Below, piece by piece: positions 1-64,000 of a DNA stretch of 64,000 bases. The DNA is taken from positions 124,001 to 188,000 of the forward strand of contig NW_026250405.1 of the NCBI RefSeq assembly GCF_024521635.1, written 5' to 3'. This DNA is from Tricharina praecox (lineage: Eukaryota). A program made the position numbers and the translations under genes. The first letter of the stretch is position 1, and every line of letters starts with the position of its first letter. The notes below the pieces were generated by a model, which was given only the letters and a program-made list of their open reading frames with translations, had not been told where the DNA came from and searched no databases.

Positions 1-102
1 CCCCTACCTTCAGCATGTCAAGCTGAACTCTGAGCCCTACCCAGAAGCTGGAAACGAGGAACTCAACGCCCGCTGACGTTTCTTTCTCGGATCACTCTCT
101 AG

Positions 103-975
103 ATCCTGTCTTCTCCACCGCTTTGTGCGCAGCGAATGTCCGTACCAAACACCCACCTCGCCCCGCTTCTTCAGGATTCCCGGCGCTAACTTGCGTCGCA
201 CCGGAAAACAGGGCGCATCCTCTCCTCGCAAACGATCGGCGTCGAATTCTCGTCAAAGATAATCAAAGTCGGCACCGGTGCACGACGAAAGCGGGTCAAG
301 CTTCAGCTATGGGACACCGCGGGACAAGAGCGCTTCCGTTCCGTGACGCGCAGCTACTACCGGGGCGCTGCGGGAGCCCTCCTAATCTACGACATCACCT
401 CGCACCCATCCTTCACTTCTCTGCCCACTTTCCTTTCCGACGCACGCGCCCTCGCAAGCCCGAATCTCACGCTCATACTCGTCGGGAATAAATGCGACTT
501 ATCGGTGCCGCCGACTTCGCGGCGACCACCGCCAAGTAGTTCCGGTGGCAGCTCGCTCAGCACTACGCCGACACGATTCGCAGATGATACCTCGCGCGCG
601 TGGGAAAGCGAGCTCGAGGACGACGAGGAGGAGGATGAGGCACCGGCAAGGGCCGTGTCCGCTCAGGAGGCGGCGCGGTGGGCTAGTCTCAGTGGTATTC
701 CCGTCAGTATGGAGACTTCGGCGCTCAATGGTGATAATGTGGATGAGGTGTTTGCGAGGATCGCGCGGATGATTGTCACCAAGATTGAACTCGGTGAGGT
801 CGATCCGGATGATCCGAGCAGTGGCATACAGTACGGTGACTCTGGCGGTTGGATTGAGGCTAGTAGTGCGAGCAGCAGACGCCCGGGCACCGGGAGTGGA
901 TGGAAGAGTGGGTTGAGGGAATGGGAGAGTGTGTTCAGGAGGGATGCGGCGAGGAGGGGTGGTGGATGCTGCTGA
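103..975 (+). CDS. ypt4: Rab4/Ypt4-like small GTPase, 5'-partial (exons 103-137, 212-975; earlier exon(s) not resolved)
   Basis: Spliced reading [24 protein letters not shown]...[32 protein letters not shown], and a C-terminal GGGCC prenylation motif. Intron 138-211 has GT, a GCTAAC branch point and CAG. Confidence 0.9.
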
Positions 976-1382
976 TGTTACGACGATGGTGGTAATAGAG
1001 TACAGTACCTGGGGGACATTATTTGAGCGGCTGTTTTGATGCAATGTTTATCCTCTTTTATCATGCTTATTTATACTTGCTTTCATAGACATGTTGTGCT
1101 GGTTTTTCTAGCCTGCTTTCAAGTTTCTTTTGATTTAGGACCCGAGCTGTGGGGGTCATCGGTTGCTGTGGAGTTGTCGAAGCTGGAGTGAGGGAGTTTG
1201 TTTCTGGTTGGGCTTGTACTGGCGGGAATGCGCCGCAGAGAGAGACGGAGGATTTAATCGTAATAGATTATGATTGAAGATCTGCCTTTGCTCGGGTACC
1301 TATGCCGAGTGACGGTGTGTGGACAAACTGCCCCAGCACTTTACGTTCAACACGTGGTTTCTGCCGCTCTTTTCATTCCAGC

Positions 1383-1671
1383 TGCATTTGGAATACCACC
1401 TGGCAAGCAGGGCCATACCCGTCCCCACCCAATACCCGGCCGCTGGAGGCTGGAGGCTGGAACAGGAAGCGATGCATGTGCTGTACTACTGTACAAAGGA
1501 GCTATGCATCCGGCGGATCAAATGTAGCACCGGGTCGGTATGTACACGGATTGTTGCAGACTTACAGCAAAGCGGGCGACGGTGATCATTGATATTCACG
1601 AGTACCTACAGGTATGTAGTGCAGGGAGAATGCCCAGAAAACTTCGTGAGCGGGTTACGGGTAGGTAGGTC
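1383..1671 (+). repeat. Local direct duplication, copy 1 (copy 2 at ~3534-4140)
   Basis: 37-bp exact match of 1523-1559 to 3973-4009, plus co-linear shared blocks TGCATTTGGAATACCAC and GAAAACTTCGTGA-CGGGTTACGGGTA. Confidence 0.85.
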
Positions 1672-1891
1672 AAATCCCGATTATAGATCTGGAGTGAGGA
1701 TGAAACTGACCATCAAGAAACCGAAGAGCTTCGCGGGGTTCTGGGAGGGGGTAAATGGCGGCTGCATGTTGAGGGAAGACGGTCAGGTCGAGTGGAGGGT
1801 TGGAATCGAGCCAGGAGAAAAGAGGAGAGAGGAGCTGGAGTGGGATGTGCTGGCGGAGAAGGGGGATTATGTGGTTGTTAGTCTGAGTTAG
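1589..1891 (+). pseudogene. Possible C-terminal relic of a DUF4139 (mucoidy inhibitor-like) gene
   Basis: VSGLRV/(frameshift)QIP...MKLTIKKPK...DGQVEWRVGIEPGEKRREELEWDV resembles the DUF4139 C-terminus as I remember it. No ATG and no intact upstream frame. Confidence 0.3.
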
Positions 1892-2095
1892 GAATATGCT
1901 CTTTGATTACAATGACGGTCAGTGCGCAGAACACCATAGTGGTGGCATCTTGTTTGTTGCCCGTCGACTCTTCACCGCCACTCACCGTCGGATCCGCAAC
2001 AAATGTACCTAGCGATTTATCATTCATACATATAATACCGGGTGCTGCCCTATGACGTTTATTTCCGGAATGCACACACACTCACACACAATATG

Positions 2096-3452
2096 CCCTA
2101 GGGTACAAGGAATGCGGCACTGCCGTATTAACTAAATGGGCACGAGTTAATACGGCCTGGGAGGATGACAGTCAAACGGCTCTAAAAGGGCTCCTAAAAA
2201 GGCCCTAATCCGGCTATTAAAGGGCTCCTAAAAAGGCCCTAATCCGGCTATTAAAGGGCTCGATAGTCTTCAAGGGCTCTATAGTCTAAAAAGGCTCTAC
2301 ATACAAGAGTTCTAAAAGGGCGCTGTCACCCATACGGCTTTTAGGAGCTTATATGGCTGACCTGAACAATACACGAGCACGAACTGCTGCTTGAAATTGC
2401 TGTGATTCTATGTATGATAGCTGCTGCTGTTCACCCCATATATATCCACCCCTCCGCGCCTATGCAAACCAAAACCCGCCTCTCCCCGGCTCCCCGCCCT
2501 CCTCACTCTCCCCACTCTCCCCACTCTCCCCACTCTCCCCACCCTTCCCGCTCTCCGGCATTCACCCGAGTACCTTAGCACACATTCAACATGACCTACA
2601 TGCTCAATAGATAGTCTATTAATGCCGGCGATGACAGTGGGGTATCAACAGCGAGCTAGGTCTAGTAGCGCAATACGTACCTGCTGTAGGAAGACCAGAG
2701 ACTGTGAGAGAGTGAACGACGGTGATGGAGGAGCTATCGACGACAGGGGGAAGCGGGAGGAGGAGCTGTTGGTGAGAGAAGGGAGGAACTGTCAGCGAGG
2801 GGAGGACTGTTAGCGAGAGGAGGACTGTCAGCGAGAGGAGGAGCTGTTGGTGAGATGAGGAGAGGAAGAGCTGTTGGCGAGATGAGAGGACGAGAGTAGG
2901 AGAAGACGAGCTGTGGCGAGATGAGGAAGTGATGGAAGAGCTGATGGCGAGATGAGGAAAGCAGTAGCTGGTAGAGAGAAGGAGGAGAGGAGGAGTTGTT
3001 GGGGAGAGGAGGAAGTGATGGAGGAGCTCTCTGTGGGAGGAAGCGAATGTGGTTAGTATCGGGCATCAACGTTAGTGGGCATGGCGGGGGCACGCATGGC
3101 GGGGCCGACAGAATAAGGAGAAAATGCTCCATTTATAAATCAAAGCCTATTCAACACTCGAGCCGAAAGCCTAATGAGCGGTAAGGTATCATTTTACCAA
3201 CGGTTGCCCGAAGAGCGTGGTGGAGAGACATTGCATTTACTACTAACCGCCCATTGACTGGCCTTCGCCCAATATGACCATCGTAAACTGGCCGCAATTA
3301 CTACCAACCGCCTATTGCCTCAGCATAGGCCAATTTACTAGCAGAAGCCTGAATCACTAGAGCAAATGAGCCGCATTTTGTGTCAGGAGCAAGTTTACAG
3401 GCAGGCTCGCATTTACTTAATTGCGGCTTGCCGCATTCCTTGTACCCTAGGG
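2096..3452. mobile_element. Non-autonomous TIR DNA transposon, ~1.35 kb
   Basis: Perfect 24-bp inverted repeat CCCTAGGGTACAAGGAATGCGGCA (2096-2119 / 3429-3452), extending imperfectly to ~40 bp. 12-bp subterminal hairpin at 2122-2133/2145-2156. No recognisable transposase. Confidence 0.8.
2187..2261. repeat. 34-bp tandem repeat x2.2 inside the TIR element
   Basis: AGGGCTCCTAAAAAGGCCCTAATCCGGCTATTAA at 2187-2220 and 2221-2254, plus a partial copy. Confidence 0.9.
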
Positions 3453-3533
3453 ATGGGAATCGGATCAATACTTGGTACCCGTCCACGCACCTCCTTCCAT
3501 GAACACCGCTGGTGGGTTCAATATATTCCTCTG

Positions 3534-4140
3534 TGCATTTGGAATACCACGCACCCACTCTTCCCGAGCAAGCGGGGCCGTCCCCGCCCCACCTAATACC
3601 CGAAGGCTGGAGGAAATGAAGAAAGCGCTGTGCTACATACTGAGTAGCTACTTGATACAGTGTTCTACATAGTCCAGTCCGTCCGTCCTGGGCCTCCGAC
3701 CGGACTGGACTGTATCTCGGCAATCCGTCCGGAGCGGTGTTCGGACGGACTAGTCCAAAAGGGTTTGAGGTCAGGACGGACTACAGTCGACTGCAGTCGA
3801 CTGCATTCCTATGCCAAGAAATGGAGAAAAATGTTTTCCTTCAGTAATCACAAAATTACGGCAAACTAAGGCGGAATAGAAAGCGAGGGGAAAATTCCAC
3901 GTGATGGACAAATTTCGCACTAAAAAGTCTTGGTACAATGTATGCATCCGGACCACAGTTTTTCACGGCCGGTGTAGCACCGGGTCGGTATGTACACGGA
4001 TTGTTGCAGTAAGCAAAGCGGGCGACGGCGATCATTGATGTGCACGAGTGCTTATGTACGTGTACCTATACCTAGAGTAGTGCAAGGACTCAAGCAGTAT
4101 GCCCGGAAAACTTCGTGAACGGGTTACGGGTATGTAGATC
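3534..4140 (+). repeat. Local direct duplication, copy 2, interrupted by a ~275-bp insertion
   Basis: Co-linear with 1383-1671 except for the block at ~3658-3932. Confidence 0.8.
3658..3932. mobile_element. Possible truncated DNA-transposon end (hAT-like)
   Basis: Absent from duplicate copy 1. Starts CAGTGTT and carries many GGACGGACT/AGTCCGTCC motifs in both orientations. No matching second end seen. Confidence 0.45.
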
Positions 4141-4371
4141 TGCCGGTTGCCGGGGTGTGGTTGGTGTGGTTTCCTTCTTCTGGGTTACTGGGTACCTCTG
4201 AACTATCGTAGCGAGCGAGCGGCGACTCCGCGAGCGCGTGCTGTCGTGTACTTATGTATGTATGTGCTGGGACGTAGCTCGCAGGCGGGGGGAGGAGGCA
4301 GTCATTCTTTGGCCCGAACGAGCAGCCTGGAGTCCAGACAGGATTCTCACTGCGACGAGCCGTGATTTCGA

Positions 4372-4404
<33 letters not shown>

Positions 4405-7204
4405 GGGGGATCTCATCTTCCGGCTCGTTTGGAGGCGAATACCGGTAAATTAGGATCTCCACGTACGGTGTCGGGTTTCGACGAAAGATTTGGTTAACGG
4501 GTACAGACAGAGCTCGGGGTGTACGACGGCGGTGCGGTGCCACTGTATCAGCTGAGAGTGATCGTCCGGGAATTCACATATTGCATATTGCATATTGCCC
4601 GTCGGAAACCGCACAGTCAGTCGGCGGTTCCTGGCTTGGGTCCTGGCTGCTAATCATGATCCCCCCTCTACGTGCGGAGGCGACAATGCGGGAACCTACA
4701 GGATGATACTCCAGGTAGGCATCTCCGTGGAAAGTCCAATTTCCAATATCCCGAACTAAAAATATCGACTGCTCGGGTGCTACAGATAGGAGCTTGTGGG
4801 ATTTTCGATTGCATGCCTACAGTATCTAAGCCCGGAATATGGGGATATGATTGCGGGTAGCGAGAGAGAATATCAATTTTCATTTGCAGCCAATCCGTGG
4901 ACACGGTACCGGCAAGCGAGTGATACTATGTGATTCGACGTGGTGGAACATCATCACCGAATTCGGGGATCGACGCCAGGAGGTATCAGTTGAGTGGTGT
5001 ATGATAGGTAGATGATCCGAAGATCTACGAGTAGATACATGTTTAACTGCGGATGTGCTCCGGTTGTGACGTATGCGTGTTTATTCACTGATGTACCGGG
5101 GCCTGAAGGCTGGATATCGACATTCTCCGCGAGTGTCTTCATGCCTCCATCTACTAGAGTATGTATACCGGCTGAGAGCACAAGTGAACTTGCCGCTTAC
5201 CATGTTAAGTCTCCCGGACATTCGAGTGCTCATCTCTTCTTTACCAACCTCCGCTCGGCGCTCTACCGTATCAACCCTCCCTTCACCACACCCATGGCTG
5301 AAGGCTCGACGTTACAGTGCCCAGAATCCGGCTCGTCAGTGGATCCGGCTGAAGACTCGGAGCCATCCCAGCTATCCCAGCCCAGCCACCGTACTAGATA
5401 TGTACCGTACCGTAGTAGTTACCGTAGTAGTTACCGTAGTGGTGTCCCGAGTGTCTCACCCTGGGCCCGGACGGCTAGCCGATCGAAGAATCGCAGGCTT
5501 GCGCGTCGCTCGGCTTCCGTTGATTCCGAATTCCGAGTTTTGAGTTTTGAGTTTTGAGTTCCGAGTCACGACTTCGTCATGTTCGAGAATGAGTTTGCTT
5601 CGGGCTACGGCGGCGGCAATGGGAATGTGAGTTATCTGTTCTACTACCCAGGAACTTCTCGCTCGACTGCATGCCGACCTCGGTATAGATACCTCCTCTA
5701 TACCGCACGATAGACTGTAGACTGTAGTCACCGTCGTGTGCTCTACTCTATCTGATACACGGGGCCAGGCTCAGGCTCAGGCTCAGGCTCAAGGGCAAGT
5801 GTCAAGGGCAAGGTACTACCTGCTATGCATACCAGTAACGTTCCATTCCTCGCCAGTCGCCAGTGCTAGCTGGTCCGCAAGCTGACCACCAAGCAGTGCA
5901 AGCACCAAGCATGCAGGTACATCTTAACAAGTAGATACTCTAGAGAAGGTGTGATATGTAGCCAACCACGAAGCGACCGTCAACATTCTCGCCCCCAAAT
6001 ACCCGCCCCCCAATCCCCGCCCCCCGGGACGCCGCCAGGGACGCCACCAGTCGCCGTCAGTCGTATTCATTCCGCCGCACCACATGCGCGCGGTGAGGGA
6101 AGTTACGGTCTACCCAAGTAAGTACTAGTTACCCAGTTAGCTATCGCCACAGGCATCAGGATTCAACACCGTCGGCGCCCCCATCGGTATTATACACAAG
6201 GGAGCAATGCGGTGCAATACATAGTACTATTGTTCTGCGCCCCCGGAATGCGCCTCCAGTCTGTCAAGTCTGTCAAGTCTGTCAGTATGTCAAGTAAGCT
6301 GACCGGGAACCCGACGACGAAGCTGTCGGGTCGTCGAACCAACTACTTGTTAGTTACTGCTTACTGCTACAGTACCTACTGCTACATCCACATCCACATA
6401 CACATGGTTACATACAGGCTGTATCTATCTTCAATTCTTTGCCGGACATCCGTGCGAGTCTACGAGTCCGAGAAGTACTAGTACTCGGACGGTACACCGG
6501 TGTGTGGAACAGGGCCGCCGGCTCGCTGAGTCCTAGACCGAGACCGAGACATCAATCACATCAATCGACATAAATCGAGTCTCAACACGAGGATGAAACC
6601 GACTCAGGTGCTTACAGTTACATGCCTACCGGTATGTACCATGAGAAGAAGAAAAAATTGAAGTCGAGAATCACAAAGAAATCCCGCAAACCAGTACTCT
6701 GTACTTTGTAGTAGTTACTCCATTGTTCTCCATTGTTCTCCATCCCATCCCCATCCATCGCTCCACTCTGCGTGCCCCTATGATGACCAGCCCCGGCCGC
6801 AGCCCCAGTCCCAAACCCAGCCCCAGCCCCATCCCCAGCCGTCCCCGTCCCCGCCCCCGCGCCCGCCTCACCGCACCCCGGTCCCCCAATTTACTTTATG
6901 CATAAGGCGAAAATGGAAATACAAAGCCAGACACGACAAGACAAGAAAAGACCAAAAAACAACTAGTATGCAAAGGACCGGAAAGAAAGAGAAAGAAAAA
7001 ACGCCGCGCTGCCGTGGGGTGGTGGGTGGGTAGGTGGGTGGGTTGAATTCGTGAAATGTACATTCGATCGATACGTTATACAGGATATCCAAAACAAAAA
7101 AGGAGGAAGAATAAAGAAGAAGAATAAAAAACCTGCACTGAAGCAGAAAAAAAAGAAGAATAAAAGAAAGGAAAGTCTTTTTTCTTGGTAATTCGTCAGT
7201 ACTA

Positions 7205-9433
7205 CTAGTAGCTGTCCTCGAGGCCCTTGTCGACTATTCCCCGGTCGGTGACGACGACTATGTGCTTCTGTATCGATTTTTTCTTTGGGTATGGCGCCTC
7301 AAAGATTTCGTTGATGGCTTCGAGCGTGCGGCCTTTCGTCTCCACGAAGCTGTAGCAACGACATGTTAGCTCTAAAATCGGGCCGCTGGATGGAAGGTGC
7401 GTAGGTGTCATACAAGAAATAGATGAAAACGACCTCAAAGACGTCCCATGCAATAAAGACAAAGTAGAACCTCCACTTGATCTTGGCCCACACAGTTGGA
7501 ATCGCGTATGTCTGTTTACCCAGTCAGTCAGTCAGTCAGTCGACGGTTCGGCGACACCATGGGACCGTGTGCGATCACTTACGTTGAAGAAGGCGGCGAT
7601 ATTGACAATCAGATTGTACAGCCCCATTCCTTTAGCCCTAGTCTCGTACGAGAGACACTCGACCGGATACAGTGCCTGCAGCGGCGTGTATGCGAAACTA
7701 TAGGTGATGCCGAAGGCGTAGATCATGGCGATGGTCGCTCTCGATCCCGCGAGGTTCTCGTTCTCCTTGTTGGCATAGATGGCTGTCAGAGTGGTGATGA
7801 CGGTCCATAGCACCACGAAGAGCGCGGTCGAAATGAGAAGCACCGGCCGCCGTCCAAAACTGTCCACGAATCGAGCTCCCAATGTCGCCGTGATGAACGA
7901 GAGCACGTTGAGGATCGCGTTGTACAGCAGTTGTGTCCGTTCGTCCTTGACGCCGATGGTGTCCAGCAGGACGGGCATGAAGTATGAGACAGCGCCGTTT
8001 CCAGACCACTGCGGAACAGTTCAGCATGTGAAGTCGAAAAGCCTTTGTTTTCCCGGGAAACAAACCTGACCAAAGAATCCCATGCCCGCAACGCAAGCCA
8101 TTCTCCACCATGCACTCCTCGAGTTGAAGAGCGGAGCATAATCCCACCACCGCTTGTCGGAACCTTCGGTGGTGATCTCCTCGATCATTTCGCGATACGT
8201 CAAGAGGACGATGGGCGAGTTCCTATCCCCCTCTCCATGGTATTTCGCCATGACACTGATGGCCTCGGCATGGCGGTCGTTAGACACAAGCTATGTGGTA
8301 CGAAACAACTTCTCAGCGAACAGCTCCAATCATATCACATGTACTCATAGGTATGTACGTACCCATCGCGGTGTCTCGGGGCAAAAGAGACAACCCAAGA
8401 TGACGCCTCCTGAGGCGACTGCTTGCAACCAGATGGGGAGCCTCCACGAAAGGTCGCCCTCGAGTTGCTGGGTCGCGTAGATGGTCCAAGTTGCCGGAAT
8501 TCCTCCCACGAACCAGAATGTGTTGTACATTCCGGTCAGTGTTCCTCGCCACGCGGGATGTGCCATTTCTGCGACGTACGAAGGTCCTGCCGTTGCGCAT
8601 GTCGCAACTGAAAAAAGAAAAGAAAAAAGAAGAATGTCAGCGCGCGCATACTACGGAGTGCGGAACACTGGAACGGGGGCAACAAACCTCCAAAGCCGAG
8701 TATGAAGCGGCCGCCCATAAACATGAGCTGATTGGTCGCAGGAGCCTGAATACAAGTCCCCGCAATGATGATGGAAGCTCCGATGAACATTCCCCAACGC
8801 CGACCCCACCAGTCCTGAACGACGGAACATCAGCTCCCCCGGCCCTCTCGAACAACAACAACAGCGCAATAACCGACCATTGCGCCAACACCGAAAAGCT
8901 TACCGTGAACGGTCCGCAAAAGAAGGAACCAACGATATTGCCGATCGTGTATATCGAGAACACCAGACCCGTTTTCGAACCTGTTGTTGTCATGTTGAAA
9001 TAACTTTATTTTTTTCAACGGGCGAATCATCAGTCTACAGTTCATATGTAGGGTGTGTATGGAATGTTAGGTATAAGAGGGGCGAAGCAAATACATACTT
9101 CTGATATGTCTTCATGGCATTAATGCCGCCCATGAGACTTCCATCGTAGCCGTTGATGCACGAGTTCAGGAATGCGATGAACAGGAAGAAGTATAGCTTG
9201 AACATAGTCCGTGTGAACGGCTGGGGTTTCTGCGCCAGCAGTGCATCCGAGAAGCCGACATGGGCGACGGTGGTGATGTGTTGGTGAACCGGCGTGTCCG
9301 TGCCATACGAGGCGTACGATTCGTATCGACTCCTGTAGACTGACGAGTCAAGTGTGTTGCGGTAGCTTGCCGATTCGAAATCAGTGTCGTCCCGTTCCAT
9401 CTCGTAGCGCGGCGGCCGATGTGATGGCGACAT
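7205..9433 (-). CDS. MFS sugar porter, lactose permease/cellodextrin transporter (Lac12/CDT/Crt1) family; exons 9433-9099, 9003-8904, 8814-8688, 8607-8363, 8290-8066, 8008-7583, 7511-7414, 7349-7205
   Basis: Motifs NGYDGSLMGGINAM, DWWGRRWGM, EMAHPAWRG, PETPRWL, GQWSGNG, DSFGRR, FVETKGRTLE. All seven introns are GT-AG and keep the frame. Confidence 0.93.
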
Positions 9434-12400
9434 TTTTGCGGGTGTTGTGGGTGTGTGTTCCGATGAGAGGTGGATTGCGACCTGGCGGGGTGGGTGTGTT
9501 TTGCTGCCGGAGAGCCGCCAAAGGCAGATCGGTCGTCCTTAAGGTGTGTATTTGTTTCCCAGTTGCTCACCCAAGGGGGAATGGGAATGAATGAGTGGGG
9601 GCCCCACCAACCGATAGAAGGGACGGTTTACTATATATTGGTTGCTGAGAATATGTTGTCAAAAATTGGCGAAAAGATACAAACCTACCCCGGAACCGAT
9701 GAGCATCGGGGCGGGGGAAGGAAGGTGCAGAGGGATCTTCTTCTTAAGAGGCCAGTACCTGTCTGTACCGTATAGTATCAACCGGTACGCTAAAGTGCAT
9801 TCCAGAGACGCTTACTCGTATGCAGAAACCAAGTAATACATACACAGGCAAGTACATACAGCTTAGTGCAAGCATATATTACCGGTAACTACTCCATCTC
9901 TTTATGGAGGAGGGGTGTGTTCAGGGAGGTGAGGCATGATGTACGGTACGTAAAATATAGTATGCACATCCATAGGTAGCTCTTTCTCGGGAGAGCCGAA
10001 CGGGGCGAAAGCGAGCATCGCAGCATATGGTACTATATCATAGACCAGAGTCTGCTGGGGCTTGTCTTCTGTTTTTCTCTCTTTCCTTCTTTCCAATCTC
10101 CCATATGTACCACATCTGAGGACGATTAAGCGAAAGCCACGCGGACCGGTAAGGCCTTCGGTATAGGCCATGTAAGTAAGCAGGTATGTGTGTGAATATC
10201 GTCGGAGGGGTAGTTGAGCCTATGTAGCAAAGATGGGGAGCTTGCACGGATATGTAAACCGCATAGTTGGGAATAGCAGGTACTTGGGCATGGGAACGAT
10301 GCTCGCGCGGCCTTGGTGCATAGGTGGAGAAGTACTAGTACATAGCATACATATTCCCAGAATGCGGGGGAAGGGGGAACGCAGAGACTGGCTTCCGCAT
10401 CTCCAGCGTCAGTCCGGGCCGGGACACACACACACTGCCACCCTCACCCACACACACCCCTCCCTCCCCGAAGATGTCTCGGAGAATGTGGGCCACATGC
10501 CATATATCCGTTTCCGACAAGCCTGCGCCCAGCTCGAAGCTTGTTCGCCTCTGCTAGCCTCCAGTCGTGCTGCGTGCATCGTTGCCGTTGTTGTCGGTGT
10601 TGTTTCTTTTTGTGGTCGGTAACCTGGGCCGTCGGGCATTAATTGATTGCGACCCGCGAGAAGGTGTGGGGTAAATGCCACTAAAAGAACCCTTGTGACC
10701 ACTGAACACTGGCTGTCCATCGTCCGGATCCACCCAGGAGCATGTAGATCGTGGAGCGAGGTGGGAAAACCCGAGTGTAAGAAAATGAAAAATAAAATCT
10801 TAGCGAAGGCTGTCTCGGAGTCGCAATGTTGACGTCGTCGGGACTCGGGAGGTTCGCCGGAGAAGATGTTCTCGAAGCCGCTGCGACGTCAGCATATAGT
10901 TGAATACTTATGAATGTACATACCGGTAATCTAGACTCCAGTGCAACACCCATTCACTTCCCACCATCGCAACGATCCCACACACAGAAGAAAGAGAAGA
11001 TATAGAGGTTGATCATTTAGGTATTCGGTAGATGATGAGAGAGAAAGAGAAGAAGAAGAAGAAGAAGAAGAAGCAGGCGACCCTGTTAGACCCGCCAAAC
11101 GCTGATGCTCCCTATGACTAACCACATTCGCTTCCTCCCGCTGACAAGTCCTCCCCTCGCTGACAGCTCCTCCATCGCTTCGCAACAACCGACTCAAACA
11201 ATCCGATATGTTCGTTACTGGTCGTCGGTCGGTCGATGCATTCCGTGCGCCAGCGGCCAGCATCACTGACGGGAGGCAACGCCAGACGAGTCCACCGCCG
11301 TATGCAAAGGCGTGGATACTGGATATTGGATAGCAGAACTTAGAAAGATCGGCCTCTACAGTAGGCTCTTGATTGCTCGGAGTGCGGATGGCGGTGGTCG
11401 TGGTGGAGTCCGATAACGTATGGCGCAAGGATGGGTGAGGACTCGTCAATGGGAGGCCGTAAAGAGTGAGTAGGTGCGGTGCGGTTCGAGTGGAAACGTC
11501 TCACAGAGAGGCGTGTGGATACTACCGGTACTACTATGGAACTTCCGGAGAATGGGTTTGCACAACGTAATGATAGTGTTCATGCCCGACTCGTCTTTGC
11601 TGATATAGGTACATTTTACTGGTACATCGCGATGCCTGGTTCAATTCTCGTCACTTGATTGAGCGGTACCTAGGTACGCGAATGTTTATCATTCATGACT
11701 GTGCACTGTATGGGAGATTGCTACTGGAAGTCATACAGTGACGATGAGGGGAATATAATGGATCGAATCCGGGAGCAATTAGGCTTCATCCCACTATCAG
11801 TCTATACTATATTATAGGTACTTTCCTAAGTCCTTCCTCGGGCTCGGGTTGTATGTATCCACCGCGGCGGGACCTGTGATACCTACGATGCCACACACCC
11901 AAACACACAGCATGTATGATACCGGATACACAGCAGCCTGATCCCGAACCCAGGCCGGAGTGCCGCATGACTGCAGTCTGCAGCCAAGTACCCAAGCATC
12001 GTATACCCAAGTATTCTGTGGTAGTTATACTACATACGCAGATTGGTTACTGGTGCAGCCCTGCGATCGACCGCCGCTGAACAGTGAAAGTCCGTCCAGG
12101 CTCCAGGCTCCAGGCTCCAGCTCGCTTCTGCCGGGCCATGAAGCGAACGCCGGCGGGAGATCATGTACGTACGTACGGCGTATGACGGCGTACGCAGCCT
12201 GCAGTTTTCTTGGGCTCGCTCACACACCGCCGCCGACGGTCCTCTGGAGCGTCACATGATAGGCGTACCGTACATACGCCCTCTATGCTGTGACTGTACG
12301 GTACTCTATGTAGAGTACATTATACCTATCAGCTCGCTTGTAGATCTGTACGATACTCTACTCTACTCTAACTCCGGCAACCACTCTGATTCCTGAACAA

Positions 12401-12729
12401 ACATTCTCTCTCTGTCTCGGCATTTCTCGGCCCGTGAAACAACCAGGGTCCAGGTAGGGGGGCTCACGTCAGGTCCCAGGACTCGTTAGCGCGGAGTCCC
12501 CATGTCACTACTTTACACGAACATGCGATCTCGGTGAGGTGAGGAAAAGCAATTTCCTCCTGTCTGTCTGGCTGTCTGTCATTCTGTCTAACGGTGGCGT
12601 GAATGGAAAGAGGGCTGCGCCAAAGGTAGAGTGGCGAGAAATACCGTTTGTATGGCCTTCGGCGACGGTGAGGCCGGGGTTGACGACTCAAGAGGATAAC
12701 ATGATGGGAAGTTGATTTTGGTGTCGGGC

Positions 12730-12816
12730 AACATCATCGTCGGGAAACATCATCGTCGGGAAACATCATCGTCGGGAAACATCATCGTCGGGAAACATCA
12801 TCGTCGGGAAACATCA
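12730..12816. repeat. 16-bp minisatellite x5.4 (AACATCATCGTCGGGA)
   Basis: Five perfect head-to-tail units at 12730-12809 plus a partial unit; no spacers. Confidence 0.95.
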
Positions 12817-15800
12817 CTTTCGGCAATAGGTACTACCTATGACAGCTGAATGTCGGCTCTTTCCTTTGAGCTCTGTCCACACCAATTGCAGCTCGCAAAG
12901 TTCTTCGAAGTCCGATCCAGCGGAACGGTTTGTGTTTATGGTTCGCGGCTGAGGACGAACCTCCCAATCGCACGAGGTAATGAGGTTGTATCCAGTCCCG
13001 AGCACTGAAATAGACTTCTAATTTCCCCGGAGTCCCGGACAGTGGACACTTCGGAATGGATTTACCACAGTAGCGAGCGAGCGAGCGAATGCTTGGTTTA
13101 GCACTCGCAGGCAAATAAGCAAGTACGTTGTTACATTTCTCGACTCCACGAGTTTCAGATATCCGTTCACCCACCTACCCACACAGGCAGGCCGCAGGCG
13201 TCATACGACGCCCGGCGATTACTCTATGTACATACTCTCCCTACCGAAGTGTCAGGGTCACCCATCACATCATGTCACATCAATGATCTCCGAACTTCGA
13301 AGTGGGGACTCGGAAGCACATGTTTCTGCCGTACCGTGGAGTACACGTGCATCCCCATCCGCAGGCTGCAGGCTGCAGGCTTCCAGGTTCCATGTAGCTT
13401 CTCGCTCTTTCCTTCCGCTGGAAGGGAATGGAAGGAACCTGGTACATGATCCGATACCTAGACAGATACTTCCAGGATTCGCGGATGACACTTGCTCTGC
13501 AAGTCGCTAGGAACCAAACAATCAGCATCGAGTTCGGCGCTTACAGCTACAGGTGCAGATGCAGATTTCCGGCCGGCAGCGCGTGAATTTCCTGCGAGAA
13601 ACACATAGTTACCGACGCACGGCGGCGGCGTAGCGAAATACCCATATGTATATGGGTGGGATCGTACCGTAGTACTGCAACGACGAGGCTGTCGGCACCG
13701 ATATACGCAGGTCTGGTCGGGAGGTCGGGCGGGCGGGCGCTGTGGGGTGTCGTGTGGTGTGGTTTGCGAAAGAACGAAAGAAAATGGGCGGGGGCCGTGG
13801 GATCGTTCAATCGATAGGTCTGAGGTAACTATATACAGATTACATATCATATCATGCCATGATTCATGAAAGCTTTGCTGCAATGCTGCTGCGAGGAATC
13901 GTCTCGTTATTGGAGACAAACTACATCGTGTTGCGGCGCCAGGAACCGGGTATGATACTACGGTAAAGGTACTAGGTATAGCCCATAGATAGACTGGATG
14001 TGAATTGATCAGCTCCACATAACTACATCTTAGGTCGAGTACCAAGTTGACACATGCTGCCATCAGTAAGTCAACAGTCAGCCTTCCATCACCATGGCTG
14101 GCCGCTGGCGCCGCTGGGATAGATACCTTGGGTAGGTACCTTGGGCTGGTGGTTATCATTCCATCCCTCAGGCACCGCTTCTCAGAAGAAGCTTGAAACG
14201 TATCGTCAACTTGATCCCTCCTATGTATTCCAAGTACTCTCTTGGCATTCTACTTCTCTTCGGCCGAAATGCCACCACTCTTTGCTCCACAAATGATGGA
14301 GGCTAGAGCTCCATATTCCGCCTTCCCCGGTCTCACACTCACCCTCACTCATCCGCACTTTCCGTGGCTATGGTTAAGTTGAGTTGAACCCAAGAACTGC
14401 CCAGCCTTAACTGATATCTATCATACTCGGACCAGACCAGACCAGCTCTGATAGGGCAGGTGTCTGGATTTTTGAAAGGCTGTGGATGAAGGTGGAGGTT
14501 TTTTATACACCCCATAGGTATAGTGAGGTTCAGATAACTCTGCATACGCCACACAACTGTTACCGATAAGTTCTCTCGGCTGCTGATTGTTGAGGGTATG
14601 TACTATGTACATACTGCTGGTTCCGATTTTCGCCTGCGTCGCCGCCTTTCAAGGCAGGAGTGATCCACTGACACTGATGATGGCAGTGGCGGTGGGTGCA
14701 TCGCAATCGCACCATCCTGGCGATCCCGTCGCTTACTGCGGATAAAACAAATGTTTTGTTCGTGGAATTCCGACGGCCAAGGAGTTTTGCACCATAGGTC
14801 CATAGGGGTTGACACATCTACCCAGAAATCGTAGTTACCTCCTACCTAGTAGTCTACTAGTAAATTACCTACCTGTCTCTATACCCGGAGGCTGTGCTCG
14901 GGGGCGTCGAACTGAAGCGAAATCCCCTGAATATGCGCAACTGGTACCTACAGAAGAAGTAAGATGTAGTTACCGGGGAGATGCGCCGAACCCTCAAATT
15001 TAAACTGGATGAACCATCCAGTCACTCAGCTACTTCATACCTAGTCAGAACCCCTCTGACCAACGGCCAGCGGCCAGCCCCATATCGAATTCGTTAACTA
15101 CTATATTTCTCTGTCGACCTATTGAGAGTTTGAAACCGATCCCACGGTAAGTACTCGACATATCATATGACATAGCCACTCTACTCCAGAGGCCAAAGTT
15201 CTGGAAACGGCCCGAACCCATCGAATCACGACCGGAGTTCCACCGCTATACTACAGGCAGGTAGTAGGTAGATATTCTCTCCCAGCCAACTTTCACGCCC
15301 GGAGTTTCCACACCGGTGGAGGCTATGCACAATCCTGATCCTGATCCGAAACCCGGCCTCCCCTTGCGGCAGATTGTCTCAAGCGCCTAGGTATGTACTC
15401 TATGTAGGTAAACGTCCAGGAAACGGGCGTGGGGTCGTGGATCCCCCTATATGTATATCCAGGCTATCCTGGAGGATTCTCCATCGGTATGGCTAGTACG
15501 TACCCCATAACCATAACCACAACTATGGTGGCTAACCCCCTCCTTCTTCCCTGTCTTCGAACTTCCTCCCACGTGTGAGAGTAATCTGCGTACATGGGGG
15601 CCGTTTTGTCTCGCTTGTATGGTGCTCTAGCTACTTAACTCACCACCGATCACTAGATACGGTACATACACACAGCTTGGGAGACGCAGCCATCAACCGT
15701 AGAGTCCGGATACGTGATTAACTCCTACGGTCGCACGGCATGTCTCCCACGTCCCCATATGTGCCGACCACGGTTCCCGAGTCCCAATGCCGGCCACGGT

Positions 15801-16391
15801 TCCCGATACCGCCACGCATTGTGTGTGTGGGCATCATCGCGGCTGCTGGGAGATGACGAGACGTCAGAAGTGGAATCCCTTCGCTGTAGCAGCTCGGTCC
15901 TGTAGAAAAGCCGAGCCCGAGCGAGGGCCCTTTCTCAGGGCATATTCTCTGTTCCAATGCGAAACGTAGGAGCTCGTACTCCGCGAATTGCATGGGATCT
16001 CACTCGTTACCGTTGCCGGGTCTCTCGCCGCCCCAACTGTGAACCCGGTGTGAGGGTGTCTGGGGGCTCGAAAAGTTATAACAAATGGAAGGAAAAGCAG
16101 AGCTGTGGGAAAGCTAGCGATGGGAGTGGACAGACGAAATCGAAGGCGTTGCCAGTATACCTATAACCCGCTCGAGTCGGACAGTGACCGGGGGTGATGG
16201 CCCATGGGGAAATTTTTACAAGAAGGCGCCTGTGCCCTGGGATGGGGAAATCACTGTATTCGGTGTAAACGGTCAGTTAAACATTTTGATGTCGGAAATT
16301 TTTGTGTAGAGCTCGCGTTGGTGCAATGATAGACACGGGCCGATCGCTCCTTCCGGACGGGAGTTCAACCTCCTGCATTGCAAGATGTTGA

Positions 16392-17880
16392 TTTTTTTCT
16401 TAATTCATCATTGATTGCATGTGGCCGATCAAGATTATGGCAATGTACACAAAAGGAAAGAAAGTTACACAACGAAAGCATCCCCTCTTCCCGCCCTACA
16501 GACCTCGTCCTCCCTTCTTCTTCCAGCTCCTCGTCTCGCCCTTATGCTTCGCAAGCTTCTGCCGTTTCCGCCGTGGGCGCCGTCCTTCCTGTCTATGTAC
16601 ATCCATCGTCTCGAGAAATTTCACGATTGCCCCGGCTGCACCACTCATCTGCAGATAGGTTGTCTATCTATTCGACATCAATCCTTTCCCACTTGGGCGA
16701 TCTTCTTGACCTTGCGCTATCTTCCTTTGGTGCTCCATCTACATACGCCGGACACCGATTGAACCCTAGGTGGTCCCGGATCTCGGGGATGGTCGGCCGC
16801 TCGCCCCGCAAGTGCACAGCACTGGGCCGATTCTTGGACCATTGAAGGTCGTGCCCGGTGAACGGGCGGCCGGACTTTAGCTGACAGGACCCGACCGCTC
16901 TGTGTTTTTGCGAGGGTTCTTTGTCAATGCCTCTTCAGGCCTGACGAAGAAGGGAGCACACACAGAGGAGACAGCGGAGATGGGAGTTTGACCGTCTATT
17001 CGATAGATGATGATCAAGAAAGAAGAATAAAACCCGTGGGTGCCAGCTTAAGTTCTCACCCTCCTCATCTGGCCGACCCAGCCATGCTCACCAACGTTGA
17101 TGCCCACTACTAACCCCATTGGTTTCCTCCCGTCGACAGCTTCTTCTTCACTTCCTCATCTCGCCGACAGCTTCGCTATCACTCCGCCACAGCGTTTCCT
17201 ATCCTGCACTGGTATGAGATCGTGGCGCTTGACGGGCGTCTTCCGTCGATTCGGCTTGTAGTCTTTGTATCGCACCCGATCAGTCGCCCAGTCCCACGCT
17301 TCTGGCTATTTGTTTTCGAAGATGTATCTTTTCGGGCTTGGTTGTGACCTCGGAAGAGCTAGCCGCCCCTCCCGTACCGATTCCTAGATGGGGACCATTC
17401 AACGCCGCGGGCGTCCGGTCCTTCCGCAGCTATTTTCAGCTACCTGTCCGTTGTGTCATTACTGGCCATGTTTTCGTAACAGGGCATCGCCGGATCTCGA
17501 ACATGATATGGACTTGGCCTGCTAGAGAGTACTGATGTGGTGCCACACCTCGATGGCGTACGTTTGCCCGAATCTTGGCTCGTCCGCCTTCGGCCTGCTG
17601 ATATGAAGCTGTCTAGGTATCCGCGAATACGGTGACGGTGTGGAGCCTGCACAGATTCGCTCAGTCAGCTTCTTTCCTCGGTTCCCTAGCTCATGCTGCG
17701 CACACACTAGGCGTCAATTACCTCCTGTCCCCACTCATGTGGGGTTTGAGCCGTGATTTTCCCAAGCGACTTCTTAGCCTGTCACACCATTCTCCAGGCG
17801 AAAGCCGTCAGTCCACATGGCCAGCTTGATCTTGGCTTCCCAGCCTCTGCGGCGGCGTACTCCTCGCCTGCTACAATGGT
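16392..17880 (-). mobile_element. Degenerate 5'-truncated LINE retrotransposon (RNase H, C-terminal region, 3' UTR/A tail)
   Basis: Minus-strand translation with stops and frameshifts: MWTDGFRLENGVTG*EVAW, QEVIDA*C, VTVFADT*TA, DEPRFGQTYAI, EIRRCP, D-R*LKIAAEGPDARGVEW, QLKSG..TGHDLQWSKNRP, RDHL, LSADEWCSR-AIVKFLETMDV. Short A tract at 16392-16398. Confidence 0.85.
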
Positions 17881-19477
17881 TGGGCATTAATCGCATATGT
17901 CTCCGCTGTGACTATGCCTTCACGCCCGTCTGACAAGTCCACGTCGTAAGGAGTTATCAGATTCTATTAACCTTCGCAGATACAAATCGAGAAACATTGC
18001 TAGAATCCTAGGTAGAGAGAAAACTTTGTTGGAGAAGCAGTAGATAACCAACAGCAGACGCCAAAAAAATCGCCAGGATGTCCCCACGACCACGCTATAT
18101 AAGCATGGTCATCTCGCATCAGAAGCTAGAATACAGCCTTAACAGCAGCAGGTACTAGTACATAGGTCTGGACAAAAGCTCAAATCCATCAAGCGCGAAC
18201 CCCGCAAAGATAAAGGTACGGTATATCTGTCTTGCCACCCCCTCTTTTCGTAGCTAACGAATAAACCATTATAGCCTATAGCCCCGTAAGGATTCTCCCA
18301 CGGGGTTATTATGTCGCCAAACTCGAAGGTGAAACTCGACAAGATACTCCGCATTGGACTTGACATTTGGCTTGGAGCGAACAGGCACCGACAGGGCTCC
18401 GCTCAGCCCGGACGGTCGAAAACGCAAACACCATGGCTTTAAGGAAAGAACTACAATTTGAAACATGGATCACGTGAGTAGTTCTAAGTTCTTGTTTTAA
18501 AATTTCATCATTGCAGTCGCTATTGCTGCGTGGTGATAGTTCGTGGCGCACACTATCAGCCTTGATTTTTCGTTGGCTCCACGCCGGACAAACGGGACGG
18601 AATCCATCGCCAGCCGCAGTAGTGGTCGAATAGACTCTGGCCCCTTTTGATACTGACCGGTATCAGTGCTTCGTGTTCGACGATGGACAGCGGAAAGTCG
18701 GTCCCTGTTTCCGTCCAACACGTGATTTCTTGATTGCGTGGTATTCCATAGTGCACCTCCGAGGATCTCCCGTGCCTGCCAACAACATTCCTCCTTCCAT
18801 CTTGGATACAGTGTTCCACCTTTCCCTTGTCGCAGCTGCTAAAATTCTACCCCGCACTCGGCAACCGTTCCCACAACCCCCACATTTCCTGGTGGAATCC
18901 GACGATCGCTCGCAGAATTATGGCAGGCAATGTCTTGGGCAACGGTTTTGGACGACCAAACTGGCCGATCTTGACGCTCACGAGCTAAACTAGTTCCCTC
19001 TATGTTTCCCCCGTTCCCCGCCTCGCCCACTTCTTGTGCATGACGTGCATTGGAAGAGCGCACCGACGAAACAGTTATGGGCATCGCGCATCGCAGGAGC
19101 TTGCGGATCACTAGGTGCCGAACGCAAACGCCGCTGGGCTACCGGTTAGACGTGGACCCTAAATGTTGGTAAAGAGCTCATGCCTCTGCCCTAGCTGCGG
19201 TCTTTGATGTCCAGCCTCCGATCAGCATATAGACTCCCTGGGCTGGTTAGGTTTCTGCCAGAGGTGAGGTGAATCTGCTACGGACCGAGTACCAGAAATA
19301 CCCCGCGCTCGTTGTCAGCTTCTTGAGCCATCAGCTCCAAGAAAAAGCCTACTTATGTCGGCCTTGCCCCGCGATACACCGCTTCAACGCCTCATCAACT
19401 ATTTCAAGTCTCGGAGTAGTACCGGGCAGCACACGAATCCCTCAAATCCATCAAGCACAGTATCGGAAAGAACGGCC

Positions 19478-21046
<1,569 letters not shown>

Positions 21047-22159
21047 TTTCTTTTTTTTGCTATGTAGTTCTTGGGATGGGCGGAAGCCGGCGAAAGGAAA
21101 GGAAAGGGTAGAGGAGTAGGAATTGTATACATGTACTTGATAGTTTGCTTCGCGCGCCCCGGTTCACAAATTGTACTTCCATGGGCTATCTACCTACTTC
21201 AAGCTTCAGCTGAGTGGAGATCAAAATATTTTCCTTGACCGATTGAAAAACGTACATACAAACACATCCACAACCTACTCCAGTCTCCACTCTTGTGCAT
21301 ATAGCCAGCTCGTAGCCTGCCACCTTGAGTAATGTAAATACCATCAGCCTACTTAATGCATCGTGATATTATCCTGACTCACTACCGCTCACTCGTCACG
21401 TGCTCAGGCGTAAGCGCCAAGCCAATCCCTGCGTCGCCCCTATATTTTTTAGGCAGCTGGGCGGGCCGCGGCGGAGCTGTCGGACCGCCGAAGCGAAACC
21501 CCGGTTTTTCCTAGTGAACGGCCAGGGTCGGTTTGGAGTAACGTTCCACGTATGTAGCGCCATTTGGCGATGGCGATGGCGATCGCGATGGGCGATGGAG
21601 TTGGCAGGAGAGACGCGCCTGTTGTTGCAACCTTTGCTTCTTGGGGACGTGCTGGAGGCACGGTGGTGATGGAGTGCACGTGGGGGGCATGAGGTGAAGA
21701 GTCCGAACCCACTGTCCATCACATCTGTCTGTACTGCGACGAGCGAAGAGAGAGAATACAAACCGGGACGGCAAATTCCCGCATCCTGCACGTCGATCAA
21801 TCCCATCGAGTTACCCCGCAGTCCTTCGCGGAGCTTTGGGGCCCTGACGCTACATACGCTACGCATGTACGGCACCGCTCGCCGTCTCCGCCGCCGCCAG
21901 CTGTGCCCGCCACTATCAACCACCGGCACGGCGGCAATGCCGACGTGATTCTCTACTTATTCCATGTCGCAACATCTCGTATGGGTGTTGCTGTGGTGGT
22001 GGTACCAGAACACCCCCAATTCCCTCAATCACTAGATATTTCTCGTCCTACCCCAAGTCCTGTTAACCCACCCACGCACCCACGCACCCACCGCCAATGG
22101 TCCTCATCAACCGCGCCGGCGTCGCCATCTCCGCAGCGCAACGAACTCCTCCGCCCGCA

Positions 22160-24958
22160 ATGTCGAAGTCCACCACCGCCCTCTCCGAGAACTGGGCGTT
22201 CAAGCGAGCGTCGGAGGCGACCGAAAGCTTTCGCGCGGTAAAGAGCGTGCCCACCGAGATCTTCCTCGATCTGCTCGCCTACGACCTGATCCCCGAGCCC
22301 TTCCATGGCCAGAATGAACTCGACGTCCAGTGGGTCGGCGAGGAGAACTGGATCTATGCCACCACCTTCCCGTCCCCACCCGCGGCGGACTCCCGTGGCA
22401 GCACGACGGAAATCGTCTTCGAGGGTTTGGACACCTACGCTACTGTCACGCTCAATGGCTGCGAGATCCTCCGCAGCGGCAACATGTTTACGCCCTACCG
22501 TGTCGACGTCACGAAGCATCTGAAGAAGGACGGCGGCGAGAATAAACTCAGCATCCTTTTCGAGAGCGCATTCCTCAAGGGAAAGAAGATCAAGGAACAA
22601 TGGCCGGATTTTGAGTGGGGATGCTGGAACGGTGATCCGAGTCGGTTGGCCGTCAGGAAGGCTCAGTACCATTACGTAAGTCGATCCTGTGCGGTGTGGG
22701 ACCCTGTATGTATGGATGGCGTTGGCTGACAACCCGTAGGGCTGGGATTGGGGTCCAATGCTCATGTCGTGTGGTCCTTGGAAACCGGTGTACCTCGAGA
22801 CGTTTACGGCACGCATCGAAGAACTCCGTTTCACCGTCGACGTCCCAGGATGCCTAAAGACTGCGATTATTACTGCTACAGCAGAGATCGTTGGTGCCGG
22901 CGAGGAGGTCATGTTCAAGCTTTACAGTCCCGACGGAGAGAAGGTCTTGGAGTCCAAGGCTGCCGTTGATGCCGGCAAGGCTACCGTCTGCTTTTCGCTT
23001 GAAGACCCAGAGCTGTGGTATCCCCACGGCTACGGAAAACAGCCTCTTTACAAGCTACACGCGGCTCTGGACGGCGACGTCGATACTGATAGCAAGACTT
23101 TGGGGTTGCGAAAGGTCCGCGTGGTCCAACGACCTCTGGCGGATGCCCCGGGCTTGAGCTTCTTCTTCGAAGTCAACAATATCCCCATCTGGGCGGGTGG
23201 CTCCAATTGGATCCCTGCCGACAGCTTTCTCAACAGGCTGGATGAGGCGAAATACCGGAAGTGGTTGGAGATCATCAAGGATGGTCGGCAAGTGATGGTT
23301 CGGTAAGTTCGGTTGCGGCCTCCCTCCCGGGTGATGGATGGTATGCTGAAGTTCTCCTTAGCGTCTGGGGTGGTGGAATTTATGAGCAGGACTGCTTCTA
23401 CGACATCTGCGACGAACTTGGTCTCATGGTCTGGCAAGACTTTGCGTTTGGGTGTGGAAATTATCCAGCCCAGATTCCGGAATTCCGCGAGTCGGTCAAG
23501 GTCGAGGCGGCTGCGGTCGTGAAAAGGCTAAGACATCATCCATCGATTGTTATATATGCTGGTAACAACGAGGACTACTCGGTGTGTATACCTTTCTCCC
23601 ACCGAGTGTACTGTCACTGATATCCGCAGCACATGTGGGGGCTTCCTGGACGCCTCGGTTACAAGGCCGACGATAAGAACCCGGACAACTGGCTCAAGAC
23701 ACAGTTCCCAGCACGCTACATTTACGAGAAGATACTCCCCGAAGCCGTGGAAGCACACTCACCCGGCACCGAATATCACCGCGGCTCTCCTTACGGCAAT
23801 CCCGACCGCCCCGACGGCTGGGACCTGACCGTCGGTGATGTCCACCAATGGAACGTCTGGCACGGCACCCAAGAGCCTTACCAGAACTTTGACAAGCTTG
23901 CTGGTCGGTTCGTAAGCGAGTTCGGCATGGAAGCATTCCCCGATATCAAGACGATCAAGTCATTCCTACCCAAGAACAGCACCGAAAACCATCCTTTCAG
24001 CGCGACGGTTGAGTTCCACAACAAGGCCGATGGCGCAGAGCGACGAATTGCCACATACCTCGCCGAGAACATGACCTTTGAGCTCGAGCCCTTTGAGGCA
24101 TACATATACTCGACGCAGTTGATGCAGTCCGAGGCACTGTCGAACGCCTACCGCGCTTGGCGCCGCAACTGGAAGGGTCCCGGAAGAGAACTCACGTCGG
24201 GTGCTCTCGTTTGGCAGATCAACGATTGCTGGCCCGTCACTTCCTGGGCGATCGTCGATTACTACTTCCGGCCAAAGATCGCCTATTTCGGCATCAAGCG
24301 CGAGTTGGCGCCCATCGTCCTGGGCAGCAAGAGGATCGAGGTCAAGACCCCTCGGGATCCCTACACCGGTGCGCACGTCGAGATCTCGCACCGCATCGAA
24401 GTATGGGGCGGCTCCTTCCTCCTCGAAGAGCAGGGCCCGTACAAGCTCGTGGCCAAGTCTTTCCAGACCTACTCGGGGAAGCTGGTAGAGTCTATTACAC
24501 TCAAGGAGGATTTCGTGCTCCCGCTCAACAGGAGCACCGAGCTTGCCGACGTCCCCCTCCCAGGCTGGAACGGCACGCGCGACGGAAACCTCGACGTCGT
24601 GGTCGCACTGTATCTGCTGGACGCGGATGGACGTCATGTCGCCCGCACTGTCAGCTGGCCAGAGCCCCTCAAGCATGCGAGGCTGTCGAAGGATCCTGGG
24701 CTGAGCGTGCTGCAGTGGAGGGGTAAGTTGAAGGTCAGGGCTAATGCCCCCGTCAAGGGTCTGGTGCTTAGTGGCGACTTGGAGGATCAGGGCATTGACC
24801 TGGTGCCCGGCGAGATTGTGGAGGTGGGCGTCAAGAACCATGAGAAGGGGAAGTTTGAAGCGAGGTTCTATGGCGGTGGGGAGAAGGGGATGGTTATCGG
24901 GTGTGTGGAGGCCGAGAGCTGGGAGGAGGTCGTGGTGGTAGAGGAGGAGAAGGAGTAA
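22160..24958 (+). CDS. GH2 beta-mannosidase, MndB-like (alternative in-frame ATG at 22097; introns 22676-22739, 23303-23361, 23582-23629)
   Basis: [53 protein letters not shown]. No obvious signal peptide. Confidence 0.94.
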
Positions 24959-27900
24959 TCGGTCGCTGGGAGCTGGGGATGGGTACTTACATACATGATA
25001 ATGAATTGTACAAGCGGCTTCTATGAAGCCACAAATAAGTTATAACCAAATGCTTGGGTGCAGTCTTACAGAGAAAGTCCGAGCAGGAATTGAATTGCCG
25101 CCCACACTGTGCCCGTTCGTTTTCTCTGCTACATACAGTGCGATGTACGGTACGGTACCCCCACTATCTCTCCTAGCCCTCTTGTTTGCCGTTTCGTGAA
25201 TAAGAAACCAATGGGTTGCAGGAGTGATAATCCATGATGCACTTCGTTTGTGGGCTGTTTTCTATATATGGGGAGTGCCATATATAGTTGCTCTTGCTCA
25301 TGCCCCCCCGGATCCGCGCGCCACTCCCCGGTCAAACTAACCATTCCCCTTCCATCAATCTCGTAGTAACGTAGGTATCCGCGCACTTATATTATGATAT
25401 CTTGAGATCTCAAATCCTGTGGTCACTGGTGACAGTGGTGTTGCTTGCTGTTCCCGTTGCTGCATGTTGCTGTTGTAGCGGCGGTGGTACCTAGAGTATA
25501 CTGTCTACGTGAGACCGAGTATCGGCTCTCTAGCCGGCCGCGGGCAATCAGCCTGCCTTAAGTAATCCCTTGTTTAACTCTCCTCAACCGGCTTCTCTAG
25601 GCTCTCAAAGTCATCCATCCATCCGTTTGTGGCCCGAGTCGAGACGGCTAGCTGCAATCTGTCGGTGCGAGAGTGTACGCCATAGATACATAAGTACCTA
25701 CCTACATATAGGTACTTCATCTATGCGCATGGGCCATAGGCATATATGTATAAGCCATGCATCCACTCGCGCTGCCTGGACTCGGATATCGTCATATCAC
25801 TCGGGTATATCGTATACCTATGCAAGCGCGAGAACATCCCCGGCTATGGCCATAGCTGCTGCTTCCTCTTCTTCATTGCTATGTACCTATATGATATATC
25901 GTACCAGGCTGCTCCGTAAGGCGTGAGGCGTGAGCAGCGCAGGATCTACACTCCGATAGGTAGGTTGGTAGTCAGGACTCGCAAATCGCAATGGGCCGGT
26001 GTGGCGGATGTAATATGATAATATCTCACTCGTTGCATAGTCGCTTACGCGGTCACGACGGCGGGAACTTGTAAGCACTGGCTGCCTACCACGGTATCAC
26101 ACCTCTTTTCTGTCTTCTTCTCTCGAGGCTTTCGGACTCTAGACAAAACAAGACTTGTGAGAGAGAGAATAGTGGCCAGCCAGGCCAGGTCAGGCGAGTG
26201 ATACCTTAGGTATCACTTTGGCCCGGATCAAGTTGCGCACGTACACATACTCTAGAGTACTCTACTCTTCTTATCCAACCCACGGGCACTCAATTCCGCC
26301 GTTGCGGCGGGGGAAGCGAGTATGATATTCCGCCGTCTGACGGCGTCAAACGGCGGGGTGCGCGCGGAGTGTGGGCTCTCTTTCTCTTTCTCGCCTCGCT
26401 ACCCTGCGAACGCCCGACCACGGTATTCCGTGTTTCGTGTTCCGGTGAACATGGAGTATGTAGAGTAGAGTAGAGTAGAGTAGAGTATGTGCAGCGATCG
26501 CTACTCTACTATACATACTATATATATTATACCTACGGTTCGCTATGTAGGGAATGTAGGGAATGTATGAGTTATGTAGGGAATGTAGGGTTGCGGATTC
26601 GAAATCAACATTTCGTTGCTGCGAGCGAGCGAGTTAGTTATGTAGTCAGTCAGTCAATCAGCGCACACGTCGGTGGGGATAACTGCTGTTGCTTTGCCTT
26701 GTCGGAACATGTATGTAGATAACTTGCTTATATATGCTTCCCGCCGTCACTGGAAATGCTCAACGGCAGGGGGTAAAATCCATAAGTTATCGTACATACT
26801 CTACATACGGTATACCGTAAGCAGTCCATCTCCCAGCGTCCGTTACCTACTCTGCATAGCAGAAAGAAGCTGGATGACTGTTCAAGTACTCTACCTATCG
26901 AGTGCCCGAACTTTGTTCTAACTAAACGCCGCCTCCCCTTCCTCCCATCCTGCCTCCCCCGCCTCCCCTCCCCCCTCCCCCCTCCCCCCCCCGCCCCCTG
27001 CCCATGCCGGACCTCTACATACATAAAAGTAGATAACTAGACCGCAAGTAATCCCGGACATCGGTCCAATTTTACCATTTTACAAATACCCACCCCCAGC
27101 CCTGTCCCCACCCCCAGCCCTGTCCCCCCCCCTCCCCGCGCCCAACACCCACAGCCCCAGCCCTGTCCCCATTGCCCCAAGCGAGACACCGACACCGACA
27201 CCGACATCCCCCCGGCTAACTACTAGTCTAGGTAGCTGGTACTTAGCGAAAACTTGAATTCCAAATACTTGTCACCCCAGCCTGCCTACTCTACCGTAGT
27301 CGCATCTGCATCCCCAGCCCCAGCCCCAGCCTCATCCGCTGCCGTAGGGCTTAACTAACTAATGGGATGATGGCGAGAGATGATGGGATGATGAGATGAT
27401 GTCAGGTTTGGATTCGATTCGATTCGTCAGTGGAGAACGGAAGAGTCTGGTTTGGGGTTTCGACTCATACTCTACTTCTCTGCTTTACATAGATTTTGGT
27501 TGGGTTGGGCTGTGGCTGGCTGGGTTAGGGTCCGGTTCGGGTTCAAATGCTGTTGAAATATGTATGGCTCAGTTTTTGGTTGGCAGGGCAGGGCATACAT
27601 AGAGTAGAGTAGAGTACCTTCTATACCTAGCGAGTCGGAGTGTCTCTCCTCCGACTTGCCCGGCTTCACGGCCGCCGCGGGGCAGTGTTGACCCGTTCGT
27701 TTGATATGATATGTAGATCGTCCTAAAGTATTCGTACAATACATACACCCAAAGCAAAAGAAAAAGACGAGTCGAGTCGAGATAGAAAACGTGAAAACAA
27801 AGCAATTTCCACCCCATAGTAACGTAAATATCGCACATCCATGTCCAGATCCTCTACTGTTGCACCGTAGTCTAATAGATAACATGAGAAGCAAGCAATA

Positions 27901-28009
27901 TTGCCCCGTGAAAACCAATAAAAACGCCATCCGACCAAATAAAAGAAATCACTCCTGTGTTGCCATGTCGCTAAAATGCAGATGAGAATGAAGGAAATTT
28001 GAACTCAAA

Positions 28010-29971
28010 TCAAAAGACTGCTGTCTGCCGCGACGCGATAGATATGCAGTCGTCGACGTCGGATGGCTTGAAGCCAGGGTAGTCTCCCAGACAAACTCCG
28101 CGCTTTGTCAACTCTGTGATTTCCGTTAGTGTTAGGGGTTGAGGAGGAGGATGATGAGTGCAAGGCTAACCTTTGATGAGAACATCCATATCCACCCGCC
28201 GTTTTGCGCCTTCGGTGACTGGCTGCATGTGCATCACTTCCTCGACTGCCTCGGAGGCAGCCGAGAAACCCGTCTCCATATCCACGTCGCAGCAGTTGGC
28301 GGTGGAGTCCATGGATCCATTGCTGCAGCCGGATGAGTGGTACCCTAGATCCTGACTTGACGCCGGGCTCCCTGCGTGGTCGCTGGCGTTGGAGGCATCG
28401 ATGTCGGCCTGGAGGCCTTTCTCCACCAAGCGCTGTTCAACGTCTACTGGCTTAAGGAACTTGTCGGTGATTCCAAGCATAGCCAACTGTTTGCGGCCCA
28501 TAGAGGCCCGCAGGGATATTTCGTATGCTTCGTTGGAGACGGCGGGACCGGTCTCGGCGTACGCGGATGGGTTGAGGGGGTCTGTGGCGCCGCCTCGGAG
28601 CATGCGAGTGATGGTGCTGAGAATTTCCTCGCGCGAAGCGTAGCAGCGGCTGTATGCAAATGTCTTTGAAACTTCATGTTGGTGTGCTGAGGCTGTAGAG
28701 AGCAGATGGTGGGCACTCTCGAGGCAGGCGCGGTGAAGCCGACGAGAGAAGGAGGATTCCTGGAAGCTGTAGCTTACCGGATCCAACTCCTGCCGGATCG
28801 CGGGGAACAGGTTGAAATTCTGGTAGAAAATATTGTCGATTGGATCTTGGGCGGGAGTTTCGTAGGTCGCTCGTGACGAGGATGAGGTTGATCCGCCTTG
28901 TTGGGTGTCGTATGCTTCCTGCTGAGGGTCGCGGCCATAGGCGATCTGATATCCGCCCCACGAGGGCATCGAAGTGTTGTTGCTGGTACCACCGGATGCA
29001 GGACCTCCGTCATCTCGGCTCCGCGGTCTCTGGCGGCTATGGGGTTGGTCGTCTCCAGTATCTTCCTCCCCTAACGAGTCGCCAGAATCCTGCCCGATGG
29101 CACCCCTCGCTACTGCGACGAACCGTTCCGCTCCTGTTCTAAGGATCGCGCTGTATGCTTCTTGTTGAGCGGGGCTATCAAGCTCCTTGATGAAATCCAT
29201 AGCCGACGAATGCATCTCAAAGAAGGTACTCTGCATGGCTTCCACGGAACCCTCGAGCTGGGTGACCCGATTACGCAATGAAGATATTGTCGTCTCTTTC
29301 CGCAGCCGGTACGCACGCTGAGCGAGTCTGATCTGTGTCCGTCGACGCTACAGATATATCATATCAGCACCGCCACCAAGTATGATTATGGAGGGGGTAA
29401 AACTTACATCGGCCGCATTCTCGTCTTTTGGATCCAGTCTCGGTCTTCCCCTTTGCTTCTTAGTAGCGCTGGGTTTTCCGGACGTGGTGGTATCCGTACT
29501 TTCGTCACTCGGAGCCCGCCGGTGGCGACGCTTCCTTTCGCTGCCGCTGATGTCCAGTACTTCAGGTTCACTTCTAGCCGGGCCCGATCTCCGCGCCCTC
29601 TCTTCGAGAATCCGCAGGTCGTGATGCTCCTCCGCACTGAGGATGCCGAGATCAATTCCCATCGACGTTGAGTCCATGTTCATATCCAAAACATCCGGCA
29701 TCTGCATTCCCGAGAAGGAGTCCATATAATTATCAGTGGGTTGCGGCGAGCTGCTGGCCGAGATCCCATGCGTCGGAGGATACGGCGATAACCCCAGCGC
29801 ATAGTCCGACGGCAATGACGCCGCAGAGGTGTGATATTGTGTTGGCTGTTGTTGTTGTTGCTGTTGCTGCTGCGGCGTCTCGTACAGAGTTCGTCCGCTC
29901 CTTCTAAGGGGTGGGTACAGCGGGGCACTGTTATATACACCATGTTGATCCGGCGACGGAGAGTCTCTCAT
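28010..29971 (-). CDS. bZIP transcription factor (exons 29971-29408, 29347-28171, 28113-28010)
   Basis: Spliced basic region RGRPRLDPKDENAAD|RRRTQIRLAQRAYRLRKETTISSLRNRVTQLE followed by a zipper. C-terminal VCLGDYPGF..DVD motif. Canonical introns; TATA-like TTTTATAAAA near 30190. Confidence 0.9.
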
Positions 29972-30420
29972 ATTGTTTGTTGTTCGGAGCGGGATGGATG
30001 TGATCTTGCAGGAGGAGTGTATATGGCGGTCTTTGCAGCGGTCTGTGTGGATGTGGCGTGGTCCGTGTTGCAATCTGCTGTACTGGAACGTGATTTTGTC
30101 GCAGCAAGGTACCGGTAGCGGGTGGGGTTGAGTGGGGGGAGGGGAGGGGGGGAGGCAGGGGCGGGAGAACTGGAGGAATGGCGCCCTTTTTTATAAAAGC
30201 TGGTGAACATCGAGCTGCTTACGCACAGCTAGTAGTACCAGTAGGTGTGTGGGGGGTTCGAACAACATCTGCTTAGCTAACCCAGCCCGACCGTTTCGGA
30301 CGCGGACAGACAATGACGCAGTTGCATTCGTGTAACGAATCGTCCGGCAGATGTCAGCGTCCAGGAGCTGCGCTTTCGTCGTTCGAGAGGAGGAGATCGG
30401 GTTGTCGGCAGGCCGCGACA

Positions 30421-30509
30421 GATGGTGATGGTGATGGTGATGGTGATGGTGATGGTGATGGTGATGGTGATGGTGATGGTGATGGTGATGGTGATGGTGA
30501 TGGTGATGG
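30421..30509. repeat. (GATGGT)14 microsatellite upstream of the bZIP gene
   Basis: Fourteen perfect hexamers at 30421-30504, then GATGG. Confidence 0.97.
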
Positions 30510-32070
30510 CGGAGTGCGTGAGTGTGAGTGTGAGTGTGTGAGTGTCCTCGACATGATCCAGGGAGGTTCGTCTGGGCTGGAGGTAGACTATAGTCGATCG
30601 GCAGGACTGGCCAGCATTGCCATGCTGTGGCCGTGCCGCTATGCGAGTCGCTGGAATCGGAGCTCGACGCAGAGGTGAGATGAGTACAGCAATAGCTGTG
30701 ACCTGTCTCTGTACATAAGCTGCCCCGTGGTTCCATTGCGGAGCTGACTCAACTGGAGATGTCTCGTCGTAACGTCGGCCACCTCCAAACGGCGGTGGGG
30801 GCCTGCGGATGTCGTAGGGAAAAGCTGTGTATGTATGGACCCAGGAATCGACAGGGACTATTTGTGCATATTGGGGGCCTCCTGTTCGCCTGCAGGACTG
30901 AAGTCCTGTCATTCTCCCTACCTCCCTGACCCAGCATTCACCACCCACCACCCGCCGCCGCCAGCCCCTTCCCCCCAGCAGTCTAGTCTTGTCCGCAGTC
31001 TAGTTCTGTCCGCAGAGGTTGACTCCCAATCGCCAGACCTCCGCGTTGCAACGTGATAGAACAATCCTCAGGGACCCCCTTCTGAGCCTCATTCGCTGCG
31101 TTCGTGTGTGCGTGGTGTGTCTGTATATATCTCTGTGTGTGTTCCGTCATGTGCGGACGTGTGGATGTTAGGCAGCAATTGTTCTGTTCTGGTCTGTAGG
31201 TGGTCCAACGCATGTTGCTGTGTATCAGTAATCAAATAAATAGCGACCACCATATTGGCCTGAATCCGCACCGTACCGATAACCGAGCCCTAATGTGATG
31301 GTTGGCGGGCCAGTCGATTGAGACCCCGCTAGTCAATTGTTCGTCGCTTCGCACCTAACTGTGTCGGTGGCTTGGTGCAAGGAAGTTCACTGGGTGGATC
31401 TCCTCCTTCCCGCTCCATACCTTACGACGCCCACACACTATCGACGCCCCAAAGCTTAGCTACGGTGACCTCCCTCCGTATGCATGTTATCTCGGTACTT
31501 ACACATGCAGATGCACACCCGCGGCAGAAGCAGGTTATATTCGTCGGACTTATGGGGACAAACTACTGGTACGGAGGTATGTAAATGGTTCCCAGTTAAC
31601 CATATCGCCGTCCAGCGGCGATGTGTGCGGACCACCCGTACTCTACACGTCCACCTACACGATCCGGCTAATTAGGACGACGTTGGCTGCCACCAAATAT
31701 GCAGCCTCCAACAGCTGTGATGGGATGCGAGATGCACATTGGCTCGAGCCCGGAGGGACGTATCATGTATGCACTGTATGGTGACTCCTTCGCTCCTGTA
31801 AATCGGAATAGGCTCCCGCTAGCACCGTGTCGAGGGTCCCGATTGCATCTCGCAGATGCGAGAGTGGCGCGATTCGACGATGGCGAAGGGGCAGGTGCTG
31901 ACCGTACTACAGAACGCCCAGTCAGGAAGCATAACACGGTCCGATCATATATTTAATCTGATTGTATGATATCCAGTACTGCAACCGGAGAGTCGAGACA
32001 CGCTCCCTGTCGAGGACGTGCAGCCCTGCATACCGCGTACACTTTAATTATCCAGCACTTGCAATTGAGA

Positions 32071-32097
32071 GGGGGGGGGGGGGGGGGGGGGGGGGGG
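32071..32097. repeat. G27 homopolymer
   Basis: Directly visible. Confidence 0.95.
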
Positions 32098-35000
32098 TGG
32101 GCATGGGTGGAATCAAGCTGCCCGTGGCACCGCCTACGAAGAAGGTGCGGCGCGATTGATGGGCGCCCGGTGGGTAAACAAATCGGCGAGACCTGGCCGA
32201 TGAAGCGCATCGCCGAATGGCGGTGCAGCAGCTGCTCGAGCTCGTCGTGATTGTTGACCTCCGTTTGCAGGTCCATTCCGGCTTCACGGCCTAATCCGCA
32301 CGCAGGGGAGCTCGATAATGTCTCTCGGCAAGAGCGCTGCCAGGTGGACTCACTCCTCCTGGTGACTTCGGCCGAATAAGGGAACGTTTTCCCATGCTCC
32401 ACACCCTCTCCGAATCGTCTGACCGACTCGGGTTGATTCTCGATGACTCTTGATCGACTGCAATGGAACCCTCCCGCACCTCCTTCTTCCGAGGAGCTAC
32501 TCTACTGAGAATCGCTTTTGTCATCGGAGATGTGCAGAGAGATGATGTGCTCGTACGCCCGGAGATAACGGGGGAGCGAGCGGATCGCCCCACACACGTC
32601 ATTCCGCCACGAGGAAGACAAGCTTTTGGCGGAAAGGGCATCTACCTAGTGCAACGCTTCCCTTTCCTGCGTGGTATGTAGTCTGCCTACCGAGCCCGTG
32701 GGCATCTCGAACTTCGCCGGCGGCCTGGGTACAACACCACGCGAGCGTTCCGAGCTCACCATCCGTCACGTGCGTGGATCGAACCTCGAATGGCCGGCCG
32801 CACGCTTGCTGTAAAGTCCGACGGCGATCGAAGGTTGCCGGTCCCCACGAACACGGCATTCAGACCCGATCTCAGATTAACCCAAGCCTCCGCCCCAACT
32901 GCCGGCCAATCAAAAACAGAAAGAAAAAAACACAGACCCCGCTCGAATGCATGGGGATAACGCATGCCTGCCTGCCTGCCCGAGCCCCGACAAGGGGAGG
33001 AAGGGAGGGAGGGAGGGAGGGAGGGAGGTAGGGAGGTCCTCAACCCGCACATCCCCATACTACCTTGCAGCCATGTCAGCACCGCAAAACTTGCGTGTGA
33101 GCGAGTATGTAACCAAACTGGCCGCACTAGCGCCTGCTTACAGGCAAATACAGGATTGCTGCGGGACTGATGACTATTCAACCGCATAGTGGTCCAGATT
33201 AATACCAAGCCTTTTCCTGCTGACAGGAACACCGAGGACCTCCGCATTTGGGTGTTTCAAGCAGAAAAAAAAGTAGGTGCTTACTGCGACCTTCCCCTGG
33301 CGAGAAAACGTGGTCGTCGGTAGACCGTAGACGGTGGTTGTCCCGTCGGTGGTCGTGGTGGCTGCGGTGCTGTTCCTATTGCGATGTTCTCGCCGCTGAC
33401 AGCAGCGCAAGGTGCACAGTGATGCTGCTTACAATCCGGCGCCGCCCTTCCCCCAGAGGACGCAGCGCAGCATCGTCCTGACTGTTTCTGAACGGGATGC
33501 GGATGATGTCGCGCCGTCGATCTCCACACGAACATCCTTTCTTCCGTCTTCCCGTAATAACCCAACCATGCGAGCAGATACTCTAGATAGCGACGAAGCA
33601 GACTCCGCATGGCCCATGGCGGAAGTCGCGGAAGCAAGTGCAGTGCACGCTCATGACTCTCCATTGCAGATATCGCCGAAATGGAATTGGAAGACAGACA
33701 ATCGCTGGCGGGATGTGGTCTTCCCACTGGGTCCGCAGTCCGGACCCATTATGCAACTGTCAAAAGTCGTCTAGTCTGCTACTGCTACTGCTACTCCTAG
33801 AGTACCTGTGTCCACTGCGCTCCAGCAGCAGGTGATACAGAGCTGCCTGGGAATCGGAAGGAGGAACAGAGTTTCCCAGACTTGCCACCGGATTCTAGTG
33901 CTACGGTTCTGTTACAAACAAGTGCTTCTCATAATACATGGGCTAACAGCAGCCTGGCGGGAGATTGATGGACGGCTCTAATTGCTGCCCAGACTTCCAG
34001 TGCGTGCTTGTGGACCACACATGTACGTACAGACTTAGTTACCTAAGGTGTAAATGTACATAGGCCCGGCCATAGGCAGCCCAGCCCTGTCGATAATATG
34101 CCTCACCGCAGTTGCTACATACATACCTCTTTCTCCATGCTGGCACGGGCGAGAGAGAGATGCACACAGTCCGTTCGTTACTTTAATTGAACGACCTTCC
34201 GAGGAACGTTTGACTGGCTAGCCGCTTCAATCCAGGGTCACCTGTCATCAACTACTAGTATGTAACCTTCGGGGCCTATCCGCCAGCAGCCAATTGGAAA
34301 GCCACATAGGTACTCCAGCAGATTTCTTTCTTCCTCTGCGGTCAAGTTTACCCGAGGGAGGGAGGCAGGGCCTCGTCGCTCGCTCGATGATGATGACCAA
34401 CGCAGGTGCAGTGTAACATTCCGGATCCACTCTGTGAGGATTGGGTCGTTTCCCCGCCCGCTGTTGTCATGCCCCGAACTGGAAACCAACGCGCTCACAC
34501 TCGCTGTGTAGGAGATGACCGATGGATGGATGGATGGCGACTCCTGGTTTCCTGCCACAGTTAACCAGGCCCACCGACCGTAGGTTGCTCACGGGCATCC
34601 ACCACGTACCTAGAGTAGCGAGAGCTCGGGAACCCGAAGACGTTAGTTAGTTAAAGCGCACTTGCCGTCGCCGGTCGGCCCTTAAGCGCGAGGCGAGGCG
34701 AGGCGATTGGGGGGTACCTAGTACCTAGTGCCTGCCGGCCTTGACGATCTCCCACTCCCAATGGCTTGCCCCCCATCCCCTCCTGACGGAGCGGTGCCGG
34801 GGCTCCGAGACCGCACTTACAAAGTATCTACCGTCTGCGGTTATCACTCGTTGCACCGCATGTCCGCGCCGGCGCCGGCTGCTATTCGCTCGCAAGGCAT
34901 ACTCTACATACTCCACAGCGCTGGCTGGTGTGACGCAGAGTACAAGTACAAGGCTGAACCCGCCATTCCGAATACGGCAAACGTCTCCGACCCCGCATTC

Positions 35001-36147
35001 AGTAGCAATCCCGCATCCAGCAGCTATCCCGATCAGCTACATATAGGCATTGGACAAGCGTTTGGCTCGTGCCTGCCTGCCGGCCTATAGCTACCAGACC
35101 GCGAAGAGTTTCCGCACCCACAAGTGCTCTCGTGCTAAAGATAAGTTGTACATAGCCAACAAGCAAACCGACGAAACGAAGGAGGCCTAGAGCGGAGAGT
35201 TGAGTTGGGTTGAGTGTAGTTGAGGCAGACGTTTCAGCGTGCGTGCACTGCACCCCTAGTTACCATACTACCTACCATACTATGTTGTATGTACCATACA
35301 ACCATACAACCATAGGTACTACATACACCGCCCTTCCAGTTCCAGGCACCAGCCCCAGCTCCGTTTTCGCGAAGCTTCAAGGCTCAAGCAGGTACCCTTG
35401 GCAGATATACTTAGACACTTGACACTAGTAGTTGGGACCCAGCGTCTGTGCGGGCACAGGCAGCATCTGCCATCAAGACCGACCGACCGACCGACCGACC
35501 GCCGCGCCGACGAACGGACCAGGCGACAGCGGCTATAAATATCATGACTGCTTCTCCAGACTCCACTCCATCGCGGGTCGCCAGCCTCCCCGCGTATTCT
35601 AGCATGCACTCTATGCATGTACATAGAGTACATCCGAGGGATTCGAGTGACTGTGGACCATTACCTACAGGCTATCGAAATACCAACCCACTAGAACTTT
35701 ATCCATACGTGCACCTACAGTACCGTCAAGCGCCAGCCGCCCAGCCGGGGCCCGGTGTAAAAATAAACTTGCGCAGTGTGGTGAGCGCCTGGTGGCTAGA
35801 ACACAGCCACACCTGTGTAGGTACTGTGGATCCCTTCGTATGTACAGTACATACAATAACTACCTCCGTCTCTCCCGTGGACAGTGGATACCGGTGAAAT
35901 ACCTACCTACCTACCCCGCATTATTCAAGGATGGGCATTGGGACTTGGGACTCGGGAGTGAGTAAGAATCTCTGACGGTGCTACCTATCTATAGCCCTAT
36001 GGGTTCGCTGGGTCTGGAGGAATGCATACCATCTGCCGGCACCCGGGGCATACGTAGGCAGCTTGTAAGTTGCAAGTTGTTGATGATGATGCGCGGTCCC
36101 CCGCTTACCGCGCCATTTCATACCGTGGCACTGGTTTCAAGGCATGA

Positions 36148-36219
36148 GTGGGTTTTGTGGGTTTTGTGGGTTTTGTGGGTTTTGTGGGTTTTGTGGGTTT
36201 TGCGGGTGTTGTGGGTTTT
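36148..36219. repeat. 9-bp tandem repeat (GTGGGTTTT) x8
   Basis: Six perfect units, one variant, then one more perfect unit. Confidence 0.92.
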
Positions 36220-36244
36220 GCGTTACCCACACCGGTGAAGCAAA

Positions 36245-36297
36245 GTTCGCCATAGTCTAGATAGGCTGCATGCGAAATAAACTGAAGATATCTCTTT
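36245..36297 (+). mobile_element. 53-bp retro-insertion (LINE 3'-end-like) with target-site duplication
   Basis: Flanked by AC(C/T)GGTGAAGCAAA at 36231-36244 and 36298-36311. Core TCTAGATAGGCTGCATGCGAAATAAA is largely shared with 49298-49383 (minus strand). Confidence 0.7.
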
Positions 36298-36978
36298 ACT
36301 GGTGAAGCAAACAAACAAACAAACAGCCATCAGTAACTACTTCTTACGAAATGACTGGCTCCACCGGCCTGACCCGACTGGAGTCGAGTGGATGAGTAGG
36401 AAGTAAGAACCTTACCTACAGATGAATTCGCGCGCTACCTATCTCTGGAGGGGGATGCAAGAACGCCGCAAGAGCTACCGTATGGTACTGAGTAGAGTAT
36501 AGCAGAGTGTGGAGGGCTCAGGGCTGCGGATATCTTTTGCGGGTTTGTCATCCTCACACAGGACCGTTCCCACTTCCGGATAATGGATTAGTTATGTAGG
36601 GGGTCGTCCGATCTGAGACTGCACGTGAAAAAGCGGCCATGACTGAGCCTTTCGGGGATAAGCCCTGTGGGAGTGACGGAGATCGGCCAAGTGGATAATT
36701 ATTTCAAAGCAAAAAGACTCATATCTATCTGTATCCATCGACACCCACCAGTGACCACCCCCCGCCGTCCCCTGTACTAGGTAGTAGGTAACTCTCAACT
36801 GAATGAATTCGGGCAACCAATAATCCTCTTCCAAACGGCATGTAGGTAGGTAGTCTATAAACTCTACTATACACAGTGTAAAGAAGAAGAAAAAGAAGAA
36901 AAAGGAGAACGGGATTTTATAACCATTTTAAAGCACTCTATGGATGGATGAATGGAAGGGATTTTTCGACCGTAGTGT

Positions 36979-38919
36979 CTATGCCGCCGTGACAACGGCC
37001 GCGGCGGGGACGGCGGGAGTGGCGACGACGGGAGCGGCGACGGCGGGGGCGGCAACGACGACGTCGGTCTCGGTCGCGGGGACATCGACGACGGGAGTGG
37101 CAGGGTCGACCTCTACCGCGGGAGCCTCAGGCACGACGTCAACGACAGTCGCGGCCTGACGCTTGCCGTTGGTGTAGCGGTAGCCTCTGCCGCTGACGGC
37201 GCCAGTGCGGTGGTGGGAGTGGTCGGAGCCGGAGTTGCGGCTGCCCTGGGTGCGGCAGTTGCCGGCGCACGCGGACTCGTCGCGCTTCTTGTTGCAGCCC
37301 CCATTGTTGGTGCAGCTGTCGCAGCACTCATACGAGTGCGAGTTCGAGCAGCAGCTGCTGTTGCAGCTATTGCAGCAGCCGTTGTTACAGCAGCCGTTGT
37401 TGCCGCAGCACCCGTTGTTGCAGCAGCCGTTGTTGTTGCAGTATGAGTTGTTGCAGCCCTGGCGGCACTCGTCGCGGCACTCATCGCCGCCGCAGCAGTC
37501 GGAGCTGCTGGAGTTGTTGCAGCAGCAGCCGTTGTTGCCGTTATTGCCGCAGCAGCCGTTGTTGCAGCCACCGTTGTTGCAGCAGGAACTGCAGTTATTG
37601 CCCTGGCAGCAGTCCTCGGAGCGCTTCTCGATGGAGCGCTTGGCGGCGGCGCCGCCGCCGAAGAAGTTGCTGAACGACTTCTGCATCTTGGTGAAGACGC
37701 TGGCATCGATGTTCTGGTTGTGATCGATGCTCTGGCTGAACTCGCGGTTGCAGTCACAGCCGCCGCCGTTGCCGTTGCCGCCGCTGAACGGATTGCGCTT
37801 CAAGAGGTCGCGGCGACTGATGCTGAGGTCGTTGTTGTTGTTGGAGCTGCTGTAACTGCAGTTGCTGTTACAGCAGCCTCCGCAGCCACCGCAGCCTCCT
37901 CCATTGCTGCAACACTCCGAGTTGCCGCAGCCCTGTTCGCAGTTTTCGCGGTGACGGCGGCCACACCCATCTTCGTCGTCGTCGTCGTGGTGGATGCTCA
38001 GGTGGTTGTTGTTGTGCGAGTTGTTGCAGTTGCTGTTGCAGCAGCCGCCGTTGTTGCGCTTGGTAAGGCTGTTGTTGTTGTTGTGCTGGTTGCAGTTGCT
38101 GTTGCTGTTGCAGCCGTTGCCGCAGCCGCCGCAGCACCCTCCTCCGTTACCGTAGTTCTCGCTGCAGCCGCAGCCTTGACGACAGTTCTCGCGGTTGTCG
38201 CAGTTGCCGTCGCCGTCGCCGTCGCCGCGGTGGAGGCTAAGGTGGTTGTTGTTGTGCGAGCTGTTGCAGGAGCTGTTGCAGCAACCGCCGTTGTTTCGCT
38301 TGGCGATCTGTGGGCCGATGGCTTTGTTCACTTTGTCGTGAACCTTCGCATTGATGTTCTGGTCGTGATTGATGCTCTGGTTCAGGCACTCCTCGCATCC
38401 ACCGTTGCAATCACGCTTCTGGCAGCCGACGCCGCCGAATGAGCCGAATCCCTTGTGAACCCGGTCGAAAACCTTCGCGTTGATGTTCTGGTTGTTCTCG
38501 ATGCTCTGGTTGATGCAATGATTGCAACTACCGCCGCAGTCACGCTTCTGGCAGCCGGTGCTGGCGGCACCTCCGAGGCCGAAGCCCTTGATGAACTTGT
38601 GGTGCACGTCGGCGTCGATGTTCTTGTTTCCGTCGATGTTCTGGCTGAACATGCAGGTCCGGCACATGTCGCATGCACCGTCGCAATCGCGCTTGTTGCA
38701 TCCGATGCCGCCGATGCCAGATCCCATGTTTCCGAATGCATTCTTGAATTTCTTGGTGAAGAGTTCGGCGTTGATGTTCTGGTTCGTATCGATGCTCTGC
38801 GAGAAATCGCAGTTGCAGTCGTTACGGGCAGCTAGGGTGGCGGCTCCAACATCGGGGGCCGGCGCACCCATCACGGAGACCGCGAGGAGGATGGCGGTGA
38901 GGGTGCTTGGAGCGAACAT
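36979..38919 (-). CDS. Secreted Cys/Asn/Gly-rich repeat precursor with ten KR sites (KEX2-processed repeat protein-like), 646 aa
   Basis: Signal peptide MFAPSTLTAILLAVSVMG-AP; uninterrupted ORF with strong C/G third-position bias; internal repeats delimited by KR; 5'-UTR intron 38978-38920 ending directly at the ATG. Confidence 0.88.
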   Translation of the reverse strand: MFAPSTLTAILLAVSVMGAPAPDVGAATLAARNDCNCDFSQSIDTNQNINAELFTKKFKNAFGNMGSGIGGIGCNKRDCDGACDMCRTCMFSQNIDGNKNIDADVHHKFIKGFGLGGAASTGCQKRDCGGSCNHCINQSIENNQNINAKVFDRVHKGFGSFGGVGCQKRDCNGGCEECLNQSINHDQNINAKVHDKVNKAIGPQIAKRNNGGCCNSSCNSSHNNNHLSLHRGDGDGDGNCDNRENCRQGCGCSENYGNGGGCCGGCGNGCNSNSNCNQHNNNNSLTKRNNGGCCNSNCNNSHNNNHLSIHHDDDDEDGCGRRHRENCEQGCGNSECCSNGGGCGGCGGCCNSNCSYSSSNNNNDLSISRRDLLKRNPFSGGNGNGGGCDCNREFSQSIDHNQNIDASVFTKMQKSFSNFFGGGAAAKRSIEKRSEDCCQGNNCSSCCNNGGCNNGCCGNNGNNGCCCNNSSSSDCCGGDECRDECRQGCNNSYCNNNGCCNNGCCGNNGCCNNGCCNSCNSSCCSNSHSYECCDSCTNNGGCNKKRDESACAGNCRTQGSRNSGSDHSHHRTGAVSGRGYRYTNGKRQAATVVDVVPEAPAVEVDPATPVVDVPATETDVVVAAPAVAAPVVATPAVPAAAVVTAA

Positions 38920-41195
38920 CTACCAACGTGTCAGTGTATGCTTGTGTATGCTTCGAGCAGAGTACAGGAAACACATACTGCTGTAGTAACAATGAATGAG
39001 TTGGACTTAAACGATAGGATGTGCTAAAGATAGTGGACTGCCGTGATGGATGGCCGGGTTGATATGATGTTTCTGCAGAACCGGGGATCTACAACGGTAT
39101 TTATGGTTTTCATTCGGCTGTAGTTTCTCCTCGGTCTTCACGATAATGTGCTCTCGTGAGAAAGAATCGTCTTGAGATGTGACTCCTGACATCATTGCAC
39201 GAGTTGGTGGCCTTCCACAGCGAGGCTTGACCGTCTGCAATGTCGGGACCACAGTCAGTCCCCGTGCCTTCCATCCACGGCCATTGGAGGCGACCATATG
39301 CGCCAGTGATGTGTCGATGTACTCCCGCCGATGAGCAGTTCTGGTTGAGCTGTATCTTCAGGAGGAATATGTCTAGACGTGCATCTCCGCCGTTCTATTA
39401 TGATACCTTCCATTCTCGGCCAGTAGGATCGGTCCCTATGTGTCTGTGCGTCAATGTATCCCACCGAGCAGCAGTTCGAGTCGAGCTGTATCTTCACTTC
39501 CATCCACAACGAGTGAGAGCCGCCGCTATGCATCAGTGCGCCAAAGTATCCGCATAGAGGAGCCCATCGATTCGAGCTGCACCTTCACCAGTGATATCTC
39601 CGGACGTGCACCCGATCAGTTCTCCGAGCCACAACCAGCATAAGCGATCACTACCGTATGCGCCAGGGAGTCTTCGTGCCGATACTCGCTAGTCCAACAA
39701 AGGTGGGGATGGCGGTCGGACCTCGTGTGGCTGAACTTGGCAAAAACTAGTCTAAAAGCAGCCTCACCAGCCATACGAGGTCCGACCGCTGTCCCCCACC
39801 TTTGTTGGAGAAGCAAGTACCTGTGCAGCGAGCAGTAATCCAAGCCCGAGTCCGAGCCGCACACCCACAAAGAGTATCCAAAGTCCGGCCGTGCACCGCA
39901 CGGTCCACACCATCTTGGATTGTTTCAAGGTTAATTCCACTCCAAAGCGCAGCTGTGGGGGGTGCGCAATCATCGCCGTTCTACACGTAGCTGTGGTCTT
40001 ATAAACCTGTAGCTGAAGTGGGCAGCTTTTGCCGTCACAATCCATCACGTTAAGTGAGTCCGTTTTCGGCTCCGACTGCTGCCCATTCTGAGCACTGGCC
40101 ATCTCCGTCCCCGTGCCCCGAAGATAACGAGTGCCTAGATGTTCCCACGTATCAGTATCGAGATCTGCTCGACCCGACCGGCCTGCATGGTCTGCCGTGG
40201 AAAAAGGTCACATGTGGGCAGGGCTGCTATAGATATATCACGGACGGAGGAGCGCTGCAACCTCTAGGAACAACAAAAACAAGCGACTGGAACCGGAACA
40301 AACGTGCAGAGCACGAAAGTAGTTCGAGTCATTTGCTGGGTTAAAGCGCACACCTGCTGGTGATAGATAATACGGACAGAACTTACAACTGTGTCATGGA
40401 TGAAAAAGCCGAGTGATAATGATGATAGATGTGTGATGATCGTTCGTGACTGAAGACATGGTTTGGAAAGCGTGGCTCTGAAGGTTAATATTACCTCAAG
40501 GTCGAGGTTGAGTCATGATCATTTCACCGAGCCATGGAGGATGCTGTCTGCTTGTACGATTGATTTCGACTCAATTGCTATTGTAGGTACATGTATTCAT
40601 CCAAGTTTCCCCAACCCGCCCCGACACGATCCCGTTCCTCGGTGATCACATCCCCCCATTGTAAACGTACAGAAAGAAGTATTCAGAAGAAGACGGAAAA
40701 TATCAGTCGCAGAAAAGAAAAACCCGCAAAACATCCATGCCATCACCGCTCATCGCCGCAGTCAGCCAAAGAAAGAAGAAACAGAAAAGGCAATCATTCG
40801 TCAACAAAAGGACTCTTCGGCCAAGAAGTGCAAGGCACACAACGATAAGGTTGATGATGCTGTACATGTAAAAAAAAAGCTAAATGAGGTTAGTAGTAAG
40901 GTCCAGTTATCCATCCGGAAAACAACAGAGCACCAGACAAAACAAACATTTCCACCCGTTTCCAATGCACCTCCCGCTTCCCAAACACCAAAACAAAACC
41001 CTCCATGATGGCAAACAGATGCAGCCTTCCCATTCCCATCTCCCCAGCTTTCCCACGAACCCAGCCCAATTGATGTCATTTCCGTTTTGACCCCCCCCCA
41101 CCGACCACCCCCCAAACAATCCCAGCCAATACTCCGATACAATGAAAGACAAAAACGCAGAAAGAAAATCAGAGTACAATACCAGTAAATCAGAT

Positions 41196-42980
41196 TTACC
41201 GGATAGTCATCTGCTTGGCCATTCCCTTGCCGTTCTCACCAGACCGAGATCCGGATGCGGCACTACCAGCCTTCTTCTCGAAGAGCTTCCAGAACTTGAG
41301 GTTCTCGTCGCTAGCCGCGGTAGCGAGCATCTGTCCGTCGGGGCTGAGAGCGGCATGCAGGACACGGGTCTCGTGGGCGGGGATCTCAACGTTCTTGACG
41401 AGAGTGGGGTAGCTCCAGACGGTGAGCTGGTTGTCGGGGGCACCGTGACAAGAGACGATCTCACGGTAGTTGGTGGACCACTTGAGGGCGGTGACCTGGG
41501 ATCCGGCGTCGACCGAGTTGACACGAGCGCCAGTAGTGGTGTTCCAGAAGTGGATCTGACGATCGAAGGAACCGCCTCCGGTGGCGAGGAGGTTGTTCTG
41601 CCAAGGGCACCAAGCGAGAGCCTTAACGGCTGCCTTGTGGTTGGTCTTGCTGAACTTGGGAGTGGTCATCTGGCGCGCATCCCAAATGTTGACCAGGTTG
41701 TCGTTACCGCCAGAAGCGAGCTGGGCACCATCAGCACGCCACTCGAGGCCACAGACCTCGGAGGTGTGGGAGAGGAGCTCAGCGGTCTTGTGCTCGGCAA
41801 TGCGAACATCGTGGTTGAAGATGTTACCACTGCGGGAACCGGTGGAAAGAGTGGCCTTGTTCCAGGACATGACACCGACGCGGGTATCGTGGCCGGCCAT
41901 GGTCCTCAGCTTGGTGCCCTCCTCAACATCCCAGATCTGAACATCGCCGGAACCGAGACCGACCGAGACGTAGGCGCCATCTTGGGACCACCGCACAGAC
42001 GAAACGTACGTGTCAGGAGAGGTCTCGAGAAGGCAAGAGACGGAACCAGACTCGGCGTTCCACACGTAAACGTTGCGTTCGAGTCCGATTGCCACCTGGT
42101 TGCCGGTGCCCCAGTCGAGGAGGTTGAGGTAGTAGTCATCGACCAAGCCAGGTGCGTCGAGCACACGCTCGGGAGCGGTAAGGATGCGGCGGCGAGTCTG
42201 TGCACTGGCAGTGGACTTGAGAGGACGGTTGTACTGTGCACGGAGGTCGATCGGCTTGCTGGACTCTGGGGGTGCCGGCTTGAAGGCGAGGATCCGGGTT
42301 CCAAGGTTCAGCCCTACGGCCTCGGCAATTGAAGCGTCGTAGGCCTTGGATTTCGGCGACTTGCGGTTCAGGTATTCCTCTTCCTCCTCGTGCTCGGGCG
42401 GTACGCTGTTGTCCCGACCAAATACATCGTCATTGGCGTTCACGACCGACTCGTGGGACTTGGTTCTGCTACCGGGCCTTTGGTGATCGGCCTTCATGGC
42501 GGCTGTGGGAGAGGAAGCACTACGGGTAGGAATGAAACGATCGCCATTGATGCGGACGGTGTTCTTGGTCGGCCGAGAAGGACGGGTCTTCTTCGTTCCA
42601 GTAGTCGCTGTGGTTGGACGCGCCGAACTAACGATGTTCCAATCATTGACTCCAAGATCTAATTGCAGCGGGGTTGCTGTCGTGGATGTGGTTGTGGACT
42701 TCAAGGTGGAGGAAGGACGTGTAGGTGCCTGCTTCGAGGTCGACAACGACAGAGCCGATAAGGTGTCATGCAACGAACCCCGAGAAGTGTGACCGTGCTT
42801 CTTCTTGTCGGCGTGCCATTCGGGATCTCGGCGTGCCGGTGCGGGAGGTGTGAACGGAGACATGTTTGCCGATGCACGGGTGCGGGGTGAAGGGGTAAGA
42901 GGCATACGTCCTCCGGCATGGCGTGTAGAGACGATGTTCGCCTGGGACTTGACCGGAGTGTGGACAGTCGCGGTCGCCAT
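41196..42980 (-). CDS. cdc20: APC/C activator Cdc20/Slp1 (WD40), intronless
   Basis: C-box DRFIP, RILAF motif, ERVLDAPGLVDDYYLNLLDW, WD repeats, C-terminal IR tail. First true ATG at 42980. Confidence 0.96.
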   Translation of the reverse strand: MATATVHTPVKSQANIVSTRHAGGRMPLTPSPRTRASANMSPFTPPAPARRDPEWHADKKKHGHTSRGSLHDTLSALSLSTSKQAPTRPSSTLKSTTTSTTATPLQLDLGVNDWNIVSSARPTTATTGTKKTRPSRPTKNTVRINGDRFIPTRSASSPTAAMKADHQRPGSRTKSHESVVNANDDVFGRDNSVPPEHEEEEEYLNRKSPKSKAYDASIAEAVGLNLGTRILAFKPAPPESSKPIDLRAQYNRPLKSTASAQTRRRILTAPERVLDAPGLVDDYYLNLLDWGTGNQVAIGLERNVYVWNAESGSVSCLLETSPDTYVSSVRWSQDGAYVSVGLGSGDVQIWDVEEGTKLRTMAGHDTRVGVMSWNKATLSTGSRSGNIFNHDVRIAEHKTAELLSHTSEVCGLEWRADGAQLASGGNDNLVNIWDARQMTTPKFSKTNHKAAVKALAWCPWQNNLLATGGGSFDRQIHFWNTTTGARVNSVDAGSQVTALKWSTNYREIVSCHGAPDNQLTVWSYPTLVKNVEIPAHETRVLHAALSPDGQMLATAASDENLKFWKLFEKKAGSAASGSRSGENGKGMAKQMTIR

Positions 42981-43288
42981 TTTGAAGGGACTTTTTTTAA
43001 TCGATATAAAAGAGGTGAGGTGTATTACGGTAATGGTCGAGTAGACAAAAGCTCGCAACGTTCGATGAGGTAGTACTTAGTAGTATGCGGTGGTTGTAGT
43101 AATGGTATGAGGGGTGGATGAAGATTTAAGTGTTGAAGTTGTGTGAAGAGCTTTTGGAGTACTCGAGTAAACGCGTGTTGTGTGTGAGAGAGAAAGGTGA
43201 AGTGGTGAAGAAGTTCGAGACGAGAGGAGAAAGTGGTGTATTTATGAGCTTGGAGGTGGAGGAAGAACGAGATGAAGGTGGGAGAAAT

Positions 43289-44423
43289 GTAAACAAAGGC
43301 CGTCGCCACAGCAACGATCTACGTCCAAGTACGACCAATCGTGGTTGGCTTGGCAGCAGACTACCGAGATACGGGCTAGCGCCACGTTCCGAGCAGGCGG
43401 CGGCTAACGAGATGAGGGAACGAGGGACGCAGAATCCTGACGTGGCCACTGTCATACCATACCAGCCCTCAGGCAGGTAACTGGAGGAGCTCCGGGCGTG
43501 AGAACACGTACTCTGGAGTACCGGTATGTGTAATGCAGAGCATCGAGACTGCCTATACCGTGAAGACTGCTTTGCACGACTGCTCGACTAGATCTTGACG
43601 CGCGAACAAGAGCAACCAGCGAGGAGAGAGCATCCATTTGCCTGGGCTCAGGTCCTCTTATGTAGTGGTTCCAGGACGAAAGAGGGTCTTGTGTCTCTCA
43701 ATCTAGGAACATCAGCCCGGTGGATTCTGCAAGCATCGGTGTTGGGGGAGACGTGCATGGCCAAGAAGTAAACAAAGCCTGTCTCCACAGCAACCGGAGA
43801 GTACCGCATGTTGGAACGGCTAGCTATCAGCGGCAACGGCGTTATCTTCCCCCCTCAGGATGGGGAAATCCAGGAGACGTCGGGAAACGGGGAGCATTAA
43901 ACAAACTCATGTCTCATGTAACGGTCTGTATTTTGTTTCGGGTATCCATTATTGAGTGGAGACGGCTGCGAGACCTCGAGGAAGAAGCTCATCTTCTCAT
44001 GGTGTTGTACTCTATTGTACGTGTAGCGGGGGTTTGCACTGGTGGACATGTTCGCCGAGCCATGCAAGAATCTACGTTATAATCTACCTATCCACCGGGG
44101 TACCTACAAAATCGGGGAGTGCAGGTATGGTTTCCCGAACTACGGGTCAGGAAGCCCCAAGGTGCACCGATACCCGGGAAAACACCCATGCCGAGCCCAC
44201 CATCAAGCCCATGTTCGGCATGCCGGGCGCGACGGTACTGACGTCGCGAGGGAGTTCTCGGCCACCAGTAACATCATCTTTTCGGTGCATTCACGGTTTC
44301 AGTCGAGCGAGCTTCATCTGCGAAGATGCATAAATCTCAAGAAAATACGGTACATAGCCTCCTTTCGTTGCCCGGAACACGGGCGTTGATGCCGCAATAA
44401 CAGTCCTCTCGATGTTTGTTTAC
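43289..44423. promoter_or_regulatory. Forkhead-type GTAAACAAA sites upstream of cdc20
   Basis: GTAAACAAA at 43289-43297 and 43768-43776, and reverse at 44415-44423. ACGCGT at 43171-43176. Confidence 0.5.
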
Positions 44424-45047
44424 AAGTATTCACGAAAGCGTCACCATGGTGATCCACGGGTAAGCGCAACTAGTATCTACACTTCCTGACGATTCCGTGA
44501 TAAATCGGTGTCGAACGGTGCTGTATACTGAGATCTCCACACAATCAGAACACGTGACTTCGATGCCAAGGCACGATACCAATATAAAGCATTCAGCGGG
44601 AACTTCCGTTCCTTTTTCCCCCTTGCTTCCCTGCTAAATAGTAACCTCCTTTTCCCCATTCGCCTTTATCTACTATTTGAGCAACGACTTCCCGTTTCCC
44701 TATATTCTCACTCGTCGTTATCATTGGTTCGTACGATTGATATTCTACGGTATTTCAACGAACCCGAGTCGACATCTTCAGTATCTCTCCCGTGGTGTAG
44801 TCTTGGTCATTGAACAATCAATTGTGAAGGTATATGCGTCCCTTTTCTGTTCGCCAATTTCGTAACGGGCGAATAACCGCACACATGAGTTCTTCCTGCA
44901 GTAACAACTATGGGTTGTAGCCTCACGGACTGAGTAGAAGAGGAAAAGTGATTTTGAATATACTTTTCAACACCACAAAGCTTGTATTTCACAATCACAA
45001 TAACTATAGTACATACAGAAAATTCTGCTTCTCATGTGCGCGCTCAT

Positions 45048-45997
45048 TTAAAAATCTTGTTCCTCCTCCTCGTTATCACCAATCTCAGACTCCCTTCCAT
45101 AAGCACTGTCCGCATAACTCCTCCAACCTCCAGTTTGATGCACAACTGGTACAACCTCTGCAGACACCTCACTACTACTACCGTTGATATACGTATCCTC
45201 CCACGTGCCCGGGAAGTTGTCCTGCACGGTCAACTTGATAGGGTAGGAAAGATGGCCCCAGTAGGAGATGGTGCTCCAGAGCTCATACGAACATGAAGTC
45301 CACTCGCAATTATCGACCTGTAATTCACCACAATCAGCTAAATTCTGGTCTCCAGGGGACGAGGTAGTAGAGGGTGACGGGAGGGGGAGGAGAGACAAAC
45401 CATAACAGAGCGTCCACCGACACGATTATACTCCCTAGTCCTGAATAGCGGCCCATCCTTGTGCTTGGTGATAACATCGACACGAAAGCAAGCCACGCCG
45501 GCACCGGGCGTATTCAGCTCCGCGATCTTCTCGCAAGCTTCCCTCACCCACTTGCCCCTCCAGGTACCAGCTGCACCCTTTGGGCGGTTCACAGCAGACA
45601 CCCTCGCATCCTTGACGATACGCAACAACCGCCTCCACATCGCTCCGCCGTCCTCCCCAGCCGCCGTGATGTTGGCCACCAGCTTCGCGGTGGAAAGTTC
45701 GAGCCGGGAATTGCGGCCGAGACAGACCATATTCGCACTATCGAGTTGGCCGCTTTTTTGCAGGTGGAACACGCGGTTGGCGGGATGGATCAGGGCGTGG
45801 TTGGGGGGAAGTTCTCCCTGGCTGGCGATGTTGCTATTCGGGAGTATGACATAGCGAGGGCGGATAGATACGATCACCAGGACCGGCTGGCGGTGGCGGA
45901 GATGTGTGACTGCGTCTTGGAGACTATCGGTGATCCTCTGGAGGCGGGGGAGAAGAGCGTCTTGCATGTTGGGGCTTGAGATGGACTCGGTGGCCAT
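45048..45997 (-). CDS. Hypothetical protein, 288 aa (exons 45997-45401, 45317-45048)
   Basis: Two ORFs are joined in frame by a phase-0 intron GTTTGT...GCTGAT...TTACAG. Good start context (AATATGG). No recognised domain. Confidence 0.65.
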
Positions 45998-46842
45998 ATT
46001 TGTGCAGATAAATGGAAGAGTTTGTATAGGTTTTTTTTTGGTGAGGCGAGAGAGAAAGGGAGAAACGTGGGAATGGGTTAACAGGCACGGGAGCTGGGAG
46101 TGTTTAAAAAAGGCAACAATATTATGGTTGGGACAAAAAGGTTAGGAAGGCCTCGCTCTGTCTGTCAGGGTGAGCTCGGTCCGTTACATGAGGTTGCTGC
46201 CAGTACCTCATTGCGGCAGCCCGCGGTGCTCCTGTATTCGGCGAACCAAGCGGCGTGTTTAGAGAGGTAAACAAACGAATTGGCTGGACGAACACCCGCT
46301 CTGAGGCACATGTGACATTTTTTCTATGGCGAGGGTGCGGTGACACTGAAGTTTGGTTGGAAGGTGATCGACAAACAACATCATACGGCAGCACTCGCCC
46401 TCGGAGTGCGTCGGACCAGACGGTCTCGACGAAAAAGAAGCATTTACTGTAGACGGACAGGGTGTAGGTATGTAACATTTCCATGATATACACATAGGTC
46501 GCCTGCAGTAAGTGAGGAAATAGGAAAGAGAGAAGAACGTGACAGAGCAGATTTCTGACACACAGGTAGCAATTCGGTGGCCTAGGTCTCACAAATGTAC
46601 TCGATGTCTTTGTAGATGGGATGTTCCATAGCAATGGAATTACCCATCTCCTGGTGAGGGGTTGGGCACTGAGGCAGAGAGTTAATCAACGTGAAGGTTT
46701 CAACGATTGCGTCACTCGAGATAGTGTTGTACGCACCATGTTCAACTCTCTATCTATATATACACTAGGCCAAACGCAACGACGCCCAGCTCTCTGTAGA
46801 GTACAGTGTACACTAGACCAAAGTTTGTCCGAGGGCGGACCA

Positions 46843-47920
46843 CTACAGCCCACCATCCCCCTGCACGAACCGTGCCAAAAACTCTCCCACCATCTTCCGT
46901 CCCTTCGGCTTTGCTAAGCACTCCACATGCAAAGCTCCCTTGACACTTTCCTCCTCCACATGTACGCCCGCCTTCTTTGCGACCTCCGCAATCCTCGCCG
47001 CCTGCCCGCTCGGAACCAGCTCATCTTTGCCCGCCTCGACTACCAGCATCCGTCCCTTCCACCCCCTCTCTAGAACTATCTCCAACGCCTGAACCAGCTT
47101 CCAACGATTCCACAGAGCAAATCCAAGGTATCTATACGGCAGCCACTTCTGCGGATACAATGCAACGAGCATGTCCTTGATGCTAACGAATGGCGTCTCG
47201 AGGATCAACACGCTCACATTCTGCAGCGGATGTGCTGCCAACCCCGTCAGCGCGATTCCGCACCCAATCGATTGCCCCCACAGGACTACATCCGTCTCCG
47301 CACCCCCATGCTGAGTGCGGATATGCGAGAAGATGGCGGACAGGTCCCGCTCGATGCCGCGCTGCGAGGGCCGCCCGGTCGATGTCCAGTAACCGCGGTA
47401 GGACGGGATCAGGATCGTCGTGGGGCCCCGAGACGGAGGGAGCGAGGAAAACAGGGCAGAGAGGTGCGGGAGCCGGGACGGCGTCGACGAGGCGTTGCTG
47501 CCAAAGTTAGTCTCGCCAGGGCGGATCCGAGGACTCTCCTCACCCCTGGAAGTACACCACCACTAGCTCCCGGCCCCGCACCACCCCGCTCCCGTCCAGC
47601 CTCGCGGAAGCAGTCGCCAGGACAGTCCCGTCGCCTACCGCGATCTTCCCCTCTCGCCACTTTATACCGCGACAGTATGGGGCGTAATCACTGATCTTTT
47701 CTTTGCGAGCGCCGAGCGGGATCCCGGGCATGTAGATGATCCGCGATTGAAACAGGATCATCATGAGACATTTGTAGGACCAGAGGGTCAATGTGAGGCC
47801 GGTGAAGACGAGGGGTGCAAGGAGGAGCGGGGGAATGGCTGAGAGGGATCCTATGCGTCGGTATGGGAGAAATCGCTGGCGGCGAATGCGCAGAGGAAAT
47901 CGAACCAGTGGTGGAAACAT
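46843..47920 (-). CDS. Alpha/beta hydrolase, Bem46/ABHD13-like (exons 47920-47544, 47497-46843)
   Basis: FQSRIIYMP, VYFQG|NASS, SYRGYWTSTGRPSQRGI, nucleophile motif WGQSIG, ILETPF, KDELVP, GALH. Confidence 0.9.
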
Positions 47921-49297
47921 GCTGCGTTGACACGGCGGAAGTTCTGGCGCGACTCGCTACTCGGATGACGTCGTAGGTCATGCCTCACGTGAGCACGCGG
48001 CACGCGGTGACTACTGGTTTGTGTCCAAAGGACGCCGAAGATCCCCTAACCGCACACGATGCCTCATTCTTGGAGACCAAAGCTTGTATCAAGGAACTAC
48101 ATGTTTCTTTTCTGGCTGTAGTAAACAGTGTTAACGACAGTTAATAGGTAATTCCTAGATCAACATCAATGGCCACTCCTCCCCAACATAACCCTGTGCA
48201 CGTACACCAACGACCATATACACCAACAGTGGCAGGGCCCCGATGGATAGTCTTCTCTCCCGCTACCTGGAAAGAAATCGTCAATATATCCGTGCCGCAG
48301 CGTATATGTGGCTACCTGTGCCGTGGCCCACAGGTTATACGCCATCGACGTACATGGCCTCAGGCAGGTGCCTTCGAGTAAGGGCGGAGATGCAGTTTCC
48401 AATGCCATATCTCGAGGGGGATATCTCCCCAAATACCGAATCACGGTGGGGAACAAGCATTTTGACTTTCCAGATCATCGAGGAGTCAGCACTCTGCTCT
48501 CCCTTCCCCACTTCCCAGCTAACAGCGGTCAACTTCTTGATGAAAACGGTAATCCATGCTTTCTCAATAATACCTATTCCTCCACCACTTCCCATTCACT
48601 AACTATGGCCTCTCTTCGTGCAGCCTTCGATAGGTATTCCAGCATCTCTTTCCACTTCTTCTTACCAAGGACGCCCACCAAAACCTCCTCCTCCTCCTCC
48701 TCCTCCTCATCCTCATCCAACGACCTCAGATACCCGACGGTAGCAACACCAGCACACCTCACCCGTCCCTGTGCCGTATCAGAATGAAGCACCTCGTTCC
48801 CCATCGCCAGGAATTGTTCTATCTCCCGCTTCTTCAGACGGTAGTGGCTGACTTCGTGTATGCATTCCTACCAACCCACCCCGACAGCGGCGCAAAACAG
48901 CCAATGTCAAGGCACAAAGAGGAGCGTGATTGCGAAGCAGACTTATAGCAATAGCTTCACCGTCTTCGTTTATTCCTTTAGTAAAGTTCGAGCATGTATG
49001 GTGTCGCTCACACACGGCTGGGAGTACGATACTTCCTTTCTGTTTTCTATTTGGTATGTACATATGCCATGTCGGATCATAGGTATCGAGTTATGTCTGG
49101 TCATACCGGCCCCTGTATTCATGGACGAGCCCTCGGGCTTCGACGGAGCTTCTACCTATATTGTCGTCGCCGTCGCCATGATAGCACGCCCGGCCGGGAG
49201 AGAGTCGAGACTGACCAGCCAAACAAACAGAGTCCGGGACGTCCCGTGCACGACTTGGCGCCGGCTGAGACGCCGTGAACTCTTGAGAAACATCATA

Positions 49298-49383
49298 GAG
49301 AGAAACAGAGAGAGAGAGAGAGATTTTCAATTTATTTCGCATGCAGCCTATCTATCTAGACTAGGTACCTATAGCGAACCGTG
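49298..49383 (-). mobile_element. 86-bp retro-insertion (LINE 3'-end-like) with 14-bp TSD and (CT)n tail
   Basis: Perfect direct repeat TGAGAAACATCATA at 49284-49297 and 49384-49397. Core TAGATAGGCTGCATGCGAAATAAA is shared with 36245-36297. Confidence 0.75.
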
Positions 49384-49929
49384 TGAGAAACATCATACAT
49401 CTCCTTCATTTCGTGTCACTCGTCGCGTTGGAGAGTAAGAGTAGAATCCACTGCGTAAGCATCCGAGCACACACGGAAGTGATCCCGAGGGTGAATAGCA
49501 ATTCGAGAGTTGAGACAACTGCGGAATCTCTGCTGTGCTGTACTGTCCTGGTAAAGACCCGGAAACCCCCAGTGGTTCTGTATAGTACCGAAGCAGATAG
49601 TCTCTTGTACTTCTCCGGCGTCAGGTGTTTTCGTGCATCCAACTTGTATGTATAACATCCGCCCGTTGATTAATGTGTTGTGATGAGGATATCCATTTGT
49701 ACATACTGTACTTTCAACGATAGACAAAAGAAATCACAAGAAGCATCAAAGAACGAACGAACGCACGCACTACTCTAGGCACCAGATGAGCTCCCCAAAT
49801 CTCAGAAACAAAAACAGCAACAGAAAGAAAAAGAAAAAAGAAAAAATCTTGCAATATATAGCTTCCCCCCCGCCGAGTGTACATGTACGCCAAAAACAAA
49901 AACAAAAACCAATAGACCAAATAAAACCA

Positions 49930-51853
49930 TTACTTCCTCTTCTTCGGCCCCTCTTCCAGCACTTTCTCCAGCCCCTTCAGGCCGACCTGCTCCGCGCCAG
50001 TTGCGCGTCTCTGCTCCACCTCCCTCCAAAACGCAACCTTCACGCGCATCTCCCAGCGCCTCCTCTTCTCGCGTCTTGCACGCTTCCACCAGCCGCCCTG
50101 GGGCGCCTCATCGCGCTCGATCTCGCACGCCCAGCAGAAGCAGCCGCCATACTCGAGGCCGAAAGAGTCTCTATATCTGTTCCCCGTGCGCTCGAACCCG
50201 TTGTCTAGCACGTCCGTGGGGAGCTTGTCGTCGTGGTCGATGAATCTGCTGGCTGCTGATGGTTGCAGGCAGAAGTAGTAGTACCGTGCCGGCGTCAACT
50301 GGTGCGTGTGCCAGAACACGTCCACGTCCAGTGTGGGGACCATTGTTTCCCCCGGGAATAAGGTGAAGAGCCGGAAGAAGTTGGTGTATTTCTCTCTGGC
50401 GCGCGGGAGCGTGCCTGTGAAGAGCGTCGGCGAGCGCACCCAGAGGAAGTGGTGCATTTTGTTCACGAACGTTTCTTGCCGGATGACGGCGGCGGAGAGG
50501 GATATGCACGCCGAGGATTGCGGCGATGTGGGGAGGTAGAAGGGCGCCACTTGTTGTGGGTGCTGGAAGATGGAGAGAAGGGTGATCAGAGTGGGGTAAG
50601 AGGGCAGGGTTGGGGGTGCGCCAGCGAAGTGCTGCTTGATCTGTGTGTTGACTGTGTCGCCGCGTTCGAACGGCGGTGAGAAGGTCCCCCTGATGCCTGG
50701 GCCACCTGCTAGGACTTGCCGGTAGTCCTGCCGTAGTCGCTCAGCGCAGAGAGCGTCATGGGTAATGGCGAATCCGCAGGCGCAGGCGAGGGACAGGTTT
50801 GGGTTGTGCCAGGAATTTGCGGTGGAATCGATCGAGGTGATGGGAAGCTTGTGCTCGTGCTCGCATTTCGGACAGACGATCTCGAGCGTGGGCAGACGGG
50901 GTTTGAAGAACGATTCCTTCTTGAGTTGGGCGAACAAGTCTACTTCCTGAGAGGTAGCCACCTTGAAGAAAGCCTTTGCATCTGCAGAGAGCGTGAAGTC
51001 GAGCGTCTTCAGATCGACTGCTTTGTTCTGCTTTCTGTCAGCATCACCGTCCTCCATGCGCAGGGGGGAGAAAATCTACAATAGCCTCCCACGGAAAAGC
51101 CACCGCCAACATCCCGGGCATCCCCAGCGCAAAGCAATCGTCGTAATAACACCTGGGATTAAGCAGAAAGCTATGCCAAACGATGAGGACATCGACAGGC
51201 GGCAGCATCTCCGCCGGCAACTCCGTGACCTTCCTGCCCGGCCCATCCGTCGGCACGCACTTCGCACTCTCGCCCTCGCCCTGTCGCTCCCCCCACTTCG
51301 CCGCCTCGGTCTCACGACCAACCACCTTCCACCAGGCCTCAAACCTTCCGACGGCGATCTCCACAACCGCCTTCCACAGCACAACGCCATGGGCATCCTC
51401 CCACGCCACCTCTCCCCCGCCTTCCCGCCCACCGCCCATCGCCACAGAAAAGAAGGTCCTCATCTCTTCCCCAGGTCGCAGAAACTGCTCTTTGTACCTC
51501 CAGAACACCTCGAGCAGGCCCAGATGCAGGGCCGCCTGCGCGTTCGTGGGGACGTTTTCACACCCCTCACCCTCCTCGGCAACGGCCCCGGCAGCCGACA
51601 GCGTACCAGCCACGAGCTGCTCGGGCGCCGGCACAACGGGCTCATCTCGCTCGCCATCGGCAGCCGCGAACTCGGGCGGCGCGTAGTCGCCGGCCTCGCC
51701 CTTCCCCCCGGCCTCGCCCTCCTCTAGTATATTGTCGTCGCCGTGGTTGTTCTTCTTCTTCGAGCTCCGCGCGCGCCGGAGTAGCTGCTGCAGCGGCGAG
51801 CGCGATGACGTGGTCGTTGTCGATGTCGACGTCAACGGCCGTTTCTGTTGCAT
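49930..51853 (-). CDS. DUF1399 / glycine-rich-domain-containing protein-like (exons 51853-51080, 51027-49930)
   Basis: LPPVDVLIVWHSFLLNPRCY, LSAAVIRQETFVNKM, MVPTLDVDVFWHTHQL, FIDHDD, YGGCFCWAC. A 52-nt intron restores the frame. Confidence 0.85.
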
Positions 51854-52822
51854 CTTCTTCGATTTCGGCTCTGACTTGAGCTCTGACACGGGTTCGGCGG
51901 GTTCGGCGGTTTCGACGGTTTCGACGGTTTCGACGGTTTCGACGGCGGCGCGGCGGCTCACTGATGGGACGTTGAACTCGTTCTGTACCGGCCAGCCACG
52001 GGGTATATGTACTCTACAAAAAAAAGGAGAGTAACTACTATAGATGGATGGATGGAGAGAATGTGGTGGTATGGTGGTGTGGTACTGTATGATGAGGTAC
52101 GAGTACGTATGTGAGGGGGTATGGATGGATGTCCTGGTGCAGTGGCCAGCGGTCACTGGTGCACTGGTGCAGCACCGCCTCGCCTCGCACCACTCATTCA
52201 TCCATTCATTCAAAGTTCGAACCCCTCCTCCAGGCCACCGTCAGGACACCGTACCACCGGAGCTGAGCTCAAGCTCGGCAGTCAAGCTCTATGACACGAT
52301 TTGCTTGCGGTAGAGTAAGGCAGACTTTCCCGGCGCAGCTGTGGTGCCTGATTCGCTCGGTTGTGGCTTGGTGTGCGTAGTGACTGTGCACTCTGTCCGG
52401 GGGACCAGGCGGGACAGTGGGACTAGACTGTTTTTGTAGGGCCCACCGAATGTGTCATATCGGTGATATGATGGTGGACGTGCGAGATTGCGGGCGGGCG
52501 ATCGGAATGTTCGCTGGAATGATGATGGCCTGTGGAGGGTGATCACCTATTTACCGAGTGAATTGAGGGGGATGGAATTTCCATGTGATACTCTAGGCGG
52601 GATGGCTGGATGGGTACATAGAGTCATATTTAGGACCGTAGGACTCGGTAGGTGACAGCTCTCAAATTAACCCAAGACCATCTGCTTGAATCCTATCCCC
52701 GTGGAATACACGAACCACATACGATGCATACGATACATAGAGTACGATACATTGAAAACAAAAGACATGATACATGATAACGCCGCCTATCCCCTCCAAC
52801 CACCGTCACCAGCACCACCGTC

Positions 52823-54026
52823 CTACTCCGGTCCCTTGATGAGCACCTTAATCCCCTTCCCGCCCAGCGTCTCCTCAAACGCCTTCTCCGCGTCCTTAAA
52901 CGCCCACCTGCCCGTGACCAGACTCTGCACCTCGACCTTCCCGGCGGCGATCAACTCAACGGCGAGCTTATAGTCTCCAGTCGCGTACCTAAAGCTGCCC
53001 TTAACAGTGACCTCCTTGGCCGCAACCTCAACGATCGGGAACATGATTTCCGCGGGCCCCATGCCCGCCTGTACGAACGTGCCTCCATGCCTCAGCGTGT
53101 GGATCGCAGCCTGAATGCAAGCGGGGGCTCCACTCGCATCAATCGCCTTATCGGCTCCGAAGCCCAATCCAAACTCCTCTTTAATCTTCTTGGCATTCTC
53201 CTTCGGGTCGCGGGAGAACATTCCATTGAACACCCCGGTGGCGGCGTACCCCTTCGCGAAGTCGAGTCTGGCCTGTACGATGTCGACCACAACAACCTTC
53301 GTGGCGCCGAAGGCCCTCGCGACCGCCGCACACAGCAGCCCGACCGGCCCGGCACCAAACACGACGACGCTCTCGCCCGGCCGCACGTCCGCAAGCTTGC
53401 ACACGTGCACACCGACGCTGAGGGGCTCGACGAGCGCGCCCTCCTCGAACGACACGTTTGAGGGGAGCTTCACGCAGAAGTCGGAGGGGAGAACGTAGTA
53501 CTTCGCCAGCGACCCGTCGTACGGCGGCGTCGCCGCGAATTTCATGTCCACGCAGAGATTGTACGTGCCCGCTTTGCAGAAGGCGCAGTGCCGGCACGGG
53601 ATTCCGGGCTCGAGCGCGACGCGGTCGCCGATCGAGAGTGAGGTGACGGAGGGCCCCACGGCGACGATCGTGCCCGAGGACTCGTGGCCGAGAACCATTG
53701 GCGCCTTGAGGATGAATGAGCCGATCGAGCCGTGTTGCCAGTAGTGCACCTGGACGAGTTAGCCGATGGACACGCACTAGGCGTGGGGGGAGGATACACA
53801 CATCGCTGCCGCAGATTCCGGTCACTTCGATCTTGATCAACACGTCGTTCGGGTTCTGGATCGAGGGGACGGGCCGGTCCTCAAAGGCGACGGATTTGAC
53901 GGATTGCAGGACGAAGCTGGGGTTCTGTGGAAGGGGGAGGGTCAGTTGGCTGCAGAGAGTGGGGAGTGGGAGTGGGAGTGCAGTGGGAGTGGGATGGGTG
54001 TGTACCTTGCCGGTGGGTGCGCTCAT
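52823..54026 (-). CDS. xdhA: Xylitol/sorbitol dehydrogenase, Zn-dependent MDR family (exons 54026-54006, 53924-53802, 53749-52823)
   Basis: NPSFVL, TGICGSD|VHYWQHG, LGHESSG, structural Zn cysteines, FAATPPYDG, GAGPVG, KGSFRY. Confidence 0.93.
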
Positions 54027-54495
54027 CGTGTCTGTCTGTGTGTGAGGTGTGGGTGGGGTGCGGGTGAAGTGCGGTAGAGCAGGGGCGGGGAGAAGTGCGA
54101 TGGCCTGGAGCGATAGAGTGTAGATATTGATGGATGAATGACCAGGCAGGCAGAGGAGGGGACCGAGTAGAGGTCTTATACAATCTCCTCCTCCCGCACC
54201 TCCACCTCCTCCCTCTCTACCACCACCTCCTCCTCCTCCTCACCGTAGGTAGTATAGCACAACACTTAGGATAAATCTCCATCGCCCCTCCATCGCACCC
54301 ATCACCGACCTCCCAACCTCGCAATCTCTGAGTTTACCCACACTATCCGTTTGCCATTCCCCTTCGTAGCCCATCCTCCACCGCATCTCATCCTCCGCCG
54401 ATGCATGTCGCAGCCAGCAGCCAGAAAACAGCCAGCTCATATATTCCCTATTCCCGCAACCCATCAACAACCCCGCCAACTACGCGTTGGGCGCA

Positions 54496-54502
54496 TTTAG
54501 CC
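54496..54502 (-). promoter_or_regulatory. Candidate XlnR/Xyr1 site GGCTAAA, ~470 bp upstream of xdhA
   Basis: Exact consensus match in the expected context, but a single 7-mer. Confidence 0.35.
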
Positions 54503-55019
54503 TAATTACCACCGCGGGGTATGCTATCGTATGCTAGTACCGGTACTCTGGATAGACTTTGTAGCTTGCAAAATGCTTGGTGACTGGCTGGCTGCAAGCT
54601 TCGGCGAAACCCCTCCGTAGCGCGGTGGATGATCTCCGTCGGTAGTTTCTCTAGTTTTGGGTAGTTTTGGGACCTGTCGAGACTCGAGAACTTCGGTTCT
54701 CGCCACAGTGGGAATACCATATGCATGCATACCATATGTACCTACGATATGTACTCGCGATAGAAGACAGGGGAATGAAGAACGATGGGGAAGAAGAATA
54801 ATCCCTCCAGTAGTATTTACATACATACAGGCAAAAACGAAACATTGTAGAGATGAAACCAGTTACCAGTGACCAAATGCCTTTACATATCGTATGCATA
54901 GATCCCCATTATCGTTCCGTTTCCGTTCCATACGTGCATAAAATAATAAGTACAAAGAAGAAAAATCATTAACTCATCCCCCATCTATCCACCCCCCTTC
55001 ACAACTCCCTCACTCACAA

Positions 55020-58000
55020 CTACGACTTCCTTGCCATCAACTCCTCCAGCACATTTTTAAACTCACCACCGAGGCCCCAAACCCTAAGACTCCCCAGGAT
55101 CCCCACGACGACTCTCAGAACCTCCTTCGCGCCGTCCTGCCCACAAACCTCCATCATCTTATCTTCGCCATCGCCCTCGACACCAATCGTAGCCCTTCCG
55201 CGTCCATATCGTATCCACTCCTCAGGGTAAGCCCTGACCATACCGGGCGGCATATTCCACGGCAATAGATCTAATCGCACCGAGTCCTCAGGTCCATGTA
55301 GCGGGTAGACACCCGACTTCATAGACGACGCCGCGGACGACGAGGGGGTAGAGTCGTCACGCGAGCGATGGTACTGAGCGAAACCCCAGAGCACCACGCC
55401 GGCAAGGAACAGTCGCATGCCCTCGACCGGCGAGAAGACCGGTTTCCAACGGGAGAGGGCAATGATCTGCGCGGCGTGCCAGGCGAGCGTGCGTGCGCCC
55501 GTCGGGTCCGACGCAAAGCTCTTCTTGAGCTGCTTTATCCTCGGATCGCTAGTTTCGGCGCCTGGTGGCGGTGGCTTGCGCGCGAGATTGAGCATGGTCG
55601 AGATCGTGCGGAAGGCGGCGTGCAGGTGCGTGTAGTGCGCTATTAATCTGGAAAGACTGCACATATAGGTTAGCGGAACTCCCTAGAGACCAGATAGAAA
55701 CGGGAAACAAACATCCAGTGATATCGATCTCCCTCAGCTTCGCCAGCTCGTGGAGTAGAGCTCTCGCACACACGCATCATACACTGCAGCAATATCTCCT
55801 TATGCGGCTTGAAGTATGCGGCACCGATAGGGCTGACAGAGAGCACACTCTCCTCCAGCTCCTTGAAATCCCACATGATTCGTCCCATCGCCTGGGCGCA
55901 AAGACGCTTCCCCCAGGAAGTCAGAATTTTCGCATCGAACTCGCCAGAGATGATGCCCTTTAGTGTTCGGTAGAACAGTAATTTGCGAACATCCGGTTCG
56001 TGTGCCAATAGCGCCTCCCATGCTGTAGCAGTGGGTGCTTCCCATAGCAGCTCGGAACAGGGGATACCAATAGTAATATCACTAATAGTTATTGCACCTC
56101 GTCGGTTGGAGAGCGTTGAGAACGAGCTGTCGTACTCGAAAATACCCCAAGCCAGCCGCTTCATGCCCTCCTTTTCTCGCCATTCACGCCATCGCGCCTC
56201 TAGCGAAGAGGCATTGAGTCTGTCTTGCGCCTGGGTTCGCTCGTTGTTCGGCGTGAACCGACCATTCGAAGGACGAATGGTGGGCGATCCCGGGGTTGAC
56301 GACGGCGACGATGACGTGGGCGTGGAGTTTATCGTTCCCGAGAAGAGACCGATACGACGAGCGTTGCCGATGATGACGCTTCGAGAAACATCGGCGGCGT
56401 CGTAGAGACTCGTCGATCCGGAGCCCATGGCGTAGAGGTTCTGCAGACACATGGACGTAAGGAAGAACGGCGATCTTCCGTATGCGGGATCATTCTCAGC
56501 CTGCGATATAACGGGTATCAGCACCACCATAAAGCAGTTTCAAAACTTGGGCACAGACCATCCATGCAAGACATCTCTTACAGAGCTCACTCAGACCATC
56601 TGCAAAGGACTTCGCATTCTTCAAGTTACTGTAACTCGCACCGATGCTGACCATCGCAATCAGGAGGATACTCGGACTCCTCTCGATGCAGAAGCTTGGC
56701 CGGTGGATGACAGGAAGGATCGGGTGGAAGTGCTCCCAATAAAGCGTGATGAACGCGGCGATGAAGTCTTTATTGGGGAAAGCCCTCTCAAGCTCGGAAG
56801 AATCACATCCAGGATAAGGCGGTTGGACGGATGGTAACATGAGGACGTGAATCATTTCCCTCCTCATCTTATCCGTAATGAGTCCCTCTTCGGTGGAGGC
56901 AGCGGCAGGTTCGGAGCCGGGATGCTGCTCGCCGTGTTGGAGCAGCTGTTCACCAGGACGGTCCGTGAGGACTTGCCGTAGCGGCGGCAGCGTCACCTTG
57001 CGACTTGCAATCGTCTCTTGCCTCATGCCGTGCTGCCAACCCCACGGCAGAAAATCAGTGGTGTTGGCATGGTCCTTCATGGGCGAAACGGCCGGCAACC
57101 CCGGGACGTGCATACTGCTACCATCTTCACCGGGCTGCTGTTGCAGATGAGGTGGGTTTTCCGAAGATCTCGGTGGGCTGTCCCTAGAAGGAGAAGGTGT
57201 CGATGCCGAAGGTGGGGGTGGCGGAGTTGGGGGTTGATCTCGGGTACTGCTGATTGCCTGTGTGATTCCAGGAGCAGACTCATTGCTTGCATTGCAATTT
57301 CCTGGTGTCATCCCCAGTGTGAACGCGGAATCGGGGAGTCGCTCAATGGTTTCCAGGCCAGGTTGGGACTCTGGCGATATCGAATCGTTGGGACCCCAAT
57401 CTCGTAGCCAATCCGTCGAGTTGTCAAAGATGCCAAAATCAAAGTAGAAGTTATCTTCCTCGTGTAGGTCCATCCCTGTATCCATCGCACCGGAATCACC
57501 ATGGTCAACACCGCTACTGCCAGGACCACCGCTCCCGCCACCACTGCCGCCTTGTGCCGCGTTCTGGCCTGTCGTTGACGAATTGTTCGTCTGATGTAGT
57601 GGTGCGAGTGATATGCCACCAAAGATGGGCGATTTGGAGAAGCCATTGTGGTTGACGTTGGAGTAATCGGTGTTGAAATTTCCCCTCAGCACCCCTGCCA
57701 TGTCAAGCGGCCTGATGTTGACTCCTGTTCGCACACTCGAGTCATCAACGATACTATTCTTCCATGGCTCAAGATGGCCAGGATAAGACATCGCGAGGGA
57801 GCCAGCACCAGAGCGCGAAGGAGCGGGGTTGATACCCTGCAACGTGTTCGCTGCGTTCAAATCCTCTTCAGCAATCCGGTTCAGTATCCCACTGTTGCAG
57901 CCTTTGCCGCTGCTGCCAGACTCCTGCCGCTGGCTCTGGGCTCCTGGACTGCGTATGGGAGGAAAGTAGAGGTGGGACATCAGGTCCCCCGAGTATCCGG

Positions 58001-59012
58001 ACTGGCCGGAACCTTGCCCCATTGGAGAGGGACGTGATGGTGTCCTGGAAGGTGTTTCCCAAAACCCGCTGGCTGCTGGATTAGGCACATGCATACCCTT
58101 GTTGGCGAACGTCGCCATGGATAGGAGATGGTCCGCCGAGGACAACTCCAGATTCGGATGTAAGTCACCCGCTGGGGTGAGTTGTGGTGATAAATCCGGT
58201 TGCTGTCGCTCGACTTTGATGGTCTGGACCGAAGCCAGTCTTGCTGCAGATAACAGGTGTGGGGATACGGCTGATGCGGACGTTTGGATCGATACGGAGG
58301 AAAGAAACGATGTACTGGAGGAACCTGCACCGGAAGGGCCGCTATAATGTGCCGTCTTCCTTCTCTTGACACTATATCCGGAGCTACCGGTTTCAGGGTC
58401 AGAGCGATCGTTATCAGAGCCGAATTCAAACAGGTCCTCTCCATTATCGTTTTCATTTTCGAGGCCGTCTTGCTTATCAACCATAGCACCGAAATCGAAA
58501 ATGCATTCGACCTCGCGTTTCCGACAGGCCTCGCACGGTTCCGCGGCCTTTTCTCCGCTCACTTTGCCTTTCCCACCTCCCGTACACTTGATCTTGAATG
58601 CTGCACATCGCCGACAACTTTTTCTTCGACTCTTGCGGACTTCGGACTTCTTCGTCTCGTGAACTGCGCGGATGTGGCGGGTTAGGACGTCCTTTCGGGT
58701 GAACCCTTTGCTGCAAGCCGAGCAGACGAAGGACTTGGTGGCGGTGGATGGTAAGTGTGTTGTCTGGTGACGTTCGAGATGTTCCGCCCTAGAAAATGCT
58801 CTCTGACACTGGTCACAAATATGAGTGGCCTTCGAGGATGGAGTCGTAATCGAATGTGGTGAAGTCCTCTGTGAGCCAGGAGCCTGAGACTCGGATACTC
58901 CAGCGGGATGTCCTCTTCCCACCGGCGAAGTCGGAGAATGTAAGAGGGAGGCGGTGCCAAACGACGTTCCATAGGGATCGGGGCTATCCTGCCCGGATGC
59001 TCGGGAGCTCAT
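55020..59012 (-). CDS. Transcription factor with two C2H2 fingers, a Zn2Cys6 cluster and a fungal-specific TF domain (exons 59012-56559, 56500-55713, 55656-55020; start uncertain)
   Basis: CDQCQRAFSRAEHLERHQTTH, CSACSKGFTRKDVLTRHIRAVH, CRRCAAFKIKC-x16-CEACRKREVEC, YWEHFHPILPVIHRPSF, IPCSELLWEA. Confidence 0.92.
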
Positions 59013-62000
59013 AGCTGAAGATGTACGGCCGCAGTAAAATCTGTAAGGAGGAGAGGCTGTGGTGCTAGGCACCATTGTAAGCTGCTGAATCGTGAGGGCC
59101 ATGGTTGCTGCTCTGGGCAAACAGGTTCGAAAGCGGGAACTTACGGAGATGACTAGTGATCTTATGGAAACCCAATCAGCCAGCCACGGTGCGGCCACAA
59201 AGGTGCTCGCGCAGGGCAGTCAGCGCAGATGGGTGTCTGCACCGTTCTTCCGTCGTCGCCACACGGAACTTTGGAGCAAAATGCAATATCCAATAATGTC
59301 GATCAATACTGACACTCGTTAACCTGATGTTCCCGTGCCAGGATACAGTCTCTAGGGGAACCGTACTGGGGCTGGGTGCTCCGATGATCCGTAGATAGTC
59401 TTCCAACAGGAATCCCTCACTCGTCCGTCGCACAGGACCGGTAGCGGAGTGGGGGGGTTGCACGGCGTGGGGTGCGTCCACCAGAACAACACGGCGGAAT
59501 CGTTACGGAAGGTCAGATGACTGCACGAGCCACAACGGAGATGGAGGATGAGACACAAGCGGCAGAAGCGTCCAGCCGTCCGAATCGAACCCCCAATATT
59601 CGGACTGGTTTGATGGAGCAAGGGTCACGGTTTATTGCCTCAAATCGCCCCGCTGATGCGTGTCCAATTTACCCAACTGAAAGGGGGCAGGATGGTGGAG
59701 AAAGAAGTCGAGTGATGGAGGAGAAGTATGTACGGTGCGAGTCTCCCGGGTAAATGTGTGCACTGTGCTGAGCTTAGACAGGTTTCCGTTTTAGAATCCC
59801 TTGCATGGAACCTCCACCGCCTGCGCCGAAAAGGGGAGCGATACCTGTTGGGTTTCCGAGCAGATGATAGGATGTGCAGCAGCTAGCTCTCTGGGCTTAC
59901 TGTGCAGTTGAATGTCCACGTTGTCACGATTCGGACGTACGCCGCGGAGTAAGGGCGATCGAAAGCAGAGTGTGCAGCAAGTACTGGCACTGCGCGTCAG
60001 CGGATCGTCTACTAACTACACTCGAACGAGCGATGACTTGGTAAGATTGTCTGGTCTGTAGTTCTGACGCAGAGGATCAAACCCAGACTGTCGTCATGGG
60101 GTGGTTGGGGGGAGGGGGGGGGGGGGGGGCGAATACCTTCAGCGAAGCCGCCGTTAGGGGCCGGTGGTGGTGGTTGTGGTAGTCGTATACTTGAGAATGG
60201 ATGCACGCAGTAATTCTCCGTTGGTAGCGAGCAGATCCTTGGGCAGTTGCCGGAAGATCGGGAGCAAGTTTCCTGGATCGAAGGGGGGCCGTTTTATGCC
60301 CCTGGACGTTCCGGCACACAGTGGACTGGATACCCGTTATCCGCGCGAATGGACGAGTCGCAAAAAAGGAAACGGGGGGAAAGGAGCAAGCATGCAACAG
60401 CAACAGCACCACCACGTAAGCCGAATTTCCGTCACGCACTGCCGGTAGATCCAGAAGCCAATGAGCTATGCGATATGCCGGCTGGCAAGATATAGCTCTC
60501 GTAGAAGCAGGAAGAACGTGGAAGGTGATCCGTCGGCTGGCCTCCCCAGATTGTTGATGGGCGGCGGCGGGATCGGACGGATGGCACGCAGGGTTTGAGA
60601 TGAAGACGGTGCGCTTCAGATGGGACAATTGATCGGTGATATATAGAGAGGTCTGCACTATGGGGCCCAGGATATTGTCTCAGGACGGCAAGGCTGCGTA
60701 CGCGACGGCGTAGATAGAGAGGGCAGACGTTGATCGCGACTTGGGCGATATGATGGGCCTGATATTACAGTGGCCACGCAGGGTCGGAGTGAACTATGTA
60801 TAGTGTTCGTGATGTGCGTTGTGCGTTCTGCGTGATGCGGGCGTGCATGCGTGTGTGTGTGGAGGCTTTTCGTTGCGAGTGATTTCGAGATGCAGGATTG
60901 TCGCTGGAGCGCACGTGTAGCGTGGACCGTACGGGTCAATCTAATTCTTGGTGGGGTGGGGTGGGGGCGAGGCGACGCTACGCTTTTGCGGAGTGAGGAC
61001 GATCCAAGCACGGGGGAGACGGTGCTACCAAGGCGGGAGCGGGGTGACGGTGGGGGACAGCGGCGGCGGGCGACGAGGATTCTGTGTGGGGTTTCGTCCA
61101 GTCTGACTCGGAACGGGCAAGGTGCGTGGGTGACAGGTGCGTGGTGTGCGAGCCTGGTGTCAGGATAGTGTGGCAGGGCCCGACGGGGTTGTAAGGCGAC
61201 ACGCGGGGGTGGTGGGGGGGAGACACCAGGGCGGGCGCGGATATGCTCTGGGGGGGATATGCTACGATGACTCTAACGAGAAATGCGAGTGGTGACACTC
61301 AACCACGGGATCAACGGGAAGTCAAGTCGGAACACGAAGCCGCTGCCGATCGCAACCGACCGCTGTCCGCCCGTATGTACGGTAGAGTACGACAGGTCTT
61401 CAGCCACGGGAGACGAATGCGGAGTATAGCGGGCGAGCGGGTGGTTAATCTGCCTGATTTCATTGTGTTACTACGGTACTGTTGAGATAAAAAACGCACA
61501 GGCAGCGCGGGCAGACAGAGAGGCGAGAAAGAAAAAACGCCAGAAAGAAAGAGCCCCAGGAACGAAGGAGAGCCAATTTTGTCTCGGCGTCCAGTTCAGG
61601 CCTCAATTCAATTTAATCAATTCCTCATACCCAACGAGCGCAAGCAAGCAAGAAGGAAGGCAAGTGGGCAAGTGGGCAAGCAGTGGGCAGGTGGGCAGGT
61701 GGGCAGTGGGCAGGCAGACAGAGCAGGCAAAGCAGACGGAGCAGGCAGAGCAGGCCGTACAATGACGTCCGGCCCCAGTTATGGTGGGGCTGCGGGCCGC
61801 GTGTTTTTTATTTGGTGAGTGACGGGGTGGGTCGAGTCACGGAGGTGGAGGCGAGGTGTTGGTTGTCGCGAAACAGAAGGACGGAGTTCGGTGTGGGGAG
61901 GAGAGAGAAGTTCGAACGAGTGGTGTGAGCACCGTCTGCTTGCTGGAGGTGAAACCCCTCGCCTGGCCGAGGGCAGTCGCCGCTAACCGCATGCGGCTGC

Positions 62001-64000
62001 TGTGGCTCAGTGACTTTGCTGTGGCCGCCGAGGCCGGAATCCGCCTGCCGGGCAGAGCCGCACAGCCGGTTTCGAATGAGCACGGAATGGCTGGCGCTTC
62101 GCTGTAATGAGCACTATGACCGCAGACGCGCAATGTAGCTCTAGAAGCCAGTTTACTCTATCTCGACTGCTCGACTTCCCGACGGACTGGCTACACCTGT
62201 ATCGCGTAGATTAATCGTCAATTGCCTTCATCTGCCATGTGTGATAGAGTAGAGTGATGGCGTGGTTCGGTTCTGCTACATAGCGGTCAGCGGTATTCAT
62301 CCGCGTGCGGCTCGTCTCGGCCAAATAGGCTGTGTTGGGGCCCGCGACAGCAAGGTACCACCTGATTGATATGTAGTTTCACCAGCAAACTCAATCCGCA
62401 TTGACATCGTCACGCTTTTTGCTACTCTGCACCGTACGTGTGGGGAGACCTTGTGTGCCGCCTGAGAACGCCGTACAAACGCAACGTCAATGCCGCCTTT
62501 CCCACCGAACATCAATTTAACCTGGCCTTCTGCCCATCACCAGTGCCCTCACACGGCACTCCCGGACGGCCGGATGCTCTTGTATCATCGAAAGATATGC
62601 TTTTCGAAGCTACAGTACAGAGCTGATGAAGCCTGATGCCGCTTCGGCCCGGTCGGCCGGATGGCTCGATTGCTCCCCACCCTCCATTATCCGTGTAGAT
62701 ACCCTGGAGTGCCGCGCCCCATGGAGCTCTCCGGGGTGGCATCCATCTCGCGCCGTATGGCTTGAGTGCCGATCCTGCACGTGGGTGATGCTTGAACATA
62801 CCTTAAAGCTTCATCGAATCATCCGCATGTAGAAGAGATCAACCGTGATGTAGCTCGTGTCGCTTCTAGCACGGCTAAAAGAAGCCTGCCTCCCGCCGAA
62901 GAATCTGTGCTAAAATCGGGCAAACCCACTGAGACACAGGCCTCCCGTGTGGCCCAAGGGCGTGAATAGGCTGATGCTTGTGCGTCTTTGTCTGGATATG
63001 AGTTTGATCGAAGAGTCTCGACGTCGGATAATGCGAAGAAGCAATGTGAAACGGCTATGTATCTCCCTGCAGAAGCGGACAGTTTCTTGAATCTCGGCAG
63101 CGCAAGCGTGTGTAGCGAAAGGCTCCCCCAGCTCGTGCAGTTGTCTTCCCTCTATGCATACCCTCGATTCCGAGCCGGACTGCCACCGATTCAGGCTGCA
63201 ATCATCCCCCTTCGAGCCGGTGAGCTCGAGACTCTTCGACAGCAAGCACGCTTCGGCAGTTCGAGGTTCGGCATAGGTAGTTAACATCGGGCCAACGGAA
63301 GCTAAGGAAATCAAACTTGAACCGGAAGATCTGAAGATCGGAGCCCCCGAATGTTCCCCGGATAAATTGTTGGTGCCGGCTCGACTGCCTTAGGTCGTCA
63401 GCTATCTCCAACAAGCTTCCTGGCGTTTAGGCCGGTAAAGGTGTCGACCTCCACAGCACGGTTGAACTCTCTCTTGAACACGAGTGCCGGCCAAAGCTGG
63501 CAGCCCTATGATCTCAGCTTTTCGATAAGAGTAGAGTCGTCCGTCCGTCTTCACCGTCGTGATTCGAAATTGCTGGCCGGCATACAGTCGCAATTGCTGC
63601 CGTACTGAGAATCGACCGTCTCTCGCACGAGCTTTCAGCGTTGGAGGTGGTCTCGCCGGATTGTCCGTCCTGTCCCCACAATGGTGAGGAATATCAAAGT
63701 CGAGATGGAGTTGGTATCTCTTGACGTCATTGTCCGTGGTGATGAAGTCGAAACAAAGCTCCGAAGTCAGAAAATAAAAAAAGAAAGAGCGGAAGCAGCA
63801 AAGCTTATGTTCTTTCAGCTGGCACCCAAGCCTCGGAATTCGCTTCTCCCCCGCACCCTTGCAATGCTGAACCTAAAAGGCAACTGAACAGCTACTTCGG
63901 TACTTCGGGGAAATCGATGCCACTCTACTTTAATTCCAACTAACACGATAGCTACCCGCGACGATGGATGCAGGCTGGCGGGCTTTAGTGAGCGCGCGGA

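Follow-up and report, generated by a model that had tools for sequence, protein, structure and literature searches.

KEPs, fungal precursors that carry a signal peptide and repeats separated by KR or RR, are common, and their described products are, as far as the accessible accounts go, mostly short, Cys-poor peptides. The survey of Umemura 2020 (PMC7329392) counts 7878 KEPs, of which 2560 are stand-alone, and describes many with several repeat types. Rep1, a protein of 652 aa, is described as the source of ten amphipathic peptides of 35-53 aa, which assemble on the hyphal surface into amyloid-like fibrils (PMC4617103, PMC3133707), and in Hum3 Rep1-like repeats are joined to a Cys-containing hydrophobin domain (PMC4617103). 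MiSSP8, a kexin-site repeat protein, is reported to be required for hyphal aggregation (10.1101/218131), and QID74 is described as a Cys-rich repeat protein at the wall (PMC13170347). As to processing, disulfides are made in the ER before the chain meets late-Golgi Kex2, and the killer toxins K1 and K28 are Kex2 products held together by disulfides (PMC12637454); Kex2 is reported to prefer an aliphatic P4 residue, to accept LxxR and to tolerate Glu at P2 (PMC8528282). In Coprinopsis cinerea, neither growth nor fruiting showed a phenotype when six KEP genes were knocked out, in the account available (PMC9769878); hence, claims on the function of the polyprotein described here need caution.

The window, i.e. 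the whole 64-kb stretch of DNA analysed here, contains a real, conserved and probably unannotated gene for a polyprotein of this kind. Its coding sequence (P0001, 36979..38919, minus strand, as are all features below unless stated otherwise) is intronless, consists of a single open frame of 646 aa plus stop and encodes 101 Asn, 87 Gly and 76 Cys (12% Cys). The N-terminus is signal-peptide-like, with a hydrophobic stretch at about aa 6-17 and a hydrophobic core in both known orthologs. The predicted signal peptide (about aa 1-18, 38866..38919; from hydropathy, conserved in the ortholog L004, with a presumptive cut site) is followed by a pro-region (aa 19-32, 38824..38865) that ends in LAAR at aa 32 in both orthologs, an LxxR-type Kex2 motif (PMC8528282), in agreement with the original prediction of a signal peptide and a pro-region ending in AR. 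Upstream, a predicted 5'-UTR intron of 59 nt (38920..38978; GTATGT, CTGAC, TAG) ends right at the ATG, and its donor, branch-like and acceptor signals occupy the same places in L004. A TATA-like element, CATAAATACCG (39095..39105), is identical to its counterpart there at 11/11 bases, and a direct repeat of ~38 nt, likely representing promoter elements, occurs in three upstream copies in the window (39323..39587, no strand assigned) and also in three at L004:12240-12498. Long antisense Val/Ala frames were rejected as the real gene, since it is the sense frame that has a signal peptide, lies behind promoter and intron signals and keeps its residues in the ortholog. The gene has a GC3 of 0.85, the top value of eight window ORFs compared (the others range from 0.56 to 0.83), and no paralog was found within the 64-kb window. 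Fungal transcription-factor domains (Pfam) and fungal-type intron signals mark the host as a fungus, perhaps a Pezizomycete.

Transcription of the gene has modest support. The stretch is present in two runs from two studies (X1 and X2) whose type on record is not RNA, yet both behave RNA-like: a 46-nt CT..AC intron in a neighbouring gene is spliced, and 39079-40269 has no cover. Mismatch-free contigs, at least four in X1 and at least three in X2, cover parts of the gene and of its 3' flank at a depth of 3-10. We grade this support as modest because pieces of depth ~3 also occur outside genes and contigs cannot rank expression. Evolutionary conservation is the stronger support for a working gene.

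Homology searches located no family. Pfam gave none for the whole protein, three parts of it or the ortholog, and NCBIfam none for either of the two proteins. Word-indexed homolog searches confirmed none of 1186 candidates with aa 1-210 (lengths 355-1131), none of 3007 with the A-unit alignment (lengths 94-2000) and none of 1489 with the B alignment (lengths 154-2000). A HMMER profile of the five A units, run against 1.84 billion representatives, returned two matches that we rejected as unrelated long repeats lacking a signal peptide and Cys/KR junctions; they score at most 7 bits per domain, compared with 62-81 for true A units. The single match of a PDB sequence search, a zinc finger at E 0.8, was rejected as well. 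The exact protein sequence is present in the ESM Atlas, which gave no usable feature match and structure matches at TM of 0.34 or below. Neither ortholog is present by exact sequence in a 15-billion-protein collection, hence surveys of protein catalogues may under-count such genes. AlphaFold2 models of the whole protein from one sequence (pLDDT 33.5) and of A1-A4 from two sequences (pLDDT 38.5) are both unusable, and Foldseek found no match at E of 0.001 or below for the latter. None of 593 pattern matches was confirmed in metagenomes scanned with the A alignment; locus scans of viral contigs gave 0/155 and of prokaryote genomes 0/177. The metagenome blanks are weak and no proof of a narrow range, since L004, from the same collection, contains the searched pattern and was nevertheless missed. 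The original prediction, that the polyprotein is secreted, is of the Kex2 type and belongs to no recognised family, agrees with these blank family, homolog and fold searches and with the conserved motifs described below.

Because direct homology searches came back blank or with junk, we turned to synteny and used a pattern from Cdc20, the gene next to it, to scan metagenome contigs, which gave five loci. Only one of them reaches far enough, and it contains, at L004:12895-14856, an intact ortholog of 653 aa whose position and orientation match those in the window. Two further loci (L001, L002) appear to come from the same relative on contigs that end too early. The remaining two (L003, L005) belong to a more distant fungus (Cdc20 dS 1.3) in which other genes flank Cdc20 on both sides, and they are thus mute on the presence or absence of an ortholog. 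Every conservation statistic given here therefore refers to two sequences, a single ortholog pair, which share 415 of 606 aligned residues and diverge at synonymous sites as the neighbouring Cdc20 does (dS 0.50 versus 0.48). Nei-Gojobori estimates of omega for this pair are 0.33 for A1-A4 (bootstrap 0.21-0.54), 0.33 for B (0.19-0.55) and 0.35 for D (0.12-0.98). For C, where the alignment is ambiguous, the value of 0.79 (0.41-1.57) gives no clear purifying selection, and the tail is hardly alignable.

The ten KR dipeptides begin at aa 76, 125, 168, 207, 287, 374, 427, 432, 545 and 586, exactly where they had been claimed to lie. Other dibasic pairs are few (RK 0, RR 2, KK 2), and protein shuffles contain 1.07 KR on average and seven at most, with none of 100,000 reaching ten. 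The units follow the order A-A-A-A-B-B-A-C-D-tail in the window protein as in L004. In BLOSUM62 alignments, all ten pairs of A units align at z 8-17 (0/300 shuffles each) and B1 aligns with B2 at z 17, which bears out the order first proposed; C is weakly related to B1 and B2 (z 3.2-3.4, 1/300 shuffles each), with the motif C-x-Q-G-C common to both. That the number and order of units are equal in both species fits the predicted release of a fixed-ratio set.

Four A units open the mature part: A1 (aa 33-77, 38689..38823) with three Cys and a C-terminal GC-x-KR, A2 (aa 78-126, 38542..38688) with five Cys, four in the ortholog, A3 (aa 127-169, 38413..38541) with four, and A4 (aa 170-208, 38296..38412) with three Cys, none of them C-terminal, and the ending IAKR. 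They are followed by B1 (aa 209-288, 38056..38295), rich in Asn, Gly, Cys and His with 12 Cys, and B2 (aa 289-375, 37795..38055), with 13 Cys, an acidic His/Asp patch and the terminal double site ISRR-DL-LKR. A5 (aa 376-428, 37636..37794; two Cys), an A unit standing alone, is separated by the spacer SIEKR (aa 429-433, 37621..37635; SVEKR in the ortholog) from C (aa 434-546, 37282..37620), which has 32 Cys including 12 CC pairs and is probably a Cys-expanded derivative of B. Unit D (aa 547-587, 37159..37281) contains two Cys in C-x-G-x-C and a basic C-terminal half, and the tail (aa 588-646, 36982..37158) is Cys-free and made of Val, Ala and Pro, its counterpart in the ortholog being a different Val/Pro repeat. 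The difference between the two tails, and the charged residues at the end of that of L004, make a GPI anchor unlikely. Without the KR pairs, units measure 37-111 aa. The A units (37-51 aa) are hydrophilic overall (GRAVY -0.3 to -0.75) and neutral to acidic at pH 7, and those of the window contain no Tyr. Their first half is a Gln/Asn/Ile motif; their second half has a helical hydrophobic moment of 0.40-0.66 in all ten A units of the two species, computed without a shuffle control, and is helical in both low-confidence models, the Q-x-I motif forming a strand only in the two-sequence one.

Nine of the ten KR are kept in L004, and at the tenth LLKR has become LSER, which still fits LxxR and lies beside an I-x-R-R kept in both; conservation of the KR positions in homologs had been named beforehand as a check, which the original prediction thereby passes. 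Arg is kept at 10/10 KR sites versus 9/18 elsewhere, with no such contrast for Lys (9/10 in KR versus 12/14 outside). An aliphatic P4 is shared by the two species at 6/12 basic sites (L/I/V/A background 9.7%), and a seventh site has Ala or Lys there; all seven are block boundaries. The remaining sites have Cys at P4 (three, A-A), Cys at P5 (one, C-D) or Asn without Cys (one, D-tail). The boundary motifs survive divergence of their flanks (IAKR/LGKR, LLKR/LSER), as does xKR-S[IV]EKR with the short spacer. Altogether, these features make Kex2-type processing of the polyprotein very probable. The sites are of two classes, aliphatic-P4 motifs at most block boundaries and Cys-flanked A-A junctions, and this distinctive arrangement is the new observation here.

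The prediction that about ten Cys-rich peptides are released stands as to the ten KR at unit boundaries, but not in full. A5, D and the tail hold two, two and no Cys, hence some units are not Cys-rich, and separate release of all ten is doubtful, as four KR sites have Cys on either side and the Cys of A1, like those of A4, number three in both species. The A-A junction motif GC-x-KR-[DN]-C-x-G-x-C-x2-C occurs three times in each ortholog. A1-A4 contain 3, 5, 4 and 3 Cys in the window and 3, 4, 4 and 3 in L004, with 14 of 15 positions conserved, and A5 contains two in both. A1 and A5, which have no upstream junction, start with two N-terminal Cys, and A4 and A5, which have no downstream junction, have no C-terminal Cys. 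In post hoc counts, Cys lie on both sides of four KR sites and on neither side of six in the window (p 0.005), and in L004 on both sides of four, upstream only of two and on neither side of four (p 0.076).

Since Cys flank the A-A sites and the Cys counts of the end units are odd, A1-A4 may leave the cell chained by disulfide, or uncut, instead of as free peptides. Released singly, A1 and A4 would carry free thiols because of their three Cys, while one disulfide over each KR would leave even counts, except for one unconserved extra Cys in window A2. A block A1-A4 tethered by disulfides after cutting is thus plausible, if somewhat short of an even chance. The straddling could also be explained without a disulfide across KR, because the three junctions are mutual copies and may reflect an offset duplication register; the four Cys of A2 and of A3 could form pairs within their own unit, and no cutting might occur at all in a C-x-K-R-x-C ring that is too tight. 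In B and C, 44 Cys are shared and 27 unshared between the orthologs, with swaps mainly to Ser, Asn and Gly, although alignment noise may account for part of this turnover. Over their whole length, the two proteins have 76 Cys each and 17 and 19 CC pairs. As Cys positions drift while the content stays high, B and C would suit composition-driven cross-linking or metal binding over a fixed fold.

Our leading, still tentative explanation is a KEP-type precursor that undergoes two-tier processing to yield disulfide-cross-linked surface or matrix material. The chain would enter the ER and form its disulfides there. Late-Golgi Kex2 would then cut at the block boundaries, namely LAAR32, IAKR, LTKR, ISRR/LLKR, AAKR and IEKR, with NGKR as a less certain addition. 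This would release A1-A4, B1, B2, A5, C(-D) and the tail as blocks. A nick at any of the three A-A junctions, and possibly one at C-D, would leave the products on its two sides joined by disulfide, unless these sites are not cut at all. The A units, with their Gln/Asn/Ile motif and amphipathic helix, may be the surface-seeking, self-associating part, as in the Rep1 repellents, and the CC-rich B and C units with their drifting positions may cross-link the assembly and perhaps also bind metals. A surface or matrix role of the products falls not far below an even prospect, and a coat that is Rep1-like yet cross-linked by disulfides is offered as a best guess that is somewhat likelier to be wrong than right. 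In a more specific and unlikely version, Kex2 nicks all A-A junctions and cystines keep A1-A2-A3-A4 as a four-piece chain that co-assembles with the hyper-Cys cross-linkers into a surface polymer; no likelier is its corollary, a material unrelated to hydrophobins or repellents and delivered in fixed ratio from one precursor. If true, such a disulfide-catenated repeat would be a new way of making fungal extracellular material, and the gene would represent a wider class of Cys-rich KEPs, most of them unannotated.

Among the alternatives, a cocktail of free, diffusible peptides acting on other organisms, with the A units as disulfide-stabilised amphipathic antimicrobials or effectors, is unlikely. 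Each KR lies at a unit boundary, the predicted amphipathic A-unit helices are Lys-rich, and A2 and A3, with four conserved Cys each, could self-close. Antimicrobial peptides are mostly cationic, however, and the A units have a charge of -0.1 to -2.1 at pH 7; A1 and A4 would contain an unpaired Cys in both species, positive selection is not seen in A or B (omega 0.33), and the Cys positions in B and C drift as those of a fixed disulfide scaffold would not. Ece1/candidalysin, as presented in Umemura 2020 (PMC7329392), is a precedent for one precursor that yields a mixture of peptides.

Extracellular metal binding, in which B and C act as metallothionein-like chelators through Cys, His and Asp for Cu/Zn scavenging or detoxification and the A units as anchor, is a still less likely reading. 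It draws on the 32 Cys in the 113 aa of C, on the His/Asp patches in B, on the Cys content retained despite positional drift, and on total His, which rises from 20 in the window protein to 33 in L004 at a constant 76 Cys. Against it, the secretory pathway normally keeps Cys oxidised, the blank Pfam result includes the metallothionein models, and no metal-homeostasis gene is among the scanned neighbour ORFs (18 + 85).

That the polyprotein remains an uncleaved repeat protein is improbable, a little more so than metal binding. The C-x-K-R-x-C loops are possibly too tight for a protease, the two-sequence model gives, at low confidence, a repeat-fold-like strand and helix per A unit, and QID74 provides the example of a Cys-rich repeat wall protein (PMC13170347). 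Yet the aliphatic-P4 basic motifs and the spacer are kept though the flanks diverge, KR occurs ten times and RK never, and the repeat motif given for QID74 resembles none of the units by inspection.

A signalling-peptide or modified cyclic RiPP precursor, pheromone-like or dikaritin-like, is highly improbable: it shares the KEP architecture and an XA/XP dipeptide after two sites (KR-QA, common to the two species, and KR-NP, confined to the window), but its alpha pheromones are given as 9-24 aa (PMC6339444) against units of 37-111 aa, DUF3328 is absent from the scanned ORFs, the window has no credible HxxHC motif and its A units have no Tyr. We give the same very small probability to all other readings combined.

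Specific known precursor types were rejected on similar grounds. An alpha-type pheromone precursor is excluded by unit length and by XA/XP following only 2/10 KR (PMC6339444), and a dikaritin/ustiloxin-type precursor by the length of the units, the Tyr-free A units and the absence of a DUF3328 (UstYa) gene nearby, none being found in 18 selected neighbour ORFs and 85 stop-to-stop ORFs of at least 75 aa. These 85 come from four window intervals, all within 24.9-46.9 kb, so that the result applies to this window only, and intron-split genes could be missed; the one HxxHC match in the window is antisense to a transcription factor. Hydrophobins have a signature of eight Cys with two CC pairs, to which the Cys spacings of B1, B2 and C are a misfit that moreover differs between the orthologs, and Pfam is blank.

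Returning to the preferred reading of a KEP-type precursor for cross-linked material, the polyprotein answers by sequence to the KEP definition of Le Marquer 2019. According to the accessible text of that survey, at least four fragments are required, and in-silico cutting at KR/RR gives 13 per ortholog; at least three similar fragments covering at least 15% are required, and the five A units cover ~35% of the length, judged here by alignment and shuffles, not by FIMO. The same text asks for a signal peptide (SignalP) without membrane anchor (TMHMM), and the hydrophobic N-terminal core of both orthologs resembles such a peptide. The 100-aa limit in Umemura 2020 makes unit C a borderline case, with 112-113 aa in the window versus 100 aa in L004; the window protein falls outside the limit as the Results put it (any separated sequence), but not as the Methods do (repeated sequences). 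Since that survey has many stand-alone and many multi-type KEPs, an orphan multi-type KEP is unsurprising, and the multi-class precursor is less new than the original prediction implied, as several repeat types per KEP are frequent there. In full-text literature, most subscription papers lying outside, we found nothing on this polyprotein or on KEP repeats chained across cleavage sites, and a motif search of supplements of PMC6339444 (four files) and PMC7329392 (three files, the large table of which may be sequence-free) returned nothing. The word cysteine is absent from the main text of Umemura 2020 and Vogt 2022 in the versions available, and in that of Le Marquer 2019 it appears only for two-Cys pheromones and in the abbreviation list.

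Compared with the best described system, Rep1 of Ustilago maydis, the polyprotein is of similar size (646 versus 652 aa) and may likewise give about ten Kex2 products, which in Rep1 as described measure 35-53 aa; its A units may be amphipathic as those products are, though hydrophilic overall. The Rep1 repeats are of one type and Cys-poor, whereas the polyprotein has several unit classes with up to 28% Cys and a blank Pfam result, a comparison made by description, not by sequence. MiSSP8 of Laccaria bicolor is likewise a kexin-site repeat protein, tied to hyphal aggregation, yet is described as small, with a short repeated motif. With the KEPs in general (PMC6339444, PMC7329392) the polyprotein shares, as these surveys present them, a predicted signal peptide, KR/RR-separated repeats, more than one repeat type and perhaps a narrow taxonomic range; it differs in its 12% Cys, its units of up to 113 aa and the Cys that flank its KR sites. 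SCREPs, including Trichoderma QID74, are also secreted, Cys-rich and built of combinatorial tandem repeats, but are presented as uncleaved multivalent domains of which 98.4% match InterPro (PMC6262176). Repeats and Cys of A1-A4 and B1-B2 fit that description, and the conserved cleavage motifs, in a protein with no Pfam domain, speak against one chain. A precursor with 76 Cys and two kinds of site suggests that the KEP route also delivers structural components in fixed ratio, possibly still chained after cutting. For such chaining, the closest parallel is K1 and K28, in which no sequence or fold similarity to the polyprotein was found. Their Kex2 products are linked by disulfides before cleavage (PMC12637454), as is proposed here for the A units; these toxins are, however, described as non-repetitive alpha/beta heterodimers, while in the polyprotein such links would recur from one homologous repeat to the next.

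Upstream of the gene for the 646-aa Cys-rich precursor (window 36979-38919, minus strand), a direct repeat of ~38 nt occurs in three copies at 39323-39587, with spacings of 136 and 91, 400-670 nt from the ATG. Three related copies lie at the equivalent position upstream of the ortholog on the metagenome contig L004 (L004:12240-12498), and this repeat is a probable repeated regulatory element. Further upstream, an imperfect palindrome of ~137 nt (39683-39819; arms 88-90% complementary) is possibly the remnant of a small non-autonomous transposon; a blastn comparison of this palindrome with the L004 intergenic region gave no match. Simple repeats are also found in the window, namely a perfect microsatellite, (GATGGT)x14.8, near the bZIP gene (30421-30509) and, downstream of the precursor gene (36148-36220), an array of the form (GTGGGTTTT)x8.

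The 653-aa ortholog carries a 7-residue tandem duplication (aa 281-294), which adds an extra KR pair at the end of B1, the first of the two B units, and which could be an assembly artefact. Furthermore, its tail (aa 570-653) consists of [VI]EK[SA]P[VF]-type repeats, which replace the Ala/Val/Pro tail of the window protein. In both genes one antisense frame is nearly devoid of stops. By exact-sequence look-up, both the window protein and the ortholog (L004:12895-14856) are absent from a collection of 15 billion proteins. The Cdc20 protein of the window, by contrast, is present at NCBI; probably, the precursor gene was overlooked by annotation or given a different gene model.

In the RNA-like sequencing runs X1 and X2, the summed depth of contigs over window 38068-38110 reaches up to about 880 and 2950, respectively. 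Since these deep contigs match only the AAC-rich stretch and diverge beyond it, they point to other abundant low-complexity transcripts as their source.

The neighbours of the precursor gene (window 19592-59102) are ordinary genes, encoding a GH1 glucosidase, a GH2 mannosidase, a bZIP factor, Cdc20, an alpha/beta hydrolase (its intron 47497-47544 is spliced in X1 and X2), a GRDP-like protein, a Zn-dependent dehydrogenase and a C2H2/fungal transcription factor, and no biosynthetic cluster was seen among them. In two metagenome loci of a more distant fungus, L003 and L005, Cdc20 is flanked on one side by a long gene (L003:12617-18254 and L005:1776-7413) that has multiple exons and a P-loop motif and by inspection appears helicase-like, and on the opposite side by other genes, so that the gene order around Cdc20 differs from that of the window.
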